Shown: positions 1 through 64,000 of the stretch, in pieces
How positions within the stretch are numbered: position 1 is the stretch's first letter
How the letters are laid out: each line of letters begins with the position of its first letter
Source of the DNA: Rhizodiscina lignyota
Taxonomy: Eukaryota
DNA length: 64,000 nucleotides
Assembly (NCBI GenBank): GCA_010015805.1
Contig: ML978121.1
Span: 930,001 to 994,000 of the forward strand
Direction: 5' to 3'
Translations under genes and position numbers: made by a program
The notes under the pieces: model-generated
Told to the model about the DNA's origin: nothing
The model's database searches: none
The model's input: only the letters and a program-made list of their open reading frames with translations

Positions 1-1895
1 AGGGAAAGTTGCCAAAGCCAGGGGCACCAAAAGTGAAGCAGAGCTAAAAGAGTTAAAGAGCAACTTAATGGGAGAGGCAATGAAAGAGCTAATAGCGAAT
101 GGCTCCAAGGTGCTTCGCTTTAAAAGATTCGGGAAAGGCTGGACAGGGATCCCAATAAGTCGATCAATGGTAGAGGAGGCGAGCAGGCAAATCGATGCAA
201 AAAGCCACAGAACCGATAACGAGCGAGACGCATCCGATATCGAGTTGAGAGACGCAGCGCAGAAACTACCATCTGAAAGACATAGGTCTTCACGCGCTCA
301 AGCAGAGACTTCCGGGAACACCGAAGCTAATAACCATGGCATTTCCGGGACCGAGTCTGTCCATGAGCCTGCGACTAACCACCTCCGGGACCAGCAGAGC
401 TCCAAAACGCCAGATCACATGGAACCGAACATGCAAAGCAAGAATGTTGCCATAGCAGAACATAGCGATTTAGCTTCGGTTCCAACCAGACCAGTGCCAG
501 ACATCCGACAGATCGAACCAGATGAAAGCATACAAGATTTGCCACAAGAGAGTCAATGCGAGGGTTCTTTGATCCATGGGGCAAAAGATCACGGTCAAGT
601 CCAAGAGTCGTCGAAGGGAGCCTCAGAACTGGATCAGCGGGCCACGCCATCTAATACAAGAGAAAAAGCGGTAGACGATCAGCTCAAACGGATGGAGGAA
701 CGGATAGCTCAGACGGGGGATGAGTACAAAGAGATTCTCAACTTGCTGCGTTCGCAACAGTATAGAGGCCAAAAAGAGCAGAGTATTCCGAACGACCCAA
801 CAAACATACTTCAGACCACGCGAGACGAGTATGCATCGATCCTCGCCAAAAAGGACGAAGAAATCAACGATCTTCGAAACCAACTGAATGATGCACAGAA
901 CGCAGCAAGATATGTGGGAGAAGTGAGCGAAATTAACCATCAAATCCATGTCGAGCAACCCATGGCCGTTATTTTCGAGACACGTATCAAGCAGGCGGCC
1001 CAGGCTATCTCCGTGAATTTGTCGAAACCACTTCAGAATCCGAGACCAGGATCCGTCGCAGCTAGACTGCTGATACGTGCTTGCACCGGTAGACCAGAGA
1101 GTCTCTGTACAGGTGTGCCGACATTGGATATAATGAACATGGACCCACAGGCAGTAGTACGTGCGCTTGTCGCTGCATTTGTCCAAGAACAGGTGTTCGA
1201 AGAAGAGTGGCCAAAGTTTGATCAGGATGAGTCACGTCTCTTGAAGTACTCTCGGGAATTCATTGCTTCCCAAGACGGTAATTCCTTCAAACCCTGGGCC
1301 AGACGACTCGAAGCTCGATACTGACATGATATTAGGAGGCTTGAAATTTATCCAAGTCGTCAACCACATAGCGCACAAGAAGCTAGTTAATGAAGCATCG
1401 TTCAAAACAGAAATGGTTGCCGGGAAAGTAGGGCGGCTGATGATCTTACTCTTGGAAGTCCTGGCCGATATCATTTCGCCCAAAAAGGATAACGAGACTC
1501 CGGACATAGGCGCAAACTGTATTCTTCCGATGCCATCCGAACACCTCCTCTATAGCTCGATGCACAAGGCATTGCTCCTCAAAACTCAGGTCCTTCTGAG
1601 TCCCAACATCTTCAGGTCGTACCATGTCCCTGCAGGTACACAGTTCAACCCAAAATTCATGAAGATGGAGACGAAGAACATGGTAGTGGAGGAGTTGGAA
1701 GTCGGTGCCGATGCAGTTGTAAAGTTGTGCTTATCGCCGGCGATTCTCTACTGGGACGGGCTGAAGACACCGGAAGGACGTGGGAGATACGAGCAAGTAG
1801 CATTTCGCTACAGCACATTCTGGCCCTGGGATCCACATGACGAGAGTCAGAAAGATCCTTATTGCCACTCCAAGGCGATTGTCATTATCGAGTAG
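1..1895 (+). CDS. Hypothetical protein, probably 5'-truncated by the window edge; low-complexity N-terminal half, coiled-coil-like middle
   Basis: Frame is open from base 2 (first ATG 68). Intron 1278..1335 (GTAATT...CTGAC...TAG) joins ORF 68..1324 in frame to ORF 1263..1895. No family motif recognised. Confidence 0.6.
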
Positions 1896-3993
1896 TTGGC
1901 TGTCTAGGGTGGGTTGCTCTGGTCTTTGGGCTCGCCTGTTCCGCGCACATGGATAAGGGAGTTAGTAATGAATTGATTCTGCGTGGATAGCTGAGCACTA
2001 CCAATTCGAATGGTATTTGGAGGAGTTGGTCTGAACCTTGAGGAGTGTCTATCTTCGCGGAAGACACTACACTAAAAGTACATACACGAGTTAGCAATCT
2101 GATTCAATGGGCTTCAACATCTAAATACGCAGCGTATCTCGCTAGGAAGGCTCGACGTTAAAGAGACACGACAAACAGATATTGCTACATGCTAGACCTT
2201 CTACAGCTGGCCATTTTCTTTTACCGAGGCAGCTGCAAGTACAAAGACTTGAATGTAATGCTGCAGAAACTAAGGGTCAGAGCAGGCTAAAGTCTGGCTT
2301 AAGCCAGTGTGACATCGATCGACAAACAAACCCTGGGATAAGACTTCTCACGCGACATACGGTGCGACGAGTTCGATTGTTTTCGAACAGCGACTTTAAA
2401 GGAGGTATCTGGAGTGAAGTGGTTAGATGGATGAAAAAGGCGTTGGCGCATGAGACGAGGTCTGCCACCACTGCCCCGGGGCGCTAATCCCCTTACAGTA
2501 AGGTAGACCTGATCTGAGTACGTGGATAGAATTGATTATTCTTTACTGCAAATCTACACTGTACGACTTGTGTTTGTCTACGATTTCAGCTACAAAGTTG
2601 CAAAGAAGCTCAGCGTGCGTCTTTAAGCACGCTGAAATATAAGCATCAGAGCTGCTGATGCCGGTCCAGAACGATCCGAAGAATATACCATGACTTCCAG
2701 AGATATCTTCGATTATGTACCTTAAAGTGCAAGACTAACTCATAGTAAGACGTTGCCAATTTGATCGATCAAACAATTATCAGGCTTGAGTACGTCTATC
2801 GGCCCAGTCGCGAGATAACGTCGCGATGCTCGCAACTATCCGGAGACACGAACGATAGCGCTGTACGTTTGTGTCTGCACCTGCTGTCTAAGGGCAAGAG
2901 AAGTATAAGGGGAGCCTTGAGTCCAATATACCGTGTACATGTGATATATTTTCAGGGAGTGTAGTTGAAATGAATCAGCGCCCACATGATGGAGTACATC
3001 GAAAGGTCTAACAAAATAATGGGCAATCAGTACACAGGATACGAGCACGTTGGGTTTGATATCCAAGAACCAATATCCAGATATGAGTCCTTCGTCTCTA
3101 TGGCAGGGCATAGAAGGCAGGGTATGGTGGGCATTGAAGCATTCATGATGCCAACGACTTCAGAGGCCTGAATGGATAATAGCGATAAAAGGTATCAAAG
3201 GCCACTTTCAGCCCGAGCGCTACCGAAGATTGTTCTTATCCATGGCCACTGATCAAAGTCTCCGCTAAAATAATGATAGGGTGGCTGCAAGACAAGTTCC
3301 TGTGTGGAGAGCCGCCATCTCATCATTACGCTGGTTGTCCAAGTTGGTGAACTCGTGCATGTTCGAACAAAAGCCTCGGTGGGTTGTAGTCGTCATAGAA
3401 AATTCGGTGAAGCCGAAGACCTATCCGAGTCAACTTAGTACTGCCACCGGTGAAGCTGCCTACTGGCTTCGACGATTGCATGGGAGGATACTTGGTGCCA
3501 CGACAAAAGGAGCCTTGCAACGAATGCATGCAAATGGATGTGACACAGGTGTTGGGCCTTAGAAAATGTTAATGGAGACAAGATGTAAAATAATGGATAC
3601 CTAAGCTGAATCCGGGCCAAGTCCTGTGATTATTGGGTTCTTGGGGAAATACCTTCAGCCCTCAGGAGTGAGAGTGGGCTTGAAGCATACATAAAGCATT
3701 TGCATGAGGCAAAGAAGGTGAGGTCGAATAGCATTTACCGGTCAAACGTCCGCGTCCGCTCATCGGCCGCGGGACTGGGTTGACCATCCTTCTGACCTGC
3801 AGGAGCTGGGCAGGGGCAAGCAAATGGGAGCTGCTTGAGCTGTGCTCTGGCAGAGGAGCAGCCTCATCCCTCGCAGCATCAGCACCACCTTGAATCAAGG
3901 GGGCGAAGCTCATGCGTACGTTTTGCCAGAGAAGGTATCACTCTGAGCTCGTCTGTGGAGTCGGCGAAGATGACATTCCAAGCAAGCTCGCCT

Positions 3994-4001
3994 TATAAAT
4001 A
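3994..4001 (+). promoter_or_regulatory. TATA box of the annexin gene
   Basis: TATAAATA followed by a CT-rich tract (4150-4220) before ATG 4276. Confidence 0.5.
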
Positions 4002-4275
4002 GCAGGACTCGAGGCAATAAGGGGCCCTTCCACCCCCGCGCGCTAATCGCGACAGCCCTGTGACCGGCGCCAGCTGAAGAGGCAGAAAAGGGCATCTTCT
4101 CCATCCACACCACTACCAGTTCCCTGTCGCAGTAGCAGCCTCGAGTCTGCCTGTCCTCAGCTGCTCCTTTCTTACGCAGTCCCGTTCCTTCATTCTCCTC
4201 TTCTCTCAGATTCTCTCGACGATTTCCCTTAGAAGCTCAAGTCTATCTTGTATTTGCAATTGAGTCTCGTCCGCC

Positions 4276-6671
4276 ATGTCTCTCATGCCTGATAGCCGGT
4301 CGGGGAGATCGCGCTCGAAATCGCCAGCAGCTCATAGTCGCTCGAGGTCTCGCCACGATGTGGTGGAAGTGCCACCCCCGCCGCCCTCCTCTATGATGGC
4401 AGGGAACTATGGTCCACCCACACCTCAATACGATACGCGCCAACCCTACCCCGATCACCCCTCCAGCACATATACGCGTCCCTTTCCCCCGCCGGGCGGA
4501 GCGGACTGGGAGGATGAAGACGAAGACACAGACACAGACGAGGACGAGGACCACGATAAAGAAATCGTGATGGATTGGAACGACCTACCACCTCACGAGC
4601 GGCCAGGCTACGTACCACCGGAGAAGGAGAAGCCTTCAAAGGCACCATACAGAGAAGCGCAGCATGCGGGAGTCAAGTATGCGCCGGCTTTGACTCCTCA
4701 GTTTACGAGTTACAGAACTACAGCGGAGGCGCAGAGTGTGACCCGGCCTGAGCAGCCCAGAAGAACGTACTCGGAGTCGTCAGACGGATCATACAAGTAC
4801 GCAGCAGTGAAAGACAAGATCAAGTATACTTCGAAGCCAGTTTCGCACCACTCATCAATCTCTGAAGGTCCGCGCCCGTATCAGGCCTCATCATATCCCA
4901 CGAATAAGCCCCCTCCTATGTCGCCGAGATCTGCGCATGATTTCCCTCCATATGAAGCACATGGCAACCTCCCATACCCCCCAGCTGGTATGCCTGGGAT
5001 GCCTAGGATGCCTAGTATTCCAGGCATGTCTAACCACTTAGACTATGCAAACATCAAAGAAGTTACGCCAGGAGGTGGCAAGCCGCATGCATCGCAGGCA
5101 CCGCAGGCATCGCATATGCCACCACCTCCTCCACTTGGAGGACTGCATATGCCACCTCTTCCGCCTCTTGGAGCACCACATGGAGCACCACCTCCACCTC
5201 TTGGGCCGAATCGTCTGTCGGTCGGTGGCCGGGGCCCGGAGTTTGATCGGGCACCTTCTCCAGGTTTACCTGGACGAATGGACCGGCTTTCTGTGAATAC
5301 GAACGGTGCTCATGTCCGGACAGTCACACCAGGACAAGCTCCTCCAGCATCACCTCTGCTCGAAGCATATCAAGGAGCATATCAATCAATGCCATCTCCC
5401 CTCCTCATGCCTCATTTCGACGATGACCTCGACGATCTTCCTCCTCTCAGCCAATACGACTCACGCAGCTCAAAGAAATCTCGTCGTGACCTGCGATCAG
5501 ACTCCGATTCAGGCTCGGACAAGAAAGCCTCCCGCAAACACCGCTCTTCCACCTCCAAGCCCTCCAAAACCGTCAAAATAAAGTCCTACTCTCACACCGA
5601 CGCGAAGCCTGCGAAAGAACCATCCGGCACGAAACGTCGCGTGACCTTGTACGACGCCGAGAAAGACGCAAAGACGATTGCCGAAGCGCTAAATCACTCA
5701 CGCCCCGATAACCAGCCACTCATCGAGATCCTTCCGACCCTGTCGCATGACCAATTAATGGAACTGCGCTCTGCATACAAGAAAGTTATCAAAGTTCAAG
5801 GCCGTGGGATCAACATTGCCAAGCATATAAAGCTCAAGACAAGCGGGGCGGTTGGAAAGCTGATGTATGTCCTAGCGCTAGGGCGATGGGAAAGCGAAGG
5901 ATACTGGGCGAACTACTGGTACCAGAGTAACTCTGCGCGGAGGGAGCTCCTCATCGAGGCGTTGATGGGCCGTACGAACGGTGAGATCAAGCTCATCAAA
6001 GCGGATTTTCAAGATAAACGGTACGGAGATAGCTTGACAAAATGCATGGAGAAGGAGCTCAAGGCAGACAAATTCCGAACGGCTGTGTTGCTAGCGCTGG
6101 AGGAGCGGAGGCAAGAGGAGGCGGATGTGTGGCCGCTGGAGTATCGAAATCGGGATGTGGATGATCTGTATGAGGCACTAAGACGACGAGAGGGAGGAGA
6201 GACTGCAATTTTACAGATTGTGATTGGGAGGAGTGACGCGCATCTGAGACAGGTGCTAAGGACGTATGAGAGGAAGTATCAGAGCAACTTTGCGAAGGAT
6301 GCACTGAAGAAGAGCAATAATCTTGTGGTAAGTCATACTCCATTCAATTGGGACAATTTGCTGATTTTCGGATGCAGGGAGAGGTTATTGCACACATTCT
6401 GAACGGCGTTATCAATCGCGCGGCGCGAGACGCGTTACTGCTACGTCACGCGCTCACAGACCTATCAGCTGAAGAGGGCGGAAAGGGCCAAGATCGGACA
6501 GAATTGCTCATCTCGCGCCTCGTGCGCATGCACTGGGATCAGCAACAATTCCGTGATACGAAGGATGAATACTACGAGAAATATCACAAGTATCTCGAGG
6601 ACGACATCGAGAGATATGTAAGAGGGGAGGATATGCGTGAGGCATGCTTGAATCTTTGCGAGACCCGATGA
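4276..6671 (+). CDS. anxC4: Annexin, fungal ANXC4 type, with long Pro/Ser-rich N-terminal head
   Basis: C-terminal annexin repeats (YDAEKDAKTIAEAL...LIEILPTLSHDQLMELRSAYKK; ELLIEALMGRTNGEI; RSDAHLRQVLRTYE; ELLISRLVRMHW). Intron 6328..6377 (GTAAGT...CTGAT...CAG) joins the two ORFs. Confidence 0.85.
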
Positions 6672-6782
6672 ATTGACTAATGAGGATGATTTTACGGGCA
6701 TTTCGATAAAGGTATGATTGAACGGATCAAGCTCATTGATACTGAATTAGGATACCACTTATTTGCTTGGAATTGATCATTC

Positions 6783-7255
6783 TCAGTTCTCGATTTTGAC
6801 AGGCTTGCTTGTATCCAGTTCGTTGTACCTCCTCAAATCCATCGGCTTGTCCAACAGCGGTAGGACATACGGATCGAATGTCTTCCAGTATGGATTGCCG
6901 AGATGATATTGTTGGCTCTGCTCAAGAATACTTGTCAGCTCAGTACTTCTCATGCGTACACATCCGTATCCGTTGCCATCCTGACCCTGGTATTGGCAGC
7001 CAAATTCCAATTATGTATGTGATATTGCTGGAAATCGGGCGGCAGATGCCCATGGAAACAACCTACGCTCTCCCGTTCGTACCGCTCGACAATGGTGAAT
7101 GCCCGTTGGTCCTTCTCACTCTGCATAACGAGCCATGATACCGTCTCCTGGTCCTTGCTGTACACCTGGCTGGCCTCGATGAGCTTGTTTTGTAGCTTCG
7201 ATATGCAGGTAGGGTCGTCCTTAGCGTAAAGATGGGCGACGAGTGTGTAAACCAT
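6783..7255 (-). CDS. Small dimeric alpha/beta-barrel (ABM-like, antibiotic biosynthesis monooxygenase fold) protein, 107 aa
   Basis: Exons 7255..7067 (MVYTLVAHLYAK...FTIVERYERES) and 6917..6783 (SQQYHLGNPYWKTFDPYVLPLL...). Intron 7066..6918 GTAGGT...GCTGAC...CAG. The F-x-I-V-E-R-Y and H...P-Y-W pattern is typical of ABM/Dabb proteins. Confidence 0.75.
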
Positions 7256-7738
7256 GATTGAGGAATAAAAATCGAGCAATTGAGGTATTCTACAATGGAA
7301 TATGGTATTTACTCAGGTCTACACTCCCAGCGGCATGTTGGCTTTCCAGGCATTTTATGAATCATCTCAGCCCTACGATGCAATGGATGCGGACGGCCCA
7401 GGTGCGGGGGAACGCTTGCTCAGAAGACGAGCGAGGCGGGAAAAAGTCCAGGTTTGGAATCTCGTTTCGCTGACTTAGCGGCCAATATGGATGACAAGTT
7501 GGCTGACGAGTTGGAAGAGCATGATATTGTGCTGCGTTTGTGATAAAGACTACTCATTAGCTTCCGGCTCTCGATACGAGTGAGTGGGCCCTGACTAAAT
7601 GCTATGTTACACTATGCACAAGCTTGATAAGGTCCAAGCAATCCGCCGTCGACTAGTATACTCATACAGAGCAGTAGCGTAGACGAAAAGAAGTGCAGAA
7701 GCGTATCCCTCACCAAAAAAAAAAAAAGAGGACCAACT

Positions 7739-9988
7739 TTATCCCAGAATCCTCTCAAGCCAACCCCTTGTCGCCATCCATGCTTGCCATGCTATTCCAA
7801 CACCACCCTCTTGCTTTCCCTCAAGCACGTTCTTAGTATTCCTGAGCCTCTCTACTAATCTCTGACCCTTGATCTCTTCCTCAGAAAACCACATCCCATG
7901 CAGCCCGTACGGAACTCGTTGCGGCAGTTTCACCCTCGCGACGACTGCGTCCATACCCACGCCAGGCAAGCCCATCGTTTTCGCGTCGACAATCCACAAC
8001 TCGCTCACTGAGTCAGGCGATGCCTCGCCCTCAGCATCGAGCTGTTCTTCATCGAACGCATAGAACAGGAGGAATCCGTCGTCCTCGTAGGCCGCGTTCC
8101 GTCGCGGGACAAAGCGTGGTTCTTGCGCGAACCACTTGCCCGGCATGACGAATGCCTTGATCGGGTCTGCTGGATCGACGCTAGAGAGAACTTCTGGTAA
8201 GGTGCGCGTGTCGACAGAGCCGGTGATCTCGATTGGAGGATGCTGTTCACCGCGCTGGATGAGCGCGAGGGCATCGACTTTCAGCAGAACGTCGATCTTG
8301 GCGGCTTTGCCGAGGGCTGTGCCGAAGGAAGTTAGGGTGGAAGTAGAGCAGCCGTAGATATAGCGTGCTTCTTGCATTGAGAGTGAGGGGTGGAGGGATG
8401 GGAACTCGAAAGGGAGGATCGAGAGAGCATGCTGTCGCAGGATTCGGTTTTCGGATGATGTTAGGTCGAACTTGTAGAAGTATAGGCGGCATTGTTCAGT
8501 TTCAAGATCGGATGCCAGTGATTTTGTATTGATGATGCTAGCAGATATGGCCTGATGAACTCCATCCTGTGGAAGAAGTGGGGTCTTCTCTTCTTGGTGC
8601 GACTCAAGGTCTGTAGCGAACTCAAACGCTTCGGATGCGCTGTACGGTCTCCGCGGCTCTATTATATCTCTGACGAGCGCTTCATCGTGGTCGTAGCTTC
8701 CGAAGAATGAGATCGGTTTCGGTGTTTCTGCAACGCGTCCAGATATGGTTCGGGGCACATCGATATTCGCAGCGCTAAAGACAAGGGCAGCTGTGGTTAG
8801 ACGGCAAGCCAGCATATTCACTGCTGACACTTTGCCATCACCATTGGTATCATCCCAAGTATTAGCCGTATGGAAGATACAGCAACTTTTCGTCTCGAAC
8901 CAGCGCACGGCTTCTGGATTCCGGCGTGGAAATACGCCGAACCGGGCAGGCTTCTTGCCATTGTAACAGACAACTGGTCGATTCTTCAAGAGATTCAAAG
9001 GGTCCAGACTGAGTGGAAGATCCATAATGATGGTATGAGAGAGCGACGCGCCAAAGTCGTGCATCATTTTTGCACCAGAAACTCCGGGTACAGGTGCGTT
9101 TAGCATCTTCGACTGGACAGTAAAAGCCCGCCTCCTATCCCGACTGTCCGGATTTGCAATCTCCGGAAGGACAGAGCAGTGTACGTATGGCTTAACGAAT
9201 GTAGCGTGATATAGAATCATCTCTTTTGTGACCGGATCCACTTTGGGATGCCCGGTAGTCCATTCCTTCATGAAACCAATCAATCCATCCCCGCCAAACC
9301 GTTCTTTAGCTCTTTCGCGGGTTTCTTCTCCCTCTGCATGATTTCCATTGAACCAGCCAACGGTCTCCAAGTTTGGTAGCTGCACTCTTATTGGAGGTCC
9401 ACTCTCACATGTTGCCAGTGCTCTTCCATCGTGATAGAGAATAGATGTATTCGCAACGCTGATCTTCTTGATGGCATGTCTCGAACCAGCGAGACAAGAT
9501 AGAATGACTAGGAAGACTGTTCGTAAGATATGCCAAGTTATTCGAAGGAACGACGCTGCTGGATTCACTAATGTCGAGATACTTGGAAGAATCGGTGTCC
9601 GTATCCCTTGCGTGCCCAGAGTGAAGAGATAGACGTCGGTCAGAATGTACTGGTTCACAAACTCTGGCTGAATCCCATCTGACTCAGTGGATTTCGTGAA
9701 AGAAACCCCAGAGAGCATACCATCTCCGTCGAACCAGTGGGCATCGCGACCGAGATCTTCATTTGACACAGGATTGCCGCCGTTGCGAACATATTGACCT
9801 CTCGCCAGCTCCTCAGGAATCGATCCAGAATAAGTGCATGGCGTTAGTGGTCTTGTTTGCTGTATCGGCGCGAAATTACCACAGAGATACCTAAAGAGTC
9901 AATTAACGAGATGATTCCTCTGAGTAGTTGTTCCAATTCCATACGGATGTTTCTCCCCGCGCTTCCTCTTTTGTCCACACAGTGTCAT
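7739..9988 (-). CDS. carX: Carotenoid cleavage oxygenase (RPE65/CCD family), retinal-forming CarX type
   Basis: Exon 1 9988..9945 (MTLCGQKRKRGEKHP), intron 9944..9891, then YLCGNFAP...YVRNGGNP...HWFDGDGML. All four Fe-binding His present (TTGHPK, MMHDF, IFHTAN, PYGLHG). Divergent from carRA as in Fusarium. Confidence 0.92.
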
Positions 9989-10644
9989 GATTAGAAATTA
10001 TCTTCTCACTTGCATACACGCTCGAATCGACCAATAAAGGTACCACTCCACTCCCGCGGTCCACAGCTAACGGAACACAACCATCTGTACAGCCAGTCCG
10101 GAATTCATTGTCCTCCTGACAGCAAAGACGATGAAGACGAGTTTGCACACTCACATGCAGACAGTACAGAGCTTTCTAGTGGTTGCGGGGTTACAACGTC
10201 GAGTGCATCTTCTGCTTCGCCTCGCATGTGGGGCTCAGAAATCCTGAGGGCGCATGACGTTCGTTGACGGAAATATTCGATCATTGGAAGGGTCTCCTCA
10301 TGGTCGCGCGGAGGTGCGCCACTGGCTCCTTGCAATCTGCGAGAAGCTATGGCCAACGTCTTGCCGCTTTTTTGGCTGAGACGTTATGTCATAGATCGTT
10401 TCCAAACATCGGAGCAGGCCCAGTGGCCAGTGGTATCGTACTTGTAATTTTCCTATTTGCACGAATGTCTTGTCCTCAACGAATTCAAGAATTATGGAAG
10501 CGGCTTCCATTGCTCCGTACTTGCTGAAACCTTTGAGTGACACGTGGAGTTGCGACTTTCAATTCCTCTTCTCATTATTTGTGCTGCGAGCTAGTGAAAT
10601 GGATCGATGAGAAGGTGTCCTTTCAAGGTTCCCACTTCCGCGCC

Positions 10645-12598
10645 ATGGGTTCGGACTATGCACTCGTGTACGTCGGTCGTGAGACACCATGCTTTACGGA
10701 CAACATGTGACTGACTATCAAGCAGACATCTGAAATACACTATCCCGCCGGCGATTATCCTATCAACTCTCTATCGGCCATTATGTACTAAGCTTGACGT
10801 CTACAAAATTGTCTTTTTAATTACTGTATGTCTTTCTACGATATGAATTGAATTCGCAAATGTTGATTATAAGGACAGATTGCTGTTGCATCGACAATTC
10901 CATGGGATTCATACCTAATACGAAATCGCATCTGGACGTACCCGCCTAATGTAATCATCGGCCCAACCCTCTTCGATATTCCGCTCGAAGAGCTCTTCTT
11001 TTTCATTATTCAGACCTACAATACCTCACTTCTCTATCTCATTCTAAACAAGCCCACTCTTCATCCAATCTTTTTAAGAGGAGATCAAAAATGGAAAGCA
11101 TATCAGTGGCTCGGCCAGGTTGTTCTCGGAGCAGCAATTGCTCTTGCAACATACGCAATTCAAAGGAGGGGTGAGGGAATGTATATGGGGTTGATTCTCA
11201 TTTGGGCTGGCCCATTTCTCCTTCTTCTCTGGTATGCTTGGGAATGTGCACACTTTCGGAGTTCTTATCTTACTAAATCATATAGGAGTCTTGCGTATCA
11301 ATTTATATTGGGACTACCGTGCATTAATGCTGTGTGTCCGATTGCATTGTCGACGCTCTACCTGTGGATCGTCGATACATTAGCATTACGGCGTGGCACA
11401 TGGGTCATCGAGTCAAGCACCAAGCTTGGATTTCAGCTTTGGAATGGCTTGGAGATTGAGTAAGGTGTCAGCATGCTCAGTATAGATCCCATTAACTGAC
11501 TTATTCCACAGGGAGGCTGTTTTCTTCCTAGCAACAAATATGCTTATCGTCTTTGGGCTTGTTGCCTTTGATAATGCGTTAGCTGTGCTCCATATGTCTC
11601 CGAAATTGTTTCCAGTCATTCCTGCCTGGCCGTCACCGATACTTCTCGTCAAGGCCCTACTTACTCCTGTACCTAGCTACGATGAAGAGCGCCTGCAAGG
11701 ACTGCGAGACGCTGTTGCGAGATTGTCTAAGAAGAGCCGAAGCTTCTACCTCGCCAGTGGGACTTTTGAGGGCAGGACTAGGATTGATCTGATTCTGCTA
11801 TACTCGTTCTGCCGTGTGGCCGACGATTTGGTGGACGAGGCCGGATCCGTTGACGCAGTTGCGGAATGGGTAGCGAAGCTTCGGAAGTTTCTAGACATTT
11901 CGTACGGATCAGAGGCCAAAGCCACCCTGCACGATTACATTGAGAGCGGTTTTCCTGCCTCCGCGAGAAGAGCTCTACGCCTTCTGCCAACTGCTTATTT
12001 GTCAAAGGAGCCACTCTACGAACTCCTCAACGGGTTCGAAATGGATCTACGGTTCTACAGTCACTCTGGCAAGACGAGATTCCCCATTCAAGATGACAAA
12101 GATCTTTTGACTTACGGTCTGCGCGTGGCTGGAACTGTCGCCCACCTCTGCCTGGACATAGTCTTTCACCATAATGGCTCTGGTCCTGACCGGACCAAGA
12201 TTATCGAAGCAGGAAACAGCATGGGCATCGCACTTCAATTTGTCAATATCGCGCGCGACATCAGCGTCGACGCAAAAATGGGACGCGTCTACCTTCCCCT
12301 GACATGGTTGGACGATGAAGAGCTTTCACCAGACTCTGTGCTCAAGAATCCGAAGGGTACAAGAATCGACAAGTTAAGACAGCAGTTACTGGATAGGGCC
12401 TTCGAACTGTACGAGGGTGCACGAGGAGCAATCGAAGAGCTGCCGACGGAAGTCAGAGGATCGATGCGGGTTGCTGTCGAGAGCTACATGGAGATTGGAC
12501 GGGTGCTCAGGCAAGCAGGCTATCTTGTTAAGGCTGATAGGGCAACGGTGCCAAAGTATAGGAGAATATGGGTTGCTTGGAGAGCCTTGAGCCGCTGA
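10645..12598 (+). CDS. carRA: Bifunctional lycopene cyclase / phytoene synthase (CarRA/Al-2)
   Basis: N-terminus [16 protein letters not shown], cyclase motifs PWDSYL and IPLEELFFF; synthase motifs [38 protein letters not shown]. Introns 10668..10725, 10826..10878, 11232..11285, 11460..11511 keep the frame. Confidence 0.95.
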
Positions 12599-12878
12599 AG
12601 ACTCAATTGTCGATAGAGTTCTCACCACTCTTACAATAATGAAAACCTCCACATTTAATAATGCACAACTAATTAATTCAAACTTCAGTCTTGGACAGTG
12701 GTGAAAGTAAAATAGATTATAAAAAGACTGATTATCTAAATATGTGCTCCGAAAATGGTCGGCTGTACCTAAAGTTCATATTCCATGTGCCGAACGGCAT
12801 TTTGTCTCAGCGTCATACATTTTACTTTCTCAATCACTTACAAAAAACCATGTAGCCACCCCAATCTCTCCACCCGCC

Positions 12879-14802
12879 ATGGGTGGCACGCCAATGGAGA
12901 AACAGCGATCGGCTATTATCATAGGTAAGTTATTTTTCTTATTAAATCTCCAATCCACAACTCACTTCTCTCCCAGGGGCTGGAGTCGGAGGCGTTGCGA
13001 CAGCGGCACGTCTTGCGAAAGCCGGCTTTAATGTCACAGTCGTTGAGAAGAATGACTTTACCGGCGGACGGTGCTCTCTCATTCACCATGATGGCTACGT
13101 ACGTCCTATTACTATGTCTAATCACTTGCAATCTGACCCCTCCAAGCGCTTCGATCAAGGTCCCTCCCTCCTGCTCCTACCTCGCTTCTTTGCCGAAACC
13201 TACGCCGACCTCGACACTTCTCTCGCCTCAGAAGGGATCGAACTGCTAAAATGCGAGCCGAATTATCATATCTGGTTCGCTGATGGTGCACAATTCCGTC
13301 TTTCGACCGACCTCGCGCGCATGAAAGCGGAAGTCGAGAAATGGGAGGGTAAGGACGGCTTCTCGCGCTATCTCGCGTTCATGCGTGAGGCACACGCGCA
13401 TTACGAGCTCAGCGTGACGCATGTGCTGAAGCGAAACTTCACGAGCCTGCTAAGCATGGCGAGGCCTGAATTTCTGATGCGGTTGTTCCAACTGCATCCG
13501 TTTGAGAGTATATATGCGCGGGCAAGCAGGTATTTCTGGACAGAGAGGCTGAGGAGAGTCTTCACGTTCGGGAGCATGTATATGGGGATGAGCCCGTTTG
13601 AGGCTCCAGGAACTTATAGCCTGCTACAGTATACAGAGTTGGCGGAGGGAATATGGTATCCACGGGGAGGTTTCAACAGAGTATGTCTTTCTGTTCCATA
13701 TTTCCGAATCTGCGCGTCTCTTACCTGGTGGAAGGTCATCCAAGGAATTGTCGACATTGGGACGCGTTTCGGCGTTAATTATAGATTATCTTCAACGGTC
13801 AGACGCATCATTCTATCCCCAGACGGGCACACAGCCACAGGCGTGGAGCTCGTTTCCGGAGAAAAACTCATGGCCGACCTCGTAATCTGCAACGCAGATC
13901 TGGTATACGCTTACAACAATCTTCTCCCTTCTTCATCTTACGCCACTTCCCTTTCAAAAAGGCCAGCATCATGTAGTAGCATATCCTTCTACTGGGCTCT
14001 AGACCGGTGCGTTCCTGAATTCCAGGCGCACAACATCTTTCTAGCAGAACACTATCAGGAATCATTCGACAGTATTTTCAAATGTCATCTCATTCCCGAA
14101 GAACCAAGCTTCTACGTAAACGTGCCGAGCCGCGTTGATCCAAGCGCCGCTCCGGAAGGCAAAGATGCGATCGTCGTACTCGTTCCCGTAGGACACTTAC
14201 TCTCTAATGATGATGGCGCGGATCATAAGGGGACTCCTGGTTCCCCCAATACTTCTCCAGCCAAGACCCCACAGAATTGGGAGCGGATGATAGAATTTGC
14301 ACGGCGCACTGTTCTCTCCATCGTTGCTGCTCGTACAGGAGTCAACCTGGCACCACACATAGACCACGAAATAATTAATGATCCGGCGACATGGCAAGAG
14401 AAGTTCAACCTCGACCGCGGCGCGATATTAGGACTGAGCCACTCATTCTTCAACGTACTCAGCTTCAGACCGAAGACAAAGCATCCAAACATTCATGGAC
14501 TTTACTTTGTCGGCGCGAGCACGCATCCAGGGACTGGTGTTCCGATATGTCTCGCGGGTGGGAAGATTGTTGCTGAGCAAATTCTTGAAGATGAGAGCGT
14601 CGCTATCCCCTGGGCTAACGGAAGGTCGAAACGATCAGCGCAAAGCGGTGCACTTGACATTGTGAAATCACCACCACTGGTATCACAAGATCTCGTGCTG
14701 GGATTAATTTCATCGGTTATTGTCATGCTCATTGCGGTGGGAATCATGGCGTATGTTGATCATGCTACTCTTTGGAGCTGGATTAACTCTCACTGGCCTT
14801 GA
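12879..14802 (+). CDS. carB: Phytoene desaturase (CrtI type, CarB/Al-1) with C-terminal hydrophobic tail
   Basis: FAD motif IIIGAGVGG, EKNDFTGGRCS, RFDQGPSLLL, LYFVGASTHPGTGVP. Introns 12925..12976, 13099..13146, 13681..13734. Confidence 0.95.
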
Positions 14803-17288
14803 AAATGACGGTTTGTTGCGTCTGCGAGAATATTAGTTACGCCAGAGTCAGTCGTAACGAATCTTATGGACCCCGGTGCCCGCTCATATCCTTGACAGCG
14901 CGCTCATGAGCTTCTCAGACCATTCAAACATCAAAGATCTGCAGGTAGCCTACGGAGAAGGCTCGGAAGCGTTCGACTACGGAAAAGGATATGCGAGTTA
15001 TGGAAGCAATTGCAAGAAGCCTATGCAAGAAGCTTGTTCGGAGTTTGATCGCACTGTTTGGAAAGTGATAGAGAGGGCCGGAGATGCGCAGCGCGGTAGC
15101 GCAACATTAGGACGAACGGCTGCTGCCGGGAGCCGTTTCTGACTGAGGTGGTCGAGGTGATCGACACGCCAATCTACGACAACAGAAAATCCTCGGCTCA
15201 AGCTCAGAACTTTATTAGATTAGTGCCATAGGCGAATGCGGATAGACTTGCCTTCTGAAAATGTGAGTGTCTCCTTTAGGTATGAGATGGTGGGCAAGCA
15301 CACCAATCCAAGATGATTGACGTTTCGAGCGACTTGCGAGCAGCATTACAGCCTGGGGCCGCTGATGGCAGCCCCTCTGTAGTTTCTGAAATTTCTCGAC
15401 CCTCCCACTCAGCAAGAACTTTTTCGGGGAGTGATAAGTTGCTTCACATCAATTTGTTGGCTGAATCCGCAGAGCGCTGGGTCTCGTCTGTCTCTTGTCT
15501 CGTCTGCGTGCTGTTTCCGCACAATCCGATACGAGTTACTGCAATGGAGAGCCGCTGGTGGTGCTGTTCATGTGCCACCTCAGAGTCTGACTCCTCAACT
15601 CCAGCAGCTTGTCACGATTCGAAGATCCTGACAATGAAGAGCGGTAAGGCACGTGTATTGCATGGACGTTTGGATAGTCAAGGCCACAAGGGTTCGGACG
15701 CTAGCGAATAGGCTCGAAGCGGAGGGGCGGTAGTAGCTTTGAGTGGAAAGGAAAAGTCTCCATCTGGTGTGATGGAAAGGGTTGTCGAGCTTCCCGGTCG
15801 GCACTATCCGATTGGCGACGGCGATCATCATGCATGGACACAACGGCGCCCAGGAATGGATGGCTCCTTGCTAGGGGTAAGGGTCATGGTGAGTAAGAGC
15901 GGAGCGCAACGGGGCCCGTGGATTTGCTTCAACATCATTATTAATGATGGAGCTCTCCATTATTGAGAACAGAGTTCCAAGTTTCTGTCGCGCGAGAAAG
16001 CATCGGAGCTTGTGGGCTGATGAAGTGACGGCGTAGCGACGGTAGCGAAGAATGCTCTTTGCTACGAAATGACACTGTTCCCGCTTGCGAGTTAGGCATA
16101 TACTTTCGCCTACGCAAAGACCGGTGAGCTGTATGTATCAACTCGGTAAGACTCGGATTTTGAATGATTTCATTGCAGAGGGGCTGTTGGAGCGCGTTGT
16201 CTTGCCAAGGTCAGGGTTCTCAGGGATGGCATCGCGATGCTAAAAGGACTGGCTGTAGAATATCAGTGGAGGCGTCTAGGTTGTGATTGATGTGCATCGT
16301 CTATGGCGCATGACTCGAAACAAATTTTGATAATTCAAAACGTTCTTGCATATGCCATCTGTACCTCGCAAGTACCCGCAAAATTCGGGAGGAAGCGGTC
16401 GCAATGCATTCGGCGCACAAGGCAACAGAGCCTGGAAACTGCGTCTGGATATCCATCCTTCGTCTGATGTGTGACGTGAGGTGGAGTGAGAGACTGAAGT
16501 TTTCAGAAATGTTCGTTGCTTTGTGACGTTTACATTGACATGAATGGTCAGAAACTTGTGCGTTTTAGCGCCACATCCAGACCCCAGTTTAATTTCGAAA
16601 CGGCCCTTGCCAGCAGCGCTGTTGACCTTTGAACAACTTGACATCATGCATTTCGCGAGAAATGCCATGTTCAAACAGCTACCGAATGCACTCGTCACAG
16701 CCCTATTCGCTGAGAATCTCGTCGATCGTAGCTGGAGGCAGCTGCGCGGATATGATCATTTGATTGATTGACATGTGGCTAGCCACCTGGCCAGCAAACT
16801 CAGAAGCAAACCTTGGATGACTGGATCAACATCTCATCACCTCAGGCCACCTTATCTGGCTTAGTATGATCCCAAATCACACACACCACCAAAATCACAG
16901 CGCTCCAGCTCTGACAGAATTCGCCGCCAAACTCGCTCGCTGCATCCGGTCCTGCCGAAGGCCCTGTCCCTCTCAAACCATTGAGCAGATGATGGAAGCT
17001 TGACTCTGCAGATGCCGCTATGTCATTGCAGCTTTTGTAACTGGTGAGTAACAGTTGTGCCCTGGCAGCATGCTGCTCCGTCATTAAAGCGGCCATGGAG
17101 GGGATCATAGTCGCAAAGCGTCCCTTGCCGCATTTTATTCATATAGCGCGACTCTTCCACCTTCGTCCAGTTTCCTGCAGTCATCTTAAACGCCCTCCCA
17201 AGCTTTCGCCGGTCGAACTCGTTCAGGAACGAAGCTTGCATTAAGTAATTAGACGCGTGCGTCAAACGAAACCTATACTCTAGTCACG

Positions 17289-18363
17289 ATGATGCTCGAA
17301 AGGAGAAACCATGCTCTGCAGGACAACCGTAAGCCAAGATTCACATGTAAATGGGAAGGAATTGAGAAATCTCACTTTTCATACAGCCAGCATCTTCAAG
17401 GGGCAAGTCGCAGACATTTCCATCACGAGACGTGGATCCGATTGGTACTGGACCGTGTGCGCGATCATGACCGTCTCGACTCTCGCATTTTTAGGTCTTG
17501 CCTTCATGAGGCCCCGCTCGAACCGCATCTTCCACTACATCACTGCCGGTATCACCATGGTCGCAGCCGTTGCGTACTTCTCCATGGGCTCCAACCTTGG
17601 CTGGACGCCAATCGCAGTCGAGTTTCATCGTTCTGAGCACATCGTCCGTGGTACATACCGCGAGATCTTCTATGTCCGCTACATCGACTGGTTCGTTACG
17701 ACTCCGCTCATTCTTATGGACCTTTTCCTCACGGCCGGCATGCCATGGCCAACCATTCTGTGGGTCGTCTTGGTCGACTGGGTCATGGTTGTCTCTTTTC
17801 TTGTTGGCACACTTGTCGAGTCTCAGTACAAATGGGGATACTTCGCCTTCGGTAAGCCACATTTCCCCAGGTCAAATCAAGTTCAGTCCATCCGTTGACT
17901 CTCCAAAGGCTGCGCTGCCCTCTTCTACATCCTCTATCAGCTCGTTTGGGAAGGCCGTCGCCACGCCAACGCCCTTGGTAACGATGTGGGCCGTGTCTTC
18001 CTCGCAAGCGGCTCTGTCATCCTGATCACCTGGATCTGTTACCCGATTTGCTGGGGTGTCAGTGAGGGCGGTAACGTCATTGCTCCTGATTCCGAGGCCA
18101 TCTTCTACGGCATCCTGGACATTCTCTCCAAGCCAGTCTTCGGTGCCCTGCTTATCCTCGGCCACTGGAACATTGACCCTGCTCGTCTTGGCCTCCGTAT
18201 CCGCGACTTTGATGAGAACCCGGCTGTTCACGGCGGCTTCACCGAGAAGAAGGAGACCAACGGCGCTGGTGGTGTCACGAATGGCACAAACGGCCACACC
18301 AATGGCCACACCAACGGCGCGACTGCTACCGCGCCCACTGAAACCCCAGCTGAGACTGTCTAA
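17289..18363 (+). CDS. carO: Fungal type I rhodopsin (CarO-like opsin)
   Basis: Multi-TM protein: GSDWYW, helix C RYIDWFVTTPLILMD (D85/T89/D96 equivalents), helix G DILSKPVFG with the retinal-binding Lys. Introns 17329..17386 and 17852..17908. Lies downstream of carB. Confidence 0.93.
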
Positions 18364-19813
18364 GCAGCTCCATATAGGTGCCCAGTGAACCGGCATTCGC
18401 AAATACGTGGCTGGTGCCATATGGATCAACGAGGTGGTGTGCCGAGAACTAGTCTGTAATGGATGGTGCAGATACCCTTCAAGATTGCAATGTTTTTTGC
18501 TCTTTTACTGGTCGCTGGTCGCTCGCTTACTTGCACGATACCACTGCTGTGCTGTCCGTCTTTGCGTAGATTCGTATTGATGCGGTGAAATGACGAGGTA
18601 ATGGTGCATAGTGCCTGAAGTTAAGGCGTAATGAAGAAGTCTCCTTGTATAGTTATAGCGATAATCAGAATAAAATTAGCAAATTTACACTATTCTCGTC
18701 TGTTGAGTGTGAAATAAAGATCTCCATCAAGCTGACTTTAATGATAACTTAGCTCCTGTTAGCTTGGTCTTGCTATGAGGCTCGGGTAGGAATTGACACA
18801 ATATCGATGCTAATCTCAACCATTGATGATAGTGCACGATCCTAAGATGAGCTTTAATCAATCCATAGACATATACAATGAAATTCGCAGGATTTGAATG
18901 TTCAATTGACGTTTGAAGTTGAAATCCCATTTTACCCACCTTTTAGCCGCCTGCCTAAATGGGCAGGCACAAACGAGCCGTCTTCCATTACGTTCCGGTT
19001 TCAAGGTCTTTAGAGTCAGTTCTGTTCTATTAGCCCGGTGACCGAACAGAAGTCAATTTTTGGCTCTACACAGCGCAAAAAGCGCCTGAAGTGGCTCCTC
19101 TGCACGGAAGTTACCGCGCATTGACTATTTTCGATTTAGATCACGTGCTCTGGCGCCAGTTTCGCGCTAACCCTGATGGAGGGGACGCGTCTTTCCAATT
19201 CTCTCTTGAACTGCATACATGGTCCTCCTGACCACAATCCAAGCACCAGATAACGAGGAGCTAGGTTAAGAGACTACCAATGTTCGCGTCGTCGGATTAT
19301 ACGATGCGATCTTTTGGGCCAATGTTGCTGCGGGAACAAGAGGTTCTTGAATCCCTCATTTTCAAATGACACGACTTCGATTCATACACACGCGACCCCG
19401 ACGAAGATGGTCTCCTTACGGTCGAAGCATTTCGTTTACCGCCATTCCCACGGGAGGAATTGTGAGCTTTGACACTCTGAAATACCAGCGTTGTTGGGAC
19501 CGTTATGCTGTCAAGGCTAAATAGTTCCAGCACAGGGAAGTTAGATAAATCGCCGGTGCTAATGTCTCAATTAAGGAGACTCCGGATTCGGGTTCAATAG
19601 TAACTCTCAGACAATTCGAACAGACAAAAGCCTTAGTCGAGGTTTGGGACATTAAAGACTCAGTTTAGAATGTATTCGGAAAGCTCTCTGCCGAAGGCAT
19701 TACTAGTGAGTATTTGGATTTCTCTTTGAGTTTTACATGACCCGTGCTGTCTTCGTGACCCAGAGCGTCCTATTTCATCTCAATACCAGTTCCTTCCGCA
19801 GCTGTCCGAACAT

Positions 19814-20940
19814 TCAAGCAATTGCTGGAAGTATCGTAGTCGAGTTGACGACGAAGCCGTCCCCTGCATCTCCATTAGTACTGCTTGAATTCTTCTATGA
19901 TGCCTTAACTTACCGTCGGCATTATAGATACACATGTCCGTGGCACTAGTTCATCCAACAGTCAGCAGGCGCTTGTAAAGACTACTGTGGAGGCAGAGCT
20001 TACTATTGTGGGCTGGTTGTTGCAGAGATGTCCGGTACAAGGAAAACGTCGAAGCCCTTGTAGTATGAGTCGAGGAATGTTCCCCACTGGCAAATCATTC
20101 AGCACTGCAACCTTTGGTCTATCTGGATATGCCAGACTCACCACACACTGATCCGTGTTCACACCACCGAAGAACAGCGTCGTGATTCCATTCTCCTGGA
20201 GGAACAAGCCAAGAGGCGTTTGCGCACCCCACATCCCGCTCAGCCTGTTTTTGTTGAAGTAGAAGTCTGTCCCGGCATCAACGCCCTCTACCTGCAACGG
20301 ATGCAGCGGACCGTATAACTGGCTGTTCCACTGATTTCGCATTAGGAGGCGGCCTGCGGGAATGCCGTCGACCGTTCCCATGTCGCTACCGAACGTCTCG
20401 TTTTGCAAGTCCGATCCATTGGCTGAGAATCCGGACAGGAATGCAGGCGGCATCGTTAGGAGGTCAAAGTCGTCGAGTCCCCAGTTTGTCCAGAGCACTT
20501 TGATGCCTGCCTTTCGGAAGCCATCGACCATGCTCACAGTCGTGTTCACGATCGCTCTGCCTTTGGTAGCTCCGGGTGAAAGGCCGGGATGGAGGAAGTA
20601 GTTCTGCATGTCAATTATGACAAGTCCCGTCCTTGAAGGCTCAATAATGGCGTTCTTCCGGCCGCCGATCATACCGGATATCATCTTGGGCGTGGTGACG
20701 GGGAGTCGGTCTGACCTCGTAAGATCGAACACGCCATCGGACTTGCTCCAGCTGTGTACAAGTCAGTCAGACTTTCGCGTAAAGGATGAGCAGAGTACGT
20801 TACTAGCTGTAGTAATTGCCTAGGACGGAGGCATTGGTAGGGAGTGTGCCAACTATCGGCGTCGTCGTGATGCCAGGCACTTGAGAGGTCACACACGTCA
20901 CCGCAGTCAACAGCACAGCCGCAGAATTCAGAAAATGCAT
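19814..20940 (-). CDS. Secreted isochorismatase-family (cysteine hydrolase) protein
   Basis: Signal-like MHFLNSAAVLLTAVTCVTS; triad motifs IIDMQNYF (Asp), KNRLSG (Lys), GVNTDQCV (Cys). Introns 20803..20752, 20141..20087, 20003..19946 and about 19913..19864; ends GDGFVVNSTTILPAIA*. Confidence 0.85.
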
Positions 20941-23198
20941 CTTGTCAAATAGGATAATCGAGATTCCGGCTGTCACCAAAACAATTGCAAATTTTGATAT
21001 TACTCCGGGCATTTATATTCTCGCTCGGCACTCTGCCCGAGTTGCCCTATCTAACACCACCTCTACTCGTTGGATGTTTGTATTCGAAAGAGTATACCGG
21101 TAGCACTTAGGCAAAATTGGAATGTGCTCTTATCGGTGTGTAAGGCGTGCCCTATCATGAATAAAGTTGACTTCGATATCAAAGTTAGATCTTCATTACC
21201 TGATTAGGCAGGTCGTTGAGCGGCATCGGAATATATGCAGAGAGTCGGGTGCCGGGTGGTGCCTCAACCTTTCTTGCTTCCGACAATTAGGGCTGTAATA
21301 TGTACATGTCTACCTCAGCATATGCTGATTGAGTTCTTTGCTGACGGGCTCAGCGGATTGGCGGAGATATTACGACGAGAGTGCGGAGCAAAGTCCTTCT
21401 GCAAAGTCCTTCCCGTCTGCTTCCACCATAAAGCATAAGCTGCGAAACTTGATATCAACTGACAGCCTCCGTGGAGAGCAGTCTATGTATCGAAATATAG
21501 TACAAATACGAATGAAATCTTTCATGGACAAGCCTCCGTCTTCATCTGTTCTTCCGATGTACTACTGTCCGATGGGAGGTAGGTTGAGAACAATGATCCC
21601 CAGATCGCGCGTATCGTAAGGGCAATGGATGTTCTTCATTGAACCGGTCTTTGAAGGAGTAGGATTATGGTACATGGTTATTGATGGGGCTGTGAAGGAA
21701 GTGCAATCATGCACATGGCGAATTTTCCGATTTCATTTTGGCAACTGGAACTCGTCGTATCTGTTAACGAATGACATGCCCAAGTTACGATCGTGCATAG
21801 TATGTCTTAGAATGTTTGCTTTGAATAGAGAAGGAATCGAATTGACTTAACGTATCGTGTGCTGGCAACCTCGTCAACGTCGCTAACAATCAAGAGGATC
21901 TGTGTGATTGGTACACGCTCATTATCAGCCCTTCTTGTCTTAAAGTCTCCATGGCCCAGAAGTGGTTTATAGCTTGCGATACTGCTCTATGCGGTGCTCC
22001 GGTCATGTCGGTTTGTGTCTTGCTCAGTAAGTTGTCGCGAGTTGTCGTCGATGTCAACGCGTGACTCGTGCCCCTGGCGTTTTTGCGCTTCCCAAAGGCA
22101 AACGAAATGAATCTAGCCCAGATCTGAATGCCTTGACTTTCTCTCTTTGCATCGATAGGGCCATCCACAGCCACAAGAGAAGTGTTGTTCAGTAGATTCT
22201 AGATTTTCTCCAGCAATCGATCGACAAGCATGAAGCGACGCATGACTTGAGACGAGTCCCAACAACTTCCCCAGCGGCATTTCAGAAACTAACTTTCACG
22301 ATGCGTTACCTGCGTTGTCAGCGTGCTCATAAAGCAGTCCTGATCGGATTGTTCATCTTCCCCAACGCCCGGTCAGCTGTTCTAATGCCTGCAGGAGGTT
22401 CGCATGGGAGCTCCATCCTTTTGATCCTGCCCACCAAGCCAAGGCAAGCGAAAGGGAAAATTGTCCGCGCTTTCGTTCCCCCTAATGCCATCAAGGAAGC
22501 TTTCCAAGCGACATTTACGGAGCTTGGACGAGAATTTGCCGATGCCCTCGAACTTGGACCAGTCTTGCGAACTGGCTAAACAACATTCCCATGGTGCAAA
22601 CATGGCAATTGCTCCGCAGTCGGCGGTCCTGCATTGCGGATGTAACGGGCCAGGATCTTACGCGCATGTTCTGTCGTCAGTGTACATCTCTCGCGCACAG
22701 GAATACTCCAGCCGCAAAATGCCCCTCAAAAACGCCCCACTATCTGACTTTGAAAAGGAACCATTCCTGCAGACACGCGCGCCTCAAACAGGGCGGTAAC
22801 TCGTTAGTGACGTCGAGCGGCATCGTCTCTGCTCATGGCGGCCAATCAGTGGGCTCAATTGGTGCAGCATGTCGCTGCAAGCCACCGCTAGTTGCTGCAA
22901 AGGTTGATATTTCGTGACACTTCTGCCTTGTCTTATACTCATGTGAACAACTTTCTACTAGCTCTTCGTACACCGCAACGATAAGAAATGTTGAGCACGA
23001 TAGTGGTTTTGCGTGCGTCATTCGCTCAATGGCGTGACAGCGCTAGAAGTCAATAAGATTTGCTCAAATGCAGTCAGGGCGCTGGTATATAGGTAGGTCG
23101 GAGCTATTCAGAGTGTATAATCGTCTACTTGATATACATATCAGCTTTATTCTTTCACTACTCTATACTACTGATAGATTCCCCTCATATCAATCAAG

Positions 23199-24290
23199 AT
23201 GGCTATTACAGTAGACCCCGAAGTCAAGAACGCTGAATCGCTCAAAGTCCCTCGACCAAGTATGTCTCGATCAGACTCCGGGTACATGGGCACGAAGCGG
23301 AAGATCATCTGTTTCTCAGGTACGTGAGGAAATGTTTCCAAATGGATTTTCTCTCTTTTTGCCTCATGCTAACGGGTATGGCCAGACTTTGACGGCACAA
23401 TCTTCATGCAAGACACCGGCCACATTCTATTCGACAACTTCGGCTGCGGCATCGAGAAAAAGAAGATCCTCGACCAGCAGATTCATTCCGGAGAGCGATC
23501 ATTCCGCGATGTCTCTGACGAGATGTGGGGCTCATTGAACGTGCCATTCGAAGATGGCTTTGCTGTCATGAAGGACCATCTTGACATCGACCCCGACTTT
23601 GCATTCTTCCACGAGTTCTGCAGGAACAACAAGATACCTTTCAACGTCATCAGTGCAGGTCTAAAGCCAATCTTGAGGAGAGTGCTGGACCACTTCATTG
23701 GCGAAGATGCTTCGTCCTACACAGAGATTGTTGCCAACGATGCAGCAATCAACGAGGATGGATCAGAGTGGAAGCCGATCTGGCGACATGACACGGAGCT
23801 GGGCCACGATAAGGCTCTCTCCATTACTGAATACCGCAATCAAGCACTCGAGAGCAGCAGCGACGAGACGATCCCGATGATCATCTTCATTGGCGACGGC
23901 GTGTCCGACCTGCCTGCCGCTCGAGAAGCAGATGTGCTCTTCGCGCGCCGTGGACTCAGGCTTGAAGAGTATTGCATAGAGAATCGCCTCCCTTACCTGC
24001 CATTTGACACCTTCGCGGACATTCAGCGGGAAGTCATCAAAATCGCACGCCTCGACGAGGAGAAGACCAAAGGCAGCGGCCTACCAGCGAACTTCAACCC
24101 GCGAGCCAACCTCTGGAGGCGTGCGTCGAGCAGGAATGCTGTGGCCATGTTCAAGGCCCTCACGCCTATCGACGAGAGGATGGTGGTCTGGCCAGAGATT
24201 TTCACGCAGATGAACCCAGCGGCGAATCCAGTGGTGAATGCAGCGGCAATACCGACGGAGCCTGTCAAGATTGCACAACCTGCTGCATAA
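23199..24290 (+). CDS. HAD-superfamily phosphatase (MtnX / phosphoserine-phosphatase-like; resembles yeast YNL010W/Pyp1)
   Basis: Intron 23320..23385 reconstitutes motif I SDFDGTI; motif II VISAG; GHDK; motif IV IGDGVSDLPAA. Confidence 0.85.
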
Positions 24291-25165
24291 AAGAAGGTCG
24301 GACATGTTATAGATTCTGTTTCTTTTCATTGCCTGGCGTTCGGTGTGAGACATGGTATTGTGGCGTTGGTCGGCTCCGTGCGGAAGCGAAGTGTGGGAAG
24401 CTAAAAGGAATGCAGTTCATCAGGCTGAACATGAGCGGCCCATTTACCTATATGTGTTAGTAGTAACGGGGGCCACGGCCCACCCAGGATAATTACTGAT
24501 GGTTATTTGCATACGATGAGTACGCGGTGTCGTGTGCTTCGCTGCGCTCGTGTCCATTGGCCTTGTGGATAACGCGTCATGGTTCCGGTACGTCATATGG
24601 ATGCGAGGCGTTTTTAAGGATGGCGATCACTGGATGCATCTCCACCATGCCGTCTGTACTTGGCCCTCAGCTCGCATGCATCTGGACAGCTTCCTCCAGT
24701 GTCGCGCGATCAGTGAGCGGACAAGTTTTAAAATCGCGCAGTGCCATCTGAAACGGCGATATTAGCTGCCCAAAGTAATCAAGGCAGCGCCCCGAGCTCA
24801 GCTCGTGCTCCACCCAGCAACCCAGTCGCTTTGAGCAAAGCTCTCGCCAGGGGATGCGACCACTCCGCGCACGAGCTACAGCTGTATGTACATATCTGAG
24901 CCCCCTTCGCCTGCAGCCATTGCGACATCCCCAGCGCAGCAGGAATCGAAACAATGCCCACACCCGATTCCTGAGTCTCACTCTCGCGTTCCTGAGCTCA
25001 GCTTGCTTCAAGCCCCAGCTTCACGACCGGGGCAACCCCGCTTAGCAGCCGCGATCGTCACCCGCAGTCCGCGTCGCACCAACAGCGTCGTTCGTACCAT
25101 AATAGCAGCGCCGTCTCTGCCCTCCTCTTCCCTTGGTAGCAGGCAGGGCAGCCTTATAAGACGTC

Positions 25166-28100
25166 ATGTCTTCCCGCCCAACCCTCTCCGGCCGACTCAG
25201 CGGCTTGCCGGTGCGATTGAAGAGCACCAACAGCTCCAGCAACACGGCAGCAAGCAAGCGCTCCGCACCGGCTAGTCGAAGCTCCAGTCCCAGACCGAAC
25301 GGAAGCAGAGCGAACATGGCGGAGAAGGACAGCAAGGCCTGCCTCATGCTGCGGACAACGGTGGTGAAGGGGAGGAATCTTGCGGCGAAGGACAAAGGTG
25401 GCACGAGTGACCCGGTGAGGCAGCTCCAGACAACCCCCACGTCATGCCTGTGCAATTCCATTTCGGTTGTAGGGAAGGTGGTGCGCGTGCTTAAATGAGC
25501 ATTGAGGCTAATCTGAGTTATCCATAGTACTTGGTCGTCACGCTCGGCGATGCGAAGGAAGCGACCTCTTCAATCTCAAAGACCTTGAATCCGGAATGGA
25601 ATTCTACCTTCGAACTCCCAATTGTTGGAACTGATGGCCTAGTTCTGGAAGCAGTGTGCTGGGATAAAGACCGCTTCTCCCGGAGGGATTATATGGGCGA
25701 ATTCGACGTCGCTCTGGAAGAAGTGTTCACATCCGCCGACATGCTGGCGCCCGAGGTGCGATACTCTCACCGTAATGGATGATGGCGGTGGAAGCTAACG
25801 ATGGCACAGCCCAAGTGGTATTCGCTCAGGTCCACGCGAAAGGGAAAGAAGAAGAGCCAAGTGTCTGGGGAGATTATGATGCAATTCTCGCTATTCGATC
25901 CGAACAACAAAGACGCAACATCGACGCAAATATACTCGAAATTCATGGCCGTTGCCGGCCAAGCGGACGCGGAGATGGACGATCTAGATGAACTCACACT
26001 TACAAGGACGGATACCGGTGACTTGGAAGATGAGGAAACTGATGCGGGCATCGAGGAGCTGGACGAGACTGGAGAACCAGAGACGGCCGACGCAACGCAG
26101 AAGCGACGCCGCAGGATACGGCTAGCAAAAATCAGGAGAAAGGCAAAGCAGCGTGCGTTCGAGTACAGCGGATCCTCAGCCGTCGCTGGCGTCTTGTTTC
26201 TGGAGGTGTCGAAGATCATCGATCTTCCTCCAGAGAAGAACCGTACGTACCCACTTCTGCATGAACTATATTGTTGAAGCTGATATGCAAAGTCACTCGT
26301 ACGTCATTTGATATGGATCCATTCGTCGTTACCTCGCTCGGAAAGAAGACCTACCGAACACGCGTCGTGCGTCACAACCTCAATCCTGTCTATGAGGAGA
26401 AGCTTGTCTTTCAAGTGCTAAAGCACGAAGTGAGATACTCTGTCAACTTTGCCGTCGTCGACAGAGACAGAATGTCTGGCAATGACTTTGTTGGTACTAC
26501 TGCGCTTCCGCTGGATACCATCACGGCCGTCTGTGATGATCCGGACCCGGAGACTGGCCTCTACAAGCTTCCAGATATTCCTGATGCCGGCGATACGAAG
26601 ACGAAACAAAAGAGATTCCGGCTTCCACTTTCACGATCTTCCTCAGCCCAGAGCCTCAGCAAATTGACCCGACCGTCTCTGAAGAAGGAGAACTCAGCTG
26701 GATCTCTTAGGAGTGGAACATCTGACGATCTGACTCCACCGCCCGAGACAGAACGATTAGCACCGACTAGTGCACCCATGACATCTCAGAATGGAAACAA
26801 TGGTCTTGTGATCCAACCAATGGACGACGCCGAGCTCCGCCAGTACACTTTACCCCTGGAACTAAAGAATAAAGATAGATGGGAAACGAAACACAGTCCA
26901 GTCTTGTACATCAGGGCCAAATATATGCCCTATCAGGCACTTCGGCAACAGTTTTGGAGGGCAATGCTGAAACAATACGACGCCGACGAAAGCGGAATGA
27001 TTGACAAGGTCGAGCTCACAACCATGTTGGACAATCTCGGGTCTACCCTACACGAGTCTACCATCGACAACTTCTTCAAGCGCTTTGCCCAAGAGACCAC
27101 CACTGGCAATTTCGACCTTCCATCCCTGACTTTTGACCAAGCTGTCATTTGTTTAGAGGATCAGTTGCAGCAGACGCAGCTCAAGCAACAGAAGTCTCTT
27201 GGTGCTAGCCTCAGGAGCTATCTATCTGCTCCTTCAGGTGTTAGTACTCCAGGCATAGAGACGCCTGCAGAGACACCTCCTCTTAATACCTCTTCTCAGA
27301 CTGATTTGATTCCTGCTATACAGACTGAGCACGTCGATAACGCAGATGAAGGTGCTGGTCTGGATGCCAACGATCTATCAGACGAAAGAGGCGAGGAACA
27401 TGTCATTGAAATCAGAGAATGCCCAATCTGCCACCAGCCACGGCTGAACAAGAAATCGGATGCGGACATTATTACGCACATTGCGACTTGTGCAAGCCAG
27501 GACTGGAGACAGGTCAACAATATCGTCATGGCTGGTTTCGTGACATCGAATCAAGCCCAGCGCAAGTGGTACAGCAAGGTCGTTACGAAGATTACCTATG
27601 GAGGGTACAGGCTTGGCGCCAACTCTGCGAACATATTGGTGCAGGACCGAATCACTGGCCAGATCAACGAGGAGAGGATGTCTGTATACGTGCGACTGGG
27701 TATCCGGCTCCTGTACAAAGGTTTGAAGAGTCGCGACATGGAAGGTCGACGAAGTATGTTATTTCTTTCCGTACCCTTGACTAACGCGTCGTTTCCATTG
27801 CAGTTCCGCTGAGCACCGCTTACCGTTATCTAGTCCGTGCGCTCCTCAAGTCCCTGTCCGAGAAGCAGGGCCGCAAATACGACGATCCGGCGTCTGCAGC
27901 AGAAATTCAGGGCTTCATCAACTTCCATCAGCTCAATATGTCCGAGGTGCTGCTACAAACGAACCAATTCAAGAACTTCAACGAGTTCTTCTACCGTGCG
28001 CTTAAGCCGGATGCGCGGCCCTGCTCTGCACCTGATCATCCGGAGATCGCCACGAGTCCAGCCGACTGCAGGACCGTGGTGTTCAATACGCTCGACGAAG

Positions 28101-28799
28101 CGCAGAAGATTTGGGTCAAGGGACGAGATTTCACTGTCGAGAGGCTGTTCGGCAAGGCATATCCTGAGGATGCGAAGAGATATGCCAACGGCAGCTTTGG
28201 CATCTTCCGACTGGCTCCGCAAGACTATCACCGCTTCCATATCCCTGTGGACGGTATATTAGGCGAGCCCAGGCAGATTGATGGAGAGTACTATACGGTT
28301 AATCCAATGGCAATTCGTAGTGCCTTAGACGTGTACGGGGAGAACATAAGGGTACTAGTGCCAATTGATAGCGAGAAGCACGGTAGAGTGATGGTCGTTT
28401 GCGTTGGTGCGATGATGGTGGGCAGCACCGTCATTACGAGAAAAGCGGGCGAGAGAGTCAAGAGAGCAGAGGAACTGGGCTATTTCAAGTTCGGTAAGTC
28501 GTCACTAACTGCAAATTTTGCAAATGCTAATACTTGTCTTAGGTGGCAGCACGCTCTTGGTTCTCTTTGAGCCAGGCAGAGTAGTTTTCGATCAAGACCT
28601 GGTCGACAACTCCAATGGTGCATTAGAGACCCTAGTCCGCGTGGGTATGTCTGTCGGCCATCATCCAGACCATCCGCCACATACGCCGGACATGCGCAAG
28701 CTGAATCCAACCATGGAGGAGAAGCAGGATGCGAAGCGGAGGATAGAGGGGAGTCTAGCGCCCGCCCCTCCTGGTGGAGAAGCTATGGCTGCATCATAA
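25166..28799 (+). CDS. PSD2: Phosphatidylserine decarboxylase 2 (two C2 domains, EF-hand-like segment, PSD domain)
   Basis: C2 motifs ([36 protein letters not shown]), [35 protein letters not shown], and self-cleavage site FGGST assembled across the last intron (about 28494..28542). Start could alternatively be 25316. Confidence 0.93.
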
Positions 28800-29665
28800 A
28801 GAAGAGCATAACGATACGGATGGCAATGTAGAAATACAGCATTAAAATGGCGTTGTTAGAGCCAGAGGTTCGCCAAACGAACCTCAACCGTGGCAATAAA
28901 ATCACAATGTACCTTGTCTGGGATGCATACCATCTTCAGTTAATACGTAGCGTGAGCAACAGAGCTGTCCATACCTGATAAGCACGCCAGTGTTGAAGAG
29001 TAAAGGTAGGTCATCGTGCAGAGTACGCGCCCTCCACCACTCTTTCATTTGCGAGATGGCCTATCGCACCATGATTGTAGACAGGTATAAGGAGTACGTG
29101 GAAGAGGGAAGAAGCGAGGACCCGGATCGTGACCAGCCCGACTTCCGGTGCCAAAGGGCGCGAGATCGTGCGATAAAGTTCGTATCGCTTGTTCTCTTCT
29201 CAAATCACTGTCCGCACTCCAGCGCCTCAGAACATGCCAAGGTCGACATGAGAGATGCTTTGTCATGATATTCAGGACAGTCAGCAAAGCACAAGGCGCA
29301 GAATAGGTGAGCACAGGCAAATCTGAGTGTAGACATCTCTCGGTTCGGAAACCGAGCGCCACATCCACGCCACAATGTCATAGGCGGCTAATGGCATTTC
29401 GTTCAAGTCGGGACAAAGATGCCTCCGTGCGTCTTCAATTGGCATGAGGTAGGGGCTGATTAAGCGGGTGTCCTGATGCCTTTTCGGGAGATACGTAACG
29501 TCTCGACTTCACAAAAGTGCAAAAGGTGAGTGTCGTACAATCCGGACTAAATTTGTCGGGTAGGTGCATTTCGAGTTACACATGCATCATGGCTTCTACT
29601 TTTCCCTACAATACATATAACTTCAATTCCCCGTCTTTCGTGTTTCTGCCCACCATACAATCGCA

Positions 29666-30646
29666 ATGCCACCAAACTCGTCAATCATCATAACCGGCGC
29701 GTCAGGCTCGCTGGGCGCAGCCATTGCGCTGCAATTGACAGCGCTCTATCCCCAAAAATACCATCTCATCCTCGCTGCTCGTAACATCTCAAGTTCTCAC
29801 TCGGAAGCTCTCTCGCAAAAGCTCACAGCCGCGAACGCACCGTACACATGGGAGCGCGTGGATCTCGCATCTTTCGCGTCCATCTCCAGCTTCACAAACC
29901 GTATTCAACTCGGGCTGGAACGAGGGCAAGTGCGTCCGCTGCACGGACTGGTTAACTCTGCTGCGATTAACAACATCCCGGTGTCTAAGACGGAGGATGG
30001 GTTCGACACGATCTACGAGACGAATGTCCTTGCGCCGGTGCTGTTGACGAAGAAGCTGGCGCCGCTGATGAAGGGTGGGGTGGTGGTGAACATCACCACT
30101 GTGGCGCATGAGTTGGGCGAAGCGGGTTATTTTCGGGAGAGGAAGTCCGACTTGGATAAAGAGCTGGGGACGGAGTTGGGACTGAAGGATATGTTGAAGA
30201 AGTACGGCAGCAGCAAGCTGTTGTTGATTATGGCGGGGTATTCGCTGCAGAGAGAAGACAGCTTCGTAAGTTTCCTTGTTATTGTCGATTTCAAGCGTAC
30301 GCTGATCATCAAACAGCGAGATATAAAGGTCATCTCACTCGACGTCGGTGGCATGACAGGCGAGTCACGACTGGCGCCGAAAATGCCTCTAGTGCTGAAG
30401 GTTTCAATGCACGTCCTGAACTTCATGAGACCGCTTGCAAACATGTTCAATCCGGCTACAATCAACCCGCCTGAAGTGCCTGCAAAGGCCATTGCGGAAG
30501 TATTGGGCGATTCGGAGAAGGCAATTGGAGGCGGCCATTACATCCTCGACAAGGTTGCTGAAAGCAATGCGATAAGTAGAGACGAGGAGAAGCAGACGGA
30601 AAATATGAAAGAGATCACAAGTGATCTTGGCAAATGGGTTCAGTAA
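29666..30646 (+). CDS. Short-chain dehydrogenase/reductase
   Basis: TGASGSLG Rossmann motif, VNSAA, YGSSK (YxxxK). Probable in-frame intron 30266..30316 (GTAAGT...GCTGAT...CAG). Confidence 0.85.
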   Translation: MPPNSSIIITGASGSLGAAIALQLTALYPQKYHLILAARNISSSHSEALSQKLTAANAPYTWERVDLASFASISSFTNRIQLGLERGQVRPLHGLVNSAAINNIPVSKTEDGFDTIYETNVLAPVLLTKKLAPLMKGGVVVNITTVAHELGEAGYFRERKSDLDKELGTELGLKDMLKKYGSSKLLLIMAGYSLQREDSFVSFLVIVDFKRTLIIKQRDIKVISLDVGGMTGESRLAPKMPLVLKVSMHVLNFMRPLANMFNPATINPPEVPAKAIAEVLGDSEKAIGGGHYILDKVAESNAISRDEEKQTENMKEITSDLGKWVQ

Positions 30647-30738
30647 TCGCGTATAAGATATCCACTAGACTGGCGTTTGAGACTCGATATTGAAGTCGGG
30701 GCGAAGTGTTTATTATCGATAGAACGGGTAGCAATGCA

Positions 30739-32116
30739 TCAGGGAGCTGTCTGCATCGTTGTCGCCAGACTCAACTCCTGTTTCGAGACATCCCATGCGG
30801 AATAATAGTACTTCAGCATTGTTCCACCAATCACCCAAAGCCCGGGAATGCCCACTCCACCGCCATTGATGAAAGTCCTTCATTACAAAAGACAGTTAGT
30901 GGACGTCAGGCTTGAAAGTTGAGTCAGATGGCCACTTACTGGCACAATCCCGGTTTGCCAGGATATGGTCCTACACTTAGCTCTTGAGGCGGAATGCGTA
31001 CACGCAGCGTCCCCATGGTAATATCGATGGTCGCACTCGTATTGTTGACCTCGTCGCAAGGTATGGCAAAGCCGCCAAGCGGATCTACCAGTTTGATGTT
31101 GGGAGAGATGAGCTTGTAAACTGCCATGGCATCGTCATTGGAGGGCGCCACGACGTTAGACGTGCCAGAATCGATGACCGCGGAAGAAGCGATGCCAGTG
31201 GCTTTTTTGTTGACCGCAATGCCGCTAAAGTTTATAACGAAGAGACCAATCTCTTGTGTCTGGGTCGTGTTCATGGGTATCGGTACCAACGCGCTCGTCA
31301 TTTTTGCACTGTCGACGCCACCTAGGGTCAATTCCGCATTTCCAACCTTTAGAGGCGAGAAATAAAGGCCATATACCGGGGCATCAACAGCCTTGTTATC
31401 GACCAGACTCTGAAAGAAAGGCTTCGCCCCTGTTGTCGAAGCAAGACCAAAGCCAAGCCCAAGGATGCCATCAAATGTCTCCGGTCCGAAACCAGGAGTC
31501 TGGCTGTATGTGAGGCCTATGACTTGGTTTGCTACAGCCAGGCCAGCAATGGCTACCGTATCGTTGGCAATGATTCCAAGAGCTGTCTCATTGTCGGAAG
31601 GCGCAACGCCGCCGCCAGTAGCGAAGTCGATGCGGAATGCCTGATTCGCTGTTTTGAATGTCGAGGACTTGGTGGGATCGAAGCGCTTGTGTGCCGTACA
31701 TCCGGGATCTGATGTGCAATTTGTACTTGGGAAGAGCACATCGGAAGACCCTGTGTCGAATTCGGATGTGCTGTTGCTTGGGTCAGGATATCAGATCCAA
31801 TTGTCGGAGCCAGACTGACAAATTCTGAGGCGGTGTTCCAATCTGAACTTGACCGAACCACTGGTTGAACTGTCAACAAATCGCTTTTTGAAATACTGGG
31901 TTGGCGGTTCACCTGCAAGTCTGTGCCATTGAACCAGTCACCCAGCGGTTCACTAGAAGCCGCTCTCTTTCCGAGCTTCCCAAAGCTTGCTCGTGGTGGA
32001 GAGCGTCGAGCTGTGAGAGACACAACCACGGGTCCACGGCGTGCTGGAATTGATGCCGCGACGGCGATATTGACGAGAGCCGAAAAGGTCAAAGCCAAGG
32101 AAACGAACTCCATCAT
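30739..32116 (-). CDS. Secreted aspartic protease (pepsin family A1), catalytic motifs intact
   Basis: Signal-like MMEFVSLALTFSALVNIAVAA, KR propeptide site, IGTPPQ, FDTGSS (after second intron), FDGILGLGF, IDSGTS. Final exon ...WVIGGTMLKYYYSAWD...TAP* ends at 30739. Three introns. Confidence 0.88.
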
Positions 32117-33150
32117 TTTGGGTAGTAAAGAACAAAAGACAACTGGGCACCGAAGCGTGGAGAAGGAAGGGGAAGTCGAATTGTTATTCGATCTGAAAGG
32201 TACGGTCAGGTACAGTGAGATTGTTTGGAAGGATCAGCGCCTCTCGTCATCTTTCAGTTAGGTAAAGAGCTTGCTGTGGAGTTGAAACAGTGAGACAAAG
32301 AAACAACCCCGAACATCGTTTTGGTACTAATAAATGGGTGCGTGAAAAAATTAGGATTTTCACGTCGCATTTCAAGGCATTTGGAGGATGGAGATGCGAT
32401 TCGCTATTGGACAACCCTCCTGAAACGTCAGCTTTCGAAAACATATGGTGTCGATCGCCTCTATATGTGGAGCGCGTAGAAGGCGTTATTCAAGGGGTGT
32501 GGAGCATGTTTCACGGCCGTCCGCGCAATGCCTAATTCCATTCCTTGTTCGCCCCAGGACCGGAGATCGAGCTGCTGATGGCCGCTCAACGAGAACTTAG
32601 CCAGCGTTAAATAGTCGTATTCTCTGACCAAATGAGACGAGTATAGCAGATTAGGACAAAGAAATGTGAATAATACAGAAATTTTAAAAAAGAAGAAGAA
32701 GAACGGACTCTTCCGAGCTGTGAACAGTACTCTCTTCAGCAAGATATGTAATCGATACACAGCATGAGACTTATGTCACAATCGAGCATCCTTAATATCC
32801 GAAGAAGGCACATCCTGCAGCCCCTAAAGGCGCTCAAAAATTGATATCCGGTGTAGCATAGCCGTACGAGCATTGAATCTTCAAAACAGAGATATATGAA
32901 GTGACGTTGGTATAAAGTTGAACGATAACATTAAATTCAAGGCAACCTCAACATCACGTGATATAGAAAACTCCCGAATGTGGCTTGGCGCGGCGATCGG
33001 ATTGCAATAGTGCCCCTGTTCGGCATTTGCCGTGCACGATATTTTACCCACAATGAGAACAAATTCTACAGCAAGCTCACTCCATCAACCAACGACCACC
33101 GACACGGCGCAGGATATCCATTTCTTTGCGACCACAATCGACCCTTAAAA

Positions 33151-33770
33151 ATGGCTCAAGGACCAGTATGTACATGCTTTGCTGTCTGCGTAGCTCGTCG
33201 TGCCTCTCGAGAGTAGAAAGGCAGCGGCACAGTTTGCGCATGAAGAACAGTAGGCTAAGTACAATGTCTTTCTACAGAAACGTGCGCATGGCGCTGGCGG
33301 CCTGAAGGGCGGCAAGAAAGGCCAGAAGATTACCAAGAAGGTGTGTAGGCGATTTCCTTGGTAAATTGGCCAAGTTGCTAACGCGACAAAGTTCATCATC
33401 AACGCTTCGCAACCTGCCAATGACAAAATCTTCGACGTCTCTGCCTTCGAGAAGTTCCTTCACGACCGTATCAAGGTTGATGGCCGCACCGGTAACCTCG
33501 GCGACACCGTGCAGATTAGCCAGGAGGGTGATGGCAAGATTGCTGTGGTTGCACACCAGGAGTTCAGGTGAATTCTGCTTCAATGCTGCATCGGCAACAC
33601 CTCCGGCTAATCTATGACTTAGTGGACGATATCTGAAGTACCTCACCAAGAAGTTCCTCAAGAAGCAGCAGCTGCGTGACTGGTTGCGTGTCGTGTCTAC
33701 CTCGAAGGGTGTCTACGAGCTACGCTTCTTCAATGTCATGAATGACGACGCGGACGAAGATGAGGATTAG
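33151..33770 (+). CDS. RPL22: 60S ribosomal protein L22 (eL22)
   Basis: Spliced product [38 protein letters not shown]...[28 protein letters not shown]. Introns 33166..33277, 33341..33391, 33568..33622. Confidence 0.96.
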
Positions 33771-35246
33771 AGGGAGCATGCTTTTCAACAAGACAAACCT
33801 AGATGCATTGACGGGAGTTATCGGCGTCTGACCGAACCCAGTCGGTAGCTCAGAAGAATTCAAGAAACTTTGTCTATGCACAACACATCCAACTCTATGC
33901 ATATGCAAAGCAATCATGATCGTCGTGAATCAGAACATGCTCGGTTATACCTTTAGGATGCCTGAATCAGAACATCTGTTGCTTCTCTCAGGAGAACTCA
34001 AATCGTCGATGTTGAGGGGGAACTGTTCGGCTATCGCGAGTGACTTTCGGTATCTGGGACTTCCTTGAATTAGATGTTGAGCGATCTCTTCTGGAACTGC
34101 TCTGGGCAAGGACCAGGGTCATTTGACCAATCAGATCCTTAGATGTGCTTCAAATATTAGGGTTTCTAAGTGAATCAGATCTTGATCAGTAGCTGAGGAT
34201 GCAGGCCTTATGAAAGTACACTTCCAAATGACTCCCAATGTACTCTATTCCCATTCAACTACAGTTCTTCTCAAAATTGAGCTCGTCTATGATGAAAGTA
34301 TGCAGACCAGTTTCATTCAGAGTTTGAGTCAGTACTAAGAAGATGTCAGTTAACTGTCTACTTGTGAATCTTATGATGTGACTCTTTGGGTGGCTAAAAA
34401 GATAAAATTCTGCCTCTAGCTTAACAGTGACTTTTCTCCCAGTGACTTTTGAGCTTTGCCCGTGATGTCCAAACATGACGGCCGAACCTTGGAGCCAATT
34501 CCCCGAGGTCTCACCCTAATAGCCTCAGCGGCTATGCGTCCAAATATGCCAGATCCAGTGATCGTTTCCAGATTTGCCCGTGGCTTGCATATTTCGTATT
34601 GTGAAGTGTTCGACAACGGTTGAAGTTGCGTGTCACCCTGATACCTGGAAAGCTAGCGCCTGCAGAGTTTGTTCTGCCTCTACTGGCCTTCCAAGCCTCA
34701 TTATGCCGTGTCAGTGACACATTATCTGCGCTAATACGAAGCACGGCCTCGTGTATGATTGAAATGCCATTGTTGGGTGTCACATTGGTGGGCCGGTGGC
34801 TGATAACGTCAAGTTCGCCGGTGTCTGCGGTCTGCTAGTGTCTGCCCGTGAATGCTTTGTGGAACGTCTTCGACCAAAGTTTGAGGTTGTTTGTTGGTAC
34901 TAGTTAGTGTAGCGCTTCAGCCTCTTCAATGGAGCTGTTCATATGCCTGTGGATCTTCGATATGTACTCCTGGAAGCGAGTCAGATAGAGTCCGTATGAT
35001 GATACTTAAGTCAGCCGGCAACTATTACTGTTGCTGAAGCCTGAGCCGAAGCACTATTGTGAAGTCGATAGAGTACCATTGTAAAGGCCTCGTGACTCAA
35101 GACCGAAGAGTTTTCACGGTTCTAGCGGCTCCACAAGAAGTGTATTCATGAATGCAAGCACTCCTGCACTTCCGCTATCGGGCTCATGTCGTGAAGGTTT
35201 CCCTGGTGACGACACTGAGGTCCTTGACCCACGGGCCACATCCTCT

Positions 35247-35261
35247 GAGTATAAATACTTC
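35247..35261 (+). promoter_or_regulatory. TATA element of the U2 snRNA gene
   Basis: GAGTATAAATACTTC with TATAAATA at 35250-35257, about 44 nt upstream of the U2 5' end, followed by a pyrimidine tract. Confidence 0.75.
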
Positions 35262-35293
35262 TCATTCTTCGAGCTTCCTACCTCTTTTCTCTT

Positions 35294-35483
35294 CAGCTCT
35301 CTTTGCCTTTTGGCTTAGATCAAGTGTAGTATCTGTTCTTTTCAGGTTAATCTCTGAAACCAGACTACGGTCTGAACAAGATTACCCTAATATTTGGCAC
35401 CGGGGGGGATTCCTCTAAGCTTAGCTTATGCTTCCTCCCACTGTGTCGCCGGTATTGTACTACCTCCGGCTGACGCGACCGAA
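35294..35483 (+). ncRNA. U2: U2 spliceosomal snRNA
   Basis: Conserved 5' block CTCTTTGCCTTTTGGCTTAGATCAAGTGTAGTATCTGTTCTTTTCAG with branch-pairing GTAGTA (35326-35331); stem IIa TTTCAG/CTGAAA; stem IIb CAGAC-TACG-GTCTG; Sm-like site 35390-35396; stem III; stem IV GTGTCGCCGG-loop-CCGGCTGACGC. Ends are approximate. Confidence 0.93.
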
Positions 35484-35884
35484 GTTCGATTTTCATTGAT
35501 GATTCTTGCCTTGAGCAGGAGGTTGACGAAGAGAGAACCCTGATTGCTGCTTAATATGACATAATGCGAAGTGACGGGATACGTTGAGTGAGTTCCAAGG
35601 CTGCGGTTGAGTCGTTGTGTTTTGAAATGTAGATGTAAGTGTGTCCCTGGATGCGTCATTCCAAGGCCGTGGTTGAGTTGTTGTTGAGTTGTTTAGATGT
35701 ATCTTACGAAGGTAGGCGAAAGTGCGTCCCAATTTGGGTGGCTAGGCGTTGTGCGGCGACGAAGTGTAAATACTTTCCTTAGCATCAAAACTTCATCTTG
35801 AAATGAAGCTCAAGTTAGTAAAATCAATCTAACATCACTTCCGGTCTCTGCAAGAAACTTTTACTACCCCATAACCCCCCAAAA

Positions 35885-36975
35885 ATGGCCTCGCAGCAAG
35901 GAATGGTTGATGCCGCCATTTTCGAGGACCTCCAAGCTCGCGTGGACCAAGATGCTACCTTTCGCGACGTGGGCTGCTTCTACCTCTAAATCTTCCATCA
36001 CCTCCCTGACAACACTTAGGAGATAAAAGAGATCGTTCAAGTGCTCGAGAAACAAAGTACATATCCCCGATCATTGGCTGTGGATATTGTGAGGGCTGAC
36101 CTGCCGAAAAGCCCGCACTGCGCAGTCCATACTCTCCAAAGCGCACTCGACGCCTACATCGCAAAGTACGACCGTCATCATCCCCTCAAGCCCTCATAAC
36201 GCCCACTGAGCCGTTTTAGTCAATGATGTGATCACGGCCGGTAATGCTGCCATCCAGGCAGAGGCCGACACGGTGGCCAAGCTCTCCACGACCGCGTCCC
36301 AACAACCATACTACAAATGGAACAACATGTGGTCGAGACAGATGCAGGATGTGGTAGGAGCACACAGGGGACATTGGCCGACTGTTGGACTGACCATGGA
36401 AGATTTTCTCAATCCTCTTATGTGGCTGGCTGGGAGCCAATCCGACAGAACCTTCGGGCCAGTTGTTGACCATTGAGAGAGTGGCAAGCATCCTAAACAG
36501 TACGTGGACCTTATATACGTTGGTAGGAACAGCCTGACCTGGAGAATAGTTCCAGTAAACCTTAAGGATCGGGACGCATTCCACATTACCATAGAGGAGT
36601 ATCTCCAAGCTCTTATCTCGCTTCTCGATGAGCTGGTATGCACCGTTCGACTTTGAGAGAAAGAAACTTATGTACCTAACGTTACTAATCATAGGCAAGA
36701 CTTGCACGCAACTCTGTCACGTTGGGAGACTACCGTCGTCCTCTCCAGATTAGCCAGTTCGTGAAAGACGTACACGCCGGCTTCCAGATACTCAACCTCA
36801 AGAACGACTCGTTGAGGAGGCGTAGTGACGGCATCAAATATAGGGTGAGCTTTCCCCCGAGAATAGTTGACGCGTAGCAAGAGAAACAAAGCTGACGAGA
36901 TGGTCCCGTTAGGTTAAGGAGGTTGAGGATGTGGTGTACGACTTGTCGCTCAGGAACCTCATCCCTAAGGAATGA
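35885..36975 (+). CDS. TSN: Translin (C3PO subunit)
   Basis: Multi-exon: MASQQGMVDAAIFEDLQARVDQD..., QQPYYKWNNMWSR, VPVNLKDRDAFHITIEEYL, LARNSVTLGDY, GFQILNLKNDSLRRRSDGIKY, VKEVEDVVYDLSLRNL. Confidence 0.9.
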
Positions 36976-38206
36976 GAGAGATTGTGTGGGGAAAGGTTTC
37001 GTGGCCTCATCAAAGAAGGATGTGGGGAACTCGGATCAATGTCGGAGCGTTGATTCATTTCATCGAGTGCGCTATAGTGATTACGCGTGAATTAGTGGTT
37101 GAATTCACTCAGTCAACATCACATTTCTCTCCGCGGAACCACTACTATTCATATATCTGATACAACTCTGTAGGATTATCAGACGACGCAATCGCCAATT
37201 GCTACATTTGTAAACAGAGACTGAAAGACACAAAGGATGTCGGGGTAGAGGACTTCGCCAATTTGTCCTGTTGATTTTCCTGTGGTTGGCCGGAAGAGTG
37301 CCCAACGCCTGGCAGTGCTCCAACCGCAGCACCAACGTACCCGGCGGTCTGTGGAAGTTGTCTATGCCACTACAATGGGCTACCGCTAACACACCTCGAC
37401 TCGTCCATACGTAACCATCTACAGCTGGAAATGCTTCTCAGCATCATCAACATCTGGCGATGATCAGAGCGACCACAGCGTAGATATGGAATATAGAAAC
37501 ACGTACTTAATTGAACAGATGTGAGACTATATAAAGATCCACGATAGTACCAACAAGCTCCTGATATTTCCTTGCTCTTGGACCATTCAACTAAATACAG
37601 GCGATCGGACGTCGAGTCGAGTATCAATTGCCGATGCCTGCCACTGCCAGTAGAGATAGACAGTGACCGCTTATAAATTAGTATATCGGAATTCAGAATA
37701 CCTGACGACCACTTTCTTTGCCCTCAACAAGTCAAGCTTGATTACGATGGTCTTAGAGCTAGAGGCATCCCTTCCAGCACTTGATTCTAGTCCGGATGTC
37801 CCTTGCAGACACAGACGGCACATCTTCATTTAGTTGTGCAATCCGCAATGCACCTTTGGGGTCAGACTGTGTCCATTCTGAGGCTGAATTACTTCCATTG
37901 ACAGCTATGTATCAAAGACGAAGTTCGATAGGACTTCAAGGCCTGTCTCGGTTTGGTCTGCGGAGTAGTGAGATTCACGGCATAATCTAGACGATCGATG
38001 ACACAGAGAATACACTCGCTAGATTAATCTTCGTCATTGTGCGCGAAAAACCTGAGAAAATAAATTTAATGCCATGTTCTGAGTTGTTCCTGACAAGGTG
38101 AGGTGGAGCTCGCCGGGACGAGCTTGCAACTTCGCATATTTCCTGAAATTCTCTAGCTTCAATTCCGTCCAAGGCGTCACGTTCGTCATTCATCGGCGCC
38201 TCCAGA

Positions 38207-39050
38207 ATGAATCGACACGCTCTCATAACGGAGAAGAAGGGTGCTGGCCCTGAGAAGAGCGACCAGAAAGCGCCTCCATCACCGGCGCCGTCGCCCTCGG
38301 CCCCAATCACAACGCTCGACAGTGGCCTCGCGCGCATCTATACTCATCTCCACCCACTGCTGGTTCTGTCGCTGTTCTTCTTTCGCTTCCAAGCAACAGT
38401 AGAGGATCCGGTGACTACTCTCACAAATGGACTGGCCCCACTTGGAATCCTGCAGATAATCTACGTGGTATTATGTCTACCTGCAACGGGCAGCTCCACG
38501 CCGTCGAGTGCCGCAAAGCCTACACCAAAACCCAGTAGAGGAAAGAAAACGCAGGCCGGTAAGGGCGATGGTGGAGTTGCAGGCAGAACTGTCGTATGTA
38601 TTCGAGAATATGCAAGTCTTCTCTCTACTAACCTTTGGTGTTCAGCCGGCGATGTTATCCCACCTTCTCACCACTTTGCTTGCAACGCCCCTGCTCACCA
38701 TAATCCTCATCCTCTTCGGCGCGCCAGTGACATCCAAATTGTGGGAGACTCTCCTCTGCGCTGCGCATATGTCCGCTCTCGCTATCATGCCGCTCGTTTA
38801 CGTACACGGCGTGGACGAAGGGAGATGGTGGGAAGTCGCCAGTCTGATGAGTCCAGTTGATGAAGTATTTGGTGCGGCGATTGGGACAATGGTGGGAGCT
38901 TGGGCGGGCGCTGTGCCTATTCCGCTGGACTGGGACAGAGAGTGGCAGAAGTGGCCGGTCACGATAGTCACGGGCGCATACATGGGCTGGGCGGTCGGGA
39001 AGCTTTTGGGAGGCACACTGTTGAGAGGCAAGAGAATAGATTTGGGATAG
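38207..39050 (+). CDS. GPI11: GPI-anchor biosynthesis protein PIG-F/Gpi11
   Basis: Signature GAWAGAVPIPLDWDREWQKWP and ILFGAP; intron 38594..38645 joins the two ORFs. Confidence 0.92.
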
Positions 39051-39199
39051 AGGCAATGGAGAAGAGCGCATGTATCACTTCAAGGACTGCAGTTGAATTG
39101 GATCGGATCGATTGAACGTTTGTTTGATTTCCTCTATATACATGCTGTGCGAACGACAAAGATCGAGAGCGACGCGCCATCACCACATCTCCGATGGAT

Positions 39200-40132
39200 C
39201 AAAAAGAAAGAAAGTGAGGTACCAACCTGTCGACAAGATACTCAGGGCGCCATGTCCTCCCGGCGAGCAGTGAGGGCCAGCCTGTTCGAGAATGTCAGCG
39301 ACGTGAGCAAGCAGAAGGGGCGAAGACAACTTACCCAGGCAGCATATTGAATGCACCGCCGAAGCCCAAGAGCCGCCCGTAGGCCGTCTGCCTGTTTCGG
39401 TCACGCTCGCCGCCGATTCGATCACTACTGAGACACACATTGGAGCTCGCCGCCGCGGAGAAATGCCCAACCAATTTCTTGGTTGGTGAAAACCCCTTTG
39501 TGACTGTCCGCAGACGTCGGGATTTTAACTGACAGTTGCAAGATGTTTATTGTCCAGCAGGCTAGGGACAGACCGCGATGGTCGGAGGCGATTGACAAGA
39601 GGCTGAGCTCACAAGTGTAGCTTCAGAGCCGTCCTCGTTCCGCGCGGTCCATGCCATCATTGCTCAGGTGCTGGACGGTCTCGGCCCCCTTCCCAAACCG
39701 CAGCGGACACACCTCACTTGACGTAGCAAGTGTGGTGGAGCTCCAGATGTGATCAATATGCCGTGACTCTCAGCCACCAACCTCTTGCGCGCGCCGGCAT
39801 TGAGGTGTGATGACTGATCACGGAGGTCTTCGCGGGGGTACAGCGAAGACCAGAAATGTTAAGGGACAAATACCTGCTACCACCACTTGCAATGCAAGCA
39901 GTGGGTGGAGCAACGTGGGTAGAGATCTGTAGTGCGTGTGTCAGTACAAGAGCTTGGAAAAAAACAAAACAAGCAAAAAACAAGTGCGTGTGGCTGATGG
40001 CGCGCGCTCTGAGGGGAGAAGGAGATCAATCCATTCAAGCTAAGAAGCTATCATCTGGAATGACTCTGCGCAAAACCCAATGCAAGAGAGGTGTTGGAGT
40101 TGTGTGAAACCTCCATGGGTTTTGGCACAACT
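39200..40132 (-). ncRNA. Candidate unclassified structured, spliced non-coding RNA with an snRNA-like promoter (3' end uncertain)
   Basis: U2-identical TATA 15-mer at 40184..40170; no credible ORF; at least 8 hairpins including GAAA and C(UACG)G tetraloops on the minus strand; canonical intron 39334..39282. See findings. Confidence 0.5.
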
Positions 40133-40169
40133 GAGGGAGAAAAGAAAAGTTGAAAGTTTGAAAGAGAGG

Positions 40170-40184
40170 GAAGTATTTATACTC
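40170..40184 (-). promoter_or_regulatory. TATA element identical to that of the U2 gene
   Basis: Minus strand reads GAGTATAAATACTTC, then about 40 nt of pyrimidine-rich sequence to CTC|AG at about 40132. Confidence 0.65.
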
Positions 40185-41891
40185 GCGAAGGTCGAGACGC
40201 ACGGAGCACATGAACTCAGCGCGACGTCATGAATGCCGCGGAAGCCGTGGTGTGGCCGGGAGATTACACTTCAGTGTCATGGTGTTGCTAGAGGCAGCGC
40301 GCGGAGGCCAGCTTCCCATTGGCTACAAACGCCCAACGCTCAAGATCAAAAGACTAAAAACTGGAGAACTGGGGCCACTCGAAACGCGCGGCGCTTAAAC
40401 TTTGTAATTCTTCGTGCAGCCATCGCAGATTGGAGGCGAAAAGCGGTGTTTTGGGGGCTTTAGCTTGCGATCAGGATTGGATTGATACGACGAATGCCAC
40501 GATTTCGAAGAATGAGCTCTGCTTCTTGGAAGGCCATCAACATTCTCAACGAAAATCGGATAATCTATCAAGCGGAACTCCATGCCTGCTCATGGGGAGG
40601 TCTCTCTCTCTCTTCGTACGCGTGCTAAGTGCCACTAGCGCAGCCAAACGAAGACGCGACATGAAGATACCCGACCGCACAAGGCCAAATATTGGCTTAT
40701 TTCACATGTTTACTTCACGCGTTTTACCAGATGGTGTTCATCTATCACCGTGCTGTTGATCTTGTACTTCGCTGGAACGGCTGACGCGACTTTGCAGCGA
40801 ATACGTCGAAATTTATGAAACTACGCATATCCACTACTTCTCTAACATCTTGGGCACCCAGTTGTCAAATCTAAATTCAATATTTCTCATGTGGAGGTTT
40901 GCAATGTTGCTCTATGGATTTTGGGTCGCTGGAGACATTCACTCGAAGTCGTGTCTTGGCAGCGGAAATCGCCGCTCTAAATGGAGCAGCTCAGCAACGC
41001 GCAAATGCAACAGTCCAAGGAACCGTTATGGACATCTCTTAGCCACGGTGTGTGCAGCATTAAACTATCTGTCTTTTAATGATTTCGACAGTATCGAGTA
41101 TTCTCAGAGTGTCCTCCACTGGTTACTCTTCGGATGCTTGAGTATCATTCCGAACTGTGACACGAATCTCTCCCTGGTTTCGCGAGTCTAAAACGACGTC
41201 TCAATCATGTCCGATCTTTCCTTTCCGTCCTTATAACTTCTATTATGATCCCGGTAGTCTTCTGATGCTTTCCTCGTCGTGGGCTTAATTTAACAAGATT
41301 GTCTGGAGCTTTCCAGGTGCTCGCGCGGTGATACAGCTCTACGTTTCGAGTTGTTGAGAGGTCTAAGAGGTGGATACGGTGAATCGTTTGATCGGAGATT
41401 AGAGAAGTGGTTAGAGGAGCGAGCAGAAGAAAGTGTATCAGATTCCCTGTTGGTCATCTTTACCATATATACCCTGCAAAGCAGCATAGACCCAGAGACC
41501 GATGCCACACCGGCACTGCGAGCTCATCTGCGCAATTATTTGCCGCGGAACAGAATCCACGGAATGCATATGGAGTGGTTGTCATCTCCCAAGACTTTCG
41601 TGGCTGAGGCAGGAATCGTACTCGTCATGGTGAATGTAAGCAAACGGGTGGCCATGGCTGCTTGATTCAGCGTGTAATACAAGATGCGTATTGCTACCTA
41701 TTAAGATATTCCACATGTTGTACCTCTCTGCTGTGATTATAACATCCATAGCACGTGGCTTTACATCCCGCTTAGAACAGCTACAATGTTAAGCCCTTCA
41801 GGCATGTCTGACAAGATATCCTCTGCCACACACAGCAAGTACACAGCAAGATATTTGATCTCTGCAAATACTCCAGCAACTATGATCACTT

Positions 41892-43397
41892 TTAGTCATC
41901 AGGCTCATCAACCAAGTCCGGGACGTCGTCATCATCATCATCATCACCTTCAGCTTCACTTGCATCTTCCCAGTCGCTGCCATTACTACCTTCATCCTCA
42001 TCAAGCTGAGTGTCATACTCGTCCACATCGCCGTGCATCCAACCCACTCGCATGCCGATCCCATGGACGTACACCATTCGATCCGCGAGGTCCTTCAAGT
42101 ACTCGTCCATTTCTGTCCCCTCATATTCAATGGTATGCGGGCAGGTGCATCCAACTCGCATTTCCAGCCACGACCGGTGAGCCATGAGCATCATGCCCGC
42201 GTTGTCTTCGTCGGTACAACTTTTCATGCAGAACTGTTTCAAGCGGAGTTTCTCCCGGAAGAAAGGCACGTCATCCTTCCAGGTATTGTGGAGCTCCACA
42301 GTATGGAGATGAAGGCCTTCGAGCGAAGATGCGAACAGGCCCACGAAGCCGCGCATAACGGAGTTCTCCAGGTTGTCCGCATTGTTGATGAAGAGCTCCT
42401 TCACGGGTGGGTGCTTGATCGAAGCTAGATCGTCAGATGGGCCGAGGAGGTGCTTGAATGCATCGTCATTGTTCATGAGTCCGAAATCGAGGTGTAGTAT
42501 TTCCAGGTTCTCTGCGCATTCTAGGAACTGATGAAAAGATAGCCGATAGAGCCGCAAGCTTAGCGAATCAAGGTCGACGTTCAATTGCAGCTGAGTGAGA
42601 TTCTTCAATGCTACTCGCAAGTCGGGCAGGCGGTGGTCTGGACAGCAAAATATGTTCGGTTCAAATGAAATCTGGTCTCCTTGTGTGTTGGGAGCTCCCA
42701 TGGCGAATCTGGTGATGGAGGCTTTGCTCTCGGCCACGGCGCGCCAGAGAAGCTGGAAAAGGCCCATTCCCAGATGTTGGATACGGTAAAGCGATTTGCA
42801 GGGCCGGAAGTAAGTTCCACAGGCGCGATTGAAAGCAGACTTGCCCAAGCCTCTGGGCCAACGCTGCAGGCCTATGCTCTCACACTTGGAGAAGTTTTTG
42901 AGCGCGTGGCAGAATGCCGAATACACGGTTCCACCAAGGTCTACAGAGAGAAGGTAATGTTGATCCAGAGCGAATCGCTTGTACGCAGCCAGGTGCTCCG
43001 GGGCAATCGCAGGACGCATCCCGTCATCGTCGTCATCCATATCGTCCATTTCATCGTCATCTTCGTCGTCGCCGACTGGGTCGGAGAAGAAAGCGAGGCT
43101 GATGACCAGCTCACGTACCACAGATGAAAGCCTTGGGTGGTTCGAGATTTCAGTCAAGCGCTGTAGACCATCCCGCGTGAGCAGGACCTGCAGGTGAGAA
43201 AAGTGAGTTCGTGCAAAGTCATGGAACGTCTTCTCCTCCAGTGCCCTGCAAACGAGGCGCGTCGAGCATTCGTCTTTACGATCTAGAAAGTCAACATTGA
43301 TGATGGATATGATCTCTTCTGGAAGAGTGTCGAGTCTCGGAGTTTCACGCGTGTCTGCCACGGTGCTGGTCTCGAATATGTCAGAAGCGGTGGCCAT
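41892..43397 (-). CDS. F-box-like protein with LRR-like middle and acidic tracts
   Basis: Intronless 501-aa ORF; N-terminal LDTLPEEIISII...STRLVCRAL; LxxLxL units (LKNLTQLQL, LEILHL, LEGLHL); D/E-rich insert and tail. Confidence 0.7.
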   Translation of the reverse strand: MATASDIFETSTVADTRETPRLDTLPEEIISIINVDFLDRKDECSTRLVCRALEEKTFHDFARTHFSHLQVLLTRDGLQRLTEISNHPRLSSVVRELVISLAFFSDPVGDDEDDDEMDDMDDDDDGMRPAIAPEHLAAYKRFALDQHYLLSVDLGGTVYSAFCHALKNFSKCESIGLQRWPRGLGKSAFNRACGTYFRPCKSLYRIQHLGMGLFQLLWRAVAESKASITRFAMGAPNTQGDQISFEPNIFCCPDHRLPDLRVALKNLTQLQLNVDLDSLSLRLYRLSFHQFLECAENLEILHLDFGLMNNDDAFKHLLGPSDDLASIKHPPVKELFINNADNLENSVMRGFVGLFASSLEGLHLHTVELHNTWKDDVPFFREKLRLKQFCMKSCTDEDNAGMMLMAHRSWLEMRVGCTCPHTIEYEGTEMDEYLKDLADRMVYVHGIGMRVGWMHGDVDEYDTQLDEDEGSNGSDWEDASEAEGDDDDDDDVPDLVDEPDD

Positions 43398-44643
43398 GGC
43401 CGTTGTACGCTGCTCCGGAAGAATGATTCAAGGAGCTTGTATCCACTTCGAGACACGGATTTGCCGAGCCTCAGAGCTTGCAAGCTGCTGTGGTAGTGCC
43501 GCTCAACAAAAGACAGGATAAGCCACTCAAAGAGTGATGTTTCGATTTCGTAACTATCAAAAGTAAAACTGCAGCTTCGTAGATATTTAATGGGGAACTG
43601 CCTGAAATGGTAGTCGCAAAGAGGACGGCTTGGAGTCAAATGGAGAAGATGGCCTGACAGGAGCGTGAAAAGCGCCAAGCAAGGCGTCTTGACGTGGTCG
43701 GGAAAATGTCGCAATCTGGCTTCAGACAAATTCGTGCCAGAGGAGAATCAAGGTAAGGCGTGGCCTCTGGTCGACGAGCAGGAGTCAGATTGGCCTTGCG
43801 GGTTGGTGTCGCTCAGTGCGAGAAAGAGACGAGACGAAGCAAGCGTGCGGTCGCGCCAAGTTGCCTCTTAAAGAGCAACAGCCTCGTGTTTAGACGGCAT
43901 TCGAACAAAGAAAAGAAGCAGTGTTATGTGCTCGCTACAGTCTGCTTCAATGGCAGAGCACTTCACAGACTCTTGAGGGCGTCAAGCTTGTTGGTGGCGA
44001 TACAAACCAACTGCATGGGCGACGAGCGTGCCGCGGTGGGTGTGGTGAGCAACGGGTGCCCGCACTGCTGCTCGCATTTCATCACACCGCCGTCGTCGCT
44101 CCCCCGCCTCGCATGCTCTCATCTCAGTCCTGCTGCATTCTCTACGCAGACACACCTCATTATTATACCCTCGATGCTATTTTGAACGGGCCAAGAGGCG
44201 AGATTGAAGGGTGACAAGTCGGACTTGACTATGGATATGCGTTAGCGAATGGGGCCTTTTCCGTGCCTGTCAGCTGGCCAGGCTTGGGGGCACCCTGCAC
44301 GTCAGCCCTTCGAGAACGAGCAACTTCTTCTTCAGCTGAAATTGCCCGTCGCCATGAATCCAAATATTTTCACCCTTCGCGCCGCCTGCGACCCGTCCTT
44401 TCATTTCTCCCTCATGTCGCTTTACTTCGCTTCAATTAAATGCGCATGCTTTCGTTTCATCTAGCTCCAACCTCTTGCTGATCTCTTGCTATTTTTACGA
44501 GCGTTCGCAGAACTCAGCCTCCTTCCGCTCCGTTGTGGAGCCAGCACGCGGGTAGCGTGTCTGCCGTGTGAGACGTCGATCATTTAATAGTCTCCCTTAG
44601 ACTCGAGAAAGGAGTCGGCTCTTTAAACATCGGCGGAGTCGCA

Positions 44644-46320
44644 ATGCGACCCATTGCACGCCGCAACATGCCTCTCAAAAATCGCGCGACGGTGGTGCCG
44701 GCGCCGTACGTCGCCGCGCCGACACAGCAGTTCGATGGAAACGATGGCCAGTGGTCGACGTTCGCGATCAGCGTTGGAACTCCAGGACAAAGTTTCCGTA
44801 TCCTCCCTTCCACTTCCGGCTCAGAGACATGGATTCCAGTGCCTCAGGGCTGTACATCCAGCGACCCAGACAACTGCGCGAGTCTGCGAGGAGCAGATCC
44901 TTTCAATGGTCGGGCGAGTTCTGGCTTCCTCACGAACCAGTCGAGCACATGGGACGAGATTGGGCTATACAGTCTGGATCTAGAGGCGAACCTGAACTAC
45001 ACAGGCAATGGGTTGTACGGGTACGACACAGTGGCGTTGGGATCACCTTCAGACTCATCGAGGCTGTCGGTCAACCATTCTGTCGTGGCAGGAATCGCCG
45101 ATAAGGACTATTTCTTGGGCATATTCGGCCTGGGCAATCGACCGCTGAGCTTTTCAAGCAGCGCCAACAACTCGCAGGGCTTCTTGCAATTAGCGAATGA
45201 TGCGAGGGAGGTCCCAAGCTTGTCGTTCGGTTACACTGCTGGTGCTGTGTATCAGAATAAACAAGTACCAGGAAGTCTCGTACTGGGCGGATATGACTCG
45301 TCTCGCTTCACCGCAAACGACATGTCTTTCTCATTCGCTAGCGCCGACGCGAAGGCCCTGACAGTCGGCGTGCAGAGCATAATAGCGGACAACACACTCC
45401 TTGGTACTGCCTCTTTTACCGAAGGCAGCGGTGGCTTTCTCGCTGTCGTAGACTCCACAGTTCCCTACCTCTTCTTACCGAACCAAACATGCGACACCAT
45501 GGCAAATGCGCTGGGCCTTACCTTTGATGAGACGACAGAGCTCTACACCATCAACGACACCATGCATTCAAAACTCAAATCCCTCAACCCATCGTTCACC
45601 TTCAAACTCGGAAATACCGCGTTTGACAACGGTAATTCAACAAACATCCAACTTCCATACGCGGCATTCGACCTGCAAGCGTCATGGCCAATATATCAAA
45701 ACCCAACAAACTACTTCCCCGTTCGCCGCTCACAAAACGACACACAATACACCATTGGCCGCGCTTTTCTCCAAGAAGCCTACCTAATCGTCGATTACGA
45801 ACGCACAAACTTCTCCATCAGCCAAGCAGTCTTCTCTGATCCAATGCCCCCATCCCAAATCGTCAGCATCATAGAGGCATCCCTCTCAAACGACGACTCT
45901 TCCTCGTCGTCATCATCCCTCTCTGGCGGCGCCATTGCTGGTATCGTCATCGGCGCCATCGCAGGCGTCGTCCTCCTCGCCCTGGCCGGCTTCCTCCTCT
46001 TCCGTCGCCGGCGCGGCGGAAAGAAGACACCCGAGCTCGAAAACACCGAGGTCCACCACATGATGGATGGCGGCGCGTACAGGAAGGTTGCGGCAGATGA
46101 GGAAGGTCAGACGGCGGAGCTGGACGGCGCAAGAAATGTTGCCGAGATGGAGACGCCGACCGGCACGATGATGTCGATGAACAAGACAACGCCGATGACA
46201 CCCGCTGCGGAGATGTCTGGGGAGAGCACGGTACAGAGACATGAGATGGAGACGCCGCCAATTAGGTATGAGATGGAGGGCGATACCCCGAACAAGCCGC
46301 ATCCGTCGGTATCGGGATGA
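44644..46320 (+). CDS. Membrane-anchored pepsin-fold protein lacking the first catalytic Asp
   Basis: GTPGQSFRILPSTSGSETW (S where D is expected), GSLVLGGYD, VDSTVPY, IGRAFLQEAYLIVDYE, TM helix GAIAGIVIGAIAGVVLLALAGFLLF followed by RRRR. True start and signal exon unresolved. Confidence 0.8.
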   Translation: MRPIARRNMPLKNRATVVPAPYVAAPTQQFDGNDGQWSTFAISVGTPGQSFRILPSTSGSETWIPVPQGCTSSDPDNCASLRGADPFNGRASSGFLTNQSSTWDEIGLYSLDLEANLNYTGNGLYGYDTVALGSPSDSSRLSVNHSVVAGIADKDYFLGIFGLGNRPLSFSSSANNSQGFLQLANDAREVPSLSFGYTAGAVYQNKQVPGSLVLGGYDSSRFTANDMSFSFASADAKALTVGVQSIIADNTLLGTASFTEGSGGFLAVVDSTVPYLFLPNQTCDTMANALGLTFDETTELYTINDTMHSKLKSLNPSFTFKLGNTAFDNGNSTNIQLPYAAFDLQASWPIYQNPTNYFPVRRSQNDTQYTIGRAFLQEAYLIVDYERTNFSISQAVFSDPMPPSQIVSIIEASLSNDDSSSSSSSLSGGAIAGIVIGAIAGVVLLALAGFLLFRRRRGGKKTPELENTEVHHMMDGGAYRKVAADEEGQTAELDGARNVAEMETPTGTMMSMNKTTPMTPAAEMSGESTVQRHEMETPPIRYEMEGDTPNKPHPSVSG

Positions 46321-46813
46321 TGGAGGCAGACTTGGGGTGAAGAAGAAGAAAAGCCAGTCCTTCCTACGAAAGCGATCTTGTTGACGATATCTGGTCTCTT
46401 CTGATGCCACAATGCCTGCCTGCCGGCGGGACCACACGTCGCGTCATTTCCAAGGAGAAGCTTAGCCTCGAGCTGGTCTGCGTGGCCGATTGACATCGCA
46501 ACACGACTGCGGATGTAATGACCGATATGATAGTCTGATATGTTCCGGTGTAAATAGGGGAAACCGTTATGCATATGATTTAATGCTGTACTAATAGCAT
46601 AGGCGATATCATTCTAAGGCGCTTCATAGCTTCTGCTTGTTTTACTGAGCTGGTGTATAGTTTGAGCAGCCTATTCTGTTACATCTTTCTATCTTAAAAT
46701 GACTGCTATCGCATACATTCGGAAAAGTCTATTGAATTCTCTTGAACCATTTCAGTTGTATCCAATCTCGGTGCTCTTTTCTCACTGTAGGTATCTTTCA
46801 TAAAACGCGTAAA

Positions 46814-48348
46814 TCACCCTTCCATCGTGTTTCTCCTCGACCGGTCCGTTCTCCCGTCCTTCCTGCCAATGATCGCCTCCAGCGCTTGCTCCAATGCCTT
46901 CTCGTCATACCTCAGCACCTTGCCTCCTTCATTCAGCTTGCGGCCATAGCATTTCAGCGTCTCGATGCCAAGCTGCGAAAGCTCCACCTTGTTCACATAC
47001 GGCGTTTCCGGCCCTTCCAGATACACAATGTTCGTAACGTAAGACCTGTACACCGACGGATCCGGTACTCCAAACATGCCACGAGACTCTTGTCCCGCCC
47101 GTGCAATCGCGGCGACGAAGTCCGTCGCCGTGAACGGTTCTGACGACGGCCCCGTTTCGCGATCGATCGTGCTGTTGAGAATGAGCACCTTGTGCCTGAT
47201 CGACGGCGTGCGAGCAATCGCCTCGCCGACGCCGCGCAGAATCAGATTCGGCACGATGGACGTGTACAGCGAGCCGATGCTGTACACCACTGCGCTCGCG
47301 CTTTCCAGCGCTTCCCTCACCTTCAGGTTCACCGGCGGCCGGATCTCTTGTCCGTACGGGTTGATGTACCAGAGGCGCTCGATGCGTGCCGGGAGGTCCT
47401 CCTCCGCCGCCTTCGAGAAGTTGATGTACCCCTTGCGCAGCGTCGGCAGGCTTCCAGGGAGATTGGCATCTTCGATGCTGTCGTGCGCCTCGACTTCTTC
47501 AGATTCGCGAGACCAGCGAGCGTCGGCAGAGAGAGCGGTTGGTTCGGAAGGATGAGATATGCTGTTCTGGCCGGTGATGGTGGCCCCGTTTGTGAGCAGG
47601 CAGGATATGTGGTGCGTGAAGTTTGTGTTGATGGCCGGGAGGACAGCAACGTGGGAAGGAATGTGGCAGATCGCGCTGAGCAGATAGATTGCTGATTCGA
47701 GAGAGCCGGAGAAGAGGCGCGCCCCAGTCAGGAACAAGTTTCCGATACTGGCCGAGGAGAAATTGAAAACTGATGATGGCCTTGCGCGCTTCACGACCTC
47801 CAAGTTTACGAGATTGAGGAATGAGCGGATGAGTTCTTTCTTTTGGGAAGAGATGTCCGTCCATGACGAATGGCGGGATTCGACAATCTCCAGCCATTCG
47901 AGACGAGCTTGGCTAGAGTCTGCTGGTAAGCGGTGGTTGAAAAAGGCTTTCATGGCTGCCGTCTCGTGATCATCGTCATCGTCGTTGGGAATCAAGCGGA
48001 GGAGACGACCTGTGGAGTTATAAGTGAACTTTTCGGTCAGACAGAATGGTGATTGAGCACATACTGCGAATATCTCCAATACCTAGGGACAAATTAGCGA
48101 TAGTTCAATTCGGGAAACGCAATGGACTCTGATAGGGGTAGGTAGAGTGGCATGCTTTTGGAAATCATACCTGGCCCTCCAAAGACACGAATGAGCTCCG
48201 AGGAACTGCCTCCATTGTCTGAAATGGGAATGACATAGCTCAAAGCGCATCTTCTTGTATCGGAAACAGATCTGAAGACATCAACGAGATTATTGGCGGC
48301 GCTGCCGCCGGAAAAGACGACGATGCCTTTAGCCCTGAGGAAGCTCAT
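46814..48348 (-). CDS. UPF0052 / CofD-like protein (yeast YNL011C-like)
   Basis: VVFSGGSAANN, PISDNGGSSSEL, GGPGIGDIRSRL (via an 18-nt micro-exon 48082..48065), ASIGNLFLTGARLF, GQNSISHP, GSLYTSIVP. Confidence 0.85.
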
Positions 48349-48812
48349 GTTGAATGAAGGGAGACCCAGATGGAGCAAGGAAATCAAGGACTGAATCTTT
48401 CAGCGTTTTCATCTGCTTCATTTCCACTCCTCTTCCCCCTGAAGTCCAGAAGACACCGTGGCAAGAGCGTTGACTGTAGCATTTGATGTTGCCAGATCAC
48501 AAAAGTAGGAGATGCTTTCCGCATCCGCTAATCACGCCCGGGTGTGGCTTGGAGAACGGAGTCATCAGTTCATTGCATTGAGGAATTCGGCCGTCATTAA
48601 CGGCATTTGTATGAATGAAGAACGCTAAATTTTGCAGCAACTAAATGCCGAGTCTGTTTCTTTCGAGCCCACGGCGAATTCCTCAATATATACAGCTTCG
48701 CCATCCCGCCCAGCGAGGAGAACCGCCTCATCTCTGGCCGCTTAGAATTACAGTCTCCGACTCGCAAAGCTCCTCCAAACCATAGAATCTCCCCATCCCA
48801 AAAGCTGCCCCA

Positions 48813-49189
48813 CTACGACATCACAGTAGCCGATGGGTTCAAAGGTGTCAAAGGCGCAGAACCCGCATCCCTTTCCGCCTGCCTTCTCCGCTTCTCAAGC
48901 AGCTTATCTCGCCGATCATGCAATATCTTCATCTGTGAAGTCTCCATGCCTTGTAACCAGTAGCCGAAGATACCACCGACCGAAGCGTATGCAGGATAGA
49001 CCCAGAGAGACTTGGTAGCGAAGAGAGGACGCATTTCGATCCCCAGCTGCCATAGCCGGACCGCGATGCCTGTGGCGCACTGTCAGCTCCAGTCCTGTGA
49101 ACACAATTGCCTCTGCCTTGTCAATTGAAGCCGAGGGATGAATGCCGCCTACCGAAGCCGCCCCAGAAGAGAACTTTGTCCAAAGGCAT
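48813..49189 (-). CDS. NADH:ubiquinone oxidoreductase 14-kDa accessory subunit (NDUFC2/B14.5b-like)
   Basis: Spliced MPLDKVLFWGGFGIAVRLWQLGIEMRPLF...LWVYPAYASVGGIFGYWLQG...LLEKRRR; intron 49152..49070. Confidence 0.85.
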
Positions 49190-50647
49190 TGTGAGGTGTC
49201 GTGAGGTCGTAAGATTCGTGAATTGCTCACCGAGCTTCGAGATAGGGGATTGGAACAGGTGCGCGGTAGGCGATTGAGGATGAATTGGCCAGCTCAGTCG
49301 ACCCCTTTCACTATTTTTCGGGCTGTAGGCGGACAACGCGTGCGTGTGGAGTGAGCGGATGCTGGGCGTTCAAAACAAGCATGGGAGGAGCTCTTCGTCC
49401 ATCCCGAATTCGACCCGCGATTTCATGCAACGGCGCGCCTCTGCTGCGCTGCGGCCATATCGTGTGTCACGTGCAATATTAGGATTCTTTAGGATGCATT
49501 ACTTCCAAGTTGAATGAGCACTTTTACATGACGTGATTTAATGCATAAACGGGAATCCGTTTGCCTCTCCGATCAAGCTCATCTGCTTCGAAATTCACAT
49601 GATATTCTGCGCATTGCTGAAATCGGCGTTAACCATTAACCCTTCGGGTGCTGAGTAAAACTATCTCCTGCTCCTCACGCCTCTGCGTGCGTACCGCGAG
49701 AATGCCGATTTCCTCCTTGTGGCATTCTCTTCGCCGTTGCCCCCGTCTCTTTCCAGTACGATGCTTCGAGGACGATGCAGCGTCTGCCGCCGTGAATGGC
49801 CAAAGACGAAACTTGGAGTCGTATTCTATTTTTGAAGCCGGTGCTTGGATCGGCCGCCGACACCCGCGACTCGCCCTTGAATTCTGGGAAAATGGAAAAC
49901 AACCCGGCCAACGCAGAGACATCAAACTCGCGGCGCCCTCGCGAAGCTCGATATATCACACGCGATTTCCTTCTTGTATATTGCTGCCTTTGCACATCCT
50001 GCAGACACAGCTTCACGGGGGCGCAGTTGGTAAGACAACGGTACCTGGACAAGCTTAATTTGACAAGCACTGGGGCTTCGTTCAACTCCGCAGGACTTGG
50101 TAGCTTCGAGCCGCACTGCCACAGTCAGCAGAATATTGGATCATTGGGTACCCGCAGTGCCATGAGCATCGGGCCACGCTGCTTACACTAATGTCACGGT
50201 AGTAGCTGTACTGTGCGAATAGGATCCGTCCAATGCTCTCCAGCCACAATGTAGCCCTACGCTTTTCTCTTTTCTCATCATGCAGCACTATAAGGAACAG
50301 CCCGTTGATTGGCTGGCAAGAGTTCGTATTCTATGTTTCACTTTCCATCCCTTCCCTCTCCCGGTGGTATTGCGCTCGACGTCATTCTCCACATTCAGGT
50401 CACGGTCACTTGCCTGGCTCTGTCCAGCTTGCCTCCCGTATTCGGATTATGCTGTGTCGTCGAAGTGGCATTTGTTGACTAAATGGCCCCGTCCAAGAGA
50501 AATATAAAGACCTTGGCCATCCTCTCCAAAATGATCATCATCAGCAACCAGCAATCCCATCACTTCCAAACAAAGTAACTCTTAATATCTCCAAACATCT
50601 CACTCGTTCCGATAAACCCACAACAAACCTCTACACCAAAAATCAAA

Positions 50648-51097
50648 ATGTACAAGTCCATTGTCGCCGCTTTCTCCACTCTCCTCCTCGCCTCCACCGC
50701 CATCGCCGCTCCTCTCAGCGAGCGCCAGGAGACGGGCAGCGGGCCGAAGATCGTCACCATCTTCTTCAGCGACGACGCCTGCCAAAACACCGTGCCGGAG
50801 ACCATCTACACGCGGTACATCTATGGCGACGCCGCGTGCCATGACGACTTCATCCTCAGCCAGACCTACTCTTCGCTCATGATCATCGAGATGGACCCGC
50901 AATTCATCGGCACCAACACTGCGCTCCAGGTCGGCAACACCGACGGCGACATCTGCTCCGAGGACACGTTCCAGCACTCGGAGAAGTTCTCCATTGCTAC
51001 CAACGCGACGCTCAACCAGTGCCAGTACATCGGTATTCCAAATGGCCACGGCCCCGATCTTCCGGGCAACGAGTACCGCCTCACTTCCTTGGAGTAG
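50648..51097 (+). CDS. Small secreted protein, 149 aa, 4 Cys
   Basis: Signal-like MYKSIVAAFSTLLLASTAIA-APLSERQ; TATAAA at about 50503; CAAAATG start context; strong C/G-ending codon bias. Confidence 0.8.
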   Translation: MYKSIVAAFSTLLLASTAIAAPLSERQETGSGPKIVTIFFSDDACQNTVPETIYTRYIYGDAACHDDFILSQTYSSLMIIEMDPQFIGTNTALQVGNTDGDICSEDTFQHSEKFSIATNATLNQCQYIGIPNGHGPDLPGNEYRLTSLE

Positions 51098-51367
51098 AGA
51101 TCAGGGGATGTGGTAGTGGAAGAGGTTCAGAGACCATTGTCACTCCTTACTAGATGCGATGCCGATATACGTGGCGCATGACGCATTCTATTCTTGTATT
51201 ACTAGCATGGGTTAAATACTAGAGACTGGGAGATTCATTCCTTCAAATTGTAACATAAGACCGCCGAAACCAGACCGCAATATCTAGAAAATCATATAGG
51301 AAAAAAAAAGAGAAATACAACTCGAGATCAACGCCATGTCCATTCAGATATTTCACGTGCAGTGCCA

Positions 51368-54300
51368 TTAGAAGCTCTCCGCCAGCCAATTCTTCAACCC
51401 TCCGATTGAAGAGAACTCGATGAACAACGAGTCCCGCACCTCCACCTGCAACTCCTGCCGGAATCGCTGCGCAATAACCAGCGACATAAGCGAGTCGATG
51501 CCCAGATTGACGAACAGCGCATCGTCGGTGAGATCAGCGACATCGAGGGCGGTTTCCTCCGACACAATGTTGAGCGCCTTCACCACGGCTGCATTCTCCT
51601 CAGTCTTTTGGTCAGGTGATGTTTCCCCTGGAGCTGACGGAGTTGCACGCGCAGCGTGAATAGGATTCTTTTCGCCGTCCTTCCTACCTTGTGGGGCAGG
51701 AGGTGTCAACGGTGGGGTGGTAGGCATTTCCGCTGTCAACGGCTTCTCAACCACGGTACCCCGGTTTGCCGGCTGTGGCGCCGCCGCATCCGCACCAGCC
51801 GTGATCGTGATGGGCTTCGGCACCGCCTTCGCCGTCGTCTTTGCATCCGGTGGGCTGAAGAATCGGTCCAGCAGAATCCTTGGCCACTGCCTGAACTGAA
51901 TTTGCCCTACGACGCCGATGATTGCGCCCTCCTGCAAGACATACACATCCCCTGCATACACGCCCGCATCCCCGGTCGGAATCATCTTGACGTAGGATTG
52001 ATACTTCCCGCCCGGGATCAAGGGTTTGGCAAAGCGCATCGACTTCCATGCCGGGGTGATGAAGAAGTTGTTCTTATTATCCACCGCATCTGAGACGTTT
52101 AATATGAACCCAGACAGGCTGGTCAGCGCATCGAGGAAATAGGGCGGGTATATCCATTTTCCTTCGTAGTCAGCGGGGAGGGTGACTTCGGCTGCAGCCT
52201 CGAACTTGTCCAATATCACGGACTGCATGCCCCAGTAGGCTTCTGAGTAGTCGACCAGGTTCGCGAAGAGCTTGTACGCCAGCCTCCGGGAGAGCTTATT
52301 CGCGTCACCCGCCTCCGCCATCTGGCGGAGCATGTCGATGCGACTCGATACAAGGTGAGCCAGTGGCGCCCATTCCGAGAGCCAGCTTGTTGGTTCCCCG
52401 AAGTGCACGGTGGCGTGAGCGTACCACAGATCCTTGCGTGGGTTGTACCATTTCACAGATACAGTACCGGTTGCAACATCACCTTCCGCAGATATCCTCC
52501 ACAGCTGTGGCTCCTTGCTGGTCCGTTGAGACACCACAGGTTCATGGTACTCGAAATCTGCCATGTTCATGTCAACCTTGTCAGCCTTGGGATTCAATTT
52601 CCTGAAAATGTAGTCCGCAAGTGTATACGCCGTATCTGCGTGGACAAACTATATGGCAAGTTAGCATTGGTGGGCTTCGTCAAGTAATCTGAATGGGCTC
52701 ACCGAAGACACAACACCGTTGTTGTTCATCTTGTGGCCTTCCACGGCCTTGATAATATCTGGGTGAATGACATTGGACTCAACAACTACCTTCCCAGTTG
52801 TACCTGCGAAGGTTTCTTCGACGACTCTGTGGCATGATGACGTTCTCAAGCTGGACTGCGGCGTTGGTTGGGTCTCCATTGCTGCCGGTAAGGAGCCTTT
52901 GGTCAGCGACCAGTCACCTCGATACTGTATCCAGTATGTCTTGTTGTTCCAGGCATAAGCAGGGAGATTAAGCAAAGACAGCGCTCCTTCAAATGGTCGA
53001 TAGAGCTCTCGCCAGTTAAGCCGCACGCCAGCGCAGTGTAAGGATGCAAGAGACTGCGAGATGGTGCTCCAGTTATCTTCGCCGCGCTTCAGTGATGGAA
53101 CAGCTACATCCACAGCAGGAAGCGTGCTTCGGAGGAATGCGAGACAAATAGGATGAGGTCCTATCTCAATCCAAACAGTCTTTTCGTCGATGATGCCCTC
53201 GTCCAGCGCTGCTTGTAAGCCACTAACAAAGTTGACAGCTTGTCTAGTGGCTCCGACGACGTAGTCACCGTTAATGAATCCACTCTCTTGGACAACTTTG
53301 CCGAGTAGTGGTGAAATGATGGGTACTTGCGGTTTCCGGAATGTCAAGCCCGAGCATACTCGCTCCACAAAGCTCAAGATCGGATCCATCTGCTCTGAGT
53401 GGAAAGCATGTGGGATATCAAGCTTATGTGTCTTGCGTCCCTGGCCTTGAAGTTGTTCTGCAAGAAGTTCCATTTGTATCCTGGTACCGACAACCACGAG
53501 ATCTCTTGGTCCATTCACGCAAGCAATCTCGTATGGCAAACCTCCGGCTGCCTGTGCGATTTCGGCGGGAGTTCCACGCACAGCCATCATCACGAATGCC
53601 CCAGATTCGCATGTTTGCTCCAATGCTCGAGCTCTCTGGCCAACTAGGAAGATCGCGTCACTGGCAGAGAGGACGCCTGCAGCACATAGCGCAGCATATT
53701 CGCCTAGGCTGTGGCCTATGACGATGCTCGGCTTGATGCCAAGGTGCTCCCACAGTCTGGTCAATGCAATCTCAACGCAGACAATGGTGAGCTGCGTCAC
53801 TACAGGCGAAACACCTTGGAGATCTATTATGGACCCTTCAATCGCGGGCAGGATGGAGTCAAAGCCCTGCCTCTTGACAAGATAATCAAGATGCAGTATT
53901 TGCTTCTGGAATACTGGGAAGTCTTGGTAGAGATCTTTGCCGATCCCGATATAGAATGAACCCTGTCCGGTAAAGGTAAATGCAACAGCCGGTGATGCTG
54001 TCGGTACGGATCTGATTGACACGTCTGAGGAGAGGAAGGGTGAAAGGAGCTTGCGGATCTTGCTCGTTTCAGAGACGGCGACAGCCACTCTATGAGTATG
54101 ATGCAGTCGACGCGCACAAAGTGTGTACGAGAGCTCCGCCAGTGATGTTTGAGGATGGCTGTCAACGTACTCGAGCAAGCGGTTAATATTCGCCTTTAAC
54201 GCCGAGTTGCCTTTTGCGGAGATCGTGATGACATGGGTTGATCTAGGATCAGCTCCGACCTTTGTTCGTAGTGGCGCTTCCTCGAGCGCAATGGTCGTAT

Positions 54301-57008
54301 TACCTCCAGCGGCACCAAAATTATTGACAATTGCAATCCGTTTTCTTCTCGATTGCCTTTGCCAGGGTGTCGCATCGAAGGGGATGTGCAGATTCCTTTT
54401 CTGCAATTCCTTTGGAAATGAAGGGGACAAGCTATTTTTAATGCCGATGTAGGGTGGGATCATCTCCTTTTGCAGAACAAGCAGTGTTTTCACGAAAGCC
54501 ATCACTCCAGCAGCGGCTTCTCCATGGCCGACGTTAGCTTTGACTGCTCCGACGTACAGTGGCTGGTCTGCTCGTCTATGGCGGGCAGTAGGTGCAAAAA
54601 CGTCTGTGATTGACTTCGTCTCCGTGGCATCCCCGGCCTGGGTTCCAGTTCCATGCATTTCCACGTAGCCAACACTTAGAGGGTCTATGCCAGCGCGGCT
54701 GGTGACTTGGTTGTAAAGGTACGACTGCGTTCCTGCGTGCGGGTGTGTGATGGATATGGCCTCCGCAGAATGATTTGTCGCAGCCGAAAGGATCACGCCA
54801 AGAATATTGTCGTTGTTTGCCTCAGCGTCAGCCAGTCTTTTGATTACAATAGAGCCAACACCATCAGCACGACAGTAGCCATCAGCTTGGCTATCCCAGG
54901 TTTTGCAACCGCCGGTCTTGGAAAGGAAATGTCCATGGCTCAGGCCTGCATAGACGTCGCAATTCGTAATGACATTCAAGCCCCCCGCGATGACCATATC
55001 AGTATCACCAGCCCAAAGCGACGTACAGGCCATTTGTATTGTCGCTAAGCTGGAAGAGCAAGCGGTATCACAGCTAAAGCTCGGCCCAGAGAATTTGAAA
55101 AAATAATTGATACGGCCAGGTGCGAACGCTCGGCATCCGCCAGGGATAAAGTATGTGCCAACTTCCTGTCCGGAGTTTACTTCGCGATAGTCATCGGAGC
55201 TGCATTATAGTCAGAGTCTATAAACCACCGATATCTCTAAAGACTTACGCTTGACCGTAGAACGTCCCTATCCGCCTCGGGTCAATGCTTTGGCCAGTGA
55301 CATGGCCCGCCATCTCGAGTGCTTCATATGCCGTAACCAACGCTAAACGATGCATTGGATCTGTTTGTTCTGCTTCTCTAGGTGACATGTTGAAGAATGC
55401 CGCATCAAAGAGGCCAGGCTCGTTAATGAAGCAACCGAAAGGCGTATGCGATGCGTTCATTTTCTTTCCCTCGGGATCGAAGTGTGTTTCGACGTTGAAC
55501 CGGTCCGCAGGCACTGTGCGGTGGACGTCCAAGCCTTCATTCAGAAGATCCCAGAATTTTTCGACATCATCGGCCCCTCCCGGGAATCGACATGACATGC
55601 CAACGATAGCCAGCTTTGCTTGAAGCGGTGTCCGTGGATCATCGCATTCGAAAGTAGTGTCTCTTACCCAAGCCACAATGTCCTCTATTGAGGCATCCAG
55701 ATCCGGAATAAGGTTTTCGATTGTCGACTTCATGTCTGCCATAGGGTGTGACGGCCGAAACTCATAGATCTGACAGGTGGAAGCACCAATGCTGCGCCCA
55801 TACTCAGCCGCGCCAATGAGATTGCTTTCCCAACGAACAACCTCTATCAAGACATCGTGTACAATTTGTGCAAATAGCTCTTTCGCACTGGATGCATGAT
55901 ACGGTTTACCAGTCGCAAGGGAGATTACAGGCGAGTCAGGAATGCGATTCAATTTAAGGTTGTTGACGATTGCCGGCACGTGATCAGCGGTATAGACTTT
56001 CCCAGCATGGCAGATACCTCCATAAGCGGTCATGAAAGCATGCTTGCTTCGGCAAAAGAATTCATTCTCTGAGAACAGCGCTTTGATCTTCACTGGGGGA
56101 CCGTCAACGCTGATGGTCTTGTTTCTGACATTGCAGATCATGATGCGGCTCGTTTCTGGAGTGGTCTACGTACAGAAGTCAGTGGGATTGCATAATGGAA
56201 GGGGGACGGAGCTGACCTCGTCATTTTGAGCGGCGTCGAGCTCCTTCTGCACCGTCTCTTCGTCTACATCAAAGATAGCACAGACGTACTTCTTTGGGTC
56301 TTCCCCAAGGACGACGGTCTCCAAAGACCGGGAAAAGTCACCAACAAAGACGCCAAAGCGAAACGCCAGCTTCAGCGTTTCGGCGCCAGCGATTGGAAGA
56401 TCGGTCAGTCTTGGTGAGAGAGATACTGCACCGCACATGAGCATCCCAACGCCCATGCCAAGGAGACATGAATTGGCTGCACTCCAATGGTATTCCTGAG
56501 GCCGGGATTCAAAGTACCTATAAGCCATTAGAACCACATGCGGCATCAAAAGGCGATACTTGACTACTTACAATATGAAGAGTCCTAATTTGAGGATGCA
56601 TAAGAGCACTCTTTCAATGGCACCGCACAGGAGGCCTCTTCGTAGTTCAGGTCCATGTCTTGATAGATCCAGAATAGTCTCGAATGGGGGAAGTAGCTCC
56701 TTGAGGTATTGGGGCAATACCTCAATCTCTTCTCTCAAACCGATCAAGCCCGCCTCTAAGAAAGCCGCCAAAAGAGGGTGTCTTCTGCTCTTGCTCCGGT
56801 TGTGCAACAGCCTGAATAAGTCATCAATATCATCGTGGGGCAGCTCTCCACTGAAAAAGCCAATCTTCATCGTAACTCCTTCACATGCAGAAGAGGCCTC
56901 TTCACTCGGAGGTGTTTGGATCACTGTTCTGTGATCGCCCATATCGTCGTCTACTGGTTGCTCAACCGCGCCGGGTACCAAGAACGAGGTACCTCTTATA
57001 TGAGACAT
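51368..57008 (-). CDS. Non-reducing polyketide synthase SAT-KS-AT-PT-ACP without thioesterase (group V, MdpG/ACAS-like), about 1800 aa
   Basis: SAT GMGVG; KS DTACSSSL, EMHGTGT, KANVGHGE; AT GHSLGE, HAFHS; PT GHKMN and LDAL; ACP LGIDSLMS then stop. Introns 56571..56518, 56216..56166, 55248..55200, 52702..52649 all keep the frame. Start may be 56942. Confidence 0.93.
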
Positions 57009-59776
57009 GTCCCCAAGGCAGGAAATGTATATGCAATCTGCTCACTGGAATGGGAAGTGAGACACAGGAGACATCCAACCGGATGCCTCAGAGCCAGGGA
57101 GCAGGAATGCATGTGAGCGAGCTCTGCAATGGGGTGATAAGAGCGCTAAAACAGCACATCGGACAAATGGCGGGATACCAAGAGAGTAATTAGCGCGAGA
57201 GGAATTACATCAATCGAACTCGCAAGAGCTTCCCTGGAGCCTGGGCCCATCAAAGAAAGACTCCGCGAATTACAATGCAGCGGCCGCTTATCGCGAGCTC
57301 CGGTATTGCGCAGTGTTGATGGTCGCGTAGGCGGCGGCAAGACGAAGACCAGTCGCGTTTATCCCACGCCCCTCTTCGAAGGGAAGCTGATGGGTGCAGA
57401 CAGCGTCTGTGAGTGAGCCTTGTCGGCGGGATTTAAAAAGAATGCGTGGCTAATGTCAGTGGTGCAGGGGTGTCTCTGCAGAGGGAGGGAATTTCGATAT
57501 GTCGGTGGTGTAAGCTGCTCCCAAGAAACCTATACAGGTAAAGGCGAGCTCAGGACCGCAGCGGAAGGCACGGCATGATAGCCACGAGGTTCAATTAGAT
57601 CCAGCACAGCCCTACAACATATGCAGTTTGCTGGTAGTCGCCGTGAGGACCGGACGAGACTGTGACAGGGTGGAGAGTCAGTCCAGTCCCAACGGTGCGG
57701 AGCGTGGCAGATGGCTGTCTACCGTGGCGATGGATGCTCAGACGCTTGGACATCAGAACAGCGGGGAGATCATGGATGAGATCAGGGAACAGGAAAATCC
57801 AGAGATGAGGATATAGAACAAGGAAATGGTATAGATGCCTAGAAAAAGCGCCGGGGGGCACCCGAAGGTCGGACCTGCTCGCCAATGCTTCCGGACTTTG
57901 GGAATGACATCTTCCTCTTCAACGGAGCTTGCTCAGGAAATTGTTCTTTAGAAATTTTCCTGGTAAGCGTTCGTTTCCGCGAGTAGCGCCGGCTATGGTA
58001 AACGCTAACCCTTGATCCCGAGCTATGATTCGCATGCTCTAGCTCCCGCGATGAGTTGGCAAAGCGCGGGTGAGGCCTAGAGCTTTAGCGCTGCAGCTGC
58101 AGAACTGAACATACGCGCGTGCTTGAAAGCCCGGCGCAGTGAATAAAGGCAGGTGAGAGTCAACTCGGAGCGAAGTTCATGAGGTGATCAGGCAATATGC
58201 AGGAGCCGTATCGGAGCGGGTACGTATTTCGGAAGGCGAATTGGATGCGACGCCGCGATGCGCTGGAAATGCATGCCGCGTCTTCATGCAGATGCCCCTC
58301 AGTATCCTATCGATGAGAAGGTCGCGTTTAGGAGCAACCATACTCGAGCAATCGGAAGAGGCGCTGCCCTAATGAAGCAAATCAATGACCTTACGTGGAA
58401 GGATTCGGGAGAACTGGTGGTGGTTGGAGGTTCAGTGCGCGTCTTGCGTTGATGGCGTCTTGGATCCGGTAAGTTCCGGGCCCTTTTCGACGGCGTCACC
58501 AAAGACGCCGACGATAATTTCATCCCGCTCCTTTCGTACCGCACAGTCCCAGTGGTAACTGCAAGAGAATCTTCATGTGTCGGTGCCCAAGCCACTGAGA
58601 GAACAAAATGCGCCGGCCATTTCGAGAGCATCACCCAAGGCTGCGGCCATTACCAGGTCGCTTGACGATGATAGGGCGAGCCAACCTAGACGCAGCGTCT
58701 CGCCAGCATTCTATTCGTTGAGAGACAGGCTATTTCCACGCGAACTTAACCAATGGTTTGGTTCGCATCGGCAGTATTTTCCTCGCAGAAACAATCACAC
58801 CGCGCCGGGCGGCACGGTCCGCGAACCATAGGCTGGTCATGGGGACATGGTGGCTGCAGATGGTTGCAAGGCTTTCTGCATCCGAAAGAGCAGCGCGCAC
58901 AGGCAGAGGCCGCTCGTAGGGGCCGATGGCGTTCTCATTAAGGCTTGATGCCGATGAGGACGGGACATGGTGAATTTCTGCCAGGTCTTGGCGCTTAATG
59001 GTCCAGTCGATGATTCCTTCGGTTGTGGATCCCGGCGACTTCGATGCGGAGATCTGGCCAGGGCTACCTGCAAAGACGGAGGGTAATCGAAGCACACTAC
59101 AAGCATCCAAACATAGTGACCTAATGAGAATGCCGCGGTGTGCCTCCTCTTTGAGTTAAGAGAAGGGTGCCTACTGGCGTACGATAACGCCGATGTTTTG
59201 GCCTAAAAAACCCAGCAGGCTGGCTCACTGATACCTCAATGCAATGGGGACGTAAGGAACAGAATAGCGATCTCTGACAACAGAGTGATACGGACTCTCC
59301 GTTCCATTTGTCAGTGATTGTATTCCAGCCGATGCATGTTCCACTTCGGTTCCATGGGTCTGGCATGTGGTGCCGGCAAATAGTGGGCTGACTTCATCAC
59401 TTCTGTTTAGTGACCAACAGAGAGGTTGCCCAACGACCGTACCGAGATCGGAAGAGTGTCTGCTGAGAAATTGTAGCGGAATCGCGCGAGTCTGTACGGC
59501 TGATTCTGGCGGGATACCAAGGAATACCAGACGGAGATGTCTTAGGATTCATAATTGCTCACTCCTACCTATACTTCAACGAGTAGGATAATTGAATGCC
59601 ACAGCCGGAGCATCTGTCGATGGTGACGATAGTTGAGTTTCCTGAGTGGCTGGACCACACCCACACCGAGGTACACCAATCACTCAGCAAGCCACAGTAG
59701 CTTAATCCAACTACTGTGAAACGTGAGAAGCAGGTGTCATTCGTGTAAATGATGGGGCTGCATGCCGACACGCTAT

Positions 59777-62700
59777 CTACACCCGAATCCTCTCGAAGCT
59801 GTATGGCCCAACGCGTTTCGATATCTCCAATCCGATTTGCCTCTTTGACTTGACTCTGATCTCGCCTCCAGTCACTACTTTAGTAGCAGCCACTCTCTGA
59901 TTCTCAACCTTTAACCCCAACGGCAATGCATCTTTGAGTCTAGCGCTGATCTCCCCCTGCACTCCTGTGGCAACCCCTTCTACCACTGTGACTGGCTTGG
60001 TTAACTCGCCTCTCTCCATGGCCTTCTTGTTGCGCCTCGCGATGTTAGGCCTATGATCTGCACGCTTGGCTGTTTCAGCATAGCGGAAAAACTCGCCGAG
60101 AAATTCATGGATGAAGTTAACCTCGTGGATACCTTCCAGGGCAGAGGATATCTCTAGTCGCAAATTCAGCAGAAGTTCTTCTGGGTCGTCTTCCAATGAA
60201 ATCTCGTTTGCAGGAGTCTGAGCGCCTTCTCCGCCGTACAGCCAACCGCCGAGCCCCATTGCGTCAATAGCGCAGCTCAACAGCCCAGCGACTATCGCCA
60301 TTGCGCTGTCGGTCGGCCCGTGAGCGAGATCACTCTCCTCGCCCTCGGCATCCTGCTCCATGTGCCTCAATATCTCAGGGCCTTTGTCCACATAGCGACT
60401 TATCCATCCCCCATCCTGAAGCTCTATCCTGAGCATCTGAATGAAGAATACCAGTTCGTGGGTACTCAATTCTTCTCGCAGCATTTTCGTAACTGTTCGC
60501 TTTGGAAATGCGTGGAGTTTGAGGAGCGCATGACGCAAGCCGTGGGAACGTAGAACGAGGCCATCTTGCAAGGTTGACTGTGCGTAGGAGAGGTCCGCCG
60601 TTGCCAAGGCCAGGTGGCTCTCAACGTCGTCGCTTTCCCTCATGTTAGAGTCTCCATTTAGCGGCTTGGATGAATCATCGTCTTTCTCAGACGGTGCAGG
60701 CAGTAGTTGCTGGCTGATTTGAGTAAACGGCGTATTGTCCAAACTTTGGATCAAAACTTTGATAGCTTGGACGACGACTTCGATGTCGATATACGAAGGC
60801 TGCGTGAGAAGTGTATACAAATTATACATTTCTGGATCATGCCTGACAAGGGCGGTGACCAGATCTTTTGGGGATACTTTTTGAAGTGGAGCAGGACGGG
60901 TAGATGCGACTTGGAGTGCCTGGCTGATAAGATCAACAGTAAGGTGCCTTGAGCGTACGAGCCACTCGAAGACATTTGGCGCGAAGAATGGAATCTCAAT
61001 AGCACAGCGAGCCGTTCCTTCCTCAGGTGAGTGTGGAGGAGTCCCCGAAAAACGTGACCACGCAAACATCTTTCCTAGAGCGAAGAGTGCTTGTTCTCGA
61101 AAGCCTGGACCAGAAAATGTCTGCATCTGTTGTGGCAATAAGATCCATCGAGGAACTTCAGCATCTCTTGGCTCTTGAGGTTGCTCCATATTCGGCTCAT
61201 CAACGTCGTCGGCGGAGTCTGATGCATGCAGTCCATTCACTTCCGCACCATTAACAAGGCCATTCGTCTTTGGGGCGTCATCGGGACTTTTGTTAGTACT
61301 GTTGTCCGCTATGGTGCGAGGAATGCCGAGTACTTCCGCGAAGAGTGCTTCAAAGCCTGCAATGTCGTCGTGGGCTGCTAAATCATCAAGCCTCAGAGCA
61401 GTTTTGGTCCATTCTTCCCCCGACAGTCCCGCTGCCTGGCCTTGTACTCTTAGAAACTCAGGGAGCTTAGGAGAAGTTGTTGACATGTTCAGGTGCTCCT
61501 TCGCGCGATGTGCACCCTTTCTAATTGCATCAATGAGTGGCACACCTTGTGTCCTTGACCGTTTCCGTCGGGTTGTTTGTTTCAATTCGAAGGCAGTAAG
61601 CTCGTTCCCACAAAGACCAACAGCCAGTCCTGAGTCACGGTAGAAGGTGATGAAGCTAAATGATCCTTGGATTGGATGGGGAAGACGTGTCCGTTTTTTG
61701 CCTTTGGCTGTCATCAAGGACTCGAAGCCAAATGGCTGGGTATCTTGTGTTGAACCATACTTAATGTCGTAAACTCCACAGCTTTTTGAAGAAATGGCCA
61801 GGACCATGTTTGGTGATATACGCAGAAAGCTTTCGCATCCATCCTTTGGAAGACTGAATGTCGATTGCTCTTTCGGTACAATTCCGGTGAGGTCGTATGT
61901 TCGGACAGCTCCTCCAGCTAACACATGAAGTATGCCAACCGACGCATGAAGCGAATATTGAACCGCCCCATCAGGTGATGATCCAGGACCATGAGTATTC
62001 GGTGTTCCAAGGTCCCAAGAGACCATGTGCCTTAGAGGGGCAGTGTTGCTCGTTAAACCATCTGCTGACCGTTGCTGCAATGCAAAGATGTCGATCCGGC
62101 GTGAGCTGAGCTTTGAAGGTTGCGACACGGATTGTGAGATTGATATGAGGAGTTTCGAGTGACGTGATGTGGCCAATTGTTCCTCCTCGTCAACGCCGAA
62201 TAGCGCAAGAACATCACTCCGTCCCTTCAGAAGTCCTTTCCGCGCAGCTCCAAGATCCATGAGACTAGCAAACTCGACTCTGCTGATCCGCGCGGTTCCT
62301 GATGCATCCCTGGAAACCTCCGCAAATGTCTTTTGCCACAACGTATTCTCTAGTTGATCATCCAAGCACTGTATTTCCCCATCTTCATGGACAGCGAGAA
62401 CGTCATAACCAGGGTTACTGTTTTGATCGCTACCGGCATGCGGCAGAATATCGACAAAACATACCGGAGCGACGGAATCAGGCAAAGTGAAGGTCTTCTT
62501 GCTGGCGGGCGCAGTGTCCGTTCGTTGCACATCTTCAGCAAAGCAGACGAGCTGTGGAGGCCCTATTGGTTTACCGTTCGGCGGTGCACTCGCGGTAGCT
62601 GCGTATGTCTGCCGTCTCGCGGGAGAAGCTTTCGTCTTCCTTCTGTATATCGAACATGGTGGAGACGAGAAATATGTCTCCGGTGGGACCGGGTACGACG

Positions 62701-62953
62701 AGAGAAGCTGTGGGTTTAGGACCTGCAAGATTATCAGTTATTCGCAAATATAAACCAGCAAAGCTATACTCACATCATAAATCCTAATAGCGCCGTTGTC
62801 GATACTTGTTGCGATCTCTGCTCGTTTTCGTTTCCTTGAGCCTGCAAAAGTGTGTACCGCACTGGCTTGAATGCGGCCATTTTGCTGGTCGGCAGGAGAG
62901 TCGAGGGAGGCGAGAGTCGTAGGAGGACCGTCAATGCCCTTGCTTGAAGACAT
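59777..62953 (-). CDS. UTP8: Utp8-like nucleolar (SSU processome) protein
   Basis: About 1040 aa; exon 62953..62774 plus intron 62773..62723; beta-rich N-terminal half, helical C-terminal half, C-terminus VGPYSFERIRV recalled as typical of the family (recognition only, no search run). Confidence 0.65.
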
Positions 62954-63129
62954 ACTCGAGCCGTGACCGTCAAAAATCTATGTGCACGCTCAAGCAAGGG
63001 ATTGCGATCATGTTGAATAGTTGCTGCCAAAATCTCGAACTTTTTTGAGGCGGAGACAATTTTGGATGGCCCGAGCGGCCCATAGTTTGCCCGAGATCCC
63101 GGAGATCAGCCAGCTAAATTGATGGCGAG

Positions 63130-63145
63130 ACGCGTGCAGACGCGT
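63130..63145. promoter_or_regulatory. Tandem MCB (MluI cell-cycle) boxes in the divergent promoter
   Basis: ACGCGT at 63130-63135 and 63140-63145, further CGCG cores near 63161 and 63269. Confidence 0.55.
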
Positions 63146-63300
63146 GAATTGAATCGTCCACGCGGTTTTTGACTTTGAGGCGTCGCTCCTCCAGCGCACA
63201 TTTTGCTGCTTATCTACTTACACTAATATCCCAAGTTGTCTCTTCGAATGTTTTCTAGGTCAAAGGACCGCGTATGAGGCAATGAAACGGTGGATATTAA

Positions 63301-64000
63301 ATGCAAATGGCGGCCGCGGTGACGAGCGCCATGGATCGTGACGAATCGAGACGATTGCACCCTTTCTTTGGGCCATCGAATAGTATGCTACTGGGCAAAT
63401 GCCACTGATTATATCTAATCATGTCACAGCAAATCAAGCGGCCCTTCTACCGCCCATAAATCCTCAAACCCTCACGCCCATCCATTCACAGACGACCGAG
63501 GCGGCTGATGACCGGTTGGATTCTGATAACAGTGCCTCTAATGTGGAGAAGCGAGCTCCTCAGAAGAGAGACACACGTCCCAAAAAGGCTGAAGTAGCTC
63601 AGAGGGGTATCATGGAGGCCTTCACAAAGAATGGAGTTGTATCAGCATCTGAACCTTCAGACACTACAGAGGAAGCCCCCAAGCACCCGCCTCTCACCGC
63701 AGTGAGAACAGGAACAAGCGATGATGTCTGCTCAGGCTTGGAGGTTGACCCGAATCGGTCGAGGCGCAAGCGCCAAAGAACGGCTTCTTTGAGTGAAGAG
63801 ACTCGTCCTTCGGGCGAAGCAGACATCATCGTTCCCGAACCAGACGCAGAATCGGACGCTCTGTTCGTGGCAAGGAGCCACACGAATCCAGAACATGATA
63901 ATTCAGATGGCTTATCCTGGCACGAGCAGCTGGAGGCCGAAGCCAGAAGATCTGCCGAAGAAGCTCTCGTACAAGCACCGAGTCCACACTCTGAGCCATT
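63301..64000 (+). CDS. 5' part of a gene running off the window; probably Elg1/ATAD5-like alternative RFC subunit
   Basis: MQMAAAV...RRLHPFFG, intron 63383..63429, then open frame with LEVDPNRSRRKRQRTAS (NLS-like). The HPFF and DPN..RRKR motifs and MCB boxes fit Elg1, but the ATPase domain is outside the window. Confidence 0.5.

Follow-up and report, generated by a model that had tools for sequence, protein, structure and literature searches.

A candidate non-coding gene with a U2-type promoter and a box C/D guide-like element in Rhizodiscina lignyota

Precursors of small nucleolar RNAs are described as capped Pol II transcripts that mature by intron excision, by RNase III cleavage at hairpins, or by both (PMC12508059), and a single-domain C/D RNA can act as a functional guide (PMC6770171). 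The best comparisons for the locus reported here are guides directed at U2 snRNA and the genes that produce them. In Neurospora crassa, CD29 is a 101-nt, intron-encoded RNA that guides U2-Am31 through a 16-bp pairing, also guides 5.8S-Am42, and is called a SCARNA9 homologue; its cognates in other filamentous fungi are described as carrying the U2 guide only (PMC2780460). Afu-191 of Aspergillus fumigatus (AM921920) is an intergenic C/D RNA of ~ 90 nt, predicted to guide U2-Am32 as well as 5.8S-Gm75 (PMC2377427). It corresponds to family CD_35 of the fungal snoRNAome and has been traced across Pezizomycotina (PMC5824354). Human SCARNA2 (mgU2-25/61), which guides methylation of U2, has a Pol II transcription unit to itself and is not released from an intron (PMC2811027). 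Finally, the UHG/gas5-like host genes of Neurospora are short, non-coding and transcribed by Pol II. Their ORFs are all small, their intron signals are canonical, and the C/D snoRNAs that they carry lie within well-delimited introns at 41-60 nt from the splice sites (PMC2780460).

The locus considered here (39200-40132, 933 nt) is a candidate minus-strand gene within a 64-kb window, the whole stretch of Rhizodiscina lignyota DNA that was analysed. It is most likely a non-coding gene with a U2-type promoter and one small box C/D guide RNA directed against U2, and we assign a rough probability of 0.45 to its being a Pol II snRNA-type precursor or host gene for such an RNA. An initial annotation had proposed that Pol II makes a non-coding RNA here from the minus strand, in convergent orientation to GPI11. 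This is plausible, and no ORF accounts for the region. Read along the minus strand, the locus and the sequence just upstream of it contain the following.

40184-40137, minus: U2-type promoter, with the TATA motif GAGTATAAATACTTC at 40184-40170 and then a pyrimidine-rich spacer
40135-40131, minus: putative transcription start, at the A of cAG at 40132, in register with the U2 gene start
40129-40067, minus: 5'-terminal hairpin, 13 bp with one bulge, core CAAAACCCA/UGGGUUUUG, -20.2 kcal/mol
40066-40022, minus: second 5' hairpin, -13.4 kcal/mol
39985-39927, minus: U-rich tract, then UACUGAC and CAG; putative intron 3' end or terminator-like U-rich/CUUG cluster
39912-39710, minus: four strong hairpins (39912-39875; 39851-39825; 39823-39761, 63 nt, -32 kcal/mol; 39737-39710), the only part that folds better than shuffles
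39667-39603, minus: box C/D guide-like RNA, 65 nt, from a sub-threshold Rfam match and a box scan
39551-39546, minus: AAUAAA, which may be a poly(A) signal, ~ 50 nt past the C/D element
39334-39282, minus: canonical intron signals over 53 nt (GUAAGU ... GCUGAC ... ACAG)

The 15-mer TATA motif occurs exactly twice in the window, at 40184-40170 on the minus strand and in the U2 promoter at 35247-35261; with up to 2 mismatches allowed, 0.06 occurrences would be expected. The similarity to the U2 gene's promoter extends over 48 nt at 77% identity (against 35291-35247, blastn), and Rfam places the start of the window's own U2 at 35293 with a score of 138.9 bits. The layout of TATA motif, pyrimidine tract and YAG is common to eight U2 genes from metagenome relatives, and the AG at the putative start site is aligned in all nine sequences. 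We place the start near 40132 because of the position of the U2-promoter-like motif and the 48-nt similarity. The 5' end that had been predicted there fits the 15-nt identity, the longer similarity and the layout of the eight U2 genes. Judged by this likeness, 40184-40137 is probably an active Pol II promoter, and its combination with an absence of coding capacity is what would be expected of a precursor gene. Transcription would then run on the minus strand from an snRNA-type (U2-like) TATA promoter, starting at ~ 40132 and heading towards GPI11.

The 65-nt guide at 39667-39603 would be the single recognisable product of such a gene. The element is closed by a terminal stem of 6 Watson-Crick pairs, CUGAGC (39667-39662) with GCUCAG (39608-39603). 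Its C box, AUGAUGG (39660-39654), deviates from RUGAUGA only in its last base, a G, and its D box is GUGA (39612-39609) rather than CUGA, with GA kept and a G in first position. In the kink-turn scheme, the stem II G-C pair forms between C-box position 6 and D-box position 1. Here G39655 lies opposite G39612 and that pair is absent, while the sheared G-A and U-U pairs are possible. A family-like C' motif, UCUGAAG, contains a canonical CUGA (39626-39623), which lies 13 nt further in than GUGA and could be closed by only 3 bp.

The earlier view that the region carries no known RNA signature holds at Rfam gathering scores but not below them, where one box C/D family matches this element. The family is snoU2-30 (RF00493), at 25.4 bits against a gathering score of 60. 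This is the best Rfam match in 4.8 kb, with E-values of 0.0025 in 106 nt, 0.042 in 1.8 kb and 0.11 in 4.8 kb; scaled from the 4.8-kb search, the value for the full 64-kb window exceeds 1. A relaxed C/D scan of 128 kb yielded four elements with a Watson-Crick stem of at least 6 bp, and by our own arithmetic the added chance of a 9-mer matching any U2 site beside the D box is ~ 7e-4. The scan's second candidate in this area (39183-39075) falls within the background of 22 candidates with stems of at least 5 bp in 128 kb, and was rejected. Spliceosomal snRNAs, U3 and RNase P/MRP gave no Rfam match even at E 10 in four sub-searches, and no H/ACA layout (hairpin, H box, hairpin, ACA 3 nt from the end) was found on either strand of 39150-40140. 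We regard the 65-nt RNA as a candidate for a stable guide bound by fibrillarin and Snu13.

The antisense element of this guide would pair with the branch-site-recognition region of U2 snRNA. The sequence GCUACACUUG (39621-39612) matches positions 29-38 of the window's own U2, within that region, by 9 Watson-Crick pairs and 1 G-U pair (-15.8 kcal/mol), and the last antisense base doubles as the first D-box base. The fifth nucleotide upstream of GUGA is C39617, opposite U2 G34, and A31 lies opposite the second nucleotide; the A30/A31 target of guides of the snoU2-30, SCARNA9 and CD29 kind is not addressed. With GUGA as the D box, the predicted 2'-O-methylation target is G34 rather than A31; G34 opens the GUAGUA box with which U2 binds the branch site. 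No 2'-O-methylation at U2 G34 was found in the literature searched. A second possible U2 guide (39802-39792 against U2 155-165, 11 bp) was discarded, since it lacks a following box and, by our arithmetic, chance alone would yield ~ 0.3 matches of this kind.

How does the element compare with the known guides? Rfam snoU2-30 represents the 3' domain of mammalian SCARNA9 (mgU2-19/30). The element has the GAGC/GCUC terminal stem in common with it, together with the C box, UGAAG and the antisense core CUACACUUG against the same U2 stretch, and aligns end to end over the 70-position model. It differs in its genomic setting, in lacking three nucleotides between the antisense core and the D box, and in having GUGA as the D box; the last two differences together put the predicted target three positions off, at G34 in the numbering of the window's U2. 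Compared by description, CD29 is likewise a box C/D RNA of a fungus, and the guide at its D box is directed at the same part of U2; like the filamentous-fungal cognates of CD29, the element carries only the U2 guide (PMC2780460). However, at 65 nt with a 10-bp pairing, no second guide and a register that misses A31, it departs from CD29 itself.

Afu-191, also set beside the element by description, is another intergenic and apparently independently transcribed C/D RNA with a U2 target, but it is longer and a double guide. Afu-type Rfam families, presumably including an Afu_191 model, gave no match to the C/D element at E 10. SCARNA2, again by description, is a U2 guide with its own transcription unit, as proposed here, but belongs to another lineage, has other targets and is built of two domains. 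The Neurospora host genes resemble the locus in being short, non-coding, restricted to small ORFs, equipped with canonical intron signals and associated with a C/D RNA; unlike in those genes, no convincing donor and acceptor enclose the element. That the element is functionally the same kind of guide as the SCARNA9 3' domain, CD29 and Afu-191 is a tentative proposal, to which we give slightly less than even odds.

In the precursor or host gene that we favour, the 65-nt RNA would bind box C/D proteins, and exonucleases would trim the precursor down to the resulting particle. The hairpins at 39912-39710, 40-250 nt upstream of the element, may serve as double-strand entry sites for RNase III or may be incidental, and are no more than candidate endonuclease sites. 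The remaining 5' and 3' sequence would be leader, exon or intron material without structure of its own. A splice-signal scan found no convincing splice sites flanking the element, and by eye the weak candidates are GUGAGG at 39716 and CCGAC followed by UAG at 39563. For the acceptor-like tract at 39985-39927, there is no good donor between the tract and the putative start. The structured core lies a short way upstream of the element and favours the minus strand, which counts for a precursor. The ~ 465 nt between the putative start and the element count against a single unit by comparison with fission yeasts, in which transcription is reported to start no more than 200 bp from the snoRNA (PMC4138321).

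The initial annotation had listed a series of stems, all of which are present, and had described them as tiling the region almost back to back.

40071-79/40116-24: stem of 9 bp
39875-39912: stem
39825-33/39843-51: stem of 9 bp
39749-55/39815-21: stem
39710-37: stem
39467-39486, minus: perfect 8-bp hairpin with a GAAA loop, in 266 nt that fold no better than shuffles
39375-84: stem with a UACG loop

Perfect hairpins (stem of at least 8 bp, loop of 3-40) number 37 in the 64-kb window, three of them in the locus. The mean per 933-nt bin is 0.55 and the maximum is 3, which is reached at two further places (10 of 631 overlapping bins). The locus also contains two of the eight stems of at least 9 bp present in the window. 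Folding of the whole 933 nt gives z-scores of -2.49 on the minus strand and -2.81 on the plus strand, with only 20 shuffles per strand, and these near-equal values give no choice of strand. Folding better than that of shuffles is confined to the middle (39930-39700), which on the minus strand has a z-score of -3.68 with none of 200 shuffles as stable, and on the plus strand -2.22 with 3 of 200. It is not seen in the 5' part (40132-39975, minus; z -1.14, 22 of 200 shuffles fold as well) or in the 3' part (39600-39335, minus; z -0.30, 71 of 200). In a sliding scan of 120-nt segments with 60 shuffles each, made with a custom shuffler, z-scores of -3 or below are confined to 39760-39879 and 39800-39919. 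The GNRA and UNCG loops that had been emphasised do exist, but on short isolated stems in a third of the region that is not significantly structured. The proposal of a single hairpin-packed 0.9-kb RNA of uncatalogued class is not sustained: over two thirds of the region, folding does not surpass that of shuffles. The one module whose function can be recognised, the 65-nt guide-like element, had not been noted in the initial annotation.

We also compared the locus with 63 GPI11-anchored metagenome loci (protein identity 45-73%, 324 kb in total), of which 36 have at least 1000 nt, and 47 at least 600 nt, of downstream sequence past GPI11. A blastn search with 39050-40300 returned only two 16-17-nt matches (E 0.096 and 0.33) and no homologue, and tblastx with 39050-46000 gave no matches at E 1e-6. 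The upstream gene at 36549-36847 matches at least 15 of the 63 loci (tblastx). Together, these results indicate that synteny ends at GPI11, which explains why no homologue was found in the 63 loci. Scans of the 324 kb for U2-complementary 8-mers returned only U2 genes and scattered 8-11-mers without box context, and the C/D-element pattern had no match in prokaryote genome contigs, as expected.

It is possible, if unlikely, that the locus makes no functional RNA and is intergenic DNA in which a duplicated piece of U2 promoter lies near a decayed or chance C/D-like element (a snoRNA pseudogene) and chance stems. Both boxes deviate, the pair of stem II is missing, the short antisense element misses the register for A31, and the Rfam score is sub-threshold. 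Furthermore, two thirds of the region fold like shuffles, a density of three perfect hairpins per bin is also attained elsewhere in the window, and nothing similar occurs in the GPI11-anchored loci, where synteny ends at GPI11. Yet the promoter likeness spans the whole functional layout, including the start dinucleotide, rather than a random fragment, the 6-bp terminal stem is intact, and the middle 230 nt are clearly more stable than shuffles (0 of 200).

Alternatively, the locus could comprise two units, with the promoter driving an snRNA-like RNA of ~ 150-200 nt (40132 to ~ 39985-39945) and the C/D element separate or unexpressed. The promoter does resemble that of U2 genes, whose RNAs are short, and both 5' hairpins are followed by a U-rich tract containing CUUG/UCUUG. 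By the fission yeast data, 465 nt would also make a long snoRNA leader for the C/D element. We find this division rather doubtful, however: folding of the 158-nt 5' part does not surpass that of shuffles (z -1.14), Rfam offers no match to this part even at E 10, it has no Sm-like site, H/ACA layout or C/D layout, and the sequence upstream of the C/D element shows no evident second promoter.

More speculatively, the whole transcript from ~ 40132 might be a capped, independently transcribed long guide RNA of the spliceosome, in which a C/D domain, re-registered by the loss of 3 nt, would methylate G34 and the hairpin core would provide stabilisation or localisation. It might then be a fungal counterpart of vertebrate stand-alone scaRNAs, with the promoter type of its target U2, whose gene lies 5 kb away. 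We consider both the function and the parallel improbable.

The idea of one large ~ 0.9-kb structured Pol II ncRNA of an undescribed class, acting as a whole, has been downgraded and now seems very improbable. It would draw on the snRNA-type promoter, the absence of an ORF, the significantly structured core, and the GNRA and UNCG loops on perfect stems. Against it, chance is enough to account for the structure of the 5' and 3' thirds, the whole-region z-score is the same on both strands, and an embedded guide-RNA module is a simpler account.

A spliced protein-coding gene, or the remnant of one, is highly improbable. As previously stated, there is no protein-like ORF: no Pfam family scores above its cut-off, no homologues were found, and codon-usage scores at the locus are at noise level (at most 6.6 bits, compared with 34 for the GPI11 exon). 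The most specific form of this explanation treats a 63-codon frame (40226-40038, minus) as a relic exon of the Mpv17/PMP22 family. A translation of the promoter stretch matches Pfam Mpv17_PMP22 over 19 residues (19 bits, E 0.0011-0.0015), the match is absent from 13 control translations of U2 promoter spacers, and canonical intron signals occur at 39334-39282. But the cut-off is 27 bits, only profile positions 25-43 of 62 are covered, and the match is the sole one among 30 peptides (29 minus-strand frames in 39183-41075 and one U2-promoter control). Neither among longer proteins nor for a 114-codon frame was a homologue found, a motif of the Mpv17 family is absent from all 63 related loci, and the matching DNA is the same DNA that resembles the U2 promoter.

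Telomerase RNA, a Pol II product with an snRNA-type promoter and a 3' end made by a spliceosomal step at a terminal intron, is a remote possibility despite the promoter type, the U-rich tract and the intron near the 3' end. Neither strand of 39000-40400 has a 7-mer of a (CCCTAA)n template (the host repeat may differ) or an Sm-like site, and searches at E 10 gave no match to a telomerase family. The 5' splice site is of the normal GUAAGU kind, and fungal telomerase RNAs of the relevant group are longer. A repeat or transposon was also rejected, as the locus is single-copy in the window.

The locus opens no new RNA class. If the favoured reading, a precursor or host gene for a U2 guide, is correct, it would add a guide-RNA gene that stands alone, is directed at the part of U2 that recognises the branch site, and shares its promoter type with its target. 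The locus would also exemplify how a small indel beside the D box can re-aim or disable a guide, and would be useful for annotating fungal snoRNA and scaRNA genes, which are missing from most genome annotations. The reading would make a directly testable prediction on U2 modification, at A31 or G34.

The region at 39200..40132 on the minus strand lies directly downstream of GPI11/PIG-F and opposite to it, in an ascomycete fungus whose GPI11 has Ascomycota as its nearest atlas cluster. Pfam matches to GPI11/PIG-F (38207-39050, +) fall in two reading frames, ORFs 38207-38860 and 38568-39050, implying an intron between them; the second ORF is the C-terminal exon (PF06699, E 2e-50). A U2 snRNA gene is encoded at 35293-35484 (+; Rfam, 138.9 bits). 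We consider it most economical to read the region as a non-coding Pol II unit of snRNA type, which may carry one box C/D guide-like RNA aimed at U2 (probability about 0.45).

In the 64 kb there are exactly two copies of the 15-mer GAGTATAAATACTTC: one at 35247-35261 (+), some 33 nt ahead of U2, the other at 40184-40170 (-); 0.06 matches with up to two mismatches would be expected. By blastn, the likeness between 40137-40184 and 35291-35247 extends over 48 nt at 77% identity. We aligned the candidate with the window's U2 promoter and those of eight U2 genes from related metagenome contigs. All nine have a TATA element, a pyrimidine-rich tract and YAG at the start, and the invariant columns are the T and A of the TATA, TTT within the tract, and AG. 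This common layout places the start at about 40132, which coincides with the 5' end proposed in the initial annotation. The promoter likeness speaks for a minus-strand Pol II unit of snRNA type, whose activity we infer.

At Rfam gathering scores U2 is the only family in the window; one box C/D match exists below threshold. The sole meaningful match at E-value thresholds is snoU2-30 (RF00493, the SCARNA9 3' domain) at 39665-39604 (-), which scores 25.4 bits where 60 is the gathering score. Its E-value is 0.0025 when 106 nt are searched, 0.042 for 1.8 kb and 0.11 for 4.8 kb, and it remains the top Rfam match even at that last length. The element and nearby signals are:

39667-39603, minus strand: box C/D element, with
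terminal stem CUGAGC/GCUCAG, 6 bp
C box AUGAUGG
UCUGAAG, aligning with the family's UAUGAAG
antisense element GCUACACUUG
D box GUGA
39551, minus strand: AAUAAA, 50 nt past the box C/D element
39334 to 39282, minus strand: textbook 53-nt intron signals (GUAAGU, GCUGAC, ACAG)
ending at 39927, minus strand: strong U-rich tract, UACUGAC and CAG

The antisense element is predicted to pair with positions 29-38 of the window's U2 through nine Watson-Crick pairs and one G-U (-15.8 kcal/mol), just 5' of, and extending into, the GUAGUA branch-site-binding box. A relaxed box-and-stem scan finds four such elements in 128 kb (both strands), and by our own arithmetic the added 9-mer complementarity to U2 beside the D box has a chance of about 7e-4. 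Such a combination is improbable by chance. The element is built like guides of the snoU2-30/CD29 kind (CD29 being that of Neurospora crassa) and probably works like one.

Several features weaken this reading. The C and D boxes are both off consensus, and G lies opposite G in kink-turn stem II, at a position usually occupied by G-C. The final antisense base doubles as the first base of the D box, and three nucleotides of the family consensus between antisense core and D box are absent, so that the fifth-nucleotide rule predicts G34 rather than A31 as the target. We do not file the element under snoU2-30 or CD29 because its D box, stem II pair, target register and Rfam score all depart from them. 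That the box C/D element is dead and the promoter a duplicate is unlikely, if the best placed of the alternatives. Two other U2- or box-related candidates were rejected: a relaxed box C/D-like candidate at 39075-39188 (minus; GUGAUGG ... GUGA; stem of 5 bp, one of them G-U) overlaps the likely GPI11 3' UTR and is within the scan's background rate, and an 11-bp complementarity to U2 155-165 (10 Watson-Crick, one G-U) at 39792-39802 (minus), in a 63-nt hairpin, is followed by no box motif, with ~0.3 chance matches expected.

The only good donor for the acceptor at 39927 is GUGCGU at 40202, upstream of the TATA, and only weak splice candidates flank the box C/D element (GUGAGG at 39716; CCGAC then UAG at 39563). 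Two separate units, one for the promoter and one for the element, are a more doubtful arrangement still. In a single guide-bearing unit, the strong hairpin cluster just upstream of the element would suit RNase III-assisted 5' processing.

All the stems in the initial annotation were recovered at the coordinates given there, and 'hairpin-packed' describes about 200 nt of the region well, but not the whole. Three of the window's 37 perfect hairpins (stem at least 8 bp, loop 3-40) lie here, where the average 933-nt bin has 0.55; this is the window maximum, reached also at two other places (10/631 overlapping bins). Two of the window's eight stems of at least 9 bp are included. Over its full 933 nt the region gives z -2.49 when folded as minus strand and -2.81 as plus strand (20 shuffles each), so folding does not choose a strand. 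In the middle (39930-39700), z is -3.68 on the minus strand (0/200 shuffles fold as well) and -2.22 on the plus (3/200), and a sliding 120-nt scan with our own shuffler agrees, 39760-39919 being the sole outstanding stretch. The 5' part (40132-39975; z -1.14, 22/200) and 3' part (39600-39335; z -0.30, 71/200) are unexceptional. The GAAA (39467-86) and UACG (39375-84) loops both sit in the non-significant part. One large structured RNA spanning the region is improbable. The region is single-copy within the window; an exact 11-nt direct repeat, GCTCGCCGCCG, occurs at 39405-39415 and 39445-39455, 40 nt apart. CAGTCACA (39505-39512, minus), some 40 nt ahead of the GAAA hairpin, equals the Homol-D box core known from fission-yeast snoRNA and ribosomal-protein promoters (PMC4138321); as an 8-mer it may be chance.

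The absence of a protein-like ORF is borne out: none of the 6 + 30 frames examined holds a Pfam family at its cut-off. By codon usage every ORF of the region stays at noise level, the highest score being 6.6 bits where the GPI11 exon has 34. Searches with the 63-codon frame (among longer proteins) and with the 114-codon frame brought up no homologues. A coding gene or relic is very improbable. A 19-residue Mpv17_PMP22 match (19 bits, E about 0.001; cut-off 27 bits) does fall in the frame 40038-40226 (minus), which takes in the TATA motif and the pyrimidine tract. The match is not reproduced by translations of thirteen U2 promoter spacers and so cannot be put down to composition alone; against it, no further piece of such a protein occurs on the region's minus strand, and a motif of the family is missing from each of the 63 related loci. 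Neither strand has the hairpin-H-hairpin-ACA layout of box H/ACA RNAs, and snRNAs, U3 and RNase P/MRP give no Rfam match at E 10 (sub-searches of 241-431 nt). Telomerase RNA can practically be dismissed, neither a 7-mer from a (CCCTAA)n template nor an Sm-like site having been found.

A GPI11-anchored scan of metagenome contigs yielded 63 loci (324 kb), 36 with at least 1 kb downstream of GPI11. The gene upstream of GPI11 (36549-36847), matched in at least 15 of the loci, is syntenic, as is U2 in several; the order U2, this gene, GPI11 (35293-39050) is kept in L013, L014, L015, L023, L024, L031, L036 and L037. Similarity ends straight after GPI11: blastn of the region gave two 16-17-nt matches, tblastx of 39050-46000 none, and the 324 kb showed no guide complementary to U2 in a box context. 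We do not count this against function, since the nearest GPI11 among the loci is only 73% identical. The window's own U2 is uninterrupted, and U2 genes of several relatives appear split by spliceosomal introns (L014 about 1802-1900, L015 about 737-835, L031 about 782-880, L036 about 3037-3098, minus). The first three break directly after GGCUUAG, followed by GUAUGU or GUAAUU; L036 breaks within the AAGUGUAG region. L024 has two divergent U2 starts, 6-97 (minus) and 338-429 (plus), about 400 nt apart, whose promoters have a 31-nt stretch in common (87% identity).

Comparable guides are described elsewhere. Neurospora CD29 guides U2-Am31, confirmed by primer extension, and the same report describes non-coding host genes of the UHG type whose ORFs are all short (PMC2780460). 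Afu-191 of Aspergillus fumigatus is an intergenic C/D RNA and predicted guide of U2-Am32 (PMC2377427, Table 1); the fungal snoRNAome traces its family, CD_35, across Pezizomycotina and places CD_29 in Glomerellales and Neurospora (PMC5824354). Human SCARNA2, also a U2 guide, is made from a Pol II unit of its own (PMC2811027). Methylation can be guided by single-domain C/D RNAs that have a terminal kink-turn (PMC6770171). Precursors of snoRNAs are described as Pol II transcripts with cap and poly(A) tail, which mature through intron excision, RNase III cutting at hairpins, or both (PMC12508059). Given these fungal and human guides, a U2-directed C/D guide from a stand-alone non-coding unit would be of a known kind.
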